A stretch of 64,000 bases of DNA from Hyaloraphidium curvatum SAG 235-1. Its lineage: Eukaryota > Fungi > Monoblepharomycota. The first letter of the stretch is position 1; each line of letters starts with the position of its first letter. The notes beneath the pieces are model-generated. The model had not been told where the DNA came from and did not search any database. It saw only the letters and a list, made by a program, of their open reading frames with translations. This document shows, one piece after another, positions 1 through 64,000 of this stretch. The stretch is taken from contig JAIVFI010000044.1 of assembly GCA_025558095.1 (NCBI GenBank), positions 186,001 to 250,000 on the forward strand, read 5' to 3'. Position numbers and translations under genes: made by a program.

Positions 1-2425
1 GCGTTCGGCAACAGCGAGTGCAGGGGGAGGATATGCAAGGGCTGGATCTGCTCGCGCGGGGTCGAAGACGGCGTCCGCAGAGCCTCTTGCAAAGTCGGGT
101 CGGCGGCGTCCTGGGACTCTTCGTCCTCCTCACCCTCCAGGACCGCGACCTCCTCCTCCGAGTCGTTGCCGTCCTCGCCGCCCGAATCGCTCGCCCCCCC
201 GTCGTCGGCGTCCGCGTCGGCCCTGCCGAGTTCGGCGTCCAGCTGCCCGTCGTCCTCCAAATCCGCATCGTCTTGCACGACGAATCCCTCCCCGCCCTTT
301 ACCCGGTCGCCAGCCTCCTGTTCCTCGAGCGCCTCCCTCTCGCGGTCCAGTATCCTCTTTTTCGGGTACTTTTCCCGCAGCAGCCGGACCAGTTCGTCGA
401 TCTCGGCGCGCCCGGTGAGAAAGACGAGCACCCCGCCCGGCGGCAGCCGCTCGTGGATCTTGCACAGCTTCCGAAAAGCCTCCTTGACGTACGCCCCCGG
501 CCCCGTCGGCGTCACGCGCTGGAAGTGCACGACGACCTTGTACTGTCGCCCTTCGACGTTGACCACTGGCGGCACGCTCTCAAAGAGCGTCCTGTTGCCG
601 GCAACGTCCTGCACCCGGAGCGTGGCGCTCATAATGACCAGCCGCAGCGGCTTCACCCCCGACCGCCTGGCCTGCTCCGAGTTGCGCAGCTTCACGATCC
701 GGGAAAGCCAGCCGATGAGGACGTCGGTCCCGATCGTCCGCTCGTGGGCCTCGTCGAGGATGATGCACGAGTACTGCTTCAACAGCAGGTCGCCGCCCCC
801 CTGCTCCTCGTTGGCGGCGCCGGAAAGCTCCCGGAGGAGGATGCCGTCCGTGACGAACTTGATCCTGGCGTCCCCAATGCCCTCGGACTTGTCGTAGCGC
901 ACCTGGTACCCCACGACCTTCTTTCCGACCTCGCCCATCTCTTCCGTGACGCGCCGTGCGACACCGATCGCGGCGACGCGCCGAGGTTCCGTTACGGTGA
1001 TCCCGCCGCTGAACAAGGGGTGGTCTGGGTTGCCGAAACCAAACTCGTAGAGAATCTGCGGGACCTGCGTGGTCTTGCCGGAGCCCGTCGAGCCGCAGAT
1101 GATGGTGACGGGGTTGTGCAGCACCGCGTCCAAGATGTTGGACTCGTACTGCATGATGGGCAGCTCCTGCCTCGCCAGGCTCATCGCCTCGGTCCGCGGC
1201 ACGTGCTGGATGTACTTGGAGGTCTGCAGGTTCGCGGGCGTGACCTGCTTCGGATCCGCGGTCAAGACCGGAGCGGCCGGGGTTTTGGGCGGCGGGCGCC
1301 AATCCAGGCTATCTGAATCCGAGTCCGAGCCGTCCGGCCTCTTGCCCTGGGCCTCCCTGGCGCGCCGCCGCGCTTCCTTCTGCCTCTTTCGCTGTTCCTG
1401 CCGCTTCCGCGCCTTTTCCTCCAAGAAGGCCTCCTCCTCCCTCTGCCTCTGCTCCGCCACGGCAGCATCAAAGGCGTCGACTTCGGCGGCGGGAGGCGGC
1501 CGCGGTTCAGCGGAAGCGGCCAACGGTGCGCCTTTCGGCTTGAGCGCCGAACCGAAACCGGGCCCCGATGGTGCCATCGTGCCGTCCTTCGGCTTCAATG
1601 AGCTTCCAAAAGCAGGGTTCGCGGACTTGAGGGCGCTTCCAAACTGTGCCGGGGGAAGAGCACCGCGGGACTCCTCGTCCCCGCCATCCGAGTCCGCCCT
1701 GAGGTCCCGTTCGAGGTCCGAGTCCTCGTCGAAATCAGAGTCCATCTCCACCTCGTTGGTGCCGCTGCCGTTCGGCGCCTCCCGCACGCCGTTCTGCGCC
1801 TCCGCGGCCGGGTCGATGCGGTCTCGCAGGGCGTTGGGCCTGCCGAGGAGCTTCGACGACAGGAGGAGGGGCTGGACCGACTTTGACTTCTCGGAGATTT
1901 CGGAAAGCTTGGCCATGATCTGGTTGTGCTCCTTCTTGGCCTCTTGCCGTTTCTGTCCACGGACAAAGTCCGTCAAGCTTCGAAAGACGCTCGTCGGCGA
2001 CGGCGGTAACCCACCACAAACTTTTCGAAGCGCTTCCTCTTCTTCGAAGACATCTTGCCCATACCCGCGGGCCGAGGCGGCTCTGCCTCGGGCCCTTTGG
2101 GGCCCTTTTGCCCCGGGACGAGGACCAAAGGAGCGCTGCCCGAGCTTCCCCGGTATTCGTCCTCCTCTACGAGTCCCTCGAGCTCCAATGGAACTTCGTG
2201 CCGCTCTCCATCGTCGGAATCGCTGTCGGAAGGGGCCGACCGGCCCTTCTTGGAGCTCTGCAAGCCATCTTGGCCGCCCAAGGTTCCCCCGTCCCCGGCC
2301 CGCTTCCGCTTCCGGACCAGCGCCTCGAGGCCCCCATCGCGGGCCTTGGGGTGCGCCTTTGCGTTCTTTACGAGGTGGCTCGACGCGCGCGCCTTGGCGT
2401 TGAAGCGCGGTTGCCGTCGGCCCAT
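1..2425 (-). CDS. DHR1: DEAH-box RNA helicase DHR1/DHX37 (5' part; continues beyond the left edge of the window)
   Basis: Starts MGRRQPRFNAKAR, with one GT..AG intron at ~1956-2014. Helicase motifs: RQELPIMQYE, GSTGSGKTTQVPQ, TEPRRVAA, GYQVRYD, TDGILLRE, IILDEAHER, IMSATL, VLVFLTG, and LHILPLHSLLP at the window edge. The frame is open. Confidence 0.93.
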
Positions 2426-2534
2426 CTGGAGAGGCTCGAAAAGTTGGTTGTTTGTTCGGACCACTGCTCGCTGCCCCTGCCGTTGATAGTGTCGTCCGAG
2501 TTGGGAGGCGTTCAGCTCGGCATATGCGGATGCT

Positions 2535-2562
2535 AGCTTCTCGGCATGTAATCAACGGTATC
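2535..2562. promoter_or_regulatory. 28-bp block (AGCTTCTCGGCATGTAATCAACGGTATC) identical in both copies of the duplicated bidirectional promoter
   Basis: Exact match to 6875-6902, while the surrounding intergenic sequence is diverged. Confidence 0.4.
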
Positions 2563-2735
2563 AATTTTCGGCGAACGGTGGGATGCGAGCCTTTTGCTCA
2601 GGTCGCGAGTGGAGGGCGGGGTGTGCGAAGCGCACCGTCACGCACCTAGCTGCGCGCATCGTCACCCCATAGTAGACCGCTTTGCTGGACTGGGCGCACC
2701 GCCACCCAGCGCGCACATACCTTCATAGTCTCGTC

Positions 2736-3317
2736 ATGGCCGCAACTTTCGAGTTTTCGTGGTCAACGGACGTTCGGCACTTGCCTCAAGGCACTGCGTT
2801 GCAGTCACGGAGCCGTCTTGCTCTGGACTTTGACGTCCGGGCCTTGAATGCGTCGGTTCTCCCGATCCTGGGCGGCGAGATGACAGCGGGGACCGTGTAC
2901 GGCATGCCGCTGGAGCCAACCGAACTTACAACGCCGGGCACAACGTACCTCCTGCGTCAAAGTGCTTTGCCTCAAGGTCCTGAAGCGTACCTCAGGCTGC
3001 TGGCACTTCGGAATCTATTGGAGGACCCTCTCTCCGTCAGCGACCTTCAGCACTGTCTCAAGTTGCTGGTCGGTTTCTCTATGGAGGATTACGGAGCCCG
3101 TGCGCACGAGAGCCAGCAAGCCAAGACGGGCCTTGCCATCTGGGTGGTGGCTGCGGCTCTGTCCCCACTCCTGGTGCTGGCAGCCACGATCATCGCGGTT
3201 CCCGAGGGCGTGATCGGAGCCAAAAGCGTTGCGAGCTTCTTCCTGTTTGCAGTTGGTGGAGCTGGAGTGGCAGCCCTAGGTTTGAGGCAGGTTTGGGGCT
3301 ACCTGCGCCTTTGGTGA
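2736..3317 (+). CDS. Orphan membrane protein (possible beta-grasp-like N-terminus plus 2 C-terminal TM helices), copy A
   Basis: Intronless ORF from ATG 2736 with two hydrophobic C-terminal stretches. Aligns with paralog 7005-7652 through PQGT, RALNAS, PGxTYLL, RLLAL, SFFL and LRQVW. Confidence 0.7.
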   Translation: MAATFEFSWSTDVRHLPQGTALQSRSRLALDFDVRALNASVLPILGGEMTAGTVYGMPLEPTELTTPGTTYLLRQSALPQGPEAYLRLLALRNLLEDPLSVSDLQHCLKLLVGFSMEDYGARAHESQQAKTGLAIWVVAAALSPLLVLAATIIAVPEGVIGAKSVASFFLFAVGGAGVAALGLRQVWGYLRLW

Positions 3318-3428
3318 GATACCTTGGATTCGGTGGATAGAACGGAAATAGATTGGATCCTTTTCGTGCAAAAGCTCGAAACCGAGATTTGGGAAGTGAA
3401 CAACAGCCTCGGCCGCTTTGGGGAGACG

Positions 3429-4229
3429 ATGGCCGACGAACCCCCCGAGCCCTCCGCGCTGGTCCACGTGAGCGGCCTGACTCCAGATTTTGTGCCAGTG
3501 CGGCTGCGCGGCGTGGGCGACGAGGCGGCGCTGCGTGCGGCCGTCGGGCGCGACGCGCGGCTGCCTGCGGCGTATGTCGCGTCTCTGGAGCTGCGACGCG
3601 CGGGCCCGCTGCGGCCGGCCGTGCCGGGCTCCGACGCGGTGTGGGAGACCGCCGAGCCTCTGCCGCCGTGGGGCCGGGCGTTCGCCTGGGCGCTGGCCGG
3701 CACGCACCTCGTGGGCCGCGTGGGCGGCCGCCGCTTCGGACCGCCGCCTTCGCCGCCGCCCATCGCGCCGCAGCGGCCCGACGCCAACAGCCCCATCGTG
3801 TGGGTGATGCTGCGCGAGGGTGTGCGGTGGTGCGCCTTCCGCGTGCCCGTGCGCGGGTGCGTGTGCGGCATGGACATCAAGGCCGCCTTCAGGGAGCAGT
3901 ACGGCCTCGACGCCCGGACGTTCGGCACCCTGGAGCTGCGGTGCGTGGGCTACGAGGCGCCGCCGCTGGACGACCGGGCCCGCGAGGCCGCGTGGCAGGC
4001 CGGCGCACCCGTCGAGGACGACACTCCGTTCCCCGACCGGGCCCGCGGCCTGGACTGGGATTCGCGGCTCATCGCGCGCACGTATCGGCATCCCGTGGGA
4101 CCGGAACACGCAACAGCTGTCCACGGCGGGCTCGCGGAGGTCGCGGCGTCCGCCGCCGCGGCAATCCGATCGTGGGTCGCCCCGCTGTTCGGCACCGCGG
4201 AAGCCGGCATCGATTCGGGTGGTCAATAA
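3429..4229 (+). CDS. Orphan protein with two internal ~90-aa units (possible ubiquitin-like/Crinkler-header-like folds), copy A
   Basis: Intronless ORF MADEPPEPSALVHV.... The two halves share V.V...LELR..G...AW..A.P and are separated by a polyproline linker. The frame is conserved in paralog 7776-8570. Confidence 0.7.
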   Translation: MADEPPEPSALVHVSGLTPDFVPVRLRGVGDEAALRAAVGRDARLPAAYVASLELRRAGPLRPAVPGSDAVWETAEPLPPWGRAFAWALAGTHLVGRVGGRRFGPPPSPPPIAPQRPDANSPIVWVMLREGVRWCAFRVPVRGCVCGMDIKAAFREQYGLDARTFGTLELRCVGYEAPPLDDRAREAAWQAGAPVEDDTPFPDRARGLDWDSRLIARTYRHPVGPEHATAVHGGLAEVAASAAAAIRSWVAPLFGTAEAGIDSGGQ

Positions 4230-4232
4230 CCA

Positions 4233-4512
4233 CACCGGCGTTGCGACGCTCGGCTCTGTGCGTCTCGCGGGGATCTTGTACGGTCTTGTCCCCTCCACAG
4301 TTTCGGATGCACTCTCCGACCCGGCTCCATCCTTTGGCTCGGTTTATACCCTGCGTCATGTATCTCTGGCTCACCGGCGTTGCGACGCTCGGCTCTGTGC
4401 GTCTCGCGGGGATCTTGTACGGTCTTGTCCCCTCCACAGTTTCGGATGCACTCTCCGACCCGGCTCCATCCCTTGGCTCGGTTTATACCCTGCGTCATGT
4501 ATCTCTGGCTCA
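4233..4512. repeat. 139-bp tandem direct repeat, 2 copies
   Basis: CACCGGCGTTGCGACG...TATCTCTGGCT starts at 4233 and again at 4372, with one visible substitution (CCTTTGG vs CCCTTGG). Confidence 0.95.
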
Positions 4513-4559
4513 TCAAATACCACAGTGTGGTGCTTGAATTTGGGGCCGGCCGCGGAAAG

Positions 4560-6752
4560 TCCGTCCCGCGACTCTTCATCCTCCTCACCGTCCAGGACCA
4601 CGACCTCCACCTCCGAGTCGTTGCCGTTCTCGCCGCCCGAATCGCGCGCCTCCCCGTCGTCGGCGTCCGCGTCGGCCCTGCCGAGCTCGGCCTCCAGCCG
4701 GCCGTCGTCCTCCAAATCGGCATCGTCCTGCACGACGAATCCCTCCCCGCCCTTTACCCGGTCGCCGGCCTCCTGTTCCTCGAGCGCCTCCCTCTCCCGG
4801 TCCAGCATCCTCTTTTTGGGGTACTTTTCCCGCAGCAGCCGGACCAGCTCGTCGATCTCGGCGCGCCCGGTAAGAAAGACGAGCACCCCGCCCGCCGGCA
4901 ACCGCTCGCGGATCTTGCACAGCTTCCGAAAGGCCTCCTTGACGTATGAAGTGCACGACGACCTTGTACTGCCGCCCTTCGACGTTGACCACCGGCGGCA
5001 CGTTCTCAAAGAGTGTCCGGTTGCCGGCAAAGTCCTGGACCCGAAGCGTGGCGCTCATGATGACCAGCCGCAGCGGCTTCACCCCCGACCGCCTGGCCTG
5101 CTCCGAGTTGCGCAGCTTCACGATCCGGGAAAGCCAACCGATGAGGACGTCGGTCCTAACCGTCCGCTCGTGGGCCTCGTCGCTGCTTCAGCAGCAGGTC
5201 GCCGCCCCCCTGCTCCTCGTTGGCGGCGCCAGAAAGCTCCCGGAGGAGGATACCGTCCGCGACGAACTTGATCCTGGCGTCCCGGATGCCCTCGGACTTG
5301 TCGTAGCGCACCTGGTACCCGACCACCTTCTTCCCGACCTCGCCCATCTCCTCCGCAACACGCCGTGCGACACCGATCGCGGCGACGCGGGAGGTTCCGT
5401 TACGATGATCCCGCCGCTGAACAAGGGGTGGTCTGGTTGGCGAAACCAAACTCGTAGAGGATCTGCGGGACCTGCGTGGTCTTGCCGGAGCCCGTCGAGC
5501 CGCAGATGATGGTGACGGGGTTGTGCAGCACGGCGTCGAGGATGTTGGACTCGTACTGCATGATGGGCAGCTCCTGCCTCGCTAGGCTCATCGCCTCGGT
5601 CCGCGGAACATGCTGGATGTACTTGGAGGTCTGCAGGTTCGCGGGCGTGACCTGCTTCGGATCCGCGGGCAAAGCCGGAGCGGCCGGCGGTTTGGGCGGC
5701 GGCCGCCAGTCGAGGCTGTCCGAATCCGAGTCCGAGTCGTCCGGCCGCTTGCCCTGGGCCTCCCTGGCGCGCCGCCGCGCTTCCCTCTGTCTCTTTCGCT
5801 GTTCATGCCGCTTCCGCGCCTTTTCCTCCAAGAAGGCCTCCTCCTCCCTCTGCCTATGCTCCGCCACGGCAGTATCAAAGGCGTCCTCCTTGGCGGCGGG
5901 AGGCGGCGCAGGTGCAGCGGCAGCGGCCAACGGTGCGCCTTTCGGCTTGAGCGCCGAACCGAAACCGGGCCCTGACGATGCCATCGTGCCGTCCTTCGGC
6001 TTCAATGCGCTTCCAAAAGCAGGTTTCGCGGACTTGAGGGCGCTTCCAAACTGTGCCGGGGGCGCCGCAGCGACGGCCTCCTCGTCCCCGCCATCCGAGT
6101 CCGCCCCGAGCGCCCGTTCGAGGTCCGAGTCCTCGTCGAAATCAGAGTCCATCTCCACATCGTTGGTGCCGCTGCCGTTCGGCGCCTCCCGCACGCCGTT
6201 CCGCGCCTCCGCGGCCGGGTCGATGCGGTCCCGCAGGGCGTCGGGCCTGCCGAGGAGCTTCGCCTCTTGCCGTTTCTGTTGACCCGCAACGTCCGTCAAG
6301 CTTCGAACGGCGCTCGTCAGCGACGGCGGGGACTCACCACAAACTTTTCGAAGCGCTTCCTCTTCTTCGAAGACATCTTGCCCATACCCGCGGGCCGAGG
6401 CGGCTCTGCCTCGGGCCCTTTGGGCCCCTTTTGGCCCGGAACGAGGATCAACGGAGCGCTGCCCGAGCTCCCCCGGTATTCGTCCTCCTCTGCGAGTCCC
6501 TCGAGCTCCAAAGGAACTTCGTGCCCCTCTCCATCGTCGGAATCGCTGTCGGAAGGGGCCGACCGGCCCTTCTTGGAGCTCTGCAGGCCATCTTGACCGC
6601 CCGAGGTCCCCCCGCCCCCGGCCCGCTTCCGCTTCCGGACCAGCGCTTCGAGGCCCCCATCGCGGGCCTTGGGGTGGGTGCGCCTTTGCGCTCTTTACAA
6701 GGTGGCTCGACGCGCGCGCCTTGGCGTTGAAGCCCGGTTGCCGTCGGCCCAT
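4560..6752 (-). pseudogene. DHR1: Truncated, frameshifted DHR1 duplicate
   Basis: Differences from copy 1: +4 nt at ~6675, deletion of the KKEHNQ...LLSS segment at ~6262, 1-nt losses at ~5390 and ~5438, 17-nt deletion just before DEAH at ~5182, 29-nt net deletion at ~4947. Truncated at ~4560. Confidence 0.9.
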
Positions 6753-7004
6753 GTGCGCGGAGGGTAAAATGTCGGTTGTTTGTCCGAATCGCGGTCGCGG
6801 TCGCGGCCCGTCACCCAGCGATCGCCTCTATGTGCCGTCCGAATTGAGTTGGCAGGCAGCATACCCGGATTATGAGCTTCTCGGCATGTAATCAACGGTA
6901 TCGTCGTGGCAAACGTGGGATGCGAACTTTGTTCACGAGGCGCATCATCACCCCCCGGCGCACCGTCATCGCTTAGAAGACCGTTTCGCAGCGAGTCCAC
7001 CGCC

Positions 7005-7652
7005 ATGGCTTCCGTGACGATAAGGCTCAAGGGGTCAGACGACGTGTGCTACGTGCCTCAAGGCACAGTGAGGCACGTGAGGCGGCGGATGGCGCTCGAC
7101 AACGACATCGGACTCGGACTCCGGGCCCTCAACGCTTCCTTTGCCCCGATCCTTGCGGTGACTCCTGAGGGGATCCAGCATGGCCCGTCCCTTGCAGAGA
7201 GCGAAGTCATGGCACCGGGTAACACATACTTGCTTTGGGAAGATGAGGAAGCTCCAGCACGAGACGTGCTCCTGCAAAGGCTTCTTGCGTTGCAAGATCT
7301 CCTGGAGGAAGAACCAATCTCAAACCCTGAACTCCGCAAATGTCTGAGATGGCACGTGGCACTTTCGATTCGCGTCTACGAGCTTCAAATGGACCTCAAG
7401 AAGCAGGAGTCCGACGGCGGCTTCTGGAGCCTGCTTGCTGTGGTCTGCGCTCTTCTGCTGGCAGTAGCAGCGGTCATTACGCCACCTGACATTATGAGTG
7501 GATCCAGAGGCACGATAAGCTTCTTCCTGACCGTGCTTGGTGCGGTTGGAGCTGTGGTCCTGGCATTGCGCCAGGTTTGGCTGCACTGGGCTGGCTGGAA
7601 GCAGCATTGGACGTCATTGGCGGCTGCATTGCGACGCCTGTGGGGTTACTGA
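7005..7652 (+). CDS. Orphan membrane protein, copy B (paralog of 2736-3317)
   Basis: Intronless ORF MASVTIRLKGSDDV... with two TM segments and motifs shared with copy A. Confidence 0.7.
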   Translation: MASVTIRLKGSDDVCYVPQGTVRHVRRRMALDNDIGLGLRALNASFAPILAVTPEGIQHGPSLAESEVMAPGNTYLLWEDEEAPARDVLLQRLLALQDLLEEEPISNPELRKCLRWHVALSIRVYELQMDLKKQESDGGFWSLLAVVCALLLAVAAVITPPDIMSGSRGTISFFLTVLGAVGAVVLALRQVWLHWAGWKQHWTSLAAALRRLWGY

Positions 7653-7775
7653 CCTTGGCGAGACATCTTAGAAATTGCGCTTTCTTTGGGAAATAGATCT
7701 TCTTGTCTTCTGAGTTCTGGGCCTGATTGGTTTGCGCTGGCGTTGCTACGCAGCTCGACGTAAACAGGGAAGGCC

Positions 7776-8570
7776 ATGGCCGACGAGGCCCCCGAGCCCT
7801 CCGCGCTGGTCCACGTGCACGGCCAAACACCGGATTTTGTGCCCGTGCGGCTCCGCGGCGTTGACGACGAGGCGACGCTCCGTACGGCCGCCGGGCGCGC
7901 CGCGCGGCTGTACGCGGACGAGACGGAGTCCCTGGAGCTGCGATGCGCGGGGCCGCTGCGGCCGGTCGTGCCAGGCTCCGACGCGGTGTGGGAAACCGCC
8001 GAGCCGCTGCCACTGTGGGGCCTCTCCGAAGCGCTGGCCGGGACGCACATCGTGGGCCGCGTGGGCGGCCGCCGCCGCGGCCCTCCGCCGCCGCCGCCGC
8101 CCATCGCCCCGCAGCGGCCCGACGCCAGCGGCCCCATCGTGTGGGTGATGCTGCGCGAGGGCGTGTGGTGGTGCGCCTACCGTGTCCCTGTGCGCGGGTG
8201 CGTGTGCGGCAGGGACATCAAGGCCGCGTTCAGGGAGCAGTGTGGGCTCGACGCCCGGACGTTCGGCACCCTGGAGCTGCGGTGCGTGGGCTACGAGGCG
8301 CCGCCGCTGGACGACCGGGCCCGCGAGGCCGCGTGGCAGGCCGGCGCACCCGTCGAGGACGACACTCCGTTCCCCGACCGGGGCCGCGGCCTGGACTGGG
8401 ATTCGCGGCTCATCGCGCGCACGTATCGGCATCCCGTGGGACCGGAAGACGCAACAGCTGTCCACGGCGGGCTCGCGGAGGTCGCGGCGTCCGCCGCCGC
8501 GGCAATCCGATCGTGGGTCGCCCCGCTGTTCGGCACTGCGGAAGCCGGCATTGATTCGGGCGGTCAATGA
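7776..8570 (+). CDS. Two-unit orphan protein, copy B (paralog of 3429-4229)
   Basis: Intact 264-aa ORF; the C-terminal ~100 aa are nearly identical to copy A. Confidence 0.7.
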   Translation: MADEAPEPSALVHVHGQTPDFVPVRLRGVDDEATLRTAAGRAARLYADETESLELRCAGPLRPVVPGSDAVWETAEPLPLWGLSEALAGTHIVGRVGGRRRGPPPPPPPIAPQRPDASGPIVWVMLREGVWWCAYRVPVRGCVCGRDIKAAFREQCGLDARTFGTLELRCVGYEAPPLDDRAREAAWQAGAPVEDDTPFPDRGRGLDWDSRLIARTYRHPVGPEDATAVHGGLAEVAASAAAAIRSWVAPLFGTAEAGIDSGGQ

Positions 8571-8739
8571 CGACGCCGGCTTCCGATGCTCGACGCTGTG
8601 TGTCTCGCACGGGTCTTGTGCGCTTTTGCGCCCTCGGCACAGTCTCGTTACTCATTCGGACTCGGAAGGTCGCATACATCCTGTATCTCTGGTTCGTTGA
8701 ATACCATAGTGTGGTGCATGAGAATTGCGACCCGGTAGT

Positions 8740-9660
8740 TTAGGAGTCGGAAAGAGTCCGGACGTATCATCGAATGCATGGGCGCGGTGAAGTCTACTGT
8801 CACGATGTCTCCCATGTCCTTTACGGCCAGTGGCGATCACGCCGGCCCGTATCACTATATGCTTCGGCGGCTTCGCCATTAGGGAGACCAGATCCAAGAT
8901 TCTGACGTCGTTGTTGAACGGGTCGCTGACATCCAGATAGTCGAGCGCGAAACGCGGATTGCCTGCCCTGGAAGAGATGGAATGTGGCGGGCGAGATCAC
9001 GAGCGAAGCAGAATCGGCGCTGCCGCAGTCCAAAAGTCGCGATCGGAATAACGTAGAGTGAGACGAGAAGTCGATCGGATCGTCTTGGCGGTAATCGGAG
9101 CACTTCATTCGAGACGCCCCCGGCGCCCAGCGCAGGACCAAGGCGAGGATGGTTTCGAGCCCCTTGCAGTCGTACTCGACCGGAGACCCCGCGACGCTCA
9201 GGATCCACGGCCGACGGGGCAGCTCGGGGCTGGTCCTCCCCAGGAGCCGCAGAGGGTCCATCGTGTGCTTCCCCGTGACGTGCAGGTCGAGGCGCACACC
9301 GGCGATCGGAGCATGGTCTCGGCCAGCCGTTCGGTCTCGGTCGGCAGAGACGCCGGAAGATGGAGAGGTGCTCGAGCGAAGCCAGGGACTTGAAGGCCGC
9401 GCGGAGGACCTGCTATTCGGGCAGAAGTGCTTTCGGGTGGAAGTGGGTGAGCCGACCCGTCACGCAAACGCGTCCGTGATCGATCGCTTCCTCAAACCCG
9501 GATAGCTCGCGCGCCGTGGACCAACATGACGAGCCGACGAACGTAGCACGTTGAACATACGTGTTCTTTTGTTGATGGTACAAAACTGCAACCGCCTCGA
9601 CGGGTCTCTCCGCCGCCGAGTCCCACCGCCTCCACACCACTTCTCCATCTGCTTCCGCAC
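8740..9660 (-). pseudogene. Possible degenerate gene (weakly LRR/F-box-like)
   Basis: Protein-like segments (LRAAFKSLASLEHLSI; FALDYLDVSDPFNNDVRILDLV) are broken by an in-frame TAG at ~9413 and by frame changes without convincing introns. Confidence 0.3.
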
Positions 9661-9747
9661 GACCTAATCGACAACGTCAGAAGTGTAAAACGGTGCCAGA
9701 ACAGAGAGAACGCACGGGAACTGGCCCGCTCGATCGTCGGGTTTGAT

Positions 9748-11275
9748 CTAGTTCTCGTTCTCCCAGAGCGAGGCGGCACCCATCTGGAGTCGGAAACAGG
9801 TCAAGGACCGTCCAAACGAGCGCGAAACGAGCAATACAGACCCCAGTCCCGATGCACATGGAGGTGACGCCCAGCTTCCCGCCGGTCCTCTTGAGCGTCT
9901 CGAACAGGGTCGAGATCTGCCTCGCCCCGGTGGCGCCGAGCGGGTGGCCGATGGCGATGGCGCCGCCCTTGGGGTTGACCTTCTTGGGGTCGATCCCGAC
10001 CGTCTCGACCGACATGATGGCCTGCGACGCGAAGGCCTCGTTGATCTCGTACGAGTCCACGTCGTCCTTGGTCACGCCGGCCTTGGCGAGGACCTCGGGG
10101 ATGGCGTAGCTGGAAGGCGGTCGCTGTGAGCGCCGCGCAGGCGGCTCCGGAAGCGAGAAGCGACTCACGCAGGCCCGATGCCCATGACGCGGGGGGGCAC
10201 GCCGGCGACGGCGAACGCGACGAGCTTGCCGATGATGGGCAGGCCGAGCTTCTCGGCCACCGAGCGGCGGGCGAGCAGCGCGGCGCCGGCGCCGTCGGAG
10301 ACCTGCGACGAGTTGCCGGCGGTCGAGGCGCCGTCGGGGGTGAAGGCCGGGCGGAGCTTGGCGAGGCCCTCGGCGGTGGTGGGGCGAACGCCGTCGTCGC
10401 GGTCGGCGACGACCTTGCTGCCGTCCTCCTTGGTGATGGTGATAGGGATGATCTCCTTGTTGAAGTAGCCGGCCTTCTGGGCGGCCAGGGCCTTGTTGTA
10501 CGAGTCGAGCGCAAAGGCGTCCTGCTTGGCGCGGTCGACCTTGTAGTCCTTGGCGACGTTCTCCGAGGTGATGCTGTGGGAGATTGCGGAGTCAACTTCC
10601 ATGTGCCGGGTACGGTAACTCGGCGCCGCCACCCACCCCATGGGCAGCAGGCAGTCCTGGATCGACCCGGCCTTCTCGACCCAGTTCCTGGGCGGCGGCA
10701 CGGGCTTGCCCACGTCCTGGCCCATCGACTCCATCCCGGCGCCGATGCCGATGTCGATGGTGCCGGCCTTGATCTCGCCGGCGATGTTGGCGATGGCCTG
10801 CAGGCCCGACGAGCACTGCCTGTTGACGGCGAGGATCGAGGTCTCGACGGGGAAGCCGGCCTGGAGCATGGCCATGCGGACGAGGCCGGCGCCGGCGCCG
10901 GGGAGGCGCACGTTGCCGACGTGGATGTCCTTGACGAGCTTCTTGTCCAGGCCGACCTTGTCGCACACGGCGGCCAGGATGGGGGCGAGGATCTCCTCGG
11001 GGTGCACGCCCTGGAAGGCTGTGGGGCGGAGCGAGTGAGCCTCCGTCCGGGGGGCAGGACCGCGCACGACGCACCGCCGCCCTTGGAGCGGGTGATGGCC
11101 GAGCGGTAGGCCGAGACGAGCACGACGTCGTCGGGCGACTTGACGCCGATCTTGCCCTGTTTGGCCGGGCGGGTGAGCGTTGCGGGTGGGGCTGGGTCGC
11201 CGCGGAGGAACGCACAAAGGTCGGGGCGGAGCCACCGGCGAGGTGCGAAGCGACCTGTTCGACGCGCGAGGCCAT
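9748..11275 (-). CDS. POT1: Peroxisomal 3-ketoacyl-CoA thiolase
   Basis: Five GT-AG introns. Motifs NRQCSSGLQAI, TAGNSSQVSDGA, EINEAFASQ, GGAIAIGHPLGATGAR, MCIGTGMG. N-terminal PTS2 RVEQVASHL. Confidence 0.95.
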
Positions 11276-11687
11276 CTTTGTGCGGGATGCGGCGGCTGGA
11301 TGGCGCGCGGGGGGGCGTGGCGGCGCGGGTGACAGAACGGCGGAGCGTCGCGGCGGGGCGGCGGGCGGGGGTCAGCGCCGGCTGGGGGGGCGCGGGTACC
11401 TTCCGGCAGGCTCAGAGGAGCCGGGAATGCGGTGCTCACCGGTGCGGCGGGGGAGGACGCGGTGCCTGGTTCGGTCGGAAGTGGAGCCGAAAACGAAGGG
11501 CAGTACTTGGAACTTCCGCGCACGTGAAGAGACCCCATCGCGCAACATGCGCGACATCCGGCTTCCTGAGCATTGGCAATGGCATCCAACATACAGAACT
11601 AGCTTCAGCGATCTAGGTATTCACATCCGGTCCCCAATCCGGTCCCCGTCCGGCGAATGGCGCATGGAGACGCCGCAGCTTCGCGTT

Positions 11688-12831
11688 TCACTCCGCGCCC
11701 TGTCCGCGTCCAGCAGCTTCGTCGGCAGCGGAAGTGACGCGCAGCTCCTGCAGCGGCGTGCCGGATGCGTCGTCGGGCTTGTCCCCCTTGATCGGTTCGT
11801 ACCTGTGGGCACCCACCGCCATTGTGTCGATTAAGCAACCGATGCGCCCGATCGGCCCCGCGCGTGCCCACCTCAGCGACCACATCTTGAGCGACAGCGA
11901 GGCCACGGCCAGGAGCGTAGCGACGACGGCGAGGTAGAAGCCCGCGATCCACGCGGAGGATGTGGCGGACTCGAATGCGCGCGCGGAGTCGGCGACGAAC
12001 CACGTCGTCTGTGGGTGAACCGGAAGCCATCAGTCAGCGGCAAGCGCGACTAACGAGCAGGCAAAGCGACCCACGATCGCGAAGGCCAGCAGCCACATGA
12101 AGTTGCCCACGCCCCCCGCGACGATGCTGATCCACCCCGCCCAGCGGTCGTGCAGAAAGCCCGTGGTCAGGAAGACGGCGGTGACGACCGAGAACCAGGC
12201 AAAGGAGCCGAGGGAGGGCATGGCGTAGAGGAGGGAGGATGGGTAGAGGGCGGTGAAGGCCGCCGAGTTCCACCTGTGCGTTTCCGGACGTCAACCGCGT
12301 GAGAATCCTTCGCGATCGTCACGCGCCACGCCGTTGTACGCACGTGAAGGAGCACTTGAGCGGCGCCCCGCCCGCCGGATCCGCGCACACCCCCCACATG
12401 GCCACGAACCCCGCGCCCTGCGGCGAATCGTACCTCCTGAACGCCAGCTGCGGGACCGAATACCCCAGCAGCGCCAGGCCGGCCAGCAGCAGGAACGCCA
12501 GGTCGCACGCGAGCGACCAGTACAGGAACCCCGCGCGCGAGACGACGGGCGGCGCCATCGACGCGGCGACCTGCTTCCACGACTGGGCGGTCATGCGGCG
12601 TGCGGGCTGGCGGGCGCGGGATGCGGGATCGGCGCCGCGGGGCGCGTACGCGGGCGGCGCGGAGGGGTCGAACGGGTTGTCGAGGAAGGCCGGCGGCGGG
12701 TCGTTGCCGGGCGAGGGGGGCCGGGCGGCGGGCGGCGCGCCCGGCTCGGGCGGCGACGGGGTCGGCTGCCGCGCATCGGGCACTTCGTAGTCCGGCGGCG
12801 GATCCGCGGGAGGAGGTGGGCGACCCTCCAT
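11688..12831 (-). CDS. Four-TM membrane protein, claudin/SUR7-PalI-like
   Basis: Spliced model with 2-3 introns. Pro-rich N-terminus with PPDY/PPAY motifs, TM1, then AMWGVC...C (claudin-like GLW..C...C), then three more hydrophobic segments. Confidence 0.55.
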
Positions 12832-12992
12832 TGGGAGACGCCGCGAAAACTCTAATCGAGTCCCCGGCAAGGCCGTTCTAGAGCCCAGTCCAATCCCTTG
12901 GCACCGCTGCTGTGTCTCGGGTCGTGCGGCAGCACCGCGGCCGATCTATTTGAGCTGGAGGGCTCCTCGCGGTCCGGCAGCCGCCCGCCGAA

Positions 12993-14375
12993 ATGCGCTC
13001 CTTTGCCGCCGCGCTCCTCGCCGCCCTCGCGCTCTCCGCCGCGCCGGCGGCCCTCGCCGGCCGCTTCTGCTCCCCCTCGCAGCCCCCGTTCTGCGTTACC
13101 GGGTCCACGGTTGGCACGGACGCGGACTTCCAGATAATCGCGCCCCCCGGCGTCCGAAGTGCGTCTTCCCGTGCTCGCCACCGCCGCACAGCGTTGACCG
13201 CCGCCCCGCAGATGGCTGGGTGGCCGTCGGCATCGGCGAGAGCATGCCCGGTTCCGAGATCTTCGCCTTCTGGTTCCCCGACCCTGCCAACGCGCCCACC
13301 CGCATCGTCGCCTCCAAGCGCTACGGCACCGCCTTCGTGATGCCCCGGCCGGCCGCGTCGGGCGACCAGACGGCGGTGGTGCAGCCCGATTCGGGCATCC
13401 TGCCCAACGGCACCATCTACATCCACTTCCGCCGCCCCTTCGCCGCCTCCACCGCCTCGGCCTCCTCCAAGACCCTCGTCGCGGGCCCGCAGTCCTTCAT
13501 CTGGGCCTACTCGGACAGCGACCGCCCGAGCCCCATCAACGACCCGCAGGCCAGCTTCAGCAAGCACGTCTTTTCCGAGCCCATGGGCGCCGTCACCCTC
13601 TTCGAGACCGCGCCCAACGCCGCGCCGCCGCCGCCGGGCACCCCCGCGGCGCCGGTGATCCCCGCCGACACGCTGGACCCGCGCAACGCCTACATCCGCG
13701 CGCACGGGATCCTGATGGCCCTCGCGTGGGGCGTTTTCGCGCCCATCGGCGTGGCCACCGCAGTATTTGCAAAGGGGCAGAAGTGGTTCCCCGTCCACGT
13801 ACGTCGCCGCCGCTTCCACCTCTCGCTGCGGCCGCTGACCCGCGATCACCCTCCAGTTCTACGTCATGGGCGCCCTCACCGCACTCTGCACCGTCGTCGG
13901 CTTCGCCCTCGCCGTGTACTACATCTCCGCCTCGGGCATCAAGTCCTTCACCAACTACCACGAGATCATCGGCCTCGTCGTCTTCATCTGCACCATCATC
14001 CAGGTGTCCCTCGGGGTGTACATCCACCACCTGTACGACCCGAACCGGACCAAGCGGCCCATCAGGAACCACGCGCACATCTGGTTCGGGCGCGCGGTGT
14101 CGATACTGGGGGTGGCCAACGTCGCGCTCGGGATCCAGCAGTACGGGAGTGGGTCTCCGCTCGCCCCCGGCGCATCCGGAATGCTGACCCTCCTCGCCGC
14201 AGTCTGGTACGGCATGGAAAGCACCACAAATCCCTACCTTTGGGCATATATCGGCTGGATCGTGGCGTGGACGCTCCTGACGATGCTCGGCGCCTTCCTC
14301 GTGCGGCGGTCGGTGGCCAAGAAGAGCGGGGGCCTGGTGAAGGGGGAGAGCGAGGCGGCGCTGGGGACCAAGTAG
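12993..14375 (+). CDS. Secreted DOMON domain plus cytochrome b561 membrane protein
   Basis: Signal peptide MRSFAAALLAALALSA; DOMON motif GWVAVGIGESMPGSEIF...FIWAY; b561 heme His motifs AHGILMALAW, WFPVH, YHEIIGL, AHIWFGR; three introns. Confidence 0.85.
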
Positions 14376-14609
14376 GGAGCTGGGGACAAGGGGATGGAAG
14401 TGGGGTAACGTATGTGTTGAGGGTCGTTTGCCATGTCTTGTGACCGGTGGTGGTCTGTGGGATCAGTACATGTCTGCCTTGTTCTGCTCTGAAGCGTTCG
14501 CCGCGCCGGGTCCGCCTTCACACGAAATCGGCCTTCAAGCCATGGATTTTGACACAAAAACCAACATCCTTGTCAGTAGTGGCCCGTGGTCCCGCTTTCC
14601 CCCGATCTT

Positions 14610-15149
14610 TCATTGCCGATTGAACCCAGACCACAAGAGTTTCACTCCAAGAGCCACCTCGAACAACCCGCCCGGAATCGACATGGCAATCCCGACGGCA
14701 TGCCCCGCCAGCTCTGCCACAGCCCCCGAGGCGAGTCCCACGTAACCCGCAAAGCCCCAGTTTGCGAACCAAGGCGGCAAGAGCCCCTCTGCGCCCCACA
14801 GCCGCATGACCGGCAGGCTCGAGATGCCGAGGGCGATCATGCCGGCTTGGTAGTACGCGTGCTTCGCCTTTGCGTTGCCCTTGGACGCGTGGTAGAGGCT
14901 CGCGATGAGAAGGCCTGCCTCTGCCACGCGACCGGCAAGGTACCCGTCCGAGACGCGTCCGTCGAGCCGGGAAAGCTCGGGGCGCAGATGTAGGGCGATC
15001 GCGGTGACCGTGACCGAGTTGGCGATGACCAGGGGGACTCCGGGGCCCCAGCGGCCCGCGTCGACAAAGTTGCTTCCCGCGCCGTAAAAGAACATGGGGA
15101 GCAGGAAGAGGAGGCCCGTGAGGCGGTCGGACGAAAGAGATGACGACAT
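14610..15149 (-). CDS. DUF4386-like membrane protein (bacterial type)
   Basis: Intronless, 179 aa. Motifs GYLAGRVAEA, LLPPWFANWGFAGY and PGGLFEVALGVKLLWSGF match my recollection of the DUF4386 pattern. Confidence 0.7.
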   Translation of the reverse strand: MSSSLSSDRLTGLLFLLPMFFYGAGSNFVDAGRWGPGVPLVIANSVTVTAIALHLRPELSRLDGRVSDGYLAGRVAEAGLLIASLYHASKGNAKAKHAYYQAGMIALGISSLPVMRLWGAEGLLPPWFANWGFAGYVGLASGAVAELAGHAVGIAMSIPGGLFEVALGVKLLWSGFNRQ

Positions 15150-15229
15150 TCCGAGGCCGGTGCGGGCGGTGATCGCAGACGATCTTCCGTCCTGTCCCCC
15201 GGATCCGCGACCAACAACTGTTCGACGTG

Positions 15230-16942
15230 ATGCCGGCCGACGACTATTCCAGCATTCCCGCGTCCGTCTGTGCGCCGCCGGACGCGTTTACGGACGTTGC
15301 GATCCGCCGGCGGCTGCCGGCCACGGCGGTCGACCCGCGGTTGCTTCCACCAACGCTGCGGCCGCGACTGGCGGCGCCGTTTCCACTTCCAACAAGCATG
15401 GCACGTGAATTAATGCTCTACAGATCTCCTTTGAGCTATGACGACTGCATCGCCGCTTACCGGAACGGCCTGCCCGGGTTCCGCGTCTTGGCGGAGTTTC
15501 AGCGCTTTCTGGCGGTAACCGAGCGCAGATTTTGGATCTGGGTGGTTGGAATAGGGCTCTATTACGGGACCATGGTCGCCCTGCTGGTTGCCGTGTACGT
15601 GGGCCGCGGTCCTGACGGCTCCACGTCGGCCTTTGCCACCGCGGCCGTCGGGATCCTGTTTGGGTACGTTCACTACCCGCTGATTGCCTTGAGGCACCAC
15701 TGGGTGACCTCTGCGCCGCTGTTTTCCGCTGCGGATTCGAAGGACTTGAGCTGTGCGCCGCACGCGTACACGGCGCGGTACTGGACCGTCATGGGCCAGT
15801 CGAAAAGAGGAGTCGAGGAGGGGCGCAATGGTGAGGACTCGGAAGAAACAAGGGCGTTGTTTGGGCACCGAGCGCCACAGAACGGTTTTGAGCTCGTCGA
15901 GCCGTTTCTGGAGCCGGATTCGCGGGCAGCGTCCCGCGACGCCATGCCCGGTTTTGCGAAATCGGACGTCTGCCCATGTCTCCGCTGCGCTGGCATTTTT
16001 GATGGCGGCGGGTGGAAGACGATTGTAGTGTTCTTTTTGGGTCACTTTGGAGTGCACTTTACTCTCCAAGCGGTCCAGGTTGCGCTGGTATTCTGGGACC
16101 TCTGGGCAACGGGCAGTCTGCTGTACACGACTGCATGGGTTCCAGCCGTTCTGGCCGTGAACGTCGCCAGCTTCGTCGTTTTCTTCACCTGGATGCACGG
16201 GCACACGTCGTTTGTCCTTAGCAGCATGCACATTGGTCTCCTTGGGCGGACACAGCACCGTGTCGTTACCGCGGCCGTCGATGCACTAATCTGCAGCTGC
16301 ACTGACCGTGTGCGGACATTCCTTTCCGGCGAAACAAAGCACGATGAAGCGCCGCATGGAGCACACACGGCACCGCTGTACCTACTTTGTGGGGAGGACA
16401 TTGCTGCTTTCTACAGAGGCGCGCAGTTAGAAGCCATTTACGTCACCGCACCGCTCGTGCTGGCCATCTGGACGGTGGCCGTTGCCCTGCTGTGCTCATT
16501 TCCCTTTGGCGGGTCTTGTTTCCCTGCTTGGGTGCCTGTCATTGTCCATGCGGGCGTGTACATTTCTCTTTATAACCTCATTTGCTTGGCACAGGCCAAC
16601 ATGAGTGTGACGAGGCTGTCTGCGGAGTTTGGCCGCGCCTCGGAGCGGATTGGTGCCGCATTGGTGGAGCTGGCTTCGAGCGCTGGATCGCCACCCACGG
16701 TACAGGCCATGACCACAGACCCTTCCCGCGCGTATCTGTTTGCAGCGCTGTCGGCAGAGCTCGCGGCCCACAGGGACGAGCTGCGACGGCTCGCGACCAC
16801 GCTCCCGCGGATCAAGGCGTTCGGATTCGACCTGACGTTTTCGGCGCTGCGCACAGGGGGCCTGGCGGCGCTGACGGTTGGCGCGGCGCTGTACCAGGCA
16901 TTTCGTTTGCGGATCCAGCTGGGGACGTTCTGCAAGCCGTGA
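15230..16942 (+). CDS. Intronless multipass membrane protein, putative gustatory-receptor-like (7TM ion channel) family
   Basis: About 7 hydrophobic segments, no signal peptide, a long helical loop before the last TM, and C-terminus IKAFGFDLTFSALR...LTVGAALYQAF. Confidence 0.6.
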   Translation: MPADDYSSIPASVCAPPDAFTDVAIRRRLPATAVDPRLLPPTLRPRLAAPFPLPTSMARELMLYRSPLSYDDCIAAYRNGLPGFRVLAEFQRFLAVTERRFWIWVVGIGLYYGTMVALLVAVYVGRGPDGSTSAFATAAVGILFGYVHYPLIALRHHWVTSAPLFSAADSKDLSCAPHAYTARYWTVMGQSKRGVEEGRNGEDSEETRALFGHRAPQNGFELVEPFLEPDSRAASRDAMPGFAKSDVCPCLRCAGIFDGGGWKTIVVFFLGHFGVHFTLQAVQVALVFWDLWATGSLLYTTAWVPAVLAVNVASFVVFFTWMHGHTSFVLSSMHIGLLGRTQHRVVTAAVDALICSCTDRVRTFLSGETKHDEAPHGAHTAPLYLLCGEDIAAFYRGAQLEAIYVTAPLVLAIWTVAVALLCSFPFGGSCFPAWVPVIVHAGVYISLYNLICLAQANMSVTRLSAEFGRASERIGAALVELASSAGSPPTVQAMTTDPSRAYLFAALSAELAAHRDELRRLATTLPRIKAFGFDLTFSALRTGGLAALTVGAALYQAFRLRIQLGTFCKP

Positions 16943-17072
16943 TTCTTTGTTGTAGTTTTTCCTCGCCCCACAGAATGCGGAGCGAGATATGAAGAGCATA
17001 AAGTCGGCATTGGAATGGTATTGACTGCTTCTTGGACGATGTTTCTAGTTTCAGATCGTTGTATCGCGTCCA

Positions 17073-18561
17073 TTACAGCTTTGCAACAAGTGCATGGTAG
17101 AAAGGCTGAAGGCTGGACACCCTCCGCACGCCCCGCGCAACAATCTCCCGCAGCTCCTGCACCCTCAGCTTCTCCGACTTTTCCAGGGCGTCCTCGATCG
17201 TCCCATCGCCCTCCTTGAGCGCTCGAACGAGGGCCAGCGCGTCGTCGAAGCACCGCTGCGTGCCGGTGGTGGTCGTTGGCGACGCTAGCGCGGCGGCGTC
17301 CCCGATCAGGATGGTGCGGTGCTTTGGGAAAGCCGTCCGCGTGGGGCTGCGTTGACAGGTGAGCAACTCAATGCTGCGATCCGCGTCGGAGCAGCAAGCG
17401 TACCTGTAGCTCCAGACGGCCTGCGCGAACAGCTTGTCCAGCTTCACCGTGAGCTCCAGCATCTCCACGACCTTGGGCCACTTCCCCAGCACGTCGTCCC
17501 GCTTCGCAAAGGCGAGGAACTCTTGCGCGACCCGAGGGTCGATCGTCCCCGGCGGGAGCGAGTACAGATGGCGCTCGCCGTTGCGGTCCGTCAGCGTGCG
17601 GACCATGACGTCGTTGGGCACGATCAGGTACATGAACCAGTTGAAGCGCGCGCGACGATCGGCGCTCTTTCGGAACGGGGGGACAGGGTAACAGCCCCAG
17701 TACAGCTTCTCGCGCCGGTCGTAGAAAACGTTGAAGTTCCCGCAGCCGTCCGGCAGGATTGACTCGTACATCCCAGCGGGCATCTGCGAACGCTCCACGA
17801 GACCCCGAAAGATGATCAGGTTGTCGTAGCGCGGCCGCGAGGCGGGCAGCAGGGTGTGAAAGTCCGGCAACCCATCGCTCGGAGGGCTGGGCGGCAGCGG
17901 AGGCGGCGCCAGGTGGTCCTCCGAAGGTGGATAAAGGCCGAGGAGAAGGGTCCGCAGGTCCGACATGTACCCATCGGCGCCGACGATCAGGTCGGCGCGG
18001 AAGCTGGTCCCGTCCTCAAACACGACCGTCGACTTGTCGCCTCCAGGCTCCACCCGGAGCACCCGCTTGCCGCGCACGTAAGTTCCTCCGAGCGCAGTAA
18101 AAGTAGGTAACAATGCCGACATGATGTTGTCGTAGGAAACGGTGCCCCGCCACAGCTTCCTCGGCTGGTCCGCCGGCGTATGAAAGTCCACAGAGACCGG
18201 CTGCCCCTTCGCGTTGAGCATCTCGCTCCGCGAGAACCGGTGGCGTTCATAAACGAGGTGCTTCAGGTCCGTATCGCCCGTGACTTCGCTGTACAGGCCC
18301 AAGCTGATTGCGAGCCCGGCTCCGCGGTCCTCCAGGGCCTGCGTGGAGCGTTCAAAGGCGGTGACGCGGGGCTTCGGGTCAAGATTACGGAGGAGTGCGC
18401 TGTTTCGCGGTGAGATTGTGGTCGGTGGAAGGGTGAGCCGCCCCGGCGTCGAGAGAGCGTGAGAGATGGGAGACATCCACGCCGCGCTGCGAGGACACGT
18501 ACATCGCCGCGGAGAGCCCGCCAATGGAGCCTCCGATGATTGCCACGTCGCGCTGAGCCAT
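17073..18561 (-). CDS. FAD-dependent aromatic monooxygenase (2,6-dihydroxypyridine hydroxylase-like) with PTS1
   Basis: MAQRDVAIIGGSIGGLSAA (GxGxxG variant) then an intron; FERS...RGAGL, DLIVGADG, ILIGDAA; ends AKL*. Confidence 0.85.
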
Positions 18562-18644
18562 TTCGGAGGCCTCTCGTGACCTGATCCGAGGACTTCGACG
18601 CGACCTGAAACCCCTTCGTCAACAACGACGCGTCGTTCGCCGCG

Positions 18645-19569
18645 ATGTCCCTAGAGGAGGCGCCCGGCCCCGCGCAGGAAACCTCCCCCTTCCCGGACCC
18701 GCCTCCGTTCTACAAACACTACACCGACGCGGCGTACCGCTCCCCCCCCGGCTCGGACGCGCGCCTCGCGTCCGCGCGCGCTGGCGCGTTCCTGGACCCG
18801 CCGGCGCCGGTAACGGACCGCTGGACGTCGTTCGGCGTGACGAGGGAGGTCGGTGATCTTTTGGTGTCGCGATGCGGCGCGCGATTAGGCCGCTGAGGTG
18901 TGGGAACGCGTCAGGTCGAGGAGGCGCCAAAGACGATCTTCGAGCAGGAGGGCGTGCCGCAGCTCTTCCCAAACGGCGACTTTGGTGGGCCCCTCCCGTG
19001 CTTGCTGCTCCACTCGGAACGCGCCCTGACCGCGTCCGGACGGCGTTCGGGGAACAGACCGCGCGGCAGCCCTCCGCAGCCTCAACAAGGCCCTCGTCTT
19101 CAACTACCTCGAGCTCCTGGACGTCCTCGTCCGCGACCCCGGGCCGCAGCAGAACCCGCAGTGGATCCGCAAGGTGCAGCACCTCCACGTGCTCATCAAG
19201 AACCTGCACTTCCTCGTCAACGGGTACAGGCCGCACCAGGCGCGGGCGACGCTGCAGCAGATGCTCGCGGTGCAGATTGCCGAGCGGAAAGAGGCGGCGG
19301 AGAAGCTGAGGGAGGCGAGGGAGGCGGTGGTCGCGGAGCTGGAGAGGGCGGGAGGGGCGCTGGCGGCGTGGGCGGCGGAGCACAGGGCGAGGGAGCTCGG
19401 GCCGCCGCCCGAACCGCCTCCGCCGGCGGCCGAGGACGACTTGCCGTCGCCGCCGGCGCCGGACGACGACATGCTCGTCGACCCCGTTGACCCCGCGGAC
19501 CAGGACTTTGCGCCCGGAGGCGACCTCATGGCTTCTTTGCTGGACTACGCCGACCGTTCCGAGCGATAG
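18645..19569 (+). CDS. MED7: Mediator subunit 7
   Basis: SPFPDPPPFYKHYT, LDPPAP, EGVPQLFP, LRSLNKALVFNYLELL, NLHFLVNGYRPHQARATL; two introns. Confidence 0.92.
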
Positions 19570-19629
19570 CATTTCCTCGATTCCAATATACCCGCCTTCC
19601 GTGCAGCGGTCCCCCCCGTGCGGCGCCCC

Positions 19630-22006
19630 TCACTCGGGCGGCTTCTCCGCCGGCTCGTCCGCGGGTTCGGGCGGCGGCACGCCTTCGTCCTCGGGCGGCG
19701 GGCCCTCTTCCGGCTTTGCGTCCTTCGGCCCTTCCTCAGGCTTGTCCGCGGGCGGTGCAGGCGGTTCGGGCGCCTTGCCTTCCGGCGACGGCGGGCCTCC
19801 ATCGGGCGCTTTGCCTTCCTGCGGCGCCGCTCCGTCGGGTGCCTTCCCCTCCTGCGGCCCAGGTCCCGGCTTTTCCGCCTCGGGCGGCGCGCCCCCGCCG
19901 GGCTTGCGCCGCGGCTTCTTGCGCGGCGGCTTGCCCTCGCCCTCCTTCGGCCCGGGAGCCTGCTGGTCCCCCTGCGGCGCGGGCTGGTCCGGTTTCTGTC
20001 CCTCTGCCGGTCCGGGAGGCGGAGGCGGCGGGGGCGGGGGTGCCGGCGGCGGGGCAGCGGCCGCTGCCGCCTCGGCCGCCTTCCTGTGTTCCTCCCTGAC
20101 GGCCCTCGCCGCCTTCTCCGCCGCCTCCTCCACCGCCTTGCGCTCCTTCTCCCCCAGCTCCGCCGAAAACCTGTCCAACCGCCCCTCGAACTCCTTCCAC
20201 CGCGTCCCCACCTCGCGCGCCGCCACGTCCCGCAGGTGCGGGCCCTGCCGGTCGAACAGCTCCAGCCCGGACCAGTGCTTCACCCGCGACATCATGGTCC
20301 CGTAGAAGCCGCCCTCGCGGATGCCGCCCATCTTTGCCGCGCGCTCGCCGATGGCCTCCCGGCGCTGCTTCTCGAACGCCCCCTCGCACGACTTGCCGAA
20401 GGAGGACTCGAACAGCACGACGAACATGGTGTTGGCCCACTCGAACACCGGGCGGGTGCACTTGGTCACGTCGTTGACGCTGACGCTCTCGTGCATGAGC
20501 CCGTTGCCGCACTGCATCTCCAGCAGCAGCCTGAAGGCGTCCGCGCGCGAGTAGACGTCGCGGTCGAGGATGGCCTCGACCATGGTCCCCAGGGGCCAGA
20601 TGTGGCCCGGCGGGGTGTGCGGCGACCCCGTGCCGCCAAAGAAGGGGATCTTCTTCTTCTTGCCGCGGTAGTTGTTGCGCGCGGCCGAGAACTCGGTCTC
20701 GAAGTAGTACTTGTTCTTGTCGCTGAGGAGGCGCTGCTTGGTGCGGAGGTAGGCGGTCTCGTCGTAGTGGCGGTAGCCGAGGATGGGGACCGAGAGGAGC
20801 GACGGGACGTTGGGGTCGTCGAAGTCCACCATGGAGGAGCCGAGGCCGTCGACCTCGTAGGCGTAGATGTACTCCTGCGTGTCCGATGTCTGGCAACGGG
20901 GTGGGCCGCCCATCAGGAACGGAAGGCGCGCTTGGCCGCCGCGCGTCCCCAACCTTGACTTTGCCGTACGTCTCGATGCCCTCCCTGATCTGCTCCGCCA
21001 TCTCCCCCGCCAGCTTCTCGATCTCCGGATCCCGCCACACCGCCGCGTTGAGCAGCACCGCCTTTTCCAGCGCGGCGCAGACGTACATGTTGACCGGCAC
21101 GTTGTACCCGTGGGCCTGCGCGTCGTCCGAGGGGCGGAACCCGCCCCAGACCATCCCCGTGTAGCCGACCTTGCTGCCCTTGCCCCCGTAGGGCAGCTCC
21201 TTGTACAGGTAGGGCGACTCCTTCTCGTGCTCCTGCTCGATGCGGTAGGTGCGCAGGGTGGTCAGGACGGCGTCGTGGATCACGGTCTCGTTGAGGAAGC
21301 GCTCGCGGCCCCAGATGGCCGGCTCGGTGCGGAAGTAGTTGTAGAGCAGGTTGATGAAGTAGGCGCCCGTGTCGGGCTCGTAGTTGCGCGTGCTCACGAA
21401 GCCGTAGCGGCCCAGCTCCATGTCGCCCTGGGTCAGGTCGGACTCGGTCTTCCACTTCTGCGAGAAGGAGTTTGCCCACGGGTCCAGGGCGAGCAGGTAG
21501 GCCTGCGTGCGGATGGCGGTGTCGACGAGGTTGCGCAGGCCGGGGATGGCGCGCACGCGGGGCAGGAACACGCCGATCTGCACGGCGCCGTCGCGCAGCC
21601 ACTCGTCGAGGATGTCGCCGGTGGCCACGAACACGCTCTGGCCGGTGCCGAAGACCTGCGTGCGGCCCTCGAGCAGCGTGTGGAACAGGCAACGGCCGCA
21701 CAGCTCCTCGACGAGCTTCATGTAGTCCGGGCCGAGCTCGGCGCGCAGTGCGGCTGCCATCGGCGGCGAGGCGAAGGCGGTGCCCGACGCCCACAGCTCG
21801 ACGTCGGGCCACTGGGAGGGCGGCGGGAGGACGAACTGTGCGGAGTCGACTTCGTCGGGGGGAGGCACGTCCGCGGGCGCGGCGAGGGACGGCAGCGGGA
21901 GCGGCAGCCGCGGCACGCGCCCGCGCAGCAGCAGCAGCGCGACGACGCCGACCGCGACCGCCGGCAGCGCGAGCCGCTTCAGCCGCGACGCGCCGAACCG
22001 CGCCAT
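19630..22006 (-). CDS. Glycoside hydrolase family 125 (exo-alpha-1,6-mannosidase-like), N-terminal membrane anchor, Pro/Glu-rich tail
   Basis: FVATGDI..WLRD, DPWANSF, GFRPSDDA, YAYEVDGLG..DDPNVPSLLS, GSPHTP..IWPL, GLMHES, TRPVFEWAN; one intron at ~20891-20952; tail with three EGKAP units. Confidence 0.9.
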
Positions 22007-22042
22007 TGCGGACGCGTCGGGGGGAGCCGCAGAGCCGCAGCG

Positions 22043-22058
22043 GGTTAGCGCGCTAACC
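22043..22058. promoter_or_regulatory. 16-bp perfect palindrome GGTTAGCGCGCTAACC in the divergent GH125/COG5 promoter; TATAAA at 22114
   Basis: Read directly from the sequence; function is inferred only from position. Confidence 0.35.
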
Positions 22059-22177
22059 ACTTCAAGCCCGGGGAAATCGCGCGCCTGGACTGCGCCTAGA
22101 TTTTTCGGCTTATTATAAACCGCACTCAACACCCCCGACACCCGTGTCCTGCCCTTCCGCCCCCCCAACGTCCCACC

Positions 22178-25134
22178 ATGTCCGACTCGGACGCGGCCGA
22201 CGACGTGTCGGTCGACGGCGCCGCGGAAGCCCCGGCCTCCGCGGCCCCGCTCAAGGCGCCCGCGCCCAACACGCCCGCCGCCATCCTCGCGCACCCGGAC
22301 TACGCGGACTTTGCCGCGGACGGCTTCGACGCGAACGCGTACGCGTCGGAGATCGTGCACTCGCCCGCCAGCGCGTACTACTCGGGCTCGGGCGGCATCT
22401 CGGCGTCGCTGCAGAAGCTCGCTTACAACGTCGAGTTCCTGAGGAAGCAGGTGGGGCGCCCCCTCGTTCCGACCCGCTTCCCCGCCTCTAAAACCGCATT
22501 CGGCTTCAGATACACGACCAGGTCGCCGCGCACTACGAGGACCTGCTGCAGCAGGTCACCGGTCTGCAGGACCTCGAGGGCCACCTCTTCAGCGTGCGCC
22601 AGGGCCTCGCCTCGCTGGACGGCACCATGGACAAGTGCGTCGCCCTCCCTCGCCTGTGTTCTGCTTGAAAACTCACCGCCCGCCCAATGCAGAATCCGGG
22701 CCAAAGTCCGCGCCCCCCACACGCAGCTCTCGCAGCTCACCCTGCAGCTGGAGCGTGTGCAGCTCGCCGCCGAGGTGCTCCGCCGCGTGATCCGGTTCCT
22801 GTACCTGTCGCGGCGGCTGGAGGCGCAGATGGCCGCGCACGCGGCGGCGGAGGGGAGGGAGGGGGGCGAGAGGGAGCTGGCAAAGGCCGCCCTGACCTAC
22901 TCCGAAATCGGTCGGGCCCGCCCGGCGCTTCCCACCTCTTTGCACGCTCACCCCTGCCTTCCCTTCCTAGAATCAATCCTCGAGGGCTCCGACCTCGCCG
23001 GCATCGACGCCGTCTCCCGCCTCCTCCCGCACCTGGCCACCTCCCGCGCCTCCATCGTCCGCGTCGGGGACGCCCACCTCCGCCGCGGCATGCAGACCGG
23101 CGACCAGAGCGCCCTCGCTTACGGCCTGCAGGTGCACCGCAACCTCGCGCAGCTCCCCCGCACCGTCAAGGCGGCCGCGGACGCTCTGCTGGAGGAGTGC
23201 AGCGAGCGCGTGAGGGGGGGGTTGGACGTGCAGGCTGCCAACAAGGACGCCAGGGACGGCACCGGCGGGGCGGGGAGCCAGCCGGCGGTCAGGAGGGCGG
23301 GTGGCAACGAGCCCGTGGCGTCGGCACAGGCGGCCGTTTGGGCGTCGGCCCTGTGGACGCGCCTGGAAAAGGCGGTGGACGGGGTGTACGGCGCCGTGGC
23401 CGAGGCGTACCTGCTCGAGAGGGTGCTGCGGAGGAGAAAGGATCCGATATCGGGGGCCACGTTCGAGGAGGAGGTGCTGCCGGCGTTTGGCGGTGAGGGC
23501 GTGGTCGAGTACGTGTGGCGGAATCTGGCGGCCAACTTTGACCGCGAGATCAAGAACGCGACAAAGAGTGGGTGGCATTGGCGCGGCGTTGGCGATCAAG
23601 TCGCTGAACGTAGACCCTGTCTTCCCACAGGCTCGGTCTTCCTGCTCCAGACGCTGCAGAACGCGTACCCACGCCTGCTGCGCCTCGTCAAGGACTTTTT
23701 CGTGCGCGTCCGCGTCATCAAGGGCGCCTTCAACGACCCCACCGCCCCGCAACCACCCGCCCCCGACCCCCTGCCCCTGACTCCGGGCGCCTCCTCCGCC
23801 TCCCTCCCCGACGACCCCACCGACCCGCACGAGCTCCTCTTCCTCCGCTCCCTCTCCCCCCTCGCCACGGCCTACATCCAGCGCTCCGCCACCCGCATGT
23901 TCGACCCCATCAACCTCGCCTTCCCCGGGGAGCGCGCGGCGCGGTGGGTCCCCGCCCGCGAGGACTCGGAGAGGATCGTCCGCGTCGTCGCGGCGGAGCT
24001 GGAGCAGGCGCGGTTCGACGCCAAGCTCCTCCGCAGCGTGGGTAGGAACGCCGGCAAGGCGGCGCACGCGTTCGCGGTCAAGGCCGAGGGGCTGGTGTCT
24101 GCGTACGACCTCGCGCCCGTGATGGCGGGGCCGGCGGCGCCGGGGTTGGTCACCGATCTGGAGCTGGTCAACGCGCTGTTCTGGTTCGAGGACGGGGTGT
24201 GGAGGGTGCTGGAGGAGTACGAGGTGGCGTCGGGCCTGGTGGAGGAGATGGGGCCGGCGCTCGAGGCGGTGCGAAAGGTGGCCATGGCGGCGGTGGAGCC
24301 GCTGTTCAGGAACATGGGGAAGGAGCTGGAGGCGACGATCGTCAAGATCCACAAGGAGGACTACCACAAGTGGGTTTTCGTCGTCTTTGTTTGCGCCCGA
24401 GTTGCTGACGCATGGGTTTCAGATCCGCGCCCGCCAAGGCGGCGGGCGTCGTGCGGGTCGGGACGCCGTCCACGGACGCCGACGGCCAATACCTCAAGGA
24501 GCTCGGGACCAGGCTCAAGTGGATCCAGAAGGAGGTTGTCGCGCGGCTCACGGCCCCCGGCGACGAGTCGCGTTCGTGGGTCCGCGCTCTCGCGGCGCGC
24601 GTGCTGGACCTCTTCCTGCGGCACGCATCCTTGTGCCGCCCGCTTTCGGAACCGGGCAAGCTGCGGCTGGCCAACGACATGACGCAGGTCGAGTTCCTGC
24701 TCAACCAGTTCCTGGTCGACTCGGGGATCAAGAACGGGCTCAACGCCGCCTCCACGGACCCCACGGACGAGCTGGTCTCGGCGTACCGCCACCTGCGCGC
24801 CTTCAGGCCCCTGCTCTTCCTGGACCTGCAGCAGCTCGTCGCGCCGCACCACACCTCGCAGATCCAGACGCTGATCGTGGTGCACCACCTGTTCGTGCGC
24901 TCGCCGGCGGGCACGCTGCTGCTCCCGCACGAGCGCTTCGGGTGGAACCAGCAGCAGTACTCGGAATGGCTGGACTCGCACCCTGAAAAGGACCAGATCA
25001 CGCTCGCGGAGCGGTGCCTGGAGGAGTACGTCAACGACGTGAGGAGGAAGGGCGAGAAGGAGTTTGTCGCCGAGTTCCCCGTCGTGCGGACGGTGCTGGA
25101 CGAATGGAAGGCGCGGTTGGCAGGGGAACGCTAG
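22178..25134 (+). CDS. COG5: Conserved oligomeric Golgi complex subunit 5
   Basis: FDANAYAS, HYEDLLQQV, YPRLLRL, RHASLCRPLSEPGKLRLANDMTQVEF, YRHLRAFRPLLF, LPHERFGW; about 5 introns. Confidence 0.9.
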
Positions 25135-25173
25135 ACGCGGGGCGGGTGTATTACTCTATCTTGGAAGAACGGG

Positions 25174-27379
25174 CTATTTGCGACCTAGCTCCTTGTCGAC
25201 TGCCGCGATCTCGGCCTTGATGGCCTCAAGCTTCTTGCCGACCTCCTGCCGCTTCTTTTCCGCCTCGGGCTGCGAACCCAGCTGGTGCAGGTTCAGCACC
25301 TCGTCCTGGTGCTCGAGCAGCTTGCGCCGCCTCCTGGCCCACAGATCCGCCATGCTGCTACCAGACCGGCGCAGCTCCGCTTCGGCGTACTCCATCGATC
25401 TCACAGCGTCGGCACGGGCCCTGAGGAGGAGTGCGGCGTCCCTGTGCCGGCCGTTGTAGTCTTCATACGCGTCCTCGAGCTTGCGATGAGCGCGATCCAA
25501 GGCCTTGGAGACGGACTGCGTGGCGCCCGAGGGGTCCTGCATGGGAACGCGGGAAGGCAATAAGTGTATTGCGCGCAGCGTACACATGCGCCCCGTCAAA
25601 CCTTGGTGATCGAGGTATCTATCCGGCCGATGAAGACCACCGAAGCCAGGAACACGAAAATGCCCGTCGCGATCACCAGCGGTTTTCGCAGGTAGGCTGT
25701 GACGGGGAAGCGGTAGGTGACCTGCAACCAAAACATCAGACCGCCTCACGAAGAAGCCCCTGAAGACCCACGATGAACTCGGACCACATCTCGTCGACGA
25801 ACCGCTTCTTCACAAAGACCCGCGTGGGCCTTCCGATGCTGTCAAAGTAGCTGTAGGTGGTCTTGTCGTTTTCGCTGTCGGCTTCGAACGGCAAGAACAC
25901 CTTGATATCGCTGCAGCAGAAACCTCGTCAACGCGATAAACGACACATGCTCCGGCCCTCTCACCTGGCGCCCTCAGGCAAGATGACCTCCAACGTCAGC
26001 TTGTCCGCAGGCACGTTCTTCAGGCCCTCATAGACGCGCGCCTTCAGGACGTAGCGTCCTTGGCTCGAGTCGTACTTGACGAGCGGCTCCCGGCCCGAGG
26101 ACATCGGAACCTCGTAGCCGTGGCTCCACGAAAACTTCCAGCCCCCGTAGATGGGGTAGCGCGGCCGCATTTCAAAGACCGAGTGCGAGGCTTCGTTGCG
26201 GAAGTGGGACGTCGACACGTTGCCGTCCACGTCCCTGTACCACGGGTCCCTGGCTCCTGCGGGCCAAAAGAGCTTGAAGCCGCTCGCGACCATGGTCCCG
26301 TCGGCACCACCGTAGTTCTGGGACCTGGCGAAATCGATCCGCGAGAAAGGTTCCCGCAGTCTGGGCGAGGTTCGTCAACGGCGAGCAAGCCACCGATTGG
26401 TGCCTTTCCCTACCTTGGGCCATCGTGAACGAGGACAGAATCCTCCGAAAACTCGACCTTGGATTGCCAGTGGCTGACTTGTATCTTCCTCGTAACGCTC
26501 TCGAGCACGAGGACGGGGTAGGGCACCTCGAAATGGAAGCGAACGGGCTCGCGCTTGTGCGGTGCGAGCTCTCCCTTGAAAGTGAAGGAGTATTGGTTGC
26601 CGGAGACCGACGACGCCGCCGGGCTGTGGGAGTGGACCTTCCCGGGCGGAGTCCTGTGGGGAGGCAGTCGTTCAGCGACGTGGTTTCCTTCGCGCAACAA
26701 GGACCCACTTGACCGTGGTCTTGGACTTCTCCGTGGTGTAAGGCGAGTCGAAGTACTGGTTGCCCTCGTAGACGCGGGAGGTGCGGTCGCTTTGGCTGAT
26801 CTTCTTGGGCAGGTTCTCCGTCAGGTGCACGTAGCTTGTGCCCACGACCAGTTGCACGGAGTCGCCTGCAGGCAGAGGTGCCGGAAGGATGACCTTATAG
26901 AATTGCTTGCCTCTGGAAGAGACAAAGACGCGTCAGGAGGGGAGACTGCCCATCCGCGAAGGAGCTCACATGGTCGCGTCGTACTGTCCCTTCTGCACCA
27001 CCAGCTTCGTCTTCTCCCCTTTAACGATGACTTCGAGCGACGCAAGATGCAAATCCGCCAGCGCAGAGTCAATGGTGACGTAGTAGGCATCCTCGGGCCC
27101 CGAGGCCGTGTTCTTCGCCGTGACCGTCGCGACTTCCCGCACGATGGCGGGGTTCTGAAGGTCCACGACGCGAACCACATTCGTGTTCACGAAGTGTTGC
27201 GGCGCAATGAATGGCACCGCGTTGACCGAGGACGACGACGCCGCGGAGACCAAGGGCGCGTTCCGGGCCGAAAGGAGCGCGACGAAGGCCGTCGCCAGGA
27301 CCCAGAGCGAAGCGGCTGGGCCGAGTGCCGGCAAGCTCCTGCGAGCGACGCGGGATCGCGCGCCCGAAAGGCCCCTCAT
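25174..27379 (-). CDS. OST1: Oligosaccharyltransferase subunit ribophorin I
   Basis: FVNTNVVRVVDL, YFDSPYTT, IQVSHW, FSRIDF, WYRDVDGNVSTSHFR, RPRYPIYGGWK, ILPEGA, YSYFDSIGRP, then a TM segment and a C-terminal helical exon. Confidence 0.92.
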
Positions 27380-27554
27380 CGCAAGGATGTGCTCAGGGAA
27401 CGCAGGTCTGCAGTGCAGGGACGCGACTGTGTGCGTCACCGCCGCGATTACAAGGTTTCAACGCCTCTCTAGCTTCAGCTTCATTACATGGCGATGCTCT
27501 ATGTTACTACTCAGTCTTCCTCAGTGACAAAGCCAGTGATTCCATGCTTTCGGC

Positions 27555-30500
27555 TCAAGCGTCGACCCCCGTCCGCCAGCTCCTCCAGCTGCGGGCCGAT
27601 TCCTGCTTCTTGTACGATCCCGAGTTGTACTTCTCGAGCGCGTCCACCAGCACGCAGGCGACCTTGGAATCGTTGATAATGCCGACGCCAAGGTCGACCG
27701 ACGTGCGGCGCAGGACGTAGTTCGGGTCCGTCGTGAGCTCGGGGCGCTCGCGGGCGAGGTTGATCGTGAGGCTGATCTTGTTCTCGGCGAAAACCTGGCG
27801 CGCCGACTTCTTGTCGCCGAGGATCTTGACGATCTGCCCGTCCGGAACGATCGGGCGGGATCCCTTGATGCCGCGGATCTCGAGGAACTGCGTGGTCTCG
27901 CTGCTGTCCGTCAGGACCTTGTACCCCTGGTTGGTGAGGGACTCGCAGATGTAGGCAAACTCGTCCATGTTGGTGAGGTGGTCGCAGCCGACAGCCACGG
28001 AGCTGCTGAGAGCCATGGGAAGCTGCTTGACGTTCTGGTGGTTGCTGAGCAGGCCCACGAGGAAGGCCTCGTGCACGTCCCTGCCAAAGCAGGCCACCTC
28101 GCCCGTCGAGGCCATTTCCACGCCGAGCATGGGGTCGGCACCGCCAAGGCGGGTCCACGAAAAGATGGGGACCTTGACGCACTTGTACGGGCGGTCCTGC
28201 TTCATGAGATCCGTGGCGGGAGCCGCCGTCTTGAGCGACGGGTGCCTCATGATGGCGCGCGTGGCCAGGTCGATGAAGTTAATGTCCAGGGTCTTGGAGA
28301 CGTAGGGGAAGGAGCGCGAAGCGCGGAGGTTGCACTCAATGACCTTGAGCTCGTAGGGGAACCCCTTGTGGTGGCCGTGCTCGTGCGGCTCGAGATCGCG
28401 CTTGATGATCTGCATGTTGAAGGGGCCCGTGATCTTGAAAGCAGCCGCGACCTTCTCGGCAATGATACGGCAGTCGTCGACGACAGCGGGAGTCAGGGGC
28501 TTCAGGCCGATCTTGGGCAGGCCGCCCTGCTTGGAGATTTCGTCCACCGTCGCCACGATCGGAGGGAGGACGAGGGTGGCATCTCCGGAGTGCACGCCGG
28601 CATTCTCGATGTGCTGCGACACGGCGTACGTCACGAGCTTTCCGTCCTGTCCGACGGCGTCCACGTCGAGCTCCTGCGCTCCGTTGATGAACTTGCTGAT
28701 CACAACAGGGTACTCCTTGGAGACCGCGGCAGCGTGGCCGAGGAACTCCACGAGGTCCTCGTGGGTGTGCGCAACCTTCATGGCCGCGCCCGAGAGCACG
28801 TACGAGGGCCGAACGAGCACGGGGTATCTGACAGGGAGACGCATCAGCTTGCGCGACGTCCACGACAACGACGTACGCACCCGACACGCTGAGCAAACGA
28901 CTTGGCGTCGTCCATGGAGGTCAGTTCCTGCCAATCAGGTTGGTCCACCCCGATGGTGTCCAAAGTCGAGGAGAACTTTTCGCGATCTTCAGCACGGTCG
29001 ACGTCAACCGGGCTCGTGCCGAGCACGTTGATGCCACGGTTCCACAGCTTGAGAGCGATGTTCTGCGGGAGCTGGCCGCCCACGCTGACGATCACGCCCG
29101 AGGACTGCTCCAACTCGAAAATGTCCATGGTGCGCTCGAAGCTGAGCTCCTCAAAGTACAAGCGATCGCACTCGTCAAAGTCGGTCGACACGGTTTCCGG
29201 GTTGTAGTTGACCATGACGGTGCGGTAGCCGAGGTCCTTAAGCGTGCGGATCGTGGCGACTCCGCACCAATCGAACTCCACCGAGCTGCCAATGCGGTAG
29301 ACGCCAGAACCGAGCACCATGATGCCCTTGTCGTCAAATTTGACGTCGTTGGTGATACCGTTGTAGGTCGTGTACAGGTAGTTGGTCGGGGCCGGGAACT
29401 CGGCCGCAAGGGTGTCGATACGCTTGACGACGGGAATGATGCCGAAAGACTTGCGCAGGGCGCGGACGGCGAGCTCCGTCGAGGCCGTGAGGTCCGCAAT
29501 CTGCTTGTCAGAGAAACCGGCCTTCTTGGCCTTGTTCAGAAGCGGGACGGGGATCTGCGAGGTCTCGAGCTGGTAGTTGGTCTTGACCACCGGGGGAGAC
29601 TGGGTGGCGTCGATGTCCTCCTTGACCGGCGTCGGGCCGCGATACTTCTGCAGTTCAGTGCGGATGTTGACGATGTTCTCGAGCTTGTACAGGAACCACT
29701 TGTCGATCTTGGTGAGCTCCCAGATCTTGTCAACGGAGTAGCCCTTGTCGATCATGGCGTTGGCGACGGCAAACAGACGGCGGTCCGTGGGCTTCTGCAG
29801 CACAGAGTCCAGGTTCTCGAAAGGAAGGGATTCGAAACCCTGGAAGGAGGGATCCACCATGCGGATGGCCTGCGGAGCGATCGCTGCTCAGTCACGCAAT
29901 AGAATTCCGGCCTCATGCGTCCGCACCTTCTGCAGAGACTCCTCGAACGTGCGACCGATGGCCATGACCTCTCCCACACTCTTCATCTGGCTCCCAATGT
30001 CGCGGCCGACGTGGGCAAACTTGGCAAGATCCCAGCGGGGAATCTTTGTGACGATGTAGTCCAAACTCGGCTCGAAGTTGGCGGTGGTCGATTTGGTGAC
30101 GGCGTTGCGCAGGTCGGGCAGGCTGGCGCCAAGCGCGATCTTGGCCGCGACGAAAGCAAGGGGGTAGCCGGTGGCCTTGGAAGCCAGCGCACTCGAGCGC
30201 GACAGGCGGGCGTTCATTTCGATGACGCAGTACTCGAGGCTGTTGGGGTTCAAGGCGTACTGCACGTTGCACTCTCCGACGACGCCGACGTGGCGAACGA
30301 TCTTCATGGCTGCAGTGCGCAGCATGTGGTATTCTTCGTCGGAAAGGGTCTGCGAAGGGGCAACGACGATAGAGTCTCCGGTGTGAACGCCGAGCGGATC
30401 AAAGTTCTCCATGTTGCAGACGGTGATGCAGTTGTCCTCGGCGTCGCGGACGACCTCGTACTCGACCTCCTTCCAGCCGCGCATCGACTTCTCGACCAGA

Positions 30501-31494
30501 ATCTGGGGAGAAAGCGATAGCGACTTGGAAGCGAGCTGCTCCAATTCCGCGCGGTTCTCGGCAAAGCCGGATCCGAGACCGCCCAGCGCGTAGGCAGAGC
30601 GAACGATGATCGGGTAGCCGATCTTTTCCGCGGCTTCCAGCGCGGCATCGACGGTCTCGACGGCAAAGGAGTAGGCGCAGGGGATGTCGATGTCTTCAAC
30701 ACGCGGCGTCAGCAGCGCTGCCAAGGCATCGACGGCAAACCTCACCTTTGAGGGCCTTAGCAAAGAGGTCACGGTCCTCGCTGAGTTCCAGAGTACGGAT
30801 CGACGTGCCCAGAACCCTGACGTTGTACTTTTCGAAGACGCCCATGTGGTAAAGCTGGACGCCGACGTTGAGCGCGCTCTGGCCGCCGAAAGCCAGCATG
30901 ATCCCGTCCGGCTTCTCCTTCTGGATCACGTATTCGATGAACTCGGCGTTGATGGGGAGGAAATAGACCACGTCCGCCAACTCCTCGGCCGTCTGGTTGG
31001 TGGCGATGTTCGGGTTGATAAGCACAGTGAAGACACCCTCCTCTTTGCAGGCCTTGATGGCCTGGGAGCCTGCACAGTGCCCGTGAGCGAATGGATCACA
31101 TCGCGGGCCCCGAAGCAATCATACCCGAGTAATCAAACTCGCCAGCCTGCCCAATGCTGAGCCCTCCAGACCCGACAATCAGCACCTTCTTAGCCAACGG
31201 CCCGTTCTTGAGGGCCGACCCCGGGTTGGCCGGCGGGGCAACGGTCGCGTACTGGCGCCGGTTCGGTCCGCACGTCGCGAACATGGCCTGGCCCGAGTAG
31301 AACCGGAATTTTTCTTCCGGTGTCAGCCGCTCGACCCATTTGGGATCGGAAACCGGTTGCCGCGGCTTCGGTTGCGAAGAAATCCCGCGAACGGTAGGGC
31401 CCTTGGGGCCAAGACCAGCAGGCGGCGCCACCCGGGGGGTCGGCGGAACGAAGAACGGCGCCGCCAATGGCCGCAGCCACGGCAAGAGCCGCAT
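27555..31494 (-). CDS. CPA2: Arginine-specific carbamoyl-phosphate synthase large subunit, with mitochondrial-type presequence
   Basis: [97 protein letters not shown]; no GATase or ATCase fusion; four introns. Confidence 0.95.
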
Positions 31495-31598
31495 GGTTTT
31501 CGACGCTAAAATCGAGTCGGAAATGATTAGATCAGCATCTTAGGTCCGCAGCTGTCCGAAAACTCACGCTGCATCGCGTGCAGCCCGTCGTCCCCGCC

Positions 31599-31622
31599 CG
31601 ATAGCTGGACGATAGCTGGACG
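31599..31622. repeat. 11-bp tandem repeat (CGATAGCTGGA)x2 upstream of CPA2
   Basis: Read directly; each unit contains GATA. Confidence 0.6.
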
Positions 31623-32034
31623 GTTCCCCAAGAACGACCCTAACGTCTACAAGCGGCCGAAGTAGGAATGATAAGGGGTTCGAGAGCGCGCCAGGCAGTT
31701 CGTGGCGTCCGATGGCAGCCGAAAGAGACGAAAGACGACCAGGTCGTCGCCAGGAAAAACGTGGGGGGCGGAGAGCACCGGGGCGTTGTCACTCGTCAGC
31801 ACGAGTCGGCGGCCGGCCAGAAGTTTGATCTGACCGCGATGCACGCCTGGATCGACAGGAACCTGCTGGGCGGCGTCGCCTGGGGCCGGGAAACGCGCTC
31901 GCGTTCGCTTATCTCTCTGACGGATTGCTTGGCGGGGCGCCACCGCAAACACACACCTTCCCGTTGCCCTCGGCTCTGTTTTGACAGAATGAAGAGGAGA
32001 AAGCACGATCAGAATCTAATCTGAAATCATTCAA

Positions 32035-32823
32035 CTACACTGCAGCCGGAATCGGCTTGCGATCCGCTTCGGTCCAGACGGGAGACGAAGGGGGGAACTC
32101 TGCCGTCGGCATCGGAACGTAGTACTGGCCACGAGCCACCGCACGCCGGCGCTGAACATGGGCCGCGATACCCGCAATGATGAGGGGGGCAAAGAGCAGG
32201 ACCGCGATGACGACTGGAAGCGAGACAGGGTAAGAAGCCGATCATGACCGGGACCAGAGCAACTTACAGAAGAGGTAGGCGGTGTCGGGGTCCAGGCAAC
32301 CCTCCTCGTCGTCCCATGCGCACGACGGCCACCAGTCACCATCTCCGAAGCCGAACCAGGACGCCCACGAGTAGTCGTCCTCGTCAGATGCCGGGGTGGC
32401 CTCGGGAGCATCACCCAGGGGCACCGGGGATGCCAGTCCGAGATTTGCCTTTTCAGCCATCTCGGAAGAGTTTAAGATGGTCTTCGGAGCGGCAACGACA
32501 TCGGGCTTGGACTCTCCGTCGACCATGGAGCGGATACGTTCGGAGACTGTTTCCAAGGTGACCCGCCCCTTGTCGGCCAGGTCCGCGACCTCTGCGAGCG
32601 CGGCGGCGACGAAAGCGTCCAACAGCTGCTTCACGTCGTCCTTGGAGGGATCGTCCAGCTTCGCCTTCACGAGCTCGTCCGGCTGGCCCGCATCGACGGC
32701 ATCTCTCCTGTGCGTCCGGAGCTTGAGCCAGAGATCCTTCGACCTCGACTCGGCCACCGGCGAGGCATGCGCGAAAGACAGGAGGAGGAGGAGGCAAGCA
32801 ATCGAGGCTACGATTCGCTTCAT
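32035..32823 (-). CDS. Hypothetical type I membrane protein
   Basis: Signal peptide MKRIVASIACLLLLLSFAHA; a GTAAGT intron at ~32215-32268 joins a TM segment (FVIAVLLFAPLIIAGIAA) followed by RRR and a QYYVPM tail. Confidence 0.65.
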
Positions 32824-33271
32824 GGTGTGGTGGGTTGCGTTGCATGCGTCTGTGGGGCCACGCCTTCTGAAGTCACTCGACTGTGGCTGTGCCCTCATCA
32901 AGCACGCCCCAACCCCGCTCCCCGTTTCCCATCGGGCCGATCCTGCGCCGAATCCGACAAGTAATGTCTTCAGCAAGTGATCGGATGCTGATGTGTCTAT
33001 TTGAACACATGGATTGTGTCTGTATTGGGCATTGGGCGGGAGCATCTGGCTTGACAGCGGATCTGGCAGCTCGCAGATTGGATCATCGCTCGAGCCCCAA
33101 GGCATGTGCCACTCAGGACATTGCGGTAACTCTTGAAGGACGGTTGCGGCAGGGGTTCAGCGATTGCAGCGCACGGAGGACGATCGCCGAATTTTAGCCG
33201 GCGGGATCCCAACGTTCGCCGCTCTCTAGGAATCCTCCGCGCTAGCGACTGTCCGTGCAACGCGTGCCACG

Positions 33272-34723
33272 ATGCCGGACGGAGAGGGTTCCGTCGCCTC
33301 CATCCCCGTTCCGCCTATGCCCGCTGGGCTGAAGCTCAAGGATCCCGCTGCCCCTTCGGCCACCCTCCCCTCATCGGACCTCCCGAAACTGTTCCAGCCG
33401 CTCAAGATCCGCGGAGTGGAACTGAAGAACAGAATCGCAGTCAGCCCTATGTGCGAATATTCCGCCAAGGACGGCATGATGAATAGCTTCCACCTGGTGC
33501 ACCTCGCGCAGTACGCCATCCGTGGTTGCGGCCTTGTCATCTTCGAAGCGAGTGGGGTGATGCCGAACGGAAGGTTGGCTCCGATTCGACCTGCACGCCT
33601 CGTGGACTGCGAACTGAGTCGATTCCTTGCTATCTTCTCCCAACGTCGCCCTTCTCTTGACGTGCTCCGCACCTTCTCTTTGAAGAATCACGCCGCATTG
33701 CCCCGGAATCTGGAGCGACGACCACATTGCGCCGATGAAGGCCATAAACGACCTGTGCCACCTGCACAACGCAAAGACCGCCCTGCAGATCGCCCATGCC
33801 GGCCGCAAGGCTTCTTCGCTCTCCCCTTTCCACGGCGTCGGCCACGACGTCCTCGCGGATGAGTCGCAGGGAGGCTGGCCGACCAACGTATACGGTCCGA
33901 GCGCGATCAAGAACTCGGAGACCCAAGCACTGCCCATCGAAGTCTCCAAGGAACAGATCATGGAGGTCGTGAAGGCGTTTGGGGAGGCAGCAGTCCGTGC
34001 GGACAAGGCCGACTTTGACGCCCTCGAGGTCCACGCCGCACACGGATACCTCATCCATTCATTCTATTCACCAATCTCCAACAAGCGCACCGACGAGTTC
34101 GGGGGCAGCTTCGAGAACCGAACGCGCCTGGCGGTGCTCGTCGCCCGCGAGGTCCGCAAGAACTGGCCCGCAACCAAGCCGCTCTTCATGCGCATTTCCG
34201 CTACCGATTGGGTCGATGATGAGCCTTCGTGGAGGGTAGAAGACTCCGTCAAGCTCGCCGAACTGCTGGCAGCCGAAGGGGTGGACCTGATAGATTGCTC
34301 GTCGTCGGGCGTTGCGACGCACAAGCAAAAGATTCCATGGATGGAGCCTTGCTACAACACCCCGCTCGCGGAAACGATCAAGAAGGCGTTGGGGGACAAG
34401 ATTCTCGTCGGTGCCGTCGGTAACATCACAACGGCCACGGAAGCCGAGGCGATTCTCGAAGAAGGCAAGGCCGATTTGATTCTACTCGGGAGGGTGCTAC
34501 TCCGCGATCCGAACTGGTGCAGATTTGCGTTATTCCTCGACGGGAACTTTAGCTCACTCAGCCCCGCTCCCAGGGCCGTCAATGCGGCTACAGAACTTGG
34601 CCTTCAGCCCGAGTGGGCAAGCCAATGTGAGTGCTGGGCGTCTCATTCTCGACTAGCAATCTTATTCGTGCGATAGATGATTGGTCGAAGCCAGCCGCAC
34701 CTCGCGGTATCAAGCGACACTGA
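33272..34723 (+). CDS. NADH:flavin oxidoreductase (old yellow enzyme, YqjM/NamA-like)
   Basis: [84 protein letters not shown]; three introns. Confidence 0.92.
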
Positions 34724-34841
34724 AGTGGCGAGTGGCTCGACCAGAAAGTGAGACAGTAAGCGACCAGTAGACGTGACTGCTGTAGAGTGCCAACGAATCA
34801 CATTCTTCAACCGTGCACGGCACATCGCCATCAATCATCAT

Positions 34842-37800
34842 TCAAGTCCAATCCGTGTCCGAATCCTTGACCACGAGCGAGCCCGAGCTGGCCGTCGAAA
34901 GCAGACTCTTGTCCGAACCTTGCCTGAGTAGCACTCCGCTTTTTCCCGCCCCTGGCCCCGCCCCCGATGCCGATCCTGCGGCATCACCATCCTGGCATGC
35001 GGCATCCAGCACCTCCGCCGAAATCTGGCTGTCGCTGCCGGCACTCGGAATCGGCGGGAGCATTTCGAGCGCAAAGTCCTCCATGCGCTTTGCGAAACTT
35101 GCCGCCGCGCGAGGATCCGATGGAACGCGCACTCGCGAACGCGAGGCGCTCGACTTTCGCACGTTCGCGATCGCCTGCGTAAAGCTACCGGAGGTCGGAG
35201 CTTGCGCTGACGTTTTCACGTTCGGCAGGCGGAGCTTTCGAACAGGGTCAACGACGCCAGTTGCATCAGACATTGATGACCCACGTTTCGTCGCCTCGCC
35301 GCTGCAGCTTCCTGTTCCCTGATCATGCGATTTGCGTCCAATGCGCGCTGCGAAGTTAAACGATTAGAGCCCGTGGCTAACGAATACACAGCTAGACCGA
35401 CCTTGTAACTATCAATGAACTTGGCAAAGACGCCGTAAAAGTCCTCGCACGTAGCTGCTTCGGGATTCTCGCCAAAGAATGCGACGCACTCGTGGTGCTT
35501 GAATTTCGCGCGTTGCAGCACGTCCGCAGCTTCGAGGTATTCCTCGCGGACCTGTGCCAGCTTCTTGGCAGCGGCGGCCCAAAACGCATCGGGCACCACA
35601 GTCTCGACTTGCACGGTGGTGGCAACATCTGTCGACAGATCGATTTGCTGCTGGACCATCGTGAGTTTCGAAGAACTGTGTCACAAAGCCACTCACTTGC
35701 GCCGGGGCCGCCGCTTCATCCCCGCCGTCACTATCTGGCTTTCTCTTGGCCAGCATCCTCTGCTTTTCCAGGATCTTTGACGACTTTTGAGTCGGCTTTT
35801 CCGTCGAGATCGGAGGTGCTTTGTAGGGATTTTTCGCGAAGCGCTCCAACTTATGCAGCTTCTCGCCGAACTTTGACTTGGTCTCCTCCAAATCCGTCAG
35901 GGATACTGTTGGTACAACGCTCAGTGATGGTGCATCGAGTGAAGACGGCCACCAGGCCGACCTCGAAACGCGTCCTTGGCGGATGCTATCTCCTCCGCGA
36001 AACGCGCGGCAGGCAAGTCCTGGTCGACAAAGGTCTTGGCCAGCAGCTGCATCAAGCTCATGGACCCGTCGGTAGCCTTCGTGTCTTGCAGCTGACGAAC
36101 CAGGTCAAGCATGTATCGCGAGGCTTGCAATGTATGCTCACCCGCAGAATGGTTCCGATTTTGATGCCGTATGCTGCGCCCTGCGAGACGTCTCGTGCGT
36201 GAGGACGGTTTCGGAATCGATGGCAGAGACTCACCTTCGTGCGGAAATTCATGAAGTTGGAAACATCGAGCACGGCCTGTTGGCCAATACGATCAGCGGA
36301 CCGATCCATGTCGACAAAGAGGCTCTGACTTACCTTGAGCACGTCGCTCAGAGCTTCGCTCTCCATCAAGCTCGTCGCAGCCCGGGCAATGTCATCAGCC
36401 CGGTCCTTCAGGTTCTGGAGCTGTTCGGTTGCGGAGTAGATCAGAGATAGGACCGCAAATCGTTCTCGCACGTCTGGTAGGTTTGCGAGCTGTCATGGGG
36501 GTCAAAGAACGTCCAAGTCGACGACCGTGCATCGCACCTCTTTCACGAAACGATCGGCAAAGCTAAGGCCTTGGCTCGACTCCAGCTCTTTCAACTGGGC
36601 TAGCTTCTTGTCATCAGGAAGAAGATTTGCAAAACCATCCACAAAAGTTTCCGAAAGGTGCGTGTCTGCCGAATCCGACTGCAGCCAGCGGCGTATGACT
36701 TCGAAACTGATGCCGCTTTTGATGAGTGGTTGCAGCAGGATCTCTGCGACCACGTTGAGCTAGGCGGGGAAGGGCGCTGCGGCAACCTACCGAGGGCTTG
36801 CGCCGTCTTTCCGTCCACGACGTTCGTGGTGCTCGCCTTCCCGGCCGCGGTAGACAGCGATTTCGCCTTCTTTGTCGCCTCGTCTCCGAAACGAAGCTCG
36901 ATCTCGGACCAAATGCTGTCGTCCGCGAAGACTTTCCTGGGGCCCGTCGACGCTCCGAGGAACGCCAATTGGCTCGCCGAACCTTCCGGTGGCGCCACCT
37001 TTCGGCACCAAATCGTGTTCAGTGCCGCATTGTCCGGCAGCACGTCCACCTGAACAGTCCTGAAAGACGTATTGGGAACGCGATCGATCGTTTTCTTCGG
37101 AAGAAGCGGTACTGGAGTTGCCGCGTCGAAACCCGGCGGTGGAGGCGGGGGCGGAGGTCCCGATCCCGGAGGCGGCGGTGGCGGGGGTGGTGGTCCCGAA
37201 CCAGGAGGAGGTGGTGGTGGTGGTGGGGCTCCGAGGGTTGCATTCGAGGGCGGCGGGGGAGGAGGCGGTGGGGGACCGCTGCCTGGCGGGGGTGGCGGAG
37301 GCGGAGGGGCAACCGTCGCAAGAGTTGTAGTCGGCGCTTCCGATGCCGTGTCAGAAGATGCCGGCGACGTCGAGGCCGGCGCGAAAGCAGATTGGACGGG
37401 CGCGATGGCGCCAGTCTCGCCGATCAGCCCTGCGCCGGATACCCTAGCTTCGATCGGCTGAGCCGCCGGCAAGAACGATCGGCCCAATTCGAGTTCCGTA
37501 AGCTTCTTGCGCTCGAGCTGGAGCAGATCGTCCGCTCGGGATCGGAGGCGCCTCTCCTCCTTGAGATCGTCCACGATCGACTCGTTGAGCACCGTGGCCA
37601 GTTCTTGAGCGTTGGAGCGTACCAAGGCAGCCGCCAAGTTTGTGACGGCTTCTTTGTGCTCCTCCCCGGATGAGTTGAACGTCCGCAGCAGCTCCTTATT
37701 CCGATCCATCAGGCGGTTCGCATGCTGTTCCCATGTCTGAGCAGCATTTTGAAGCATCGCATACTTTACCTCGTGCTCGGAGCGTAACGTCGCTGTCCAC

Positions 37801-40288
37801 CGCGGGGCATCAGCATCAATCCATTGCAGCGTCAGCATCACGCACCGATCTTGGCCTCCGACTCCCGTTCCACGGTCCTCCTAAAGCTCTTCTCGTCGTT
37901 CAGCTGCCTTTGCAGAATCTCAATCTTGCGTACGTTGCCTTCCGCTAGATCGTTGGATACCCAATCCGAAAGCAGTTTCGAAACGGTCTGTTCGAGCTTC
38001 CCTTCAAAAAAAGGGGTCCCGTAGGAGTTACTGGAGAACAGGTCCTCCGTGTCCATGAGCCTGGCAGCCACTCTGCCCAAGAAGGCTACCATTTTGGACC
38101 TGGCGACGATTCCATGAAGCACAAAGCCAGCGGCGTGCGAGCTGTCTACTCACGCTCTCCTGTTGTCCAAGAAAGAAGTTGCCAGCCAGATCTGCCGGAG
38201 AAGGCTAGCAAAGTCCTCGCGCCCGGTCCTGGAGTCGGGTGTGCCTTCGGCCGCGACGTCCTTCGCGAAAGCCTCGTCGATCTGCTTCGCCAGTGCCGAA
38301 ATGCTAAGGACCTTTCCCTCGATGACGTCCTCAATATTCCGGGCATTCGAAGCCATGTTCGCCTCCAAGAGCTCCTTGAACTTGCCGAGTTCGTGGAAGT
38401 GCATCGGGAACTCGTCGCGCGCAAAGCCAGAAACGCGCGAAAGCACGATGTCGTAGCCGCAGCTGAAGAGCTGGGGAAAGTAGCAGGTGGTAACTGCCAC
38501 CTCGCTTGTGCAATCCAAGATTGCATTGACCAACGTCATCGCCGAAAGCTGGCAGCCACAGAAGCCGATTAGCCATGAAGGACGAGATCTGCTAGAAACA
38601 ATGCGACATGTACTCACAAGAAACGCCATGCCGTCGCTTTCCCGTTTTGCGCTCGCATCCGAGGTCCAAAAGCTAAGCGACGCAGCACCCGGCGTCGCGG
38701 GGGAAGCCTCGTCGGAATCTCCGGAGCCGGCCAAAGAAACGGCCTCTCCGCTGATCCCGCTGACCACCGACATCCGATCCGAATCGTCAGGTACCACGGG
38801 CTGGGCAACGTTCCGATCTCTGTCTTTGAACTTCGCGACCACGCCTCCCATCCCGCTCCCGCGAAAGGAAGGCAGGCTCCACCCGGTCTGCGCCTTGGCC
38901 GAGGTTGGCGGCTTGGCCCCTGCAGCTGGCCTCGCAACACGAGACTTGTCGGCCCCGACCGACGTGCCAAAAATGCCGCGGGAGTCAAGAACCTCAAGAC
39001 AAGGCTTCACAAGGCAGCGGAAAGGGTTCAACTGCGCTGTAAGGCGGCCGGCAACTTGTTGATAGCGCGAGTCGCAGTCCTCGAGCGCCTTCACGACCTT
39101 TCCGAGGCAGTCAGACGGATCAGAGGAGTTCGTGGGCGATTTCCCGCTCCCATTGTCCTCGACAGTAATGCACATGAAAGTCAGCATGTCGGCAACAACG
39201 GTGCGGACTTCCCATGATGGGAAGTCCAGGAGCAAACAGAGATCCAAAGGCATGCTGTACGCCATCCCGACGACAGTGGAGCCGAAGACACCCTCGATGC
39301 TTTCCATTCGCCGCGTGAGACGGACTATGGCTTGTTCAAGGTTCCGGTGCTTCTGCTCCCTGGACTCGATGTCAGAACAGCTCGGGCCTCCCGGCAAAGC
39401 ACCCACCGCGCGCCGATCTGTTGAATCGCGACCAAAGCCTTGAACATCAGTGCGAGTCCTCCGCACTCCAAAAAGGTCCGTGGCCACGATTCGTCTGCTG
39501 CGTGGGCGTGGGTGGCGATTGCAGCAGCAAGCTCGGAGCTCGTTATCCGCTTGTTGACATGCGGGGGTTTCTGCGCCACTGTGGCATCATGTTTGGAGAT
39601 CCAGCTGTTGAGTTTCAGGCAGAGTGCTTGCGGATCGGTGCCCTGTGCGAGGAATCGAGATGGTGAGCGCGGAAAGCGCCAGTCAAGGCTGTGTTCCGAC
39701 CTCGAGTTCGTTCAATCCGAAAAAGTTGAGCATGAACCTCCACATGGTGCCATGGTCTCGGGAATCGACGCTGCTCAAGGCTCGTATTGTGCTCTCGTCA
39801 CGCGCATTTCCGATGGCCTTGGGAACGAATAAGGATCCGGCACGAGGGGAAGGACCGCTACCTACCGAAAACACAAGATCAAAGCATGGTTTGACATCCT
39901 CGCGAGGTGGCACTACTCCGGGTCCGGTTTTGTAGTATAGCTCCAGCACGCGCGCCCTTCCATGTGCCCCCTGTAGGTCGCTTGCTCGCCCAACCACCGC
40001 CGATGGGGGGTTCGCGTTTGTGCCCTGCACGTTATCCCGCCCTGATTGCCCCTGGTTCCCGCCCGGAAGGGCTACAAGCATGCTGCTCCGCCGAGAAAGG
40101 GTCTCTGCCCCGGTTTGGGTCCCCCCAGGGCCAGTGCGATCCGCGGCTCCCGGAGCACCCTCCTTTCCCGAAAACAAGCCCGTGAAGATAGCACTCATGG
40201 GGCGAGACTTGCGCAGAAGCTCCGGTCTCCGAAATGCCGGCGCCGGGTCGGGCCCTCCGCGGCCGGCTGGCGGACTTGGATCCGCCAT
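34842..40288 (-). CDS. Formin (GBD/FH3 - coiled coil - FH1 - FH2)
   Basis: FH1 polyproline region at 37130-37310; FH2 motifs TIW, SNFMN, GAAYGIKI, LQDTK..SLMQLL, FFGENP...FYGVFAKFIDSY; more than 12 introns. Confidence 0.88.
37130..37310 (-). repeat. FH1 repeats (PPPPPPPPGSG)n
   Basis: Five polyproline runs, three followed by GSG. Confidence 0.9.
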
Positions 40289-40487
40289 TGGTGCCCGGAG
40301 TCCAATCCCATGGGCCAGTCCAGAGGGCGTCTCCCTAAGCAGGCCCGCGGGCTCCGCGCTGCCACAAGGACGCCCTTCAATCTGCCGGAGCGCCTTTGTC
40401 CTATCCGGCGCGCGGCGGGTTCTGCGGCGCCGAGCTTTGGAAGAACGCGCGCAAACCGCCGCCGCTGGCCGTCGGCGCAGCACAACA

Positions 40488-40872
40488 ATGGAACCCCCGG
40501 ACGACGCGCCTGCCGCCGAATCGCGGGAAAGCAGTCGACTGCGTTTCGAAATTGAACTGGAGTTCGTCCAATTGCTGGCAAACCCGTTCTACCTTCAATG
40601 TGGGACACGTCGCGCGCCGTTCGCGTGGGAAGCCAACTTCCCGCCTCTTTACAGACCTCGCGCAACGCGGCTTCATGAAGGATCGCGCCTTCGTGAACTA
40701 CTTGGACTACCTGCAGTACTGGCGGCGACCGGAATACGCAAAGTTCATCGTCTTCCCGGATTCGCTGGCGATCTTGGACCTGCTGCAGTACGAGGCCTTT
40801 CGCGAGGAGATCGCAAAGGCGGAGGTGGCGAGATTCGTGTTCGAAACCGAAACTCAGGCACAGAGGCGATGA
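40488..40872 (+). CDS. SOH1: Mediator subunit 31
   Basis: RFEIELEFVQLLANPFYLQ / LAQRG..DRAFVNYLDYLQYWRRPEYAKFIVFP..L.ILDLLQ..FR; one intron. Confidence 0.95.
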
Positions 40873-40971
40873 TGTGGTGAGGGGAGAGGCAAAGGAGGTC
40901 TATATACATGGTATAATGGAGCGGAATCGACAAAGGAAATCCGGGTAGTGCGCCGTGAAACAAAGCACGCG

Positions 40972-41890
40972 TCAGTAGTAGGAATCCTCTGGGTTTGCTG
41001 GCGGTAAGCTGTGGTCTTACGGCGTGAGGAGCGGGCTCACCTCCGCCACCGTCTCCCCCGTCGTCCTCGGCGTCATCGGCATAGTAGTCCAGGAGGTAGT
41101 CCGTTTCCTCCTCCATCTCCTCCTCATCGTATCCGTCGTCCTCCCAAAACGGCTCCCCCTCTGCGTCAAAATCGACAACGCCGCCCGCGGTCCTTCGTCC
41201 CTTCTGCGCCTGGCTCTCCTCCTGCTCCATTCGGTCCAAGTCCTCCTTCGAGAGGCCCACAACATCTTTTGCCCGCGATGGTCTGCTCGTTGCTTCGGTG
41301 GAGATCAGCGCGCGATCGTTTCTAAGCGCAGGTAAACCCCACCTGGTCTGATGGAGGGGTCCTTGAGGAACCGCAACTCCTCCGGAAAGAACGTCGGGAG
41401 CGCCGGGGTATCAACGAAACGGTTTCGATCCTCGTGCTGTTTCGTTTGCGCTCTGGCGTCGGTCGAGTTCCCCTTGTCAATGTCTGGCGACGTCACCGGG
41501 CCGCCGCAATGAGATGAACACTCGAAAGGCAAGACGCAAAGAGATGCACACCCTTCCTTTTGGCCGTTGGAGGCGCCAAGTAGTAGATGCTGCCCTCCAT
41601 TGTCTTCCGGAAGGCCCGGGCAATCTTGACCAACTCCAGTTCCTCCTCGGTGGGCTCTTGGGGAGGGTACTTCTCGGCTTGCCACTCCTAAGGCAGAGAA
41701 AGGGTCATGAAGAGATCCGAAACGCGTCGAAATGCCCGGTGCGGCCCACAGGGAACACTTTCACGGGGTCCTCGAACTTGAGCGTGTCGGCGTCGAAACC
41801 AGCCGGGAACCGGCTGTCCGAGGAGGCTCCCGTCCGCGTGCCCCCTCTGCCACGACCGCGAAAGCCGCCACGGCCCATTCCTCGGCTCAT
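40972..41890 (-). CDS. RPC31: RNA polymerase III subunit C31/RPC7
   Basis: MSRGMGRGGFRGRGRGG start, P..FP, FFPEEL, and an acidic tail EEETDYLLDYYADD ending GGGEDSYY after the last intron. Confidence 0.8.
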
Positions 41891-42086
41891 CGTGGCGGTA
41901 GGACCCGCTTTGGGACTCTCCACGCTCCTATTTACGTAGCGTCAGTCGCCACAGGATCGGATGATCGGATGTTCATCGCACCCGGCGCTCCCGCGAACTC
42001 CGTCTCCCACTTCGACCGCGAAGGGCCTACCCACCTCGCATTGGCTCCGGAAGTCACAGAATCAGACATTTGAGGCGGAAGTTGCA

Positions 42087-43407
42087 ATGGCCGCCGAGGC
42101 AAAGGACATACCCCAGATCGCGTGGAACCCCGAGACCGGAATCCAGCTCGCCGCGCTGAAGGAGGCCACGTTCCCGCCTACGTACTGGACCTACAACCCG
42201 AGGGACCTGATTTTGTATAACTTAGCGAGTTTACGTGCGTCTTTCTGGTCTACGTGGAACTAATCCGAGCTGGGTAGGGACTCGGAGCCAAAGCCGAGGA
42301 GCTCCACCTCGTCTTCGAGCTCAATCCCAACTTCCACGCCATCCCTACCTATGGGTGCATTCCCGGGATGATCGGTGTGGGGACGGTGACGCGCTACATG
42401 CCTCAGTTTCTCTCGGGGTTCAATGTGAGAAGACTCCTGTTGCCGGTCGTGCGACTTTCCCTCACAAGATCTTCAGGTTGCGTACCACGTTCACGGAGAA
42501 CACTACACGGAGCTCCTGAGCCCCATTCCCACCGGGGGCAAGCTCCGGACGGAGAGCAAGGTCGTGGACGTCGTGGACCGCGGCAAGGGCGTCACCGTGC
42601 TCATCGGCCTCACCACGTACGACGAGAGCGGAAAGAAGATCGTCTACAACGAGGTTCGATGCCATTCTACGGCGGTTGGGCCTTGGGTGACTGTGGATTC
42701 TATTCCAGTGGACCAGCTTCGTGATGAAAGTCCCTGGCAAGGGCGCCTCGAAGGCTGGAGGGGCGCCGGCCATCCCTCCCGTACCGACGGACAGGGCACC
42801 GGACGTCGAAATCGAGGAGCCCATGTTCCCGTCGCAAGGTGCCCTGTACCGCGCCGCCGCGAACGACCTGAACCCTCTTCAGTAAGCGATCGCACCGAAA
42901 GCCCGCGTGAGCTAGCTGACAGTTCAAACAAGCATTGACCCCGACGTCGCGAAAAGGGGCGGTTTCGGTAAGTAGTGCTTCCGGCTCGTTGTTGGTTCAT
43001 GCACTGATTCCGCTTGGTTGCAGCTCGTCCGATCCTTACCGGTTTGTTGCATGAGGGGCTTCTGTCTGGGTGTCGCTGACTGATCTTGCTCCATCTCAGG
43101 CACCGGGACTTTCGGCATCGCTGGTGAGCCTGGCACCTGTCGAAAACCAAGCACGTGTTGACTTCTGTTTACAGGTAAGAAGTGCCTCCAGTACTTTGGC
43201 AACAGCGACCCCCTGCGCTTCAAGTCCATCCGCGGCCGGTTCACTTCGGCCGTCTACCACGGCGAGACCTTCAAGATCCAGATGTGGAAGGCGGGAACCG
43301 GCCCCGGTTTCGCCAAGATCATCTACCAGGTCTCGGTCAAGGAGCGCGGCGTCAAGGTCCTCAACGGTATCGTGGAGATTTGGGACGAGCCTCGGAGCAA
43401 GATTTGA
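42087..43407 (+). CDS. Stand-alone peroxisomal 2-enoyl-CoA hydratase 2 (MaoC/hotdog fold)
   Basis: RDLILYNLGLGA, HGEHY, VVDRGKG, ALYRAAANDLNPLHIDPDVA, RFTSAVYHGET; ends SKI* (PTS1-like); six introns, the first GC-AG. Confidence 0.85.
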
Positions 43408-43874
43408 GCTGTAGGAGGATGAGGAGAGCAGAGCGCCATTAGAGAAACCGCAGGCGAGATGGCGCGTGCGAGGGTCTTTGACGCGTGCAGATTGTGTGTT
43501 TGGTTGAGGGGTTGCAGGGGCCGAAGGTTAGGGCCAAACAGGCGGCCTATTCCCAATTGCCGGAGCTCCACTGGACGGGAGGGTGCTCTGCACTGCCGGG
43601 ACTGTTGCCGGCTTCATTGCGGAGTCCTCATCGGGAGAGACGCGGCGGTTCACGGAGCCGGGCGCAGGGCGGTGCACATCTTCCACGGACCGGCGCGCGG
43701 ACTTCGGACGCCGATCGGCCGGTTGCATCAGCCGTGCGGACACCGTCACAGCGTGCCTGCATCGTTTCTATTGCTGGTTGCTCCGTTCCCGGCATAGCAG
43801 ACTCGTAGTCCGGGCAGGGGACGGTGTTTGGGTCTCGGCGACGGCAGCGGGCAACATCCGGACGCGCCTTCACG

Positions 43875-45833
43875 ATGCGCACGACGCCGTCTACTCCGTC
43901 GGCCGCGTCCAAAGATGTTCTTGCAGACGCGCGAGAATTCATTCCTGGTGCGTAGTGCCGCGGGAACGGGCACGGCAGAGCACCGTTGACTCCGTCCCCC
44001 GCCGCCCTCAGACCGGCTGTACTTCACCTGGCGCACCGCCATGCCGCACAACGCTGACAAGGTCCACTTCTTCACGGTCGACAACGAGCTGGTGTACGTG
44101 CCCTTCAACCAGGACTTTGGGCCCAACTCCATGGCCCAGGTCTGGAAGTTTTGCGAAATCGTGAAGGCCAAGATGCGCGTGAGTTCCACCCGACGCATCG
44201 TTGCCGGCTCGTCCTTGACTCTGCCATGCTGCTCATGTCGAATACAGGGCCATCCCCGGGAGAGGCTCTGCCTCGTGAGCAGCACGTCGTACGACAGGAA
44301 GACCAATGCTGCCTTCCTCATGGCGTGCTACATGGTGGGTCCCAATGTTCTCGCCATCCCGAAATAGCTGACGGCTTTCCTTGCACTATGCAGATGTTCT
44401 GCCAGGGCAAAACCCCCAGCGAAGCGTGGGAGCCCATGACGGACTTTGACCACGGCATCACCCCCTACCGCGACGCAGGCTACGGCCAGCCCACCTACTT
44501 CCTCACGATCCCCGACATCCTGAGCGGCCTCTACAAGGCGCAGTCCCACGGTTTGTTGCATCTCAAAACCTTCGACCACGCGGAGTACGAGTGGTTCGAA
44601 AAGGTGGACAATGGCGACTTCAACTGGATTTGCGACAAGTTCATCGCCATCGCCAGCCCGCACGACGAACGGACGGATCTGCAGGTCGCCGGCCACATCC
44701 GGCTGCAGCGCACGCCCCAGGGCTCCATCATGGACCTTCTCGCGACCCGCGATGCCACGGTGAACGCGTCGCTGGATACGCTCGTCACCTCGGCGGGCGG
44801 TTCGCAGTCCGAGGTGTCCACGGACTCGGTCTTTGGCTCCGGCCGGCGGCGGCGGGACGGGCGCCAGCTCTATTCGTGCTACAGCGTGGACGACCTGGTG
44901 GCGTACTTCAAGGAGTACGGCGTCTCGGCCATGGTCCGGCTCAACAACCGGCTCTACGACCGCACGCGCTTCATCAAGGCGGGCATCGCCCACCACGAAC
45001 TCTACTTCCCGGACGGCACCACGCCCCCGGAAAGCGTGCTCCGCCGCTTCCTGGAGATCTGCGAATCGACCCCCGGGACGATCGCGGTGCACTGCAAAGC
45101 CGGGCTGGGCCGCACTGGCTCCCTCATAGCGTGCTACCTCATGAAGCACTACCTCTTCACCGCGGCCGAGGTCATCGGCTTCCTGCGCGTGCTGCGCCCG
45201 GGTTCGATCGTCGGCCCCCAGCAGAACTGGCTCGTGGGGATGCAGGCGCGCATGTGGAAGCTGCACCCGGCCAGCCCGCTGCCGGCGCACATCTCCATGC
45301 TCAGGGAGCCGAGCTTCGTGGCCACGGCCAAGCGCGTGGAGGGGTCCGTGCAGGCGATGATGCGGCTGGCGAACGAGCTGATGGACGCGGCCGACATGGA
45401 GGTCGACGAGGAGGTTGACGTGTCCAAGCTGGCGATCCCGAAGCAGCCGCGCAAGCCGCAGGCACACGCCGGCTCCAAGGTATGCTCTACCGTGCAGGTT
45501 TTGCAGGCACAGATGCTAACATACATGCACGAACAGTCTTCCGGCCCCATGCGCCGCACGAAGTCGCAGCAGATGAACGAGGCGCTCGACGGCCTGCAGC
45601 TGAGTGTCAACTCGCACTACAAGGTCGTCAAGAACAACAAGGTCCGGCCCGCCCCCAAAGTGGACCGGATCGACACTGCGGCCGTCGTCAAGCCCGCCGC
45701 TGGTGCCACCACACCCTCGTCCTCCGGGACCCTGGTCATGTCGACGCCGCCGAGCGGGGCGCCGACCACCCGCAGCGCGTTCAGGAACCTGCTCAGCGTG
45801 TTCACCGGGGTCGGCTCGGGCGAGAGCAGGTAG
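43875..45833 (+). CDS. CDC14: Dual-specificity phosphatase Cdc14
   Basis: EFIP/DRLYF, YVPFNQDFGP, NAAFLMACYM, PYRDAGYG, YEWFEKVDNGDFNWI, VRLNNRLY, FPDGTTP, VHCKAGLGRTG, RPGSIVGPQQNWL. Confidence 0.96.
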
Positions 45834-46139
45834 ACCGATCGCGCTTCATCGCTCCATCCACCCACTCCACCATCCACTCGAGGCATTGCTCACAGACGTT
45901 AGCCATTCCCTCCTCTGGACTTCTGAATCCTTTCTCCCGCACTATCTGACCTCCTGGACGATACCCTATTGCTGATTCATTAAAAGGCCCGCGCGGTCAT
46001 GTGTATCAATGTAGATTCAGACGCAGAGCAGGACACGGCTGGCATTGTAACATCACCAATACCACGGCCCCGAATAGATTACCCCCTGGCATGCATCCCA
46101 TGCGACAGCCCGGCGAAAATGCAGCACTTCGGTCCCCAT

Positions 46140-47239
46140 TCAGTCCTCCCGACCGGCGAAGCTCCACGAGAAAAGCAGCACCTCCCCTGACGACGCCCGC
46201 CGCACGGCTCCCCCGAGGGTCAGCTCCGCCGCCGACGACGTCCTCCTCCCCACCGGAATCCTCTCGTCCGCATCGCGCTTTGCGATCCGCCCGTCCGACC
46301 CCCGCCTCACGTGCCCCGACCGCGGGTTCGTGAGCGACAGCCTGTCCAGCGCGGCGCCCAGCTCCGCCTCGGCCCCCGGCGACCGCGCCAGTCCCGCGAG
46401 CTCGGCGATGCTCCGCCGCCGGAGCTCGCGGGAGGCGAGCCGGCGCCCGAGGGTGGAGGGGAACCGCGGGCGGACGGGGGGGAAGTCGTCTGGGGGAGGG
46501 GGTTCCCCGGGGGAGGAGGGTTCGGTGGGTTGGGGGGTGCGGTCCTGCATGACGCGGACGACGGGGCTGGCGTCCGATTCGGGGAGGTGGGCGTTGCGGA
46601 GTGGGGAGCGGCGGGTGCCTGGTCTAGAATGTCAGACGGGCCGAGACCACGAATGCCGGAAAGCTCACGTTTGGAGTAGAGGTTCCCCAGGTACTTTTCC
46701 TTGGGAGTGGGCGTTTCGAGCTCCACGGAGTGCCGTTCCAGCACCCGCTCCGCGATCGCCACGAGCTCTTCGAGCGGCAGGAGTTCCGGTGTCGGCGAAG
46801 GCGTGCGGTTGGCCTCGCGAACGCCATCGGGAGGCGGATCGGGCTCATCGTCCGGATTCCGTTTGTCCGGTATTCGCAGGGATGTGCCGATGGGGGGTTG
46901 GTCGGCGTGGGCGACCTTGGTCGGGGACATTGCGGGGGCGACTCGCACCACAGCGGGGGCCTCCGCCGCCGCCTTGAGGGCGTTGTTGTCGACGGCGATG
47001 CGCAGGTAGCCGGTCTCCTTTTCCGTCTTCCACCGCGGCTGGGCCGTCCGGGAGACGTACCACGACTCGATCGCGTCATCGGCCAACGAGTCATCGCGGG
47101 GGGCCACGGGCCGCGGAGGACCCCGCGGCTTCATCCGGCGCGCCTGGCGGAGCCGCGCCTGCAGCTTTGCCGGCGACATTGCGGGGTCGTCCGTCAAGGT
47201 CGACGGCTCGATGACTCTGCCCAGAATAGGCGCCCCCAT
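46140..47239 (-). CDS. Hypothetical Pro/Ser-rich protein
   Basis: The ORF from ATG 47239 joins ORF 46140-46550 through a GTGAGC..CTGAC..CAG intron at ~46619-46668. It contains SP/TP sites but no domain I recognise. Confidence 0.5.
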
Positions 47240-47507
47240 CGTGTCCCAGGCGCCGGAGCGGCCCCTCAAGCCCAGCAGGCAGCCGCGTGCTTCTCAATAC
47301 AGGCGGATTGCGCCGCGGAATATTCGGGCCGGGTCCGCCGGAGTTGTTGCCCGGGCCCTGACTGAGTGCACATGCCGCGAACGACGCCGCGCTTTTCCGT
47401 CCGCAGCACCAAACGGCCCCACGGCCCGCCCCCCGGCGCCGCCGCCGCCGCCCGGGCCGCGCCGCGGGCAGCACAGCCGCGCCGCGCTCGCGCCGCCCCG
47501 CCCCGCC

Positions 47508-48577
47508 ATGGCGGACCTCGCCGCGGCCGAGGCGCGCATTGATCTCAAGGTGCGTCGCGTCACAGCGCCCCGCCGCCCCCGCCGCCCCGGCTGGCCGCCC
47601 CGCCGTGCGCCGCATTGCGCTTGCGCGGCCGCGTGGACACCGCCGGCGGCGGTCGCGGGCCCCGCCACTCCCCCCGGCTGACGTCCCCCGGACCTTCTCC
47701 CGTCGTCCCCCATTTTCAGGTGCTGCATCACATTGGCAACGACGGTGCGTGGGGCCGCGCTGAGGGTCGGGGGGCTTTGGCTGACGACGCCACCGGGTTC
47801 CAGCGGCCGCCAAGGGCAAGGATGCCCGCAAGCAGGACCGTTTCCGCCGCACGGTCCTGGCCGTCGACCAGATCGTCAACCAGAAGCTGTACAAGAGCAA
47901 GTCGAGCTCCCTCGAGCAGTACTTTCGCGACGTTTGGAAGATCTCGCGCGCCCAGGTCTACCGTTTCATCGACTCGGCGTGCGTGCTGAAGGTGCGTCAC
48001 ACGGTGCCCCCCACCCGGCGTGCACACGCGCTGACGGTTTCGCGCCTCCTCTCCCGCATCTCGCGTGTCCATCCGCCGGATTCTTCCTACGTGCATCCCC
48101 CTGCCGCCCCGCAACGGCGTTCGATCCATCCGCCCCATTTTTCGTTCTGTGCCCTGAATCTGTCTCCCCCCCGCGTCTCCCCCACGCACGATCTCCCGGG
48201 AGCAGCAACTCCAGGGCTTCCCGCACCTCCCCGCGCGCGAGCGGATCTGCCGCACCCTGCGCAAGCTCACGAAATCGCGCACCGACATCCGCAAGCTCTG
48301 GGCGACGGTGCTGGAGCGCAACGCGGCCTCGGCCGACCTCGAGCAGGCCATCACCTCGACTTCGGTCGCGGACGTGTGGAACGAGCTCTCTGCAAAGGGG
48401 CTCGTCGGGTACGGCGGCGAGGATGACAACGAGGAGCTGCCCGAGATCGAGCTGAGCGACCACTCTTCGGACGCCGAGGGAGGCCCCGGACCGCCGGCCG
48501 TGTCCGTGCCCGGGCCCGTCGTCAAATCCTCCGCACCGCGGACGCAGCGGGGACCTAGGCAGAGCTACGTCGAGGAC

Positions 48578-48609
<32 letters not shown>

Positions 48610-49981
48610 AGAAGAGGACGAGGACGAGGACGACGACGGGAGCAGCCTCTCCGCGGACCGCCGCTGGGGCGCGCGTCCGCCCAAGGCCCGCGGCCGGGGC
48701 GGCGGCACCAAGACGCGCCCGCGCGCGGCTGCCAAGCCCAAGAAGGTCGCGCAACCAAGGGGCGGCCGGGGCGGAGGCGCACGCATGCCGGGCCCCGCGG
48801 ACTATGGCATGCAGCCGCAGCAGCTCCCCGGCGGCCGATCGCGCGCCATGCACGCAGTCGCCGCGGCCAGGCAGGCCACCAACATTCTCGAGAACATCTC
48901 GCCTTCGTCCGGCGACCAGCGGAGCAAGCGCCGCCGGACCTCGTTGGACAACCCCACCTCCACCATATCCGCCATCTCGGGCCTCTCGCGGCTGGCCGAG
49001 TCGGGCTACGGCACCGGCATGTACGACGCCCCGGGGGAGCGCTACGCCCGCGCCTACACCGGCGGCGGCGCCCCGCGCGAGGACTACGGTTACTACCCCG
49101 CGCCGCAGCCGCAGTACCCGCACGACGCCGGCCGCTTCCGCGGCGCCGACCCCGCCGCCGATCCGGGGGGCCACGGCTATGCACCCGCTCCCCGCTCGGA
49201 CGAGCCCACGCCGCGCTGGCGCTGGGTGAACGAGGACGACGAAGGGGACGACGTGCTTCTCCCCTGGCAGGACGACGGCATCGAGACCAATAACCACGAG
49301 CTTTCGAGCAACGACGTCGTCCTGTGCACGCACCTGCTCGAGTCGTTCGCCCGGCGCGGGTACCTGCTGCAGCCCTACGTCAACGGCGCCTGGGCCGAGG
49401 GCGTGTCGCACTGGCGCCTCGCCCCGCGCCGCGACCTGGTGCACAGGCCGCTGCAGAACAAGCGCCGCAACCCGGTGCTGCTCACGTACCCGCCCCAGGG
49501 CGCCGGGCCCCGCGCCCCGCAGCAGGCCATGGAGGGCGTGCAGGGCTTCCCGCCCCAGCCCGCGAGCGCCCAGCCCCCGTTCGGCAGCCCGCAGCCCCCC
49601 GCAGGCTACGGCAGCCCCGCCTTCCACGAAGCGCAGCAGTCGTTCCACGACCCGCCCGCGCACGCGTTCGACAACCAGCCGCGCACGCAGGCCGAGCAGC
49701 CCGCGGAGCGGTGGGAGGGCGGCGGCGAAAAGTTCCTGCACCCGCAGCGCATGCTCTCGCCCTTCGAGCACGGCGAGGAGCCCAGGTTCCACGATGCGCC
49801 CATGGATGCCGCGAGCCCGCCGTCGGGGATGCTGGGCATGTTCTCCGGCAACGGGGCTCAGGCGGGGTCGCACGAGGGGATCTTTGCGGCCATGGGCGGG
49901 GGCCAGCTTGAGCACGATTTCGGGGGATCCTACGGCGCGGCGGTCAAGCCGCCCGATTCGCCGGCGCCGGGCCAGAAGTGA
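47508..49981 (+). CDS. Uncharacterised putative DNA-binding protein (phage/cyanobacterial-type helical module, acidic tract, disordered tail)
   Basis: Three GT-AG introns give MADLAAAEARIDLK/VLHHIGND/AAAKG...QKLYKSKSSSLEQYFRDVWKISRAQVYRFIDSACVLK/QLQGFPHLPARERICRTLRKL...IRKLWATVL. It also has a poly-E/D run and an NLS-like RSKRRR. Confidence 0.75.
48571..48637 (+). repeat. GAG/GAA/GAC trinucleotide tract encoding a poly-acidic run
   Basis: EDEEEEEEEEEEEEEDEDEDDD. Confidence 0.9.
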
Positions 49982-50261
49982 CAGACGGACGGATGGATGG
50001 GACAAAATGGGGATGCGGCGTCTGAGCCGCGCTCTTTCGAAAAGACTGACTTCGTACATGGGCTATAATCTGGGAGTAATACTAGTCGCCTGTGAAGCGG
50101 CCGCGCCTTGCCCTTCGTCAGTCCGTCCGAGCCTCATCCCCGTGCTGCGCAAGCTACAGTAGTCCGCACACAGGCCAACCAGCATCAGTGACAGCGACAG
50201 AGATTGATTCAGCACACAGATATCTGTCCACATCGACACATCGACAATTGCTTTGGACGCT

Positions 50262-51917
50262 TCAGACGTCCAAAAAGCTCATCGGATCCTCCTCGTCCTC
50301 CGTTTTCGGTGCCACGCCGTGGGTAAGAAAGAGGTCCGGGTGATCCTGCAACAGTTTCAGGAGCACAGCCTGGTCTTCTTCGGTCCCGCCGAAGTCGTGC
50401 TGCTGCAGGTACTGGTCAAGGTCCATGTTCCCGCCGTCCAAGTCGACCCCGAGCGCCGATTGGACGTTGGCCAGCGAGTGCTCCAGGTTCTCAATGTCCT
50501 TGGACAGCGCATCCGCGCTCCCCTTGGTCAGATCGATGTTGGACGCCATTTTGGAGAGGTTGCCGATGGCTTCCGTCGGAGGGGGTGCGACGAGCGAGGC
50601 CAGAGGGAGGTTGAAGAGGGCGGCGGTCGACTGCGGTATCACCGCGTCGGAAGCCGGCCCGGGGGGAGTGCTGGGTCCGCCGTTGATGGTTTCCGTCGGT
50701 TCGGGAGATGCAGCGCCCTTCTTCTTGCCCTTGGCGGCAGACGGGGGTTTGGCCTCGGAGATCTTGCGGGCGGCGGGAGCGGAAGCGCCGGCGCTCGAGG
50801 TGGACGAGCTCGAGCCAGCGGGTGAAGGGGCGTTGAAGGGCAGAATGATGGGACCTTGCCGCGCGGCTGCAAGTTGAAGCAGTTTAGAGTCGTGAGGAAG
50901 ACGCCCCTTCCAAGAGCACCCACAATGCACGTGCTGCTCAGGTTCCGGCCTCAGCTGCAGAATCTCCTCGATCCCGTTGGCTGCGTTCTCGTCATCCTCG
51001 TCGTCGTCGTCGTCCGTCAGCGCCACGCCCGTGACCAGCTTCCGCCGCTTCCCCTGTCCCAGGCCAGTCTTCGACTGGAACACAGAGGCCAGGAACTGGA
51101 TGATCTTCTCGATGAGCTCCTGCTGCTTCTGGTACTGCGCCCGCAGGCTCTCCGTTTCCGCCCACATCTCCTGGTTCGCCTTCTGCATCGTCTGGAGGTC
51201 GTTCTGGATCGCAAACTGGTGCCGTTTGATGCCGGCCATCTCCTGGATCAGCGTCGACAGTTCGAGCGACGAGCCGGGCGACAAGGCCTGCGGATTGTCC
51301 TCCTCCTTCCCCTTTTTGCGCGTGACGAGCGAGAGCAGCTCGGGCTGGTCCCGGAGGAAGTGCGGGTGGGCAAACTCTGTCGCCAGCTCGGCCTCCTGGG
51401 GAGGGAGCAGGGCGCCGGCCTGCAGGTGCGGAACTTTGTGGAAGCCGTACATGTTGAGCTGGCGGACAAAGGAGGAGAAGTTCGAGTGCTTGAAGAAGCG
51501 GGGGAGGATCTCGTGGGCAAACTCGTCCGGGTTCTCGACTGCGGCCGGGGTCAGAGGGGGGCGGGGCCACGATAGCCGCGCTTCCTACCGATGAACGAGT
51601 TTCCCTCTTCGCTCCAGTGGATCAGGTTGTCCGAGTTGGGGTCGTTGACCATGCTGCGGAGATTCGGCCCGGTGTCAGAGGAGCCGCGCGGGGGTTCGCA
51701 ACCCGGCCCACTTGAAGAGCTTGGAGAGAAACTGCGGCACATTCTTTCCCGCCATCGGCCCCGGGGCGATGAGCCGCGGCGGCAGCTGGGCGAGCGGGGC
51801 GGCAGCGACAGACTCGAGAGAGAAGTCCACGGGCGAGTTCAGCGCACCCGCGCCCGCCGCGGCGCGCCGTGTGCCGACGCCCCCGCGGCTCTCCGAAGAG
51901 CGGGTCACGCGCTCCAT
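50262..51917 (-). CDS. HSF1: Heat shock transcription factor
   Basis: VPQFLSKLF/MVNDP..LIHWS..GNSFI/..FAHEILPRFFKHSNFSSFVRQLNMYGFHKVPHLQ; heptad coiled coil with IEKIIQFLASVF. The start codon could instead be the MAGKNVP ATG at ~51755. Confidence 0.9.
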
Positions 51918-52188
51918 TTCCGGGGGCAGGGACCGGGCAAAGTGAGTGGGAACTTCGGCAGCGCAGCGAAAACCTCGTCGTCCCAGCCCTATGAAACTGC
52001 CGCCCGAAATCGTCTCACAACCTGTGGCTATCTTTCTACTTGGTCAAGTGCAGCCGGACGAAGACAAGCGCAATGGTAGCTTGCTGAGCTATCGGATCAC
52101 GGCGTCACTGAGCACTGGCGTGAGAGCTGGAGGTGAATGTCGATTAGATGTCAAGATTCTGTCAAAGGCTAGTACAGTAGTAGGGTAA

Positions 52189-53409
52189 TCAAGCGTCCTC
52201 TCCAGGGTAGCTCTCAGCGGCACTGGGGAGCCCGTGGCGGGTATCGGCGTGGGGTGATCCAATGAAAGAGGAAGATCGCTGAGGGGTGGCAAAGTTGTTC
52301 TTGTAGTACCGGAAGGAAGCTGTTCCGGCCTGAGCCGAAGGCAGTACTACTGGCGGAAGGTCGGGAAGGGCGGCATCCGCTTGCGTGTGCTCGAAGCCCG
52401 CCGACTGAGGTGACGGGAGGGCGACGAAGCCATGAGCCTGCGCCGGCGCCTGCCCAAACATGGATTCCCGGTTCCGTTGCAGCACAGTGAAGGCAGAAAG
52501 TACGTCCGTTTGAATCCGGAGGGAAGCGCGGACCGCCTCGATTTCCTCAAGCGACATTTGCGGTTCCTTGGGCGGGGGAGATGGCGCTGGCGTCGCGGCA
52601 GGATACGAAACGGGGCGAGCGGGGGTGTATGGGGTGTAAGACGGAGCCTCAATCATCTGGGGCTGCGTCACGGATCGCTGCTATCGAAAGCAATGCCGTC
52701 AGACGAAGGCTTTCTGTCACGCAATGACCTAGACCCACTTTGTTTCTCCTTGAGCGGTGCCACAGGAAAAGCCCAGCAATGGCCATCAGCAGCAGCATCC
52801 CGCCGGCAGCAATCCCGATGATGACGCCATATGTGAGCGGGGAAACAGCGTCCGAAGGAACGATGCTCGGAGTGGCAGTCGCAGTGACCAGATCCGTTGC
52901 GGTCCCCGACACCGTCGTGAAGTGGCTCGTGGCTGTTGTCTGGGAGGCCCAAGTCGACGTAGGAACGGCGGAAGCGGTGCTAGAAGCGAATCCGACGGAA
53001 GAGGTGCGGGTGGAAGAAGCCGAAGACGTTTTGCTGGCCGAGCTCGCCGGCTTCGAGCTCGAGGTAGAGACCGTGGAGGACGTGGTGGTTTGAGACGCTG
53101 AGGAGGATCCCAAAATCGTAGATGCAGGCCGGGAAGTCGAGCTTGGCGAGGCGGTGGTCGCCAGCGCCGAGGACGCCGCCCCAGTGGGTCCCAACGAGGC
53201 CGTCGTGGCCGTTGCCGCGGCTGGAGTCCCCGCAACGGAAGTCACCAGTATACCGACGGAGGTGCCCGGGCTGCCGACGGAGGCCGAAGGATCCACTGGG
53301 AGGACCTGGACGCCTGGCGGCACATCGTTCGCGACGACTGCGCAAACGGCACAGAGTTAGCATCCTGGGCATCGAACCCGCCGAGAGATCGAGACTCACG
53401 CTCCGACAT
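52189..53409 (-). CDS. Ser/Thr-rich single-pass membrane protein (Mid2/Wsc-like architecture)
   Basis: MSE/LVANDV across a GTGAGT..CTAAC..CAG intron; long S/T region; TM YGVIIGIAAGGMLLLMAIAGLFLW followed by HRSRR; cytoplasmic exon. Confidence 0.6.
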
Positions 53410-53917
53410 GCGGCCCGTGAAGCCTCGAAGTGCTGCGGCGACCGGTGTGCGTGTGGGCGAGTGCGGATTCGAGAAGGACCCCTTCCTTTATGGGGCGGCC
53501 GCCGCGAGGCTGTGCCCGGCGGTGCGTTTGATCGCTTTCCGAGTAGGCCGGAGGTCGCCGTGCCAACCGGACTCCGAAGACTTGCGGTTGCTGAATGGCT
53601 CTTTGATTGGTGCCCTTTGAGCCCTTCTGGGCGGGAGCCGCCTTGGTTGCACGAAAAGGTGTTGCACGTGCCGGCCCAACAGCCCATCACCGACCGCAGA
53701 CGACCAAGCGGCACGGCTTGCTTGAACTGCAAATGGACTCCTTTCATCATGTGGGAGTGACGGATGGATTCACATGTTCACCTTTTGAGCAATCACCTGC
53801 GTGCCTGTGTGGCAACGCAGGCCTCCCCTTGCCACCATGAGACAGCACGCGCGCGCGCGCGACGACTGTCTCCCTGGAACGCTTCGGCCCTCGAATCTCG
53901 AGGAAGTTTGCGGAAGA

Positions 53918-54957
53918 ATGTCTACCGTGACCATTGATCTCGCAAGTCTGCCCCGCTCCACCTCGGCCATCGCGTGGAACCGGCGCGATACCATACTCTA
54001 CAACATCGGCATCGGATGCTCGGAGCTCAAGTATACCTACGAGCTGGACAAGGACTTTCAGCTATTCCCCATTCCCGATCAACATACAGTTCAAGGGGAC
54101 TTCCGTTGACGTGACGGATTTCGTCGAGCTCGTGAAGCAATCCGCGGTCGTCATCCCGGGAATCAAGCAGAACTTCCGGGGACAGCTCGCGGGCGACCTC
54201 ACCTTGGAGTTCCTGGCTCCCCTGCCTGTGGCAGAGGCGAACGCGACCCTGGAGCGCCGCGTGACGGGCGTCTGGGACGGCGGGAAGCACCTCATTACGG
54301 ACTCGGAGAGCCTGCTGAAGGACGGTAACGGGAAGCCGCTGTTCAGGCAGCTGGGATGCGGGTTCTCGCTCGGCGGCGGCGGGTGGGGCGGGCCCAAGCG
54401 TCCCATTGATCCTCTCGACGCGCTGCCGGCTCTTTCGGGCGCCCCACACAAGACGGTGGGTGGACACAGGGGTTTACGGACTCGGCTTGTGGCTCATGGG
54501 CCTGTGGCCTTTTCCAGGTCGAGCTGCAGACCAATCTCAACCAGGCAATGATCTTCAGGCTCACTGGCGACTTCAACCCCCACCACGTTGATCCCGTGGT
54601 AACGAAGAAAAATGGCTACGACAAGCCCATACTTCATGGTCCCTGCACGGTGAGTTGCGCGCAGGGCTCCAGGACCCATAATGACCACCCCAACCACGAC
54701 AGATCGGCTTCGCCTGCCGCGCCGTCGTCTACGCCTTCTGCGATGGCGTTGCCCGGCGTCTCCGCATGGTCCATTGCCGCTTCGCCTCGCCCGTCATTCC
54801 CGGGGACTTGCTCCGGACGGAGCTTTGGGACGCCTCGGATTCGGGACTGCCCCTTGCGGAGGAGAAGAAGAAGGAGGGACAGAAGCTGGTGCGGTTCCGT
54901 GTCATGGTCGGGGACAGGGTGGTCGTGAGCAACGGGGTGGCGGCGATCTCTGCGTAG
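53918..54957 (+). pseudogene. Second enoyl-CoA hydratase 2 (MaoC) gene with an apparent frameshift
   Basis: WNRRDTILYNIGIG..ELKYTYEL..FQLFP, then a frame change at ~54071 to FPINIQFKG; [33 protein letters not shown]. Confidence 0.7.
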
Positions 54958-55200
54958 CATAGTGACCTGCTTCACGTTGCGATACAGCCAGTAGACCCCC
55001 AAGCTCTGACAGTCCGGTCTGCGCCAAGCACGCGGGATAGCATAGTACTTAGCTATTTCCTACGCGTGATAAATCGTGTGCGGGACTGCGAGAACTGCTT
55101 GCAGCTTGGCGGTGTGATGACACACAACGTGCTCGCAACTGAGGGACCACGCGTCCACCGCGTCCCGGCCGTCGGATCTTCTCCCGCCTCACCATTTGCT

Positions 55201-55907
55201 ATGATACAGCATGCGCAATGGGGTGCGGCGTGGGCGCTTGTGGTCGCGACCGCCATAGTGCTCGCGACCTTGGGAAAGGTGACGCGGCCTTGTCCCCCAA
55301 GTTCTGTAGCTGACCATGCCCCTCTCCGTCGCAGCAATGTGCCGCAGTGGCAACCCTAAAGCAGCAAAGCGTGCTGTTTGCAGCGTCCTGCAGTGATTGC
55401 CCCGACGGCGCGTTCTGCGACTACGATGGCAGCACCCCTGAAGGCCAAGTCACTTGCACCACCACAATCGACTCAGGCGAAGGCAGGAGGCTTCGATACC
55501 GTTCGTACAGCCTTCAATTGGGCCAGGCCTGTGTGAGCAACGCGGAGTGCTCGTCCACCTACTGCGTGGAGAGTGTCTGCTGCAACATCGCGTGCACCGG
55601 GACGTGCATGAGCTGTCTTGCCGCGCGCACCGGTGGAGTCACAGGCGCATGCACTGGCACCCTGTGGGCCCGGGATTTCAAGAAAGAGTGCACCACAGAC
55701 GGGTGTTTTGGCCCCGGCCCGTGTGAATGCGGCAGGACCTGCAACGGATACGGTGCCTGTGCCATCACCGCCATCGATATCCCATGCGGAGGACCGCGGT
55801 GCAATACGCCCACCGTCACCAACAGATATTGCGATGGAATCGGCAATTGCACCGTCCGCGACTCCACAGTCTGCGGTGGCGGATGCACAGAGTCCGGATG
55901 CAGCTAG
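55201..55907 (+). CDS. Secreted Cys-rich protein with a myxobacterial-type disulfide repeat
   Basis: Signal-peptide exon plus intron 55279-55334; GQACVSNAECSSTYCVESVCCNIACTGTCMSC...CNGYGAC...CDGIGNC. Confidence 0.7.
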
Positions 55908-56046
55908 CCTGCGCTCGTCGGGCAAGGTGCGTTGCAGATGAGGCATAACGGTCATGCAAATCTAATCTGGCGCGCAGATTGAAGCGTGATGACGTGGTGC
56001 AGCAGAGAGATTGGAGTGAGGTCCAGCAGCATTGAATGTCAATCCA

Positions 56047-56325
56047 TCACACCCGTACAGTCACCGTCCTCGACCCGCTCCTCAGCGGCAGCTCCGTCCT
56101 CACCGTACGCGTGATGCCGCCGAGCTTCACCTCGACCGCGTGCACGACGTAGAACGCCTTGACCACTAGTCTCCCGTCCCTCCCCGTCCGCCCCGCCGTC
56201 CGAGTCCACCATTCGCCCCTGATCAGCCGCATCAGCGCGTTGTACGCGGGCTTGGACGACATGTCCGCGCGCAGCAGCCCCGCTGGAGCGTTGAGCCACG
56301 CGCCGCGATCGGAGAGGGCCAAGTC
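56047..56325 (-). pseudogene. C-terminal fragment of a bacterial-type GH10 endo-xylanase-like gene
   Basis: LSDRGAWLNAPAGLLRADMSSKPAYNALMRLIRGEWWTRTAGRTGRDGRLVVKAFY. There is no room for the catalytic barrel because KGD1 ends at 56369. Confidence 0.65.
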
Positions 56326-56368
56326 GACATCCAAGAAACGCTCTAAACCTTGCCACGGCTACGGCACA

Positions 56369-59300
56369 TCAATACATGGCACGCCTAAATGTAGTCCAGC
56401 CCCTTCCACTTGGGGTCCTCACTCTTGCCGAACGCGTCCCGGACAAAGGCCTCCAGCTCGGCGTAGTGCTTCTTCTTGGAGCCCGTGGCCGGCGCAGCGG
56501 AGGGCGCGCGGCCAGCATAGCGCTAGAATGGGGCGGAGCGCGATGAGCGGGGTCCGGCACCGGCTCGCTAGGAGGGACCCACGATCTCGATGGCGGGCTT
56601 GCCCGCCGACTCGGTCTTGGTCAGCAGCAGCCTCGGCCGGACAAAGGACCACGCGCCCTGGTTGCGCGGCTCCTCCTGGCACCAGACGAGCTCGGCGTTG
56701 GGGTACTTGTTCATCTCGATGAGGACGTGGAGGAAGGGGAAGGGGGAGAGCTGCTCGATGCGGACGATGGCGACGTCCTGAGCGGGAAAGGTCAGCACGA
56801 GCAGCCTCTGACGGCGGGCAGATGAGCCAGACCTTGAAGGAGTTCTTGTCCCTGGCCTTGGTGAGGTCGTAGTACACCTTGCCCGTGCAGAAGATGACCT
56901 GGCGGACCTTGTCCCCGTCCACGAGGTCCGGGAGCTGGTCGGGGATCACGTTCATGACGCGCTTGCCCGGGCCGAACTCCTCCAGGTCCGACACGCAGTA
57001 GGGGGCCTTTAGCAGAGACTTGGGGCTCATCATGACCAGCGGCTTGCGGAACATGCGGTGGACCTGCCGCCGGAGCAGGTGGTACAGGTTGGCCGGCGTC
57101 GTCGGGTTGGCCACGACCATGTTGATGTTCTGCGTCTGCTTCATCAGCGTCGCCGAGATGGCCGCGGGGTCCAGGCTGTCGTATTCGGGGAACTCGGTGG
57201 GCTCCTCGTTGACGGCCTGGAGGAAGCGCTCCAGGCGGGCCGACGAGTGCTCGGGGCCCTGGCCCTCGAAGCCGTGGGGGAGGAGGAGGACGAGGCCGGA
57301 CTGGCGGTACCACTTGTGCTCGGCCGAGGAGACGAACTGGTCGATCATGATCTGGGCGCCGTTGACTGGACGAAAGTCAGACACAGCGCCAACGACGGCA
57401 CCGCGAGGATGGAGCCCACCGAAGTCGCCGAACTGCGCCTCCCAGATGACCAGGGCGTTGGGGTTCTCGAGCGAGTACCCGTACTCGAAGCCCATGACGC
57501 CGTACTCGGACAGCGACGAGTTGACGACGGTGAAGTTGGACATGCCCGTGGGCTTGCGGCTGATGTTGGCCAGGGCGCAGTGCCGCGCCTCGGTCTCCTG
57601 GTCGTAGATGACCGCGTGCCGGTGCGAGAAGGTGCCGCGCTCGCAGTCCTGGCCCGACAGCCGGACGTGGTAGCCCTCGTTGAGCAGCGACCCGAAGGTG
57701 AGCGTCTCGGCGGCGCCCCAGTCGAGCGCCTTGCCGGTCTGGTACATCTTGCGGCGGGCGTCGTAGATCTGCTGGATCTTGCGGTGCGGGCGGAAGTTGC
57801 TCGGCACGTCCGTGGCCATGATCCCGACCTCCTTGAGCACCTCGGTCGGCACGCCTGTCTCCTGGCGCGTGGCCAGCTGCGACGGCTTTAGCATGGCCGA
57901 CCACGAGTCCTTGAGCCAGTCCGAGGGGGGCTCGTACGCGGCCTGGGAGGTCATGTCGTACTGCGAGTTGCAGAGGGCCATGTACTTGGCCTCGACCTCG
58001 GCGATGGTGCCCTGGTCAAAGGTGCCCTCCTTGAGCAGCGTCTCGCGGTACTGCTCCAGCGTCGACGGCGTCCGCGCGATCTTCTTGTACATGATGGGCT
58101 GCGTGAACATGGGCTCGTCGATCTCGTTGTGGCCGTGCCGGCGGTAGCTGAAGATGTCGATCACGACCTCGTCCCGGAAGGTCTGCCGGAAGTCCATCGC
58201 GGCCTCGGCGGCCCACACCACGGCCTCGGGGTCGTCACCGTTGACGTGGAAGATGGGGGCCTGGAAGCCCTTGGCGATGTCGGTGGGGTAGGGCGAGGAG
58301 CGCGAGAACTTGGGGTTGGTGGTGAAGCCGATCTGGTTGTTGACGACTATGTGGATGCAGCCGCCGACGGTGTAGTCGGGCAGGTCGTTGAGGTTGATGG
58401 TCTCGGCCACCACGCCCTGGCCCGCAAAGGCTGTGGGTTCGAGACAAATGCCCATCAGCAACCGCGTTCACTGACGGCGAGGACGAGACCCACCAGCATC
58501 ACCGTGCATCAGGATCGACATGCTCTTCTCAAACATGTAGTCGTCGTCCCAGAACTGCTTGGCCCTCGTCTTACCGATCACCACGGGGTTCACGGCCTCG
58601 AGGTGCGACGGGTTCGACACGAGCGAGAGGTGGATCTCCTTGCCGGAGGCCATGACGCGGTCCGTCGACGCGCCCAGGTGGTACATGACGTCCCCGGAGC
58701 CCTCGACGTCCTCGTTGTTCTGCGTGCCCTTCTTGTCCTCGAACTCGGCGAACATCTTGTACATGGGCTTCTTCATCACGTTGGCCAGCACGTTGAGCCG
58801 CCCGCGGTGGGGCATCCCCAGGATCGCCGTCTCGATGCCCAGCTCCGTGCCGCGCTCGAGGATGGCCTCGAGGCAGGGGATCAGCGACTCGGCGCCCTCG
58901 AGGCCGAAGCGCTTGGTGAAGGGGTACTTCTTGGCCAGGTAGCTCTCGAACTTGTCGCCCCAGGTCAGCCACGCGAGGATCATCTTCTTCTTCTCGGGGG
59001 TGAAGGTGCGCGCGCGCTCCTCGAGCTAAATTGGGGGGCGCGTTACTTATGAAAAGGCGGAGCGGGGCAGAACAGCCCACCTTCTTCTGGATCCAGTCCT
59101 TCCGCGCCACGTCCTGCATGTGCATGTACTCGACGCCCACGGTGCTGCAGTACGTGTACTTGAGCTTGTCCACGATCTCCCCGAGGGTCAACCACCCGTC
59201 TGCCGTTCGGGGTCAGGGCGTGCCGGGGGTGCGCCACCCCGCGGGGACCCACCTCCGGGGGCCAGCGGCGCGCCGACGAAGAACTTGCGGCCCAGGTCCG

Positions 59301-59832
59301 CCTCGGTGAATCCCCAGAACTTGTAGTCCAGCTCTGCGTAGGGCGGGCGGTTCCACAGGCCCAGGGGGTCGAGGTTGGCCGACAGGTGGCCGAAGACGCG
59401 GAACGAGCGGATGAGCTCCATCACTTGGGAGGGGGGGCGTTTCAGCGGCGATGCGGGCGCGGTGGGGGTCCACGCACGCTTGACCTGCTCCTGCAGCAGC
59501 TTCGGGGTGACCACGGCCTCCGGGGCGGCGACCTGCACGCCGGGAGCCACCGCCACGAACTGGTGGCTCTCCAGCGCGTTGAAGTACGCGCCCCAGTCTG
59601 CGGGCACCGACGCCGGGTTCTGCCGCCACGAGTCGTAGATGCTCTCGAGGACCGCGGCGCTCGTGCCGTTGGCGAACGCGTCCTGGCCGGGCGCCGCCGT
59701 GGCGAGCGCGCGCGCCGGGCGGAGGCGGCAGGGCGCGGCGCGGGGCGCCGCCGCGGCACGCAGCGGGGCGGCACTCGGCCGCGCCCGCAAGACGAGCCCG
59801 GCGGCGCGGCGGGCGGCGCTGGCGAGATGCAT
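56369..59832 (-). CDS. KGD1: Mitochondrial 2-oxoglutarate dehydrogenase E1
   Basis: Presequence; [128 protein letters not shown]. Confidence 0.96.
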
Positions 59833-60251
59833 CGTGCCCTGGATGTTGGGAGACCGCTGGCCCCGACTTGCTCCGATGCGGCGTCGTGAGGACCCGCAAA
59901 CACTGTCACGGCTTCACCCCGATTTGCCCCCCCCTTGGCCCATGGCCGTAGTCATCTAGAGCCGATGTAGCATCAGAGCGATATGGTCATTCGTTCTCTC
60001 TCCCTTTTGAACTGTCGCCTCGGGGCTGGCGCCTGAAGTCCGTCGATCGGGACCCTGGACGCCACCTCGTACGGATGCAAGCCATCGCACGGATGCCGCA
60101 GCACAAATGCCGTACTTCAATCATCCTTGTGGGATGGATCGGCCCAATGAGAAGCTAGAATGTTGGCGAGCGAAGGGGACGTGCGGCGGAACTTGCCGCG
60201 TCTTTGCCACGCTCCGCTGCCTCCCACCATTCTCCGTCCCTGAACGCCAGC

Positions 60252-62769
60252 ATGGCCAGCTTCGACGCCGTCGCCCACCTGGAGCCGTACGGCCCGTCGG
60301 GCCCCGAGTCTCTCGCCGCCGAGCGCGCCGGCGCCAGCTTCCCCGTGGGCGCCATGGAGTCCGTCGTGCGCGCCCCCGACGAGCTGGCGATACGGAGGAC
60401 CGTGCTCCGCCGCCTGGAGTCAGAACTGCTCTTCACGCGGCTGCACTTTTCCCTGCCGCACCACGAGCAGGTCCGCGTGTCGGTCGAAAGGACGGCGAGG
60501 CTGGCCGAGATCAGCAGGGAGGAGCGGTGGGGGATGCAGGAGTGGAACACGGCGCTTGGCTTCGTGGAGCACGGGCAACCGCTGACGCTCACCACGACCA
60601 TTTTCGGTGGGCTCGGAAAGCTGCGTCGGCGGGCTTTGGCGTCGGGTCCTGACGCCACGGCCGCAGTCTCGATCATCGAAACCGAGGCCACGGACGAGCA
60701 GCGGAAGGAGCTTCTTGAAAAAGTCGCGAACTTCAACATCATCGGCTCTTATGCCCAGACGGAGCTGGGCCATGGGTCCAATGTGCAGGGCCTGGAAACC
60801 GAGGTTCATTACATCCAGGAAGACGACTGCTTCGAGGTTCGCTCACCGTTCCTGACCTCGGCCAAATGGTGCGTAGCAGTCCCAGTTCGGACTGTTGGTT
60901 CGCTTCCTGGCAGCCTAGTAACCCCCCGCCCGGCGCTGTCGCAGGTGGATCGGAGCTCTGGGCAAGTCCGCGACCCACGTTGCCCTCATGGCGCGCCTGG
61001 TCGTCGGCGGCCGCAACCGTGGCCCGCACAACTTTGTCTTCCGCATCCGCGACGAAAGAACGCACGAGCCTCTCCCGGGGGTCTTCGTCGGCGACATCGG
61101 GTCCAAGTACGGCAACCAGGGGATCGACAACGGCTTCTGCGTCTTCACCAACTTCCGCATACCGAAGACGGCGCTGCTGTCGCGCTTCTCCAAGGTGTCG
61201 AGGGACGGGAAGTACGTCCGCGACATCTCGGGGCGGATCGTCTACACCGCCATGTGGGTTGTTGGCATGGCAAGCCCGATCGTCGCCAGCTCACGCATTC
61301 CGCCGTCGCAGGATGATGATTCGCGCTTATATGGTCCGCGGCGCCGCCGCCTCCCTCGCCAAATCCGTCACCATCGCCACCCGATTCTCCGCCGTTCGCC
61401 GCCAGACGGCCGCCAACGACCCCTCGGCCTTCAACGACTCTGTCGGCGCGGCCTGGTCCGCGCGCACCGGCCTCCCCGCCGAAACCCGCATCATCGACCA
61501 CTCCCAGCAGACCCACCGGCTGTGCTACCGCCTCGCCGAGGCTTATGCTTTGCAATTCGTCGGCCGGGACATGATGCAGCGGCAGTACGCGGAATACGAG
61601 GACCTGCTGCGGCGGGATCCGGCGGCGGCCGAGGCGATGCAGCCCGAGGTGCACGCCACCGCGAGCTCGCTCAAGGCCCTGTGCACGGACATGGCGTACG
61701 CGGGGATCGACGACATGCGGCGGGCGTGCGGGGGCCACGGGTACTCGGAGTTCAGCGGGATCAGCAACAACGATTACGGTGCGCGGCCGTGCGCTGTTTT
61801 GCCTGTCCATCTGACGCATTCATTCTCGCGCAGGAATCATGGTCACCGGTGAAGGAGACAACTGGATGATCGCGCTGCAGTGCGCGCGCTACCTCCACAA
61901 GGCAATGGTCGCCATGCGCACCGGCAAGAAGGGCGCGGCCGTCGGGACGCCCACGACCGCCTACCTTCTCGAGGCCGCACGGCCTCCTCCCGGGGGCGCG
62001 ACAAAATGCGCGGCAGCGAGGCCGGCGGACCTGCTTGACGCCGACACGCTCGTCAAGATCTTTGCCGCGCGCGCGGGGAGGCTGGTCGCGTGGTATGCGG
62101 ACGAGGTGGATGCGGGGGTCGCGCCCACGGCGCTGCAGTGGGAGGTGGGCTCCCCGTGTGCAGATGGATGCATGCATGCGTGCGTCCAGCCGTCGCTCGT
62201 CCCCGACTCAGCGCCCCGCCCGTCACGCAGGGCAACATGATTTCCAAGGCCCACGGCCAGTTCATCATCGCCTCGAGCTTCGCGGAGCAGCTCCGCCTCC
62301 TGCGCGGGCGCATCGACGCCGGGGCGTGGGCGGCGCTGGAGCGCCTGCTCTTTCTGTACTGCCTCTCCACGGTCGAGGCCGAACCCGCGTTCGCGACCAA
62401 CGGGTACCTTTCGGGGGAGCAGCTCGGATGGGTGCGCCGGCTCGTGAGGGGGTTGGTCGCGGAGGTGAGGAAGGACGCGGTGGCGCTGACTGATGCGTGG
62501 GGTGGGTGTGCTGGGCGCCGCGCGGGGTGCATGCGAAGCTGATCGGACGGGCAGGGTTCACGGACTGGGAGCTCAAGTCCGCGCTGGGGCGGTACGACGG
62601 CAGGGTGTACGAGACGCTGTTCAAGTGGGCGATCGCGGATCCGCTCAACCAGGGGAACAACTACCCAGTCGCAAGCTTCATCGGCAGCACGTACAGGCCC
62701 ATGCTAGATAATGATGGTAGCAAGGGCCCCGTGATCTCGGGCATGCTCCCGGTGAAGGCAAGGTTGTAG
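60252..62769 (+). CDS. POX1: Peroxisomal acyl-CoA oxidase
   Basis: GSYAQTELGHGSNVQGLET, SAKW/WIGALG, VGDIGSKYG..IDNG, TIATRFSAVRRQ, RRACGGHGYS, GEGDN, VALTDAW, SALGRYDGRVYE; PTS1 ARL*. Confidence 0.95.
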
Positions 62770-63094
62770 GCGTGCCTGTAGAGCTTCAAAAACGGTGCTT
62801 TCATTGATCACGCGTACAGAAAGAATCATCATGCAGAAAACGCCTCGCAGCTTCACACAAAGCCTCATACAGAATAAGGGGAAACAGACAGAACCGCCCA
62901 ACAACACGGGCAGGAACATTCTACATTGCGCCGTCGGGGCCCAAAACAAGGCCGCCGGGCCCGGGCCCGCGCCGGCGGCGTTCGCGACACGGAAGGGTGG
63001 CGGAGCGGTATGTACACGCGGCTTGCCCCACGGGGGAACCGCGATCGGAGCCTTGTGCGGCACACGGCCGCATTGCGGGTGCGGCGCGAGGCCG

Positions 63095-63932
63095 CTATGA
63101 GGAGATGGAACCCTGCCGGTACCGCTTGGTCGGCGGCAGCGGGACCGCCGGCGGCGGGTGCCCGTGTGCGCCGGGTTCGTCCGGTGGCGGCGCATCCGCG
63201 TTTGCCGGGGTGGGCGGCGAGACGAGGGTAGTCGGCACCGCGGGCGGTGCAGGCGCCGGGGCGGGGTCGCGGTCGCCCCGGTCGGTGCCGCCGTCGTCCA
63301 TGTCCTCGTCCTTCTCGGCCATCACCGTGTCGGGCGTGGGCGGGCCCGAGGGCGGTGCGTCGTCCGACGAGCGGCGGGGGGCGAGGGAGCGCGCGGGCGA
63401 GGCGGTTTGGGGGTCGGAGGCGTCGCCGTCGTCGTCATGGTGCGGCTCGGGCGAGCACGAGGCGCGCGTGGAGCTCAGCGCCATCAGCAGCTCGACGGCC
63501 TCGGTCTCTGCCTCGGGGCTGAGCGACGCCCGGGCTGGAATCGGGTTGTTTTTTGTGGGAAGTGCACCGCGGTGAGTGCGCAGTTGGGAGGTCACGCGGA
63601 CACGGCCACCCACCCCGCTTTGCGCCGCCCGGCGGCTCGCGGTCCGGCAGCGCGTCGCGACGCGGACTGTGCGGAAGCGCCTCCCTGCGCGGCGACGGCG
63701 GGGCGTCGAAGATGTCTGCGACCTCGCGGAACGTCTTGCCCTCGAGGCCGCGCGCGACCTTGAAGCCCGCGAACCGCAGCCGCGTCGACAAGGTGTGCGA
63801 CATCTTGAAGGCTTCCGCCCGCGTGACAAACACCGGCAGCAGCTCGGCCGGCAGCGCCGCCGGCCCCGCCGCCCGGTGGTGGCGCGGCTGCGCGGGGGAC
63901 GCCGCGCGCGCACCTTCCGCGGGAACAGCCAT
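63095..63932 (-). CDS. Whi5/Nrm1-like protein (GTB motif); the 5' end may extend beyond the window
   Basis: LSTRLRFAGFKVARGLEGKTFREV; one GT-AG intron at ~63535-63613; EAVELLMALSS; many SP/TP sites and TKRYR. Confidence 0.6.
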
Positions 63933-64000
63933 CGTGCCGGCGATTCGGGCTCCCGCGGAGGCCTCAGGCACGCGCGGACGCGTGGGGCGTCGCGCGGAAC

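Follow-up and report, generated by a model that had tools for sequence, protein, structure and literature searches.

Mosaic divergence in a tandemly duplicated pair of genes with predicted ubiquitin-like folds from Hyaloraphidium curvatum

Introduction

Why are the two copies of one gene only 38% identical in amino acid sequence when those of its immediate neighbour, duplicated together with it, are 88% identical? The question is posed by a locus of the aquatic fungus Hyaloraphidium curvatum SAG 235-1 (Monoblepharomycota) that occupies positions 2,736-8,570 of the window, the 64,000-nt stretch of DNA analysed here (GCA_025558095.1, contig JAIVFI010000044.1, forward-strand positions 186,001-250,000), to which all coordinates refer. 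An earlier note on this DNA gave the positions of the two gene pairs and their contrast in similarity, both of which are reproduced here, and attributed the contrast to strong diversifying selection or to the joining of two old haplotypes. Using one assembly (55 contigs) and one RNA run, which constitute the data for H. curvatum, we favour, with a probability of roughly 0.55, the reading that two versions of a lineage-specific gene pair, diverged long ago, lie side by side here and that their contrast stems from age and not from selection.

Results

Extent of the tandem duplication

The duplicated unit measures ~4.3 kb, and the duplication comprises a truncated DHR1 copy, a pair of 2-TM ORFs (TM_A and TM_B) and a pair of partner ORFs (P_A and P_B), distributed over copies A and B as follows (Ubl, ubiquitin-like).

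1-2464, minus strand: 5' part of DHR1 in copy A, with the N-terminal region and the start of the helicase core, continuing left of the window in long open frames (translation; GC3 0.86)
2396-2735, no strand: DHR1 start to TM_A start, left edge of the old core, where identity to copy B falls from 97% to ~70% with many indels
2736-3317, plus strand: TM_A, 193 aa, with a predicted N-terminal Ubl domain (residues 1-75, pLDDT 92), a helical linker and, at the C-terminus, two TM helices that form a hairpin (comparison and model)
2867-2947, minus strand: intron (GTAAGT...CAG) within the TM_A ORF, antisense to it (RNA contig joint 2866>2948)
3262-3322, minus strand: second intron of the TM_A antisense transcript, across the TM_A stop codon (joint 3261>3323)
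3429-4229, plus strand: P_A, 266 aa, with two predicted Ubl domains (residues 9-100 and 122-217), followed by a disordered tail that contains one helix (comparison and model)
3900-4229, plus strand: probable gene-conversion tract between P_A and P_B (97-99% identity, dS 0.044, more diverged DNA on both sides)
4233-4510, no strand: 139-bp unit present twice in tandem (99% identity), just 5' of the duplication junction
4537-4562, no strand: junction of the tandem duplication, where the right flank of copy A is fused to a point inside DHR1 (sequence comparison)
4562-6752, minus strand: DHR1 pseudogene of copy B, cut off in the helicase core, with five frame-breaking indels (dS to copy A 0.145, omega 0.28)
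7005-7652, plus strand: TM_B, 215 aa, with the architecture of TM_A (38% identical)
7595-7653, minus strand: intron of the TM_B antisense transcript (RNA joint 7594>7654, CT..AC ends)
7776-8570, plus strand: P_B, 264 aa (88% identical to P_A)
8571-8721, no strand: right flank of copy B, 77-84% identical to copy A, reaching the right edge of the duplicated unit (alignment)

By blastn and MAFFT, positions 107-2600 of copy A correspond to 4562-6935 of copy B (the DHR1 5' part, on the minus strand, 91-98% identical per 100 bp), and 3420-4305 correspond to 7767-8647; between 2600-3420 and 6935-7767 blastn returns no alignment. The right edge of the duplication lies at ~4537/8721, beyond its earlier description.

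Copy B begins abruptly inside DHR1 and no RNA contig covers the junction (4450-4649), as would be seen if the tandem arrangement were an assembly artefact with the two haplotypes of a heterozygous diploid placed serially. This is very improbable: besides being truncated at 4562, the DHR1 of copy B is disrupted by five indels that break the frame, the largest of 29 bp (deletions of 29, 17, 1 and 1 bp and an insertion of 4 bp), which would hardly be expected in one allele of an essential gene; the junction region possesses a 139-bp tandem repeat and a homologous flank of its own; and the assembly consists of only 55 contigs. Copy B of DHR1 is thus a true pseudogene, as previously proposed, but not one of the same age as the neighbouring TM genes, its dS of 0.145 standing against at least 1.2 in these.

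Two proteins with predicted ubiquitin-like folds

Structure prediction suggests that both genes encode ubiquitin-like folds, the first a Ubl domain followed by helices and a TM hairpin and the second two Ubl domains in series. The ORFs of TM_A and TM_B are both open and share ~38-39% of their residues (E 3e-30) at ~55% DNA identity; in a six-frame comparison the plus frame is by far the best conserved, and third codon positions are the least conserved in the alignment. Hydropathy reveals two hydrophobic segments per protein, within residues 129-183 of TM_A and 136-193 of TM_B, so that the description of the intervening genes as intact 2-TM ORFs with some 35-40% amino acid identity is upheld. 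The TM_A model places helices at 133-153 and 162-192, with low pLDDT; as in hairpin- or tail-anchored proteins, the N-terminus does not look like a signal peptide and the hydrophobic helices lie at the extreme C-terminus. Structure matches of the N-terminus are ubiquitin-type domains, with a TM-score of 0.6-0.7 (by target), and a search of the ESM Atlas by shape yields generic beta-grasp domains only; the search by features gives uninformative scores (<0.8).

The Ubl fold of the partner is predicted with a pLDDT of ~90, and the best PDB matches of its model in Foldseek are ISG15, the Ubl domains of USP7 and di-ubiquitin (E 7e-5 to 1e-3). Among ten aligned partner paralogues the C-termini are unconserved, with no conserved Gly-Gly directly after the last strand, which makes conjugation unlikely; the GG of P_A and P_B stands at the end of a 45-residue disordered tail (...SGGQ), an ending that is not shared among the paralogues. 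The high similarity of the partner pair noted earlier holds overall but is not uniform, identity rising from 80% in the first Ubl domain to 94% in the second and 98% in the tail.

Sequence searches add little to these models. Pfam gives nothing above noise for the four proteins, the ten paralogues or the outside relatives, and no HET, NLR, PFD or other known incompatibility domain is found by Pfam in the four proteins; a PDB sequence profile search yields chance-level matches only. Profile-profile comparison detects no relation between the TM and partner families, so that their Ubl domains are not demonstrably homologous at the sequence level. Co-folding of TM_A with P_A gave a score of 0.00, which, obtained without controls, is evidence neither way.

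A lineage-specific family of linked genes

TM-type genes were found at four loci by profile and, more weakly, at two others, in every case immediately 5' of a partner gene and in the same orientation. The architecture recurs beside partner genes at the loci C7, C32, C21 and C33, with the C32 gene confirmed by hhalign (E 2.8e-6). Several such cassettes exist in the genome, mostly near contig ends, and TM_A and TM_B resemble one another (~39% identity) more than either resembles any other copy (at most 30%). The partner family numbers ~15-20 copies, several of which have no neighbouring TM gene; the suggestion of a two-gene system therefore stands insofar as every TM-type gene found adjoins a partner, but the partner also occurs alone.

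The pair of Ubl domains is restricted to this lineage: a search of 1.84 billion representative proteins with the partner profile produced 13 matches, among which two-domain proteins occur only in H. curvatum, and a word-index protein search matched only H. curvatum's own proteins. Single-unit eukaryotic relatives (P0008 and P0010-P0016) share the second-unit motif FPD..GL..G..VGR with E-values of 3e-9 to 5e-4; their contigs carry eukaryotic genes such as Las1, PRELI, zf-MYND and peptidase S10, and no TM gene was called beside them.

Transcripts and gene models

All three spliced joints over the TM ORFs have CT..AC ends and hence represent minus-strand GT-AG introns, antisense to the ORFs. The RNA contigs contain no sense-strand RNA for the TM ORFs, the sole strand-informative RNA evidence being antisense to both. 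At copy A, the antisense transcript continues into the DHR1 start codon and, when its spliced form was joined (solely for ORF listing), shows no long ORF ahead of that codon; at copy B, it runs from the TM_B/P_B spacer through TM_B to the 5' end of the pseudogene. In the P_B region, an RNA contig starts at 7765, beside adapter sequence.

These joints, together with a TM GC3 of 0.66 that is atypically low (DHR1 and partner, 0.86-0.88) and public gene models that are inconsistent with one another, would suit a situation in which the TM ORFs are not expressed genes and the real product is the spliced minus-strand RNA, either a long DHR1 leader or a non-coding antisense transcript. We regard this as highly doubtful, considering that 193 and 215 codons have stayed open in the same frame at ~55% DNA identity, that the proteins match at E 3e-30 with the plus frame far ahead of the others, that the TM architecture lies beside a partner at C7, C32, C21 and C33, and that the Ubl fold is confidently predicted; moreover, antisense RNA is compatible with sense mRNA under other conditions.

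Public models P0001, P0006 and P0007 fuse the TM and partner ORFs into one spliced gene. This reading is unsupported: splice points are non-homologous between the loci, the P0001 intron differs from the RNA intron, and the intron of P0003 is a minus-strand one, that model reading the joint 7594>7654 on the wrong strand. The antisense-only RNA joints, the TM GC3 of 0.66 and the partner copies without a TM gene are observations that count against an age-mosaic account.

Silent-site divergence and the age mosaic

Silent sites decide between selection and age. In the TM gene dS is saturated (1.2-1.5 by counting methods, 11 by ML) and third-position identity is 0.445 overall, dropping to the chance level of 0.28 in the linker. 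Non-coding DNA at the gene is equally diverged, with ~70% identity in the promoter and 44% in the spacer between TM and partner. dN/dS is 0.35-0.68 per domain and omega exceeds 1 in no domain; the TM gene thus evolves under purifying selection, and the view that both orphan pairs are selectively maintained is strengthened by ORFs that remain intact despite saturated divergence.

Because silent sites are saturated and the non-coding DNA is as diverged, the proposal of strong diversifying selection after a recent duplication loses its support. It could draw on the intact ORFs and on a TM protein that evolves faster than the partner throughout the family (~3.5x), but dS is at least 1.2, omega is 0.35-0.68 in every domain, and promoter and spacer are as diverged as the gene or more; saturated dS in the TM gene is what the earlier note had named as telling against it. 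With only two sequences to compare, episodic positive selection is possible, yet it cannot explain silent and non-coding divergence, and diversifying selection as the cause is scarcely credible. RIP-like mutation or a locally raised mutation rate was likewise rejected for the TM divergence, as the effect is confined to the core and DNA 3' of the partner is ~20% diverged.

The old core spans ~1.3 kb, from 2396 to ~3700, and includes the promoter, the TM gene, the spacer and the partner's first domain. Identity drops toward the TM gene and spacer from both sides, sharply on the left, at the DHR1 start, and gradually on the right. Partner dS decreases from 0.28-0.53 in the first third to 0.17-0.5 in the middle third and 0.044 in the last, and the non-coding DNA 3' of the partner is only ~80% identical between copies, so that the locus is a mosaic of at least three to four age classes. 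Relative to the C7 cassette, whose frameshifted partner copy was joined with X at the break for distances only, the A-B split has a depth of 0.67 for the TM gene, ~0.5 for the first partner Ubl domain and ~0.13 for the second. The dispersed pair C21/C33 has the same mosaic (TM dS 0.82-0.93, spacer 44-52% identical, partner dS 0.20), which suggests that the partner block is repeatedly recombined or converted as a property of the family.

Could the divergence be allelic in origin? A young duplication might have arisen by unequal illegitimate crossover between homologues with anciently diverged TM alleles (a balanced polymorphism of the recognition-locus type), DHR1 being broken on one of them, and the divergence peak would then be a footprint of balancing selection. 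Divergence indeed climbs toward the TM gene from both sides. The two DHR1 copies (~94% DNA identity) differ evenly along their length, as a single age class, with an overall omega of 0.28 (0.19 within the helicase core) and a non-synonymous share of 0.43 against the 0.55-0.6 expected under a pseudogene-only history (P about 0.003-0.016); these even differences and the non-synonymous deficit are more readily explained if two functional alleles were joined late than if an old pseudogene had been subject to conversion over a long time. Diploidy, too, is reported for Monoblepharidomycota (PMC9457484, whose main text does not give the ploidy of strain SAG 235-1). However, the non-allelic pair C21/C33 has the same mosaic, making alleles unnecessary as an explanation, the left drop at the DHR1 start is sharp and not graded, and mutation hotspots at GC-rich third positions might account for part of the non-synonymous deficit. 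We therefore consider such a crossover unlikely, if still a serious contender. The joining of two old haplotypes, as raised in the earlier note, agrees with the mosaic and with the DHR1 deficit, but the mosaic of C21/C33 points to gene conversion. Both the single age class of DHR1 and its too few non-synonymous differences count against an age-mosaic account.

Recent duplication of the whole unit, followed by ectopic replacement of one copy's core from another cassette of the family, would be in keeping with the presence of several cassettes, mostly near contig ends, and with the conversion tract in the 3' part of the partner. There is, however, no donor in the assembly, where TM_A and TM_B are mutually closest (39% versus at most 30%); on the left the diverged core ends within the DHR1 promoter, an element absent from the other cassettes, and the right boundary is graded, leaving core replacement decidedly improbable.

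Discussion

Under the favoured reading of two long-diverged versions of one gene pair, the first gene would encode a Ubl domain on a helical stalk, anchored in the membrane by a C-terminal two-helix hairpin, and the second a soluble protein with two Ubl domains. The ~1.3-kb core would have kept its old divergence under purifying selection, while recombination or gene conversion would afterwards have homogenised the DNA on either side, which comprises the DHR1 fragment on the left and, on the right, the 3' two-thirds of the partner and the flank downstream of it. The two products, one a membrane-anchored Ubl protein and the other a di-Ubl protein, may form a cognate pair on the cytosolic face of the membrane, with the partner's first domain possibly being the part that matches the TM protein.

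A more far-reaching idea, which we consider a long shot, is that the core represents a balanced polymorphism of long standing, in a self/non-self or killer/antidote system that consists of ubiquitin folds only: a variable membrane Ubl protein would be recognised by the co-diverging first Ubl domain of its linked di-Ubl partner, the tandem would stem from two joined incompatible haplotypes, and the mostly subtelomeric family would serve as a reservoir of specificities.

The identity contrast of neighbouring duplicated genes can thus mimic diversifying selection, where here the silent-site test identifies an age mosaic from recombination. This is a previously undescribed family of small genes with predicted ubiquitin folds in an early-diverging fungus, characterised by adjacent pairs, enrichment near contig ends, a very fast-evolving membrane-anchored member and a soluble member that is repeatedly homogenised. 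Elsewhere, families with these features are frequently involved in recognition or genetic conflict, and the present one provides concrete loci for tests in a group with almost nothing known of recognition or conflict systems.

Comparison with known systems

The two serial beta-grasp domains predicted for the partner resemble ISG15, di-ubiquitin and the USP7 Ubl domains, but identity in the structural alignments is only 9-14%, the partner has no Pfam match and a conserved C-terminal Gly-Gly is lacking. The single-unit relatives P0008 and P0010-P0016 have the second-unit motif in common with it, but consist of one unit only.

The header of Crinkler/CR effectors is also described as a Ubl fold (Zhang et al. 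2016, as reviewed in PMC5289972). Like it, the present proteins have small units with a predicted Ubl fold and a conserved last strand, and both belong to expanded, fast-evolving families in zoosporic fungi; the conserved hydrophobic strand motif LELRxAG may correspond to the LxLFLAK of the header, as judged by eye. Unlike Crinklers, the present proteins carry no toxin or enzyme domain C-terminal to their Ubl units, and these are distributed over separate adjacent genes, one of which encodes a membrane-anchored protein. The Crinkler header profile PF20147 matches neither P_A and P_B nor eight paralogues and the outside relatives (E up to 1-10); searched genome-wide with E up to 1, it also finds nothing, a blank that is weak evidence because 14 control genomes are equally blank.

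The wtf genes of fission yeast are poison-antidote meiotic drivers in which both products come from one gene and have more TM helices. As small, fast-evolving membrane proteins that are multi-copy, shaped by gene conversion and often tandemly duplicated they recall the TM genes, but they have no sequence or fold relation to the TM or partner genes.

Finally, fungal het loci and plant S-loci likewise combine two linked genes with extreme divergence of one version pair, which is highest at one gene and declines to either side of it, and both versions are kept intact. In the present case Pfam detects no HET, NLR or comparable recognition domain, and both versions lie in tandem in one genome.

Architecture of the duplicated locus

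The tandem duplication recognized in the earlier note, together with the contrast in identity between its neighbouring ORF pairs (38% vs 88%), is borne out by direct-repeat search, blastn and global alignment. Within a region of 63-66% G+C, positions 107-2600 of the left copy (A) correspond to 4562-6935 of the right copy (B), and 3420-4305 to 7767-8647, with an additional homologous piece extending the duplication to 4537/8721. The elements of the locus and its surroundings are:

107-2600 and 4562-6935, minus strand: 5' portion of the helicase gene DHR1, forming the left part of the duplication
2736-3317 (TM_A) and 7005-7652 (TM_B), plus strand: ORFs with an N-terminal ubiquitin-like (Ubl) domain and two C-terminal hydrophobic segments each
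3429-4229 (P_A) and 7776-8570 (P_B), plus strand: partner ORFs with two Ubl domains, 88% identical
4233-4510: 139-bp unit in two tandem copies of 99% identity, immediately ahead of the duplication junction
9677-11592, minus strand: thiolase-like gene that switches frame near 10165, probably through an intron

In copy A, long open frames of DHR1 go on leftwards beyond the window; copy B ends at 4562, carries deletions of 29, 17, 1 and 1 bp as well as a 4-bp insertion, and is a real pseudogene. The TM ORFs sit between the aligned blocks and are left unaligned by blastn, their proteins being 38% identical (E 3e-30). As judged from the probable intron of the thiolase-like gene, the genome has spliced genes alongside the intronless cassette formed by TM and partner genes.

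Coding status and transcription

In a six-frame comparison of the two TM regions, the + frame of the ORFs clearly outscores every other, with a summed E of ~1e-27 vs 2e-10 for its antisense shadow, and the same + frame is the sole one to match the paralogue on contig C7. Identity of the pair at codon positions 1, 2 and 3 is 60%, 62% and 44.5%, which is the profile of constrained coding sequence, and the N-terminal 75 residues have a predicted fold with pLDDT 92. Third-position G+C is 0.65-0.67 in the TM ORFs, compared to 0.86-0.88 in DHR1 and the partner.

One public sequencing run, which contains 65% of the sampled words and is evidently RNA (spliced contigs, adapter remnants), yields contigs that match both cassettes with zero mismatches; both versions are therefore present in that sample. 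The three joints over the TM ORFs (2866>2948, 3261>3323 and 7594>7654) are all CT..AC, that is, canonical minus-strand introns. Spliced RNA antisense to TM_A (window 2377-3524, minus strand, two introns) is devoid of a long ORF and reaches the start codon of DHR1; the simplest reading makes it an extended DHR1 5' leader of ~950 nt. A weaker, similar RNA of copy B runs into the pseudogene. Another contig begins at 7765, 11 bases upstream of the P_B start codon. Contigs do not reveal the strand of unspliced RNA, and these are therefore compatible with both the presence and the absence of sense transcripts from the TM and partner genes. The public gene models at these loci look like artefacts: P0001 (2880-4229), P0006 (C21) and P0007 (C7) fuse TM and partner ORFs by way of introns whose positions are not homologous; P0003 (7005-7697) takes an intron of the minus strand for one of the plus strand.

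Divergence reflects age

The TM pair has a dN of 0.54 and a dS of 1.2-1.5 by counting methods and 11 by maximum likelihood, so that its synonymous sites are saturated; third positions of the helical linker agree at the rate expected by chance (0.28 vs 0.277). Saturation of dS, an outcome that the earlier note had itself named as speaking against its preferred reading of strong diversifying selection on the TM gene, combines with omega values of 0.35 for the Ubl domain and 0.68 for the TM hairpin, and with equally diverged non-coding DNA, to leave that reading unsupported. Between the DHR1 and TM starts, the non-coding sequence is ~70% identical and rich in indels; in the spacer that separates TM gene and partner, identity between the copies is 44%. 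Along the partner, dS is 0.28-0.53 in the first third, 0.17-0.5 in the middle and 0.044 in the last third, before identity falls back to ~80% in the non-coding DNA past the stop codon; the partner's 3' part is thus probably a recent conversion tract. With DHR1 and its pseudogene at a dS of 0.145, at least four age classes coexist, and the divergence of the locus reflects age, not adaptive change.

Age classes at the locus
~0.04: 3' part of the partner
~0.15-0.23: DHR1 and right flank
~0.3-0.5: promoter and first domain of the partner
saturated: TM gene and spacer

Relative to the distance to the C7 cassette, the A-B distance is 0.67 for the TM protein, ~0.5 for the first Ubl domain of the partner and ~0.13 for the second. 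Identity to the C7 copy is 27% for the TM protein vs 64% for the partner and, family-wide, the TM protein evolves ~3.5 times faster than the partner; this faster evolution and the youth of the partner's 3' two-thirds account for the contrast between the two ORF pairs.

Origin of the mosaic

The main rival explanation, an unequal crossover between balanced haplotypes, would have joined two functional alleles late. It draws on the omega of DHR1 vs its pseudogene (0.28, and 0.19 in the helicase core), on the even distribution of differences over the DHR1 part, and on a non-synonymous share of single differences of 0.43, vs the 0.55-0.6 expected had copy B always been a pseudogene (deficit test, P 0.003-0.016 at kappa 2-4). 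However, cassettes on the separate contigs C21 and C33 show the same pattern, which favours conversion between paralogues as a general process: their TM genes have a dS of 0.82-0.93 (53-60% amino-acid identity) and their spacers are 44-52% identical, whereas a sharp switch where the partner starts brings dS down to 0.20 (84% amino-acid identity). Because this dispersed pair repeats the mosaic, old versions with recurrent exchange in their flanks tentatively rank first, ahead of the balanced-haplotype crossover. The two dispersed cassettes lie at 2998-4683 of stretch L022 (C21) and 3150-4661 of stretch L021 (C33), the TM gene of the latter being frameshifted.

Family, linkage and genomic placement

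A partner profile built from ten paralogues has 23 matches in the assembly (31.9 Mb, 55 contigs) and 13 among 1.84 billion representative proteins. The two-domain proteins among these 13 are exclusively from H. curvatum; eight relatives with a single unit were recovered on metagenome or sequencing-run contigs, and the two of these contigs that were inspected both carry eukaryotic genes.

Co-occurrence of the two genes holds in one direction. Every match to the TM-family profile, at four loci (C44 twice, C7 and C32), is directly upstream of a partner on the same strand, and at C21 and C33 this place is taken by a more distantly related gene with matching architecture. But partner copies on C26 (two), C15 and C1 stand without a neighbour of the TM type or of a second type, found on C30 and C40. 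There, a conserved ORF of 113 residues that lacks a TM segment (70% identity between the two contigs), Ubl-like as judged by eye only, takes the TM gene's place upstream of the partner. The C30 stretch (L019) also has a 680-residue reverse-transcriptase-like ORF on the opposite strand.

The third cassette (C7:154000-162000, local positions 3494-7115) includes a partner copy that changes frame near 4791, followed by an ORF (5701-6474) that has two TM segments at its C-terminus, and then by another small ORF. Four further loci (L028 3194-4164 on C38, L032 3465-4386 on C20, L033 3040-4317 on C10 and L029 2588-5482 on C30) have neighbouring small genes that consist of single family units: two hold Ubl + Ubl pairs, at one a Ubl gene has a multi-TM ORF after it, and at one kinase-like ORFs come next. 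Eleven of 16 independent family loci are <100 kb from a contig end, against an expectation of 0.33 of loci (P 0.004), suggesting a subtelomeric bias.

Predicted proteins and comparison with known systems

The predicted partner consists of beta-grasp domains in tandem (residues 9-100 and 122-217, pLDDT ~85-93) plus a disordered tail. The TM protein is modelled with a beta-grasp domain at its N-terminus, long helices, and a pair of hydrophobic helices at its C-terminus. Neither has a Pfam family, and family-to-family profile comparison detects no relation between the two. In this model the hairpin holds the Ubl domain of the TM protein at a membrane, hence probably on the cytosolic side. Binding between this protein and its soluble di-Ubl partner is a tentative and rather doubtful proposition; the matching surface would be the partner's first domain, which has the TM gene's old divergence in common. 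A recognition or poison-antidote role for the gene pair is speculation.

Among PDB structures, the best matches to the predicted partner are ISG15, di-ubiquitin and the Ubl domains of USP7, and the modelled N-terminus of the TM protein resembles ubiquitin-type domains in both the PDB and the ESM Atlas. The Crinkler header model has no match in these proteins, and the effector domain that follows the Ubl units of Crinklers is absent here. The likeness to Crinklers does not go beyond fold and layout.

Follow-up and report, generated by a model that had tools for sequence, protein, structure and literature searches.

A large gene family of Hyaloraphidium curvatum with a predicted 7TMIC fold and a candidate chemosensory role

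Introduction

The 7TMIC superfamily includes insect ORs and GRs, GRLs, DUF3537 proteins, and PHTF (Benton & Himmel 2023, PMC9998090; Himmel et al. 2023 preprint). Solved receptors are built from helices S0 to S7, in which the last is divided into S7a, a β-hairpin, and S7b, and an anchor domain is formed from S4–S6 and S7a (PMC11100771, PMC12635824). The β-hairpin has been described for GRs (PMC12635824), which also carry a TM7 motif, (T/S)Yhhhhh(Q/K/E)(F/L/M) (PMC7746228). The solved insect receptors considered here are MhOr5 (7LIC), AaegOR10 (8V02), AgamOR28 (8V3C/8V3D), ApOR5-Orco (8Z9A/8Z9Z), BmGr9 (8VC1), DmGr43a (8JM9), and DmGr64a (8JME).

Outside animals, the superfamily is represented by one to few uncharacterised genes per species with no demonstrated function (PMC7746228, PMC9998090). 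The GRLs of unicellular eukaryotes were found by BLAST similarity to GRL and DUF3537 proteins; GRLs are single-copy, with one to six per species in protists, and plant DUF3537 (PF12056) families have 4–12 members (PMC7746228). PHTF, or Class-B, has an IL1 of more than 300 aa and a single conserved gene per genome (PMC9998090). Candidates from early-diverging chytrid-type fungi are SpunGRL1 and SpalGRL1 (PMC7746228).

The gene described here, likewise a candidate 7TMIC of a chytrid-type fungus, lies in a 64,000-nucleotide stretch of H. curvatum SAG 235-1 DNA (hereafter the window). It is a member of a large, diversified family that probably has the 7TMIC fold and lacks detectable sequence relatives among the named families. 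The family is previously undescribed; a literature search found no paper linking Hyaloraphidium with these receptors, and to our knowledge no earlier large non-animal repertoire of this fold has been known. H. curvatum is a member of Monoblepharidomycetes and is not known to form a flagellate or motile stage.

Gene Structure and Neighbourhood

ORF analysis of the window places the gene at positions 15230-16942 of the forward strand as an uninterrupted 570-codon frame, encoding 570 aa and closed by a stop codon at 16940-16942, and alignments with paralogs indicate a complete intronless coding sequence. The start codon is the ATG at 15230, with an in-frame GTG at 15227; the choice of 15230 is supported by a family-conserved Pro10 motif within aa 1-65. 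Because the GC content of the window is 58-72%, long chance ORFs do occur in it.

It is very improbable that the frame is such a chance ORF, or a silent or decaying copy. Decay would fit the closest subfamily, which holds copies with premature stops (a TAG in L004, a TAA in L006), and silence would fit the absence of the exact ORF from the public protein collection searched and the want of transcription support from the two sequencing runs compared with 3,001 nt at the locus. Both runs are represented by Logan contigs, a data type silent on transcription: X1 gives one 5.4-kb piece at a depth of 470 that looks like genomic DNA, as it continues unbroken into the adjacent genes, and X2 gives three tiny low-depth pieces. 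Against these readings, the frame is intact over all 570 codons and retains every invariant residue of the 27-member alignment A2 (C248, C250, C253, R344, C430, N457, and G532), the near-invariant H213, T549, and C568, and the conserved N-terminal motif. Intact paralogs at 31-40% identity, along with remoter relatives in the hundreds that have invariant residues in common, show that the frame did not arise by chance.

The neighbouring genes are unrelated to the 7TM gene. Upstream, a cytochrome b561 domain exon (13866-14375, forward strand) has no evident functional link to it, and an intronless gene for a 179-aa membrane protein (14610-15149, reverse strand; DUF4386, 29.9 bits against a cut-off of 27.6) stands head-to-head with the receptor-like gene, 80 bp apart. 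Downstream, at 17073-18524 on the reverse strand, is an FAD-binding monooxygenase-like protein, again with no evident functional link.

Family Size and Genomic Arrangement

The H. curvatum genome that holds the locus comprises 31.9 Mb in 55 contigs, and the window occupies G000:C44:186001-250000 in it. Four intact paralogs at 31-40% identity to the query were gathered in alignment A1, whose profile marks 74 genome loci, most of them matched over the last ~135 residues alone. The ORFs at these loci encode 450-570 aa, and their homology to the query starts at TM3, in many cases already at TM1, and extends to the C-terminus. A profile of 27 members (the query and 26 paralogs) retrieves 445 clusters (50% identity) at an E-value of 1e-3 or better from 1.84 billion representative proteins, 286 of them at 1e-30 or better; 24 of the 27 relatives that were looked up are H. 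curvatum entries named 'hypothetical protein DFJ74DRAFT_...'. With a 132-member profile, the genome yields 893 first-look candidates, of which 86 were scored: 85 are near-full-length with E-values of 1e-109 or better, and the 86th is split in two pieces. These counts give a lower bound of at least 86 genes, and the family probably numbers several hundred in H. curvatum, in contrast to the small sets of GRLs and plant DUF3537 proteins and the single PHTF gene.

Most members of this large and divergent family are free of introns. The gene is indeed an intronless member of a lineage-specific expansion, as had been proposed from its sequence; the paralog count makes that expansion very large. Most genome matches were annotated with '1 TGA/TAG inside', for which a conserved in-frame intron was considered as an explanation; this was ruled out, the stop being the natural terminal one in six of six loci checked, and these six are therefore intact, intronless genes. 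Across 143 members the median pairwise identity is 29%, and the query's subfamily is a well-supported clade on a long branch.

The members are found on 40 contigs or more, and tandem pairs and arrays are numerous among them. Locus L020 (G000:C12:711000-716000) packs at least four family genes or fragments, on both strands, into 5 kb, and further adjacent pairs lie at C14:38276-41831, C39:391475-395117, and C19:88515-93550; their organisation is that of tandem arrays. Within the query's subfamily, L004 (G000:C15:69723-71432) has a premature in-frame TAG before TM7b, L006 (G000:C46:47544-48731) has a TAA and lacks its N-terminal half, and L008 (G000:C22:652252-653888) has a frame change. These degenerate copies are consistent with birth-and-death turnover.

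Some members contain a canonical 62-nt intron (GTACGT...CAG) directly before the TM5-TM6 loop motif; in L013 on G000:C38 it occupies L013:2736-2797 on the reverse strand and abuts the codons for A-M-S-S-C. L008, L020, and many C-terminal open frames of 135-160 aa change frame at that point of the profile. Together, the intron and the coincident frame switches suggest a conserved intron site that is lacking in the query and most members.

Predicted Architecture and Topology

The hydrophobic profile agrees with the roughly seven segments counted in the earlier note. A Kyte-Doolittle scan (19-aa window, mean above 1.5) finds six strong segments, at aa 101-126, 134-155, 264-283, 297-325, 400-432, and 434-456, and a weaker one near the C-terminus, at aa 537-557, is a helix in the AF2 model. 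Two such models were compared: that of the query, made with the 27-member alignment (pLDDT 76.7, pTM 0.80), and that of P0034, a typical family member ~19% identical to the query, made with 132 sequences (pLDDT 93.7, pTM 0.92). The layout is common to both, with pre-TM1 helices, TM1-TM3, long TM4, TM5, and TM6, a cytoplasmic helix, a β-hairpin, and a final membrane helix.

All features of the query are encoded on the forward strand. The cytoplasmic N-terminal region with the Pro10 motif (aa 1-65, 15230-15424) is modelled with low confidence. It is followed by the pre-TM1 helices (aa 70-98, 15437-15523), which correspond to S0 and are the point at which structural alignments with ORs and GRs start. 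TM1 (aa 101-126, 15530-15607) and TM2 (aa 134-160, 15629-15709), placed by hydrophobicity and the model, lead to IL1 (aa 161-257, 15710-16000), where a conserved helix and His213 are found; the loop is 97 aa long in the query against a family median of 56. Family alignments place the C248-P-C250-x2-C253 cluster (15971-15988) on the cytoplasmic side, directly before TM3 (aa 258-287, 16001-16090; hydrophobicity and model).

The three following helices are long (303-366, 383-427, and 435-484 in the query; 231-291, 305-348, and 353-403 in P0034). TM4 with its cytoplasmic extension (aa 303-366, 16136-16327) contains the conserved R340 and R344 of an RLQxRA motif and is part of the anchor domain. 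The modelled TM5 (aa 383-427, 16376-16510) joins a cytoplasmic extension to its membrane span, and EL3 (aa 428-434, 16511-16531) carries the motif G-S-C430-x-P-A-W with its invariant Cys. TM6 (aa 435-484, 16532-16681), with the invariant N457, contributes its cytoplasmic half to the anchor domain.

The seventh helix is split in both models, as H498-524, EE--EE, H537-557 in the query and H408-424, EE--EE, H441-464 in P0034. In the query, the modelled cytoplasmic helix TM7a (aa 498-524, 16721-16801) is connected by a β-hairpin linker (aa 525-536, 16802-16837; family motif FLGFxV, with G532 in 129 of 132 members) to TM7b (aa 537-557, 16838-16900), the putative pore helix and the most conserved TM helix of the family. 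A short extracellular tail (aa 558-570, 16901-16939) with the near-invariant C568 ends the protein. The long amphipathic region that had been noticed after the penultimate TM is accounted for by aa 457-536, comprising the TM6 extension, helix 498-524, and the short β-hairpin.

Loop lengths and K/R counts across 143 members fit the cytoplasmic N-terminus expected from the first inspection. The outer parts have median lengths of 3 (EL1), 15 (EL2), 7 (EL3), and 12 aa (tail) with a median of 0 K+R, and the inner parts have medians of 79 (N-terminus), 56 (IL1), 67 (IL2), and 64 aa (IL3) with 5-9 K+R. Extracellular loops are thus shorter than intracellular loops, as in 7TMICs, and by the positive-inside rule the short K/R-free outer loops and long basic inner regions indicate an N-in/C-out topology. 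At 56-97 aa, the family's IL1 is longer than that of insect ORs and GRs and far shorter than that of PHTF.

Structural Resemblance to Insect ORs and GRs

Insect OR and GR structures come first, with full-length coverage, in the exhaustive and Foldseek-based PDB searches made with the two independent AF2 models, in agreement with the OR/GR-like fold that the earlier note had predicted. For P0034, Foldseek against the PDB places GRs at ranks 1-6 (probability 0.90-0.99, E 0.013-0.055), and unrelated matches have probabilities of 0.23 or below. The query model gives a weaker signal in the same direction in the plain search; a second look at Foldseek's own PDB matches puts ORs or GRs in all of its top 15 chains. 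No E-value reaches 1e-3 in these Foldseek searches of the PDB with the query and P0034 models, and the RMSD to OR/GR structures is 5.5-7 Å.

The predicted fold matches that of the solved insect ORs and GRs. Both models have global similarity to Orco, ORs, and GRs and seven TM helices with the characteristic packing of 7TMICs. The TM7a/TM7b split and the anchor domain, features that had been singled out beforehand as decisive, are present in each. Helix lengths and the order TM7a-hairpin-TM7b in the models match the descriptions of ORs and GRs (PMC11100771, PMC12635824). TM7a differs in being longer, with 27 aa in the query against 15 in BmGr9 by the boundaries of PMC11100771.

Long helical bundles could give rise to such a resemblance as an artefact, or it could be convergent, with the family representing an unrelated new 7TM fold. 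This is unlikely. Of 48,161 chains in the exhaustive search, the 14-15 best for each of the two models, which come from different alignments, include 7 or 8 cluster representatives that are ORs or GRs, and the OR/GR alignments span ~300-350 residues, nearly the whole target, whereas other matches cover just 100-200 residues of the cytoplasmic bundle. The unusual TM7a-hairpin-TM7b arrangement and the N-in topology are both reproduced. The structures used to train the AF2 weights predate the first OR structure.

In the Atlas structure search, a 419-aa echinoderm protein has TM-scores of 0.51/0.67 and PHTF has 0.47. Clusters of DUF3537, 7tm_7, Trehalose_recp, and SRR are among the language-model neighbours, with scores of 0.87-0.91 for DUF3537, which likewise has a non-animal 7TMIC fold and an unrecognisable TM7 motif.

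Sequence Searches and Conservation

The structural resemblance has no counterpart in sequence: none of the sequence methods used ties the family to GR, GRL, DUF3537, or PHTF. Scans with hmmscan find no Pfam match to any 7TMIC family in the 27 members, even at E-values up to 10, and none to Trehalose_recp (PF06151) in the query or its 26 paralogs; UreF and MLTR_LBD appeared in the Pfam/NCBIfam scans as sub-threshold chance matches. The models for 7tm_7 (PF08395), 7tm_6 (PF02949), DUF3537 (PF12056), and PHTF_N (PF12129) find nothing in the genome, which is weak evidence because control genomes are equally silent. Family profiles from alignments A2 and A3 find no OR or GR chain among PDB sequences and yield chance matches alone. 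Neither the query nor the 27-member alignment drew any match in a word-index protein search, a result that is uninformative since dozens of members at 25-40% identity are present in NCBI nr; Ala/Leu-rich words probably swamp its candidate list. A metagenome scan with patterns from A1 gave 146 pattern matches and no relatives; in A3 conservation is too low in every stretch to supply a pattern.

The family is therefore unlike the GRLs of unicellular eukaryotes, for which BLAST similarity was the means of discovery, unlike plant DUF3537 in having no PF12056 match, and without detectable similarity to insect ORs and GRs. As it shares the global fold, loop pattern, and topology of 7TMICs and lacks the sequence features of GRs/GRLs, DUF3537, and PHTF, it is classed here as a new 7TMIC branch or variant, a sequence orphan, and not as a GRL.

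Kinship with GRs had been argued from the C-terminal string of the query, which is present verbatim, and from the spacing T-V-x5-Q in it. The spacing is confirmed (T549-V550-x5-Q556); as an argument for kinship it is weak, as Q occurs in the query alone of 132 members and Thr alone is conserved. The family consensus of TM7b is T(128/132)-V/L-x-x-G/A-L-W-S/G/T-V/I/L-L-R(117/132)-G. Compared with the GR motif, Thr is kept, position 2 is V or L and not Y, position 8 is S/G/T, and position 9, partly conserved, is V/I/L. Across the 132 members, neither of the residues that serve in GR gating, the Q and F of TYhhhhhQF, is conserved, and the query itself shares two of the four motif positions (T and Q). 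About one quarter of the TM7 motif positions are conserved, as in the GRLs of Spizellomyces (PMC7746228).

Information content is highest in TM7b (2.56 bits/column), high in the hairpin (2.0) and the TM5-TM6 loop, and lowest in TM1-TM5 (1.24-1.35 bits/column). Conservation is graded alike in ORs and GRs, where the pore helix is conserved and the ligand-binding half varies.

Two motifs distinguish the family from insect ORs and GRs. The first is cytoplasmic, in IL1 directly before TM3: L-x2-H(132/132)-x3-D-x2-C-P-C(132/132)-x2-4-C, represented in the query by H213 and C248/C250/C253 with an insertion of ~30 aa. This His/Cys3 cluster probably binds a metal (zinc) or, possibly, is a target of acylation. 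The second is a pair of nearly invariant elements outside the membrane, the loop between TM5 and TM6 contributing G-S-C-x-P-A-W and the tail C-P, which form a β-bridge in the high-confidence P0034 model. On this model, a disulfide between the C-terminal tail and the TM5-TM6 loop is plausible.

Proposed Function

The fold, together with the size and variability of the family, suggests ligand-gated channels with a chemosensory role. By analogy with OR and GR structures, four subunits would assemble through the anchor bundle (TM4-TM6 and TM7a), and their four TM7b helices would form the wall of a cation pore at the centre. The outer half of TM1-TM6, which is variable, would hold a pocket that binds a small ligand and gates the pore. 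Several hundred divergent paralogs could then serve as a repertoire sensing external or metabolic chemicals. The cytoplasmic His/Cys3 site before TM3 and the disulfide tying the tail to the TM5-TM6 loop would be the family's own additions to this scheme.

A more far-reaching reading is tentative, and the chances are somewhat against it: chytrid-grade, planktonic H. curvatum may use several hundred channels of the 7TMIC fold as a ligand-gated, chemosensory repertoire. Such a repertoire would have arisen in fungi, separately from that of insects, out of a superfamily branch too divergent for sequence searches, and would bear a cytoplasmic His/Cys3 metal site and an extracellular disulfide clamp on the pore helix as new regulatory modules. 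It is also possible, if rather doubtful, that the family has the 7TMIC fold and does something else, such as an internal-membrane role like that of PHTF, constitutive channel or transporter activity, or cell-surface recognition, with an expansion driven by forces other than chemical sensing. No function is known for PHTF or any non-animal 7TMIC (PMC7746228, PMC9998090), the Q/F residues that serve in GR gating are missing from the family, which has an extra structured His/Cys3 module in IL1 that is absent from ORs and GRs, and its structural closeness to PHTF is about that of PHTF to Orco. On the other side, hundreds of highly divergent paralogs that vary in TM1-TM5 and are conserved in TM7b make the pattern of a receptor repertoire and not of housekeeping proteins, and short K/R-free outer loops with an extracellular Cys pair fit passage through an oxidising compartment.

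On the 7TMIC reading, a 32-Mb fungal genome with no fewer than 86 such genes, and probably several hundred, most of them intronless, would contain the first large non-animal 7TMIC repertoire known. The question is raised of what a planktonic fungus senses with it. Because the genes are many, short, and easily cloned, they offer a test of whether the ancestor of the superfamily was already ligand-gated. The family also illustrates that fold-based screening still misses whole 7TMIC branches when a genome is absent from structure databases.

Occurrence Beyond H. curvatum

In the ESM Atlas, an unnamed cluster of 61 members, 609 aa in length, is the query's top neighbour on two measures, language-model features (0.95) and structure (TM 0.47/0.44). 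Apparently the same cluster in both searches, it may hold environmental relatives of the family.

The family is also present in another organism, a relative of H. curvatum. Three of the 27 relatives that were looked up (P0091, P0035, and P0066) come from Logan assemblies of run SRR26194948. Two contigs of this run, L041 and L042 (48 kb and 74 kb), have a GC content of ~54% and are syntenic with H. curvatum C1 (~1.185-1.198 Mb), with 68-80% DNA identity in conserved genes. Amino-acid composition gives no clean split between the H. curvatum proteins and those of the second organism. Contig L042 additionally encodes a YVC1-type TRP channel, hamartin, and PP2C.

Follow-up and report, generated by a model that had tools for sequence, protein, structure and literature searches.

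Positions 47508-49981 on the forward strand of a 64,000-nucleotide stretch of Hyaloraphidium curvatum SAG 235-1 DNA, here termed the window, hold one gene of four exons and three introns, as judged from the sequence and its homologues. The predicted product of about 675 amino acids is probably a DNA-binding regulator and belongs to a protein family, known here from zoosporic fungi and aphelids, that has not been described before. The reading that we favor, and consider rather likely, is that of a nuclear regulator, which would bind DNA as a dimer and carries a helix-turn-helix (HTH) module of the ParB/Noc/KorB class. By sequence comparison the module is clearly related to a module family of bacteria and phages, which is likewise undescribed and comprises hundreds of members.

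The regulatory proteins of zoosporic fungi, including Batrachochytrium and the rumen Neocallimastigomycota, are poorly known, and the present family is invisible to Pfam-based surveys. The family is a testable candidate for lineage-specific regulation, e.g., of the zoospore programme, and a new domain model could readily be seeded from its alignment.

A four-exon gene under purifying selection

All exons and introns lie on the forward strand. Exon 1 (47508..47549) starts with the start codon, translates into approximately 14 codons and ends in the motif RIDLK, which is conserved in the syntenic orthologue on contig L012. Intron 1 (47550..47719) is 170 nt long with GT..AG borders, the GT beginning at 47550, and is followed by the 25-nt exon 2 (47720..47744), which encodes VLHHIGND plus one base (phase 1). 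Intron 2 (47745..47803; 59 nt, GT..AG) contains a branch-like CTGAC site. Exon 3 (47804..47991) encodes the first half of the HTH module, i.e., the long helix, helix 2, the turn and the start of the recognition helix with the motif ISRAQVYRF. Intron 3 (47992..48205; 214 nt, GT..AG, phase 0) divides the module, and exon 4 (48206..49981) extends through the TGA stop codon. The module is missing from the list of open reading frames, because the frame of exon 3 contains no ATG, GTG or TTG upstream of 47983.

All three junctions are colinear with homologous proteins. In the Rhizophlyctis protein P0014 the match to exon 3 stops at residue 81 and that to exon 4 resumes at residue 82 without a gap, and the RIDLK|VLHH join of exons 1 and 2 is uninterrupted in many chytrid proteins. 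The syntenic orthologue on L012 contains all four exons in order, and its equivalent of exon 2 reads ILHHIGNE. The three-intron splice model put forward in the initial annotation is borne out by this colinearity and by the exon order in L012, and every peptide string quoted there from the sequence was found in the frame assigned to it. Homology supports the model and confirms the four-exon gene as real; in the favored reading it is a nuclear gene of the expressed type with introns.

Searches expected to find a public protein of the window gene returned none, and the gene may be unannotated in public protein sets; a paralogue from the same genome is already public (KAI9032419.1). The position of intron 3 is shared by an intron of a paralogue on contig 1, and in a paralogue on contig 3 the entire module resides in one open frame, intron 3 being absent.

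Strong purifying selection acts on the gene, since the codon changes between exon 3 and its counterpart in L012 comprise 27 synonymous and only one non-synonymous change. At the nucleotide level 36 of 186 positions differ, yet at the protein level only one of 62 residues does (61/62 identical). The introns of the two loci are just 43-59% alike, with 49% for intron 1.

A module shared with bacteria and phages

The N-terminal module comprises approximately 110-140 amino acids and is all-helical. In the searches the exon peptides were used singly, and the whole module was represented by the paralogue P0003 from the same genome and the orthologue P0014. Neither the module nor the exon peptides gave a meaningful match in Pfam, PHROGs, NCBIfam or PDB sequences, the paralogue module and both alignments included. 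A phmmer search with the module of the intronless paralogue against 1.84 billion proteins returned 125 matches, with eight bacterial proteins in the tail (E 2e-5 to 6e-4). One match, P0004, with 19 matched stretches, was discarded as a translated tandem repeat.

A profile built from eukaryotic sequences only scores the eight bacterial proteins at 52-74 bits across the full module, corresponding to E 5.5e-16 to 4.3e-9 at Z=1.84e9, the size of the whole library. Alignment of 87 eukaryotic against the eight bacterial rows by hhalign yields a probability of 99.8% and E 1.6e-27 over 111 columns. The window exons themselves match profile positions 20-80 (exon 3) and 79-140 (exon 4). Exon 3 is 71% identical to residues 27-81 of P0014, and the second half of the module (48206..48400), which encodes the P-x-x-E-R-x-C-R-x-L, LW and TST helices, aligns to P0014 residues 82-143. 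The fungal and the bacterial or phage modules are homologous over their entire length, with the same conserved positions in the order F, LY, F/L-E-x-Y, W, S-R-x-x-A/V-Y-R, P-x-x-E, R-x-L, W and T-S/A, and of these the window peptides carry LY, E-x-Y, W, S-R..A-Y-R, P..E, R.L, W and T-A/S (alignments A1 and A2 and consensus sequences). The motif of the recognition helix is almost invariant across paralogues and domains of life.

The bacterial family has no name; alignment A2 provides its seeds, and proteins such as P0121, P0122, P0095 and P0134 carry the module as their N-terminal domain. At E<=1e-5 the short prokaryotic relatives number 595. Some prokaryotic members are free-standing proteins of 130-250 amino acids, one example being P0243 from a cyanobacterium of the genus Hydrococcus; in other bacterial members the module is joined to Dam, MT-A70 or DUF4326. 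The fungal proteins, in contrast, span 300-1600 amino acids and feature low-complexity regions; RIDLKVLHH forms a conserved extension at their N terminus, and they often also carry a mini-domain in the C-terminal part.

One bacterial member adjoins a type I R-M system, another resides in a phage-like early region together with YqaJ, pRha, a cI-type HTH and a DNA methylase, and on one cyanobacterial chromosome a member is located between tal and zwf. The initial annotation had named cyanobacterial and phage proteins as relatives, and significant prokaryotic and phage homologues were recovered, including the cyanobacterial chromosomal gene and the phage-like early region. A locus scan with a single protein matched only in a Planctomycetota (Fuerstiella) metagenome-assembled genome, among the relatives of which presence is patchy (11/201). 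A tblastn search with one bacterial member gave no match among 50,697 records of cultured phages, and a scan of IMG/VR with P0105 revealed no relative. In the ESM Atlas most of the nearest clusters are viral, and a Plasmid_parti_N/DUF3102 cluster lies nearby. Sub-threshold Pfam matches occur in the bacterial relatives P0192 (HTH_ParB, E 0.009; DUF3102, E 0.0098) and P0123 (E 0.083).

The family falls into no known eukaryotic family, as the initial annotation had anticipated, Pfam being empty in at least 20 members. No partner domain was detected by Pfam in the 18 long members scanned, and searches of the literature for the family, or for DUF3102 in fungi, found nothing relevant.

Fold, architecture and probable function

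The AlphaFold2 model of the chytrid orthologue P0014, which stands in for the window protein, is all-helical (pLDDT 95.2, pTM 0.88). It superimposes over the whole domain with the HTH domains of ParB, Spo0J, Noc and KorB at Z 5.9-8.3. These values are middling for helical proteins, for which similarity counts as weak when Z stays under about 13, and Raf1 scores as high. The DNA-binding domain of Noc on DNA reaches Z 8.3 (114/116 residues, 3.3 A) and Spo0J Z 7.7 (109 residues, 2.9 A), followed by ParB (Z 6.3-6.7) and KorB (Z 5.9-6.4). In Foldseek the most informative matches are SopB, Noc, VirB and P1 ParB on DNA, all with E of at least 0.4, and no Foldseek match was obtained at E<=1e-3. Among BFVD models those of phages give TM 0.60-0.66 and those of giant viruses match poorly.

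The predicted fold also resembles the ParB class in the HTH being followed by helices that start at a conserved proline. The fungal protein differs from these domains in its eukaryotic, nuclear-type architecture, and the identity is 8-16%. Pfam gave no ParB/Srx N-terminal CTPase domain for any member of the family, the window product included. HTH_ParB (PF17762) and its relatives stay below the Pfam threshold in the window exons, the paralogue and the orthologues. The initial annotation had expected an HTH, and the resemblance of the P0014 model to the DNA-binding domains of ParB, Noc and KorB agrees with it. Homologues, known family and fold, three of the four points on which that reading had been staked, were examined, and none overturned it.

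The top of the structural list is occupied by the N-terminal domain of Raf1, which does not bind DNA and belongs to a chaperone found in cyanobacteria and plants (top match at Z 8.2-8.6; Raf1 matches at Z 7.7-8.6 over 116-118 residues, 8-10% identity), and the module might accordingly be a protein-interaction or chaperone-like helical domain that does not bind DNA. We regard this as highly improbable, since the ParB, Noc and Spo0J domains score equally within error and cover the whole domain, the bacterial relatives include fusions to DNA methyltransferases and genes located in phage early regions, and both the sub-threshold HTH_ParB and DUF3102 matches and the nearby Plasmid_parti_N/DUF3102 cluster point elsewhere. 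Moreover, the fungal protein contains a basic stretch as well as a motif similar to a nuclear localization signal (NLS).

These elements are located downstream of the module. In translation, exon 4 continues with an acidic D/E tract of 22 residues (48572..48637), which is shared with the orthologues P0001 and P0002, a basic RGG-like region (48659..48784) and the putative NLS-like motif RSKRRR (48920..48937), where KRRRTSLD is conserved in the same two orthologues. A conserved C-terminal mini-domain (49211..49498) with a confident core at about 49301-49420 and a Q/P/G-rich low-complexity tail (49499..49978) complete the protein. The acidic tract, basic region, RSKRRR, second small domain and Q/P-rich tail listed in the initial annotation were thus all located on exon 4.

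The mini-domain is found in 43 family proteins (alignment A3). In the AlphaFold2 model its core consists of one helix and a small beta sheet (pLDDT 87-93), and it has no Pfam match and no structural neighbor above Z 2.4. The mini-domain is predicted to homodimerize, with a score of 0.45 versus 0.00 for the best of three controls; the dimer runs share at least 73% of contacts, and the partner pLDDT is at least 59. Of 30 proteins with structures solved as same-chain pairs, 21 attain the mark used for calling a dimer, as against none of 23 solved as single chains; for eukaryotes alone, the respective figures are 17/29 and 0/30.

ParB-class proteins bind DNA as dimers via separate dimerization domains, and the predicted C-terminal element of the fungal protein would be a counterpart. 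For the window protein we infer DNA binding, nuclear location and a regulatory role. The protein would enter the nucleus, the mini-domain would pair two copies, the dimer would bind DNA through its two HTH modules, and the acidic and Q/P-rich regions would recruit the transcription machinery. A role as transcription factor is suggested by compositional hints, namely the acidic tract, RSKRRR and the Q/P-rich tail.

The module could also bind DNA in a protein that is not a gene-specific transcription factor, but an architectural, segregation-like or DNA-modification-associated factor. ParB-class proteins are chiefly partition, occlusion or silencing factors, and sequence-specific factors that have diversified into a family would not usually keep the recognition helix so nearly invariant across paralogues. 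The bacterial fusions to Dam, MT-A70 and DUF4326 fit as well; under this alternative, echoing the Dam and MT-A70 fusions, the fungal proteins might possibly target or read adenine methylation. Early-diverging fungi are rich in 6mA, but so are the Mucoromycota, which appear to be without the family. The at least 20 fungal members scanned harbor neither a methyltransferase nor any other Pfam domain, and activators typically contain acidic and Q/P-rich tracts such as those seen here. On balance, we consider a factor of this kind unlikely and retain the nuclear regulator as the preferred reading.

Distribution and origin of the family

The approximately 45 named eukaryotic members all come from Chytridiomycota, Monoblepharidomycetes, Neocallimastigomycota, Blastocladiomycota or Aphelida. 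No member from Dikarya or Mucoromycota appeared in one single-sequence search and the named subset of its matches. The distribution predicted in the initial annotation is therefore matched, every named member belonging to zoosporic fungi or aphelids and none to Dikarya.

In an unrooted tree the 80 eukaryotic rows and the 85 prokaryotic rows fall on opposite sides of a single branch (SH-aLRT 99.9); the direction of transfer is not readable from this tree, because it is unrooted and its bacterial sample was grown outward from the members nearest the fungi. The direction that we favor would run from bacteria or phages to fungi. Prokaryotic members are far more numerous and show a much wider range of architectures and contexts, the HTH fold of the ParB class belongs to bacteria and plasmids, and among the named eukaryotic matches one fungal grade alone has the module. 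The same points speak against other histories of the homology, in which an old eukaryotic domain was captured by phages or bacteria, or the module arrived via giant viruses. Such histories would be compatible with an unrooted tree that has one separating branch only, and one report describes giant viruses persisting in zoosporic fungi (PMC13533422). Yet, the giant-virus models in BFVD fit poorly, and the window gene is interrupted by spliceosomal introns and lies in conserved synteny, so that we judge these histories to be decidedly unlikely.

The favored origin would comprise a single ancient transfer from bacteria or a phage to the fungal stem and a later loss in non-flagellated fungi. As a tentative scenario, for which we claim something short of even chances, a phage or bacterial ParB-class HTH would have been acquired a single time by the ancestor that aphelids and fungi share and would have become the DNA-binding domain of new dimeric transcription regulators, a family with multiple paralogues in each genome that was lost along with the flagellum.

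A parallel is provided by the APSES/SBF regulators, which derive from KilA-N and represent a viral- or bacterial-type DNA-binding domain fixed early in fungal evolution (PMC4862756). The likeness is a proposed evolutionary analogy only: fold and sequence are unrelated, KilA-N being alpha/beta and the present family all-helical in the model, and Pfam detected no KilA-N in the window exons or the paralogue. Furthermore, APSES was retained in Dikarya, whereas the present family was found solely in zoosporic lineages. If the proposed origin holds true, the family would mark the zoosporic grade, and fungi would have recruited DNA-binding domains of mobile elements into their regulators for a second time, independently of KilA-N/APSES. 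Among the carriers of a family member is the amphibian pathogen Batrachochytrium.

Gene structure and conservation of the locus

The target gene (47508-49981, plus strand) is located on contig 44 of an assembly comprising 31.9 Mb in 55 contigs and shows a GC content of 71.9%, compared to 64.7% for the window. The gene is composed of four plus-strand exons (47508-47549, 47720-47744, 47804-47991 and 48206-49981), all read from the sequence and the latter two also from homology to P0014, the Rhizophlyctis rosea orthologue. All three introns (170, 59 and 214 nt) are bounded by GT..AG. The initial annotation had the exon structure right, apart from an offset of one base. Exon 3 shares 71% identity with P0014 residues 27-81, exon 4 picks up at residue 82, and the motif spanning the exon 1/2 junction is uninterrupted in many chytrid proteins. 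The contig 1 paralogue (G000:C1:598610-599162, minus strand) harbours an intron inside the helix-turn-helix (HTH) module, at a codon boundary matching that of the target gene; the paralogues on contig 3 (G000:C3:1009424-1009822, minus strand) and contig 24 (G000:C24:367408-367821, minus strand) are intronless at this position, and the former encodes the module within a single open frame. Since the exon 3 frame contains no start codon upstream of 47983, the module is missing from the ORF list.

A Logan contig from a related organism of lower GC content (L012) carries an orthologue with the four exons in order. In exon 3 the two genes differ at 36 of 186 nt and at one residue (27 synonymous versus 1 non-synonymous codon changes), and their introns are only 43-59% alike. 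Judged from this sequence comparison, the target gene is genuine and evolves under purifying selection. Convergent with it, the window contains a fragment of a gene encoding an HSF-type DNA-binding domain (50262-51452, minus strand; PF00447, E 2e-5); L012 has a matching downstream neighbour, and thus, synteny is conserved. Directly upstream, on the opposite strand, a 320-aa proline-rich open frame without a Pfam match (46307-47269, minus strand) could represent either a gene transcribed divergently or a spurious, GC-driven ORF.

Bacterial and phage relatives of the HTH module

Searches of Pfam, PHROGs, NCBIfam and PDB sequences were negative for the exons, the paralogue and the orthologues alike, and no family member scanned contains a Pfam domain. 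The exons were searched singly, while the intact modules of P0014 and of the H. curvatum paralogue P0003 represented the whole domain in searches and fold prediction. No known eukaryotic family claims the protein by Pfam; assignment to such a family would have refuted the initial proposal. A phmmer search with the paralogue module against 1.84 billion representative proteins returned 125 matches at E<=1e-3, where the strong matches are fungal and the tail (E 2e-5 to 6e-4) consists of short bacterial-type proteins with an N-terminal module. One candidate, P0004, reached E 2e-32 through 19 partial matches, yet this 1282-aa “protein” of a ~77-aa tandem repeat is a repeat artefact and was discarded. 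To avoid circularity, a profile was built from the eukaryotic matches alone; over the full module length, it matched the eight bacterial proteins of that tail with 52-74 bits and, at whole-library size, with E values of 5.5e-16 to 4.3e-9. Likewise, hhalign aligned 87 eukaryotic with 8 bacterial rows over 111 columns (probability 99.8%, E 1.6e-27). The prokaryotic homologues predicted from the sequence alone were thus recovered, and the consensus of the bacterial alignment largely reproduces the motif given in the initial description.

A profile search restricted to proteins of 77-245 aa identified 595 relatives (E<=1e-5). In bacteria, the module occurs either on its own or joined to phage-type Dam (PF05869), MT-A70 (PF05063) or DUF4326. 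One member adjoins a type I restriction-modification system, and another resides in a phage-like early region that also encodes a cI-type HTH, a YqaJ exonuclease, pRha, an SNF2 helicase and a DNA methylase. The module is present in 11 of the 201 relatives examined of a Planctomycetota MAG (Fuerstiella genome), a patchiness as seen for mobile genes. By shape and by features, the closest ESM Atlas clusters lack a name and are for the most part viral (Uroviricota) or bacterial, and one of them carries Plasmid_parti_N and DUF3102; cultured phages and IMG/VR, queried with single family members, gave no match. An unexpected chromosomal setting for a phage-type HTH is found in a Hydrococcus sp. MAG (GCA_025454425.1), where a free-standing 177-aa member (L033:7001-7534) lies within a cyanobacterial oxidative pentose phosphate gene cluster, between transaldolase and zwf-opcA and downstream of fbp.

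AlphaFold2 predicted nine helices for P0014 residues 1-150 (87-row alignment; pLDDT 95.2, pTM 0.88). Foldseek found no PDB match at E<=1e-3, its sole coherent rows being ParB-family DNA-binding domains on DNA (SopB, Noc, VirB and P1 ParB). VIA-align superposed the Noc DNA-binding domain over 114/116 residues at 3.3 A with a Z of 8.3, Spo0J over 109 residues at 2.9 A (Z 7.7), ParB with a Z of 6.3-6.7 and KorB with a Z of 5.9-6.4; taken alone, these structural scores are middling for a helical domain. BFVD phage models, including ParB-like and DUF3102 proteins, reached TM 0.60-0.66. HTH_ParB and DUF3102 matches were sub-threshold in two bacterial relatives, and membership in an HTH_ParB-type Pfam model fails at threshold. 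Taken together, the Foldseek, VIA-align, BFVD and sub-threshold Pfam matches favour reading the module as an HTH domain of the ParB/KorB class that lacks the ParB CTPase domain. A fold devoid of an HTH had been considered fatal to the initial proposal; the predicted fold has one. The proposal withstood the three refuting conditions that were checked, on prokaryotic homologues, known families and fold. Among the structural neighbours of the P0014 model, the N-terminal alpha domain of the Rubisco accumulation factor Raf1 ranks first, with a Z of 7.7-8.6 over 116-118 residues that is on a par with ParB/Noc. A pure protein-interaction role akin to Raf1 is a less likely reading than DNA binding.

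C-terminal mini-domain and putative function

Beyond the module, the protein continues with an acidic tract of 22 residues, an RGG-like basic region and the motif RSKRRR. Further downstream, a second stretch (49211-49498) is conserved in 43 family proteins of chytrids, blastoclads and aphelids. AlphaFold2 models its core as one helix and a small sheet (pLDDT 87-93 over ~40 residues), for which no similar solved structure was found. This mini-domain passed a homodimer test (score 0.45 versus 0.00 for the best of 3 controls), whose mark was reached by 21/30 proteins solved as one-chain pairs and 0/23 solved as single chains (17/29 versus 0/30 for eukaryotes). At least 73% of contacts agree between runs, with a partner pLDDT of at least 59. 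The predictions support pairing of the mini-domain without showing it.

The best reading of the target protein is a putative nuclear, dimeric DNA-binding regulator, where the mini-domain would hold two ParB-class HTH modules together and the acidic and Q/P-rich regions would act as effectors. The recognition-helix motif is near-invariant across paralogues and bacteria, and this calls for caution, since a common or non-specific target would account for it no less well than diversified specificities. Due to this near-invariance, a DNA-bound but non-classical role, such as an architectural one or one tied to DNA methylation, at which the fusions seen in bacteria hint, retains a sizeable share of the probability next to the regulator. 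No Pfam model, name or paper was found for the fungal family or its bacterial/phage relatives. Since the fold class is known, as is the idea that fungal regulators arise from mobile-element DNA-binding domains (PMC4862756), the family is a variant within that class and no new category.

Eukaryotic distribution and paralogues

The ~45 named eukaryotic matches all belong to five groups: Chytridiomycota (among others Rhizophlyctis, Spizellomyces, Powellomyces, Geranomyces, Polychytrium, Cladochytrium, Nowakowskiella, Chytridium, Obelidium, Boothiomyces and Batrachochytrium dendrobatidis), Monoblepharidomycetes (Gonapodya, Hyaloraphidium), Neocallimastigomycota, Blastocladiomycota (Allomyces, Paraphysoderma) and Aphelida (Amoeboaphelidium and a Paraphelidium transcript). 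In one single-sequence and one word-indexed search, none of these matches came from Dikarya, where few or none had been anticipated, nor from Mucoromycota or other eukaryotic groups. In a maximum-likelihood tree, one branch (SH-aLRT 99.9) separates all 80 eukaryotic from all 85 prokaryotic modules. At the sequence level, the tree is compatible with a single origin in eukaryotes and does not give the direction; different histories, for instance transfer in the reverse direction or by way of giant viruses (PMC13533422), are less likely.

H. curvatum, a zoosporic fungus of monoblepharid type, possesses four family members, on contigs 44, 1, 3 and 24. Among these, the C-terminal mini-domain was found in the target gene only and not in the three other paralogues. 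For one paralogue of this assembly, GenBank holds an identical Hyaloraphidium curvatum sequence, listed as the “hypothetical protein” KAI9032419.1.
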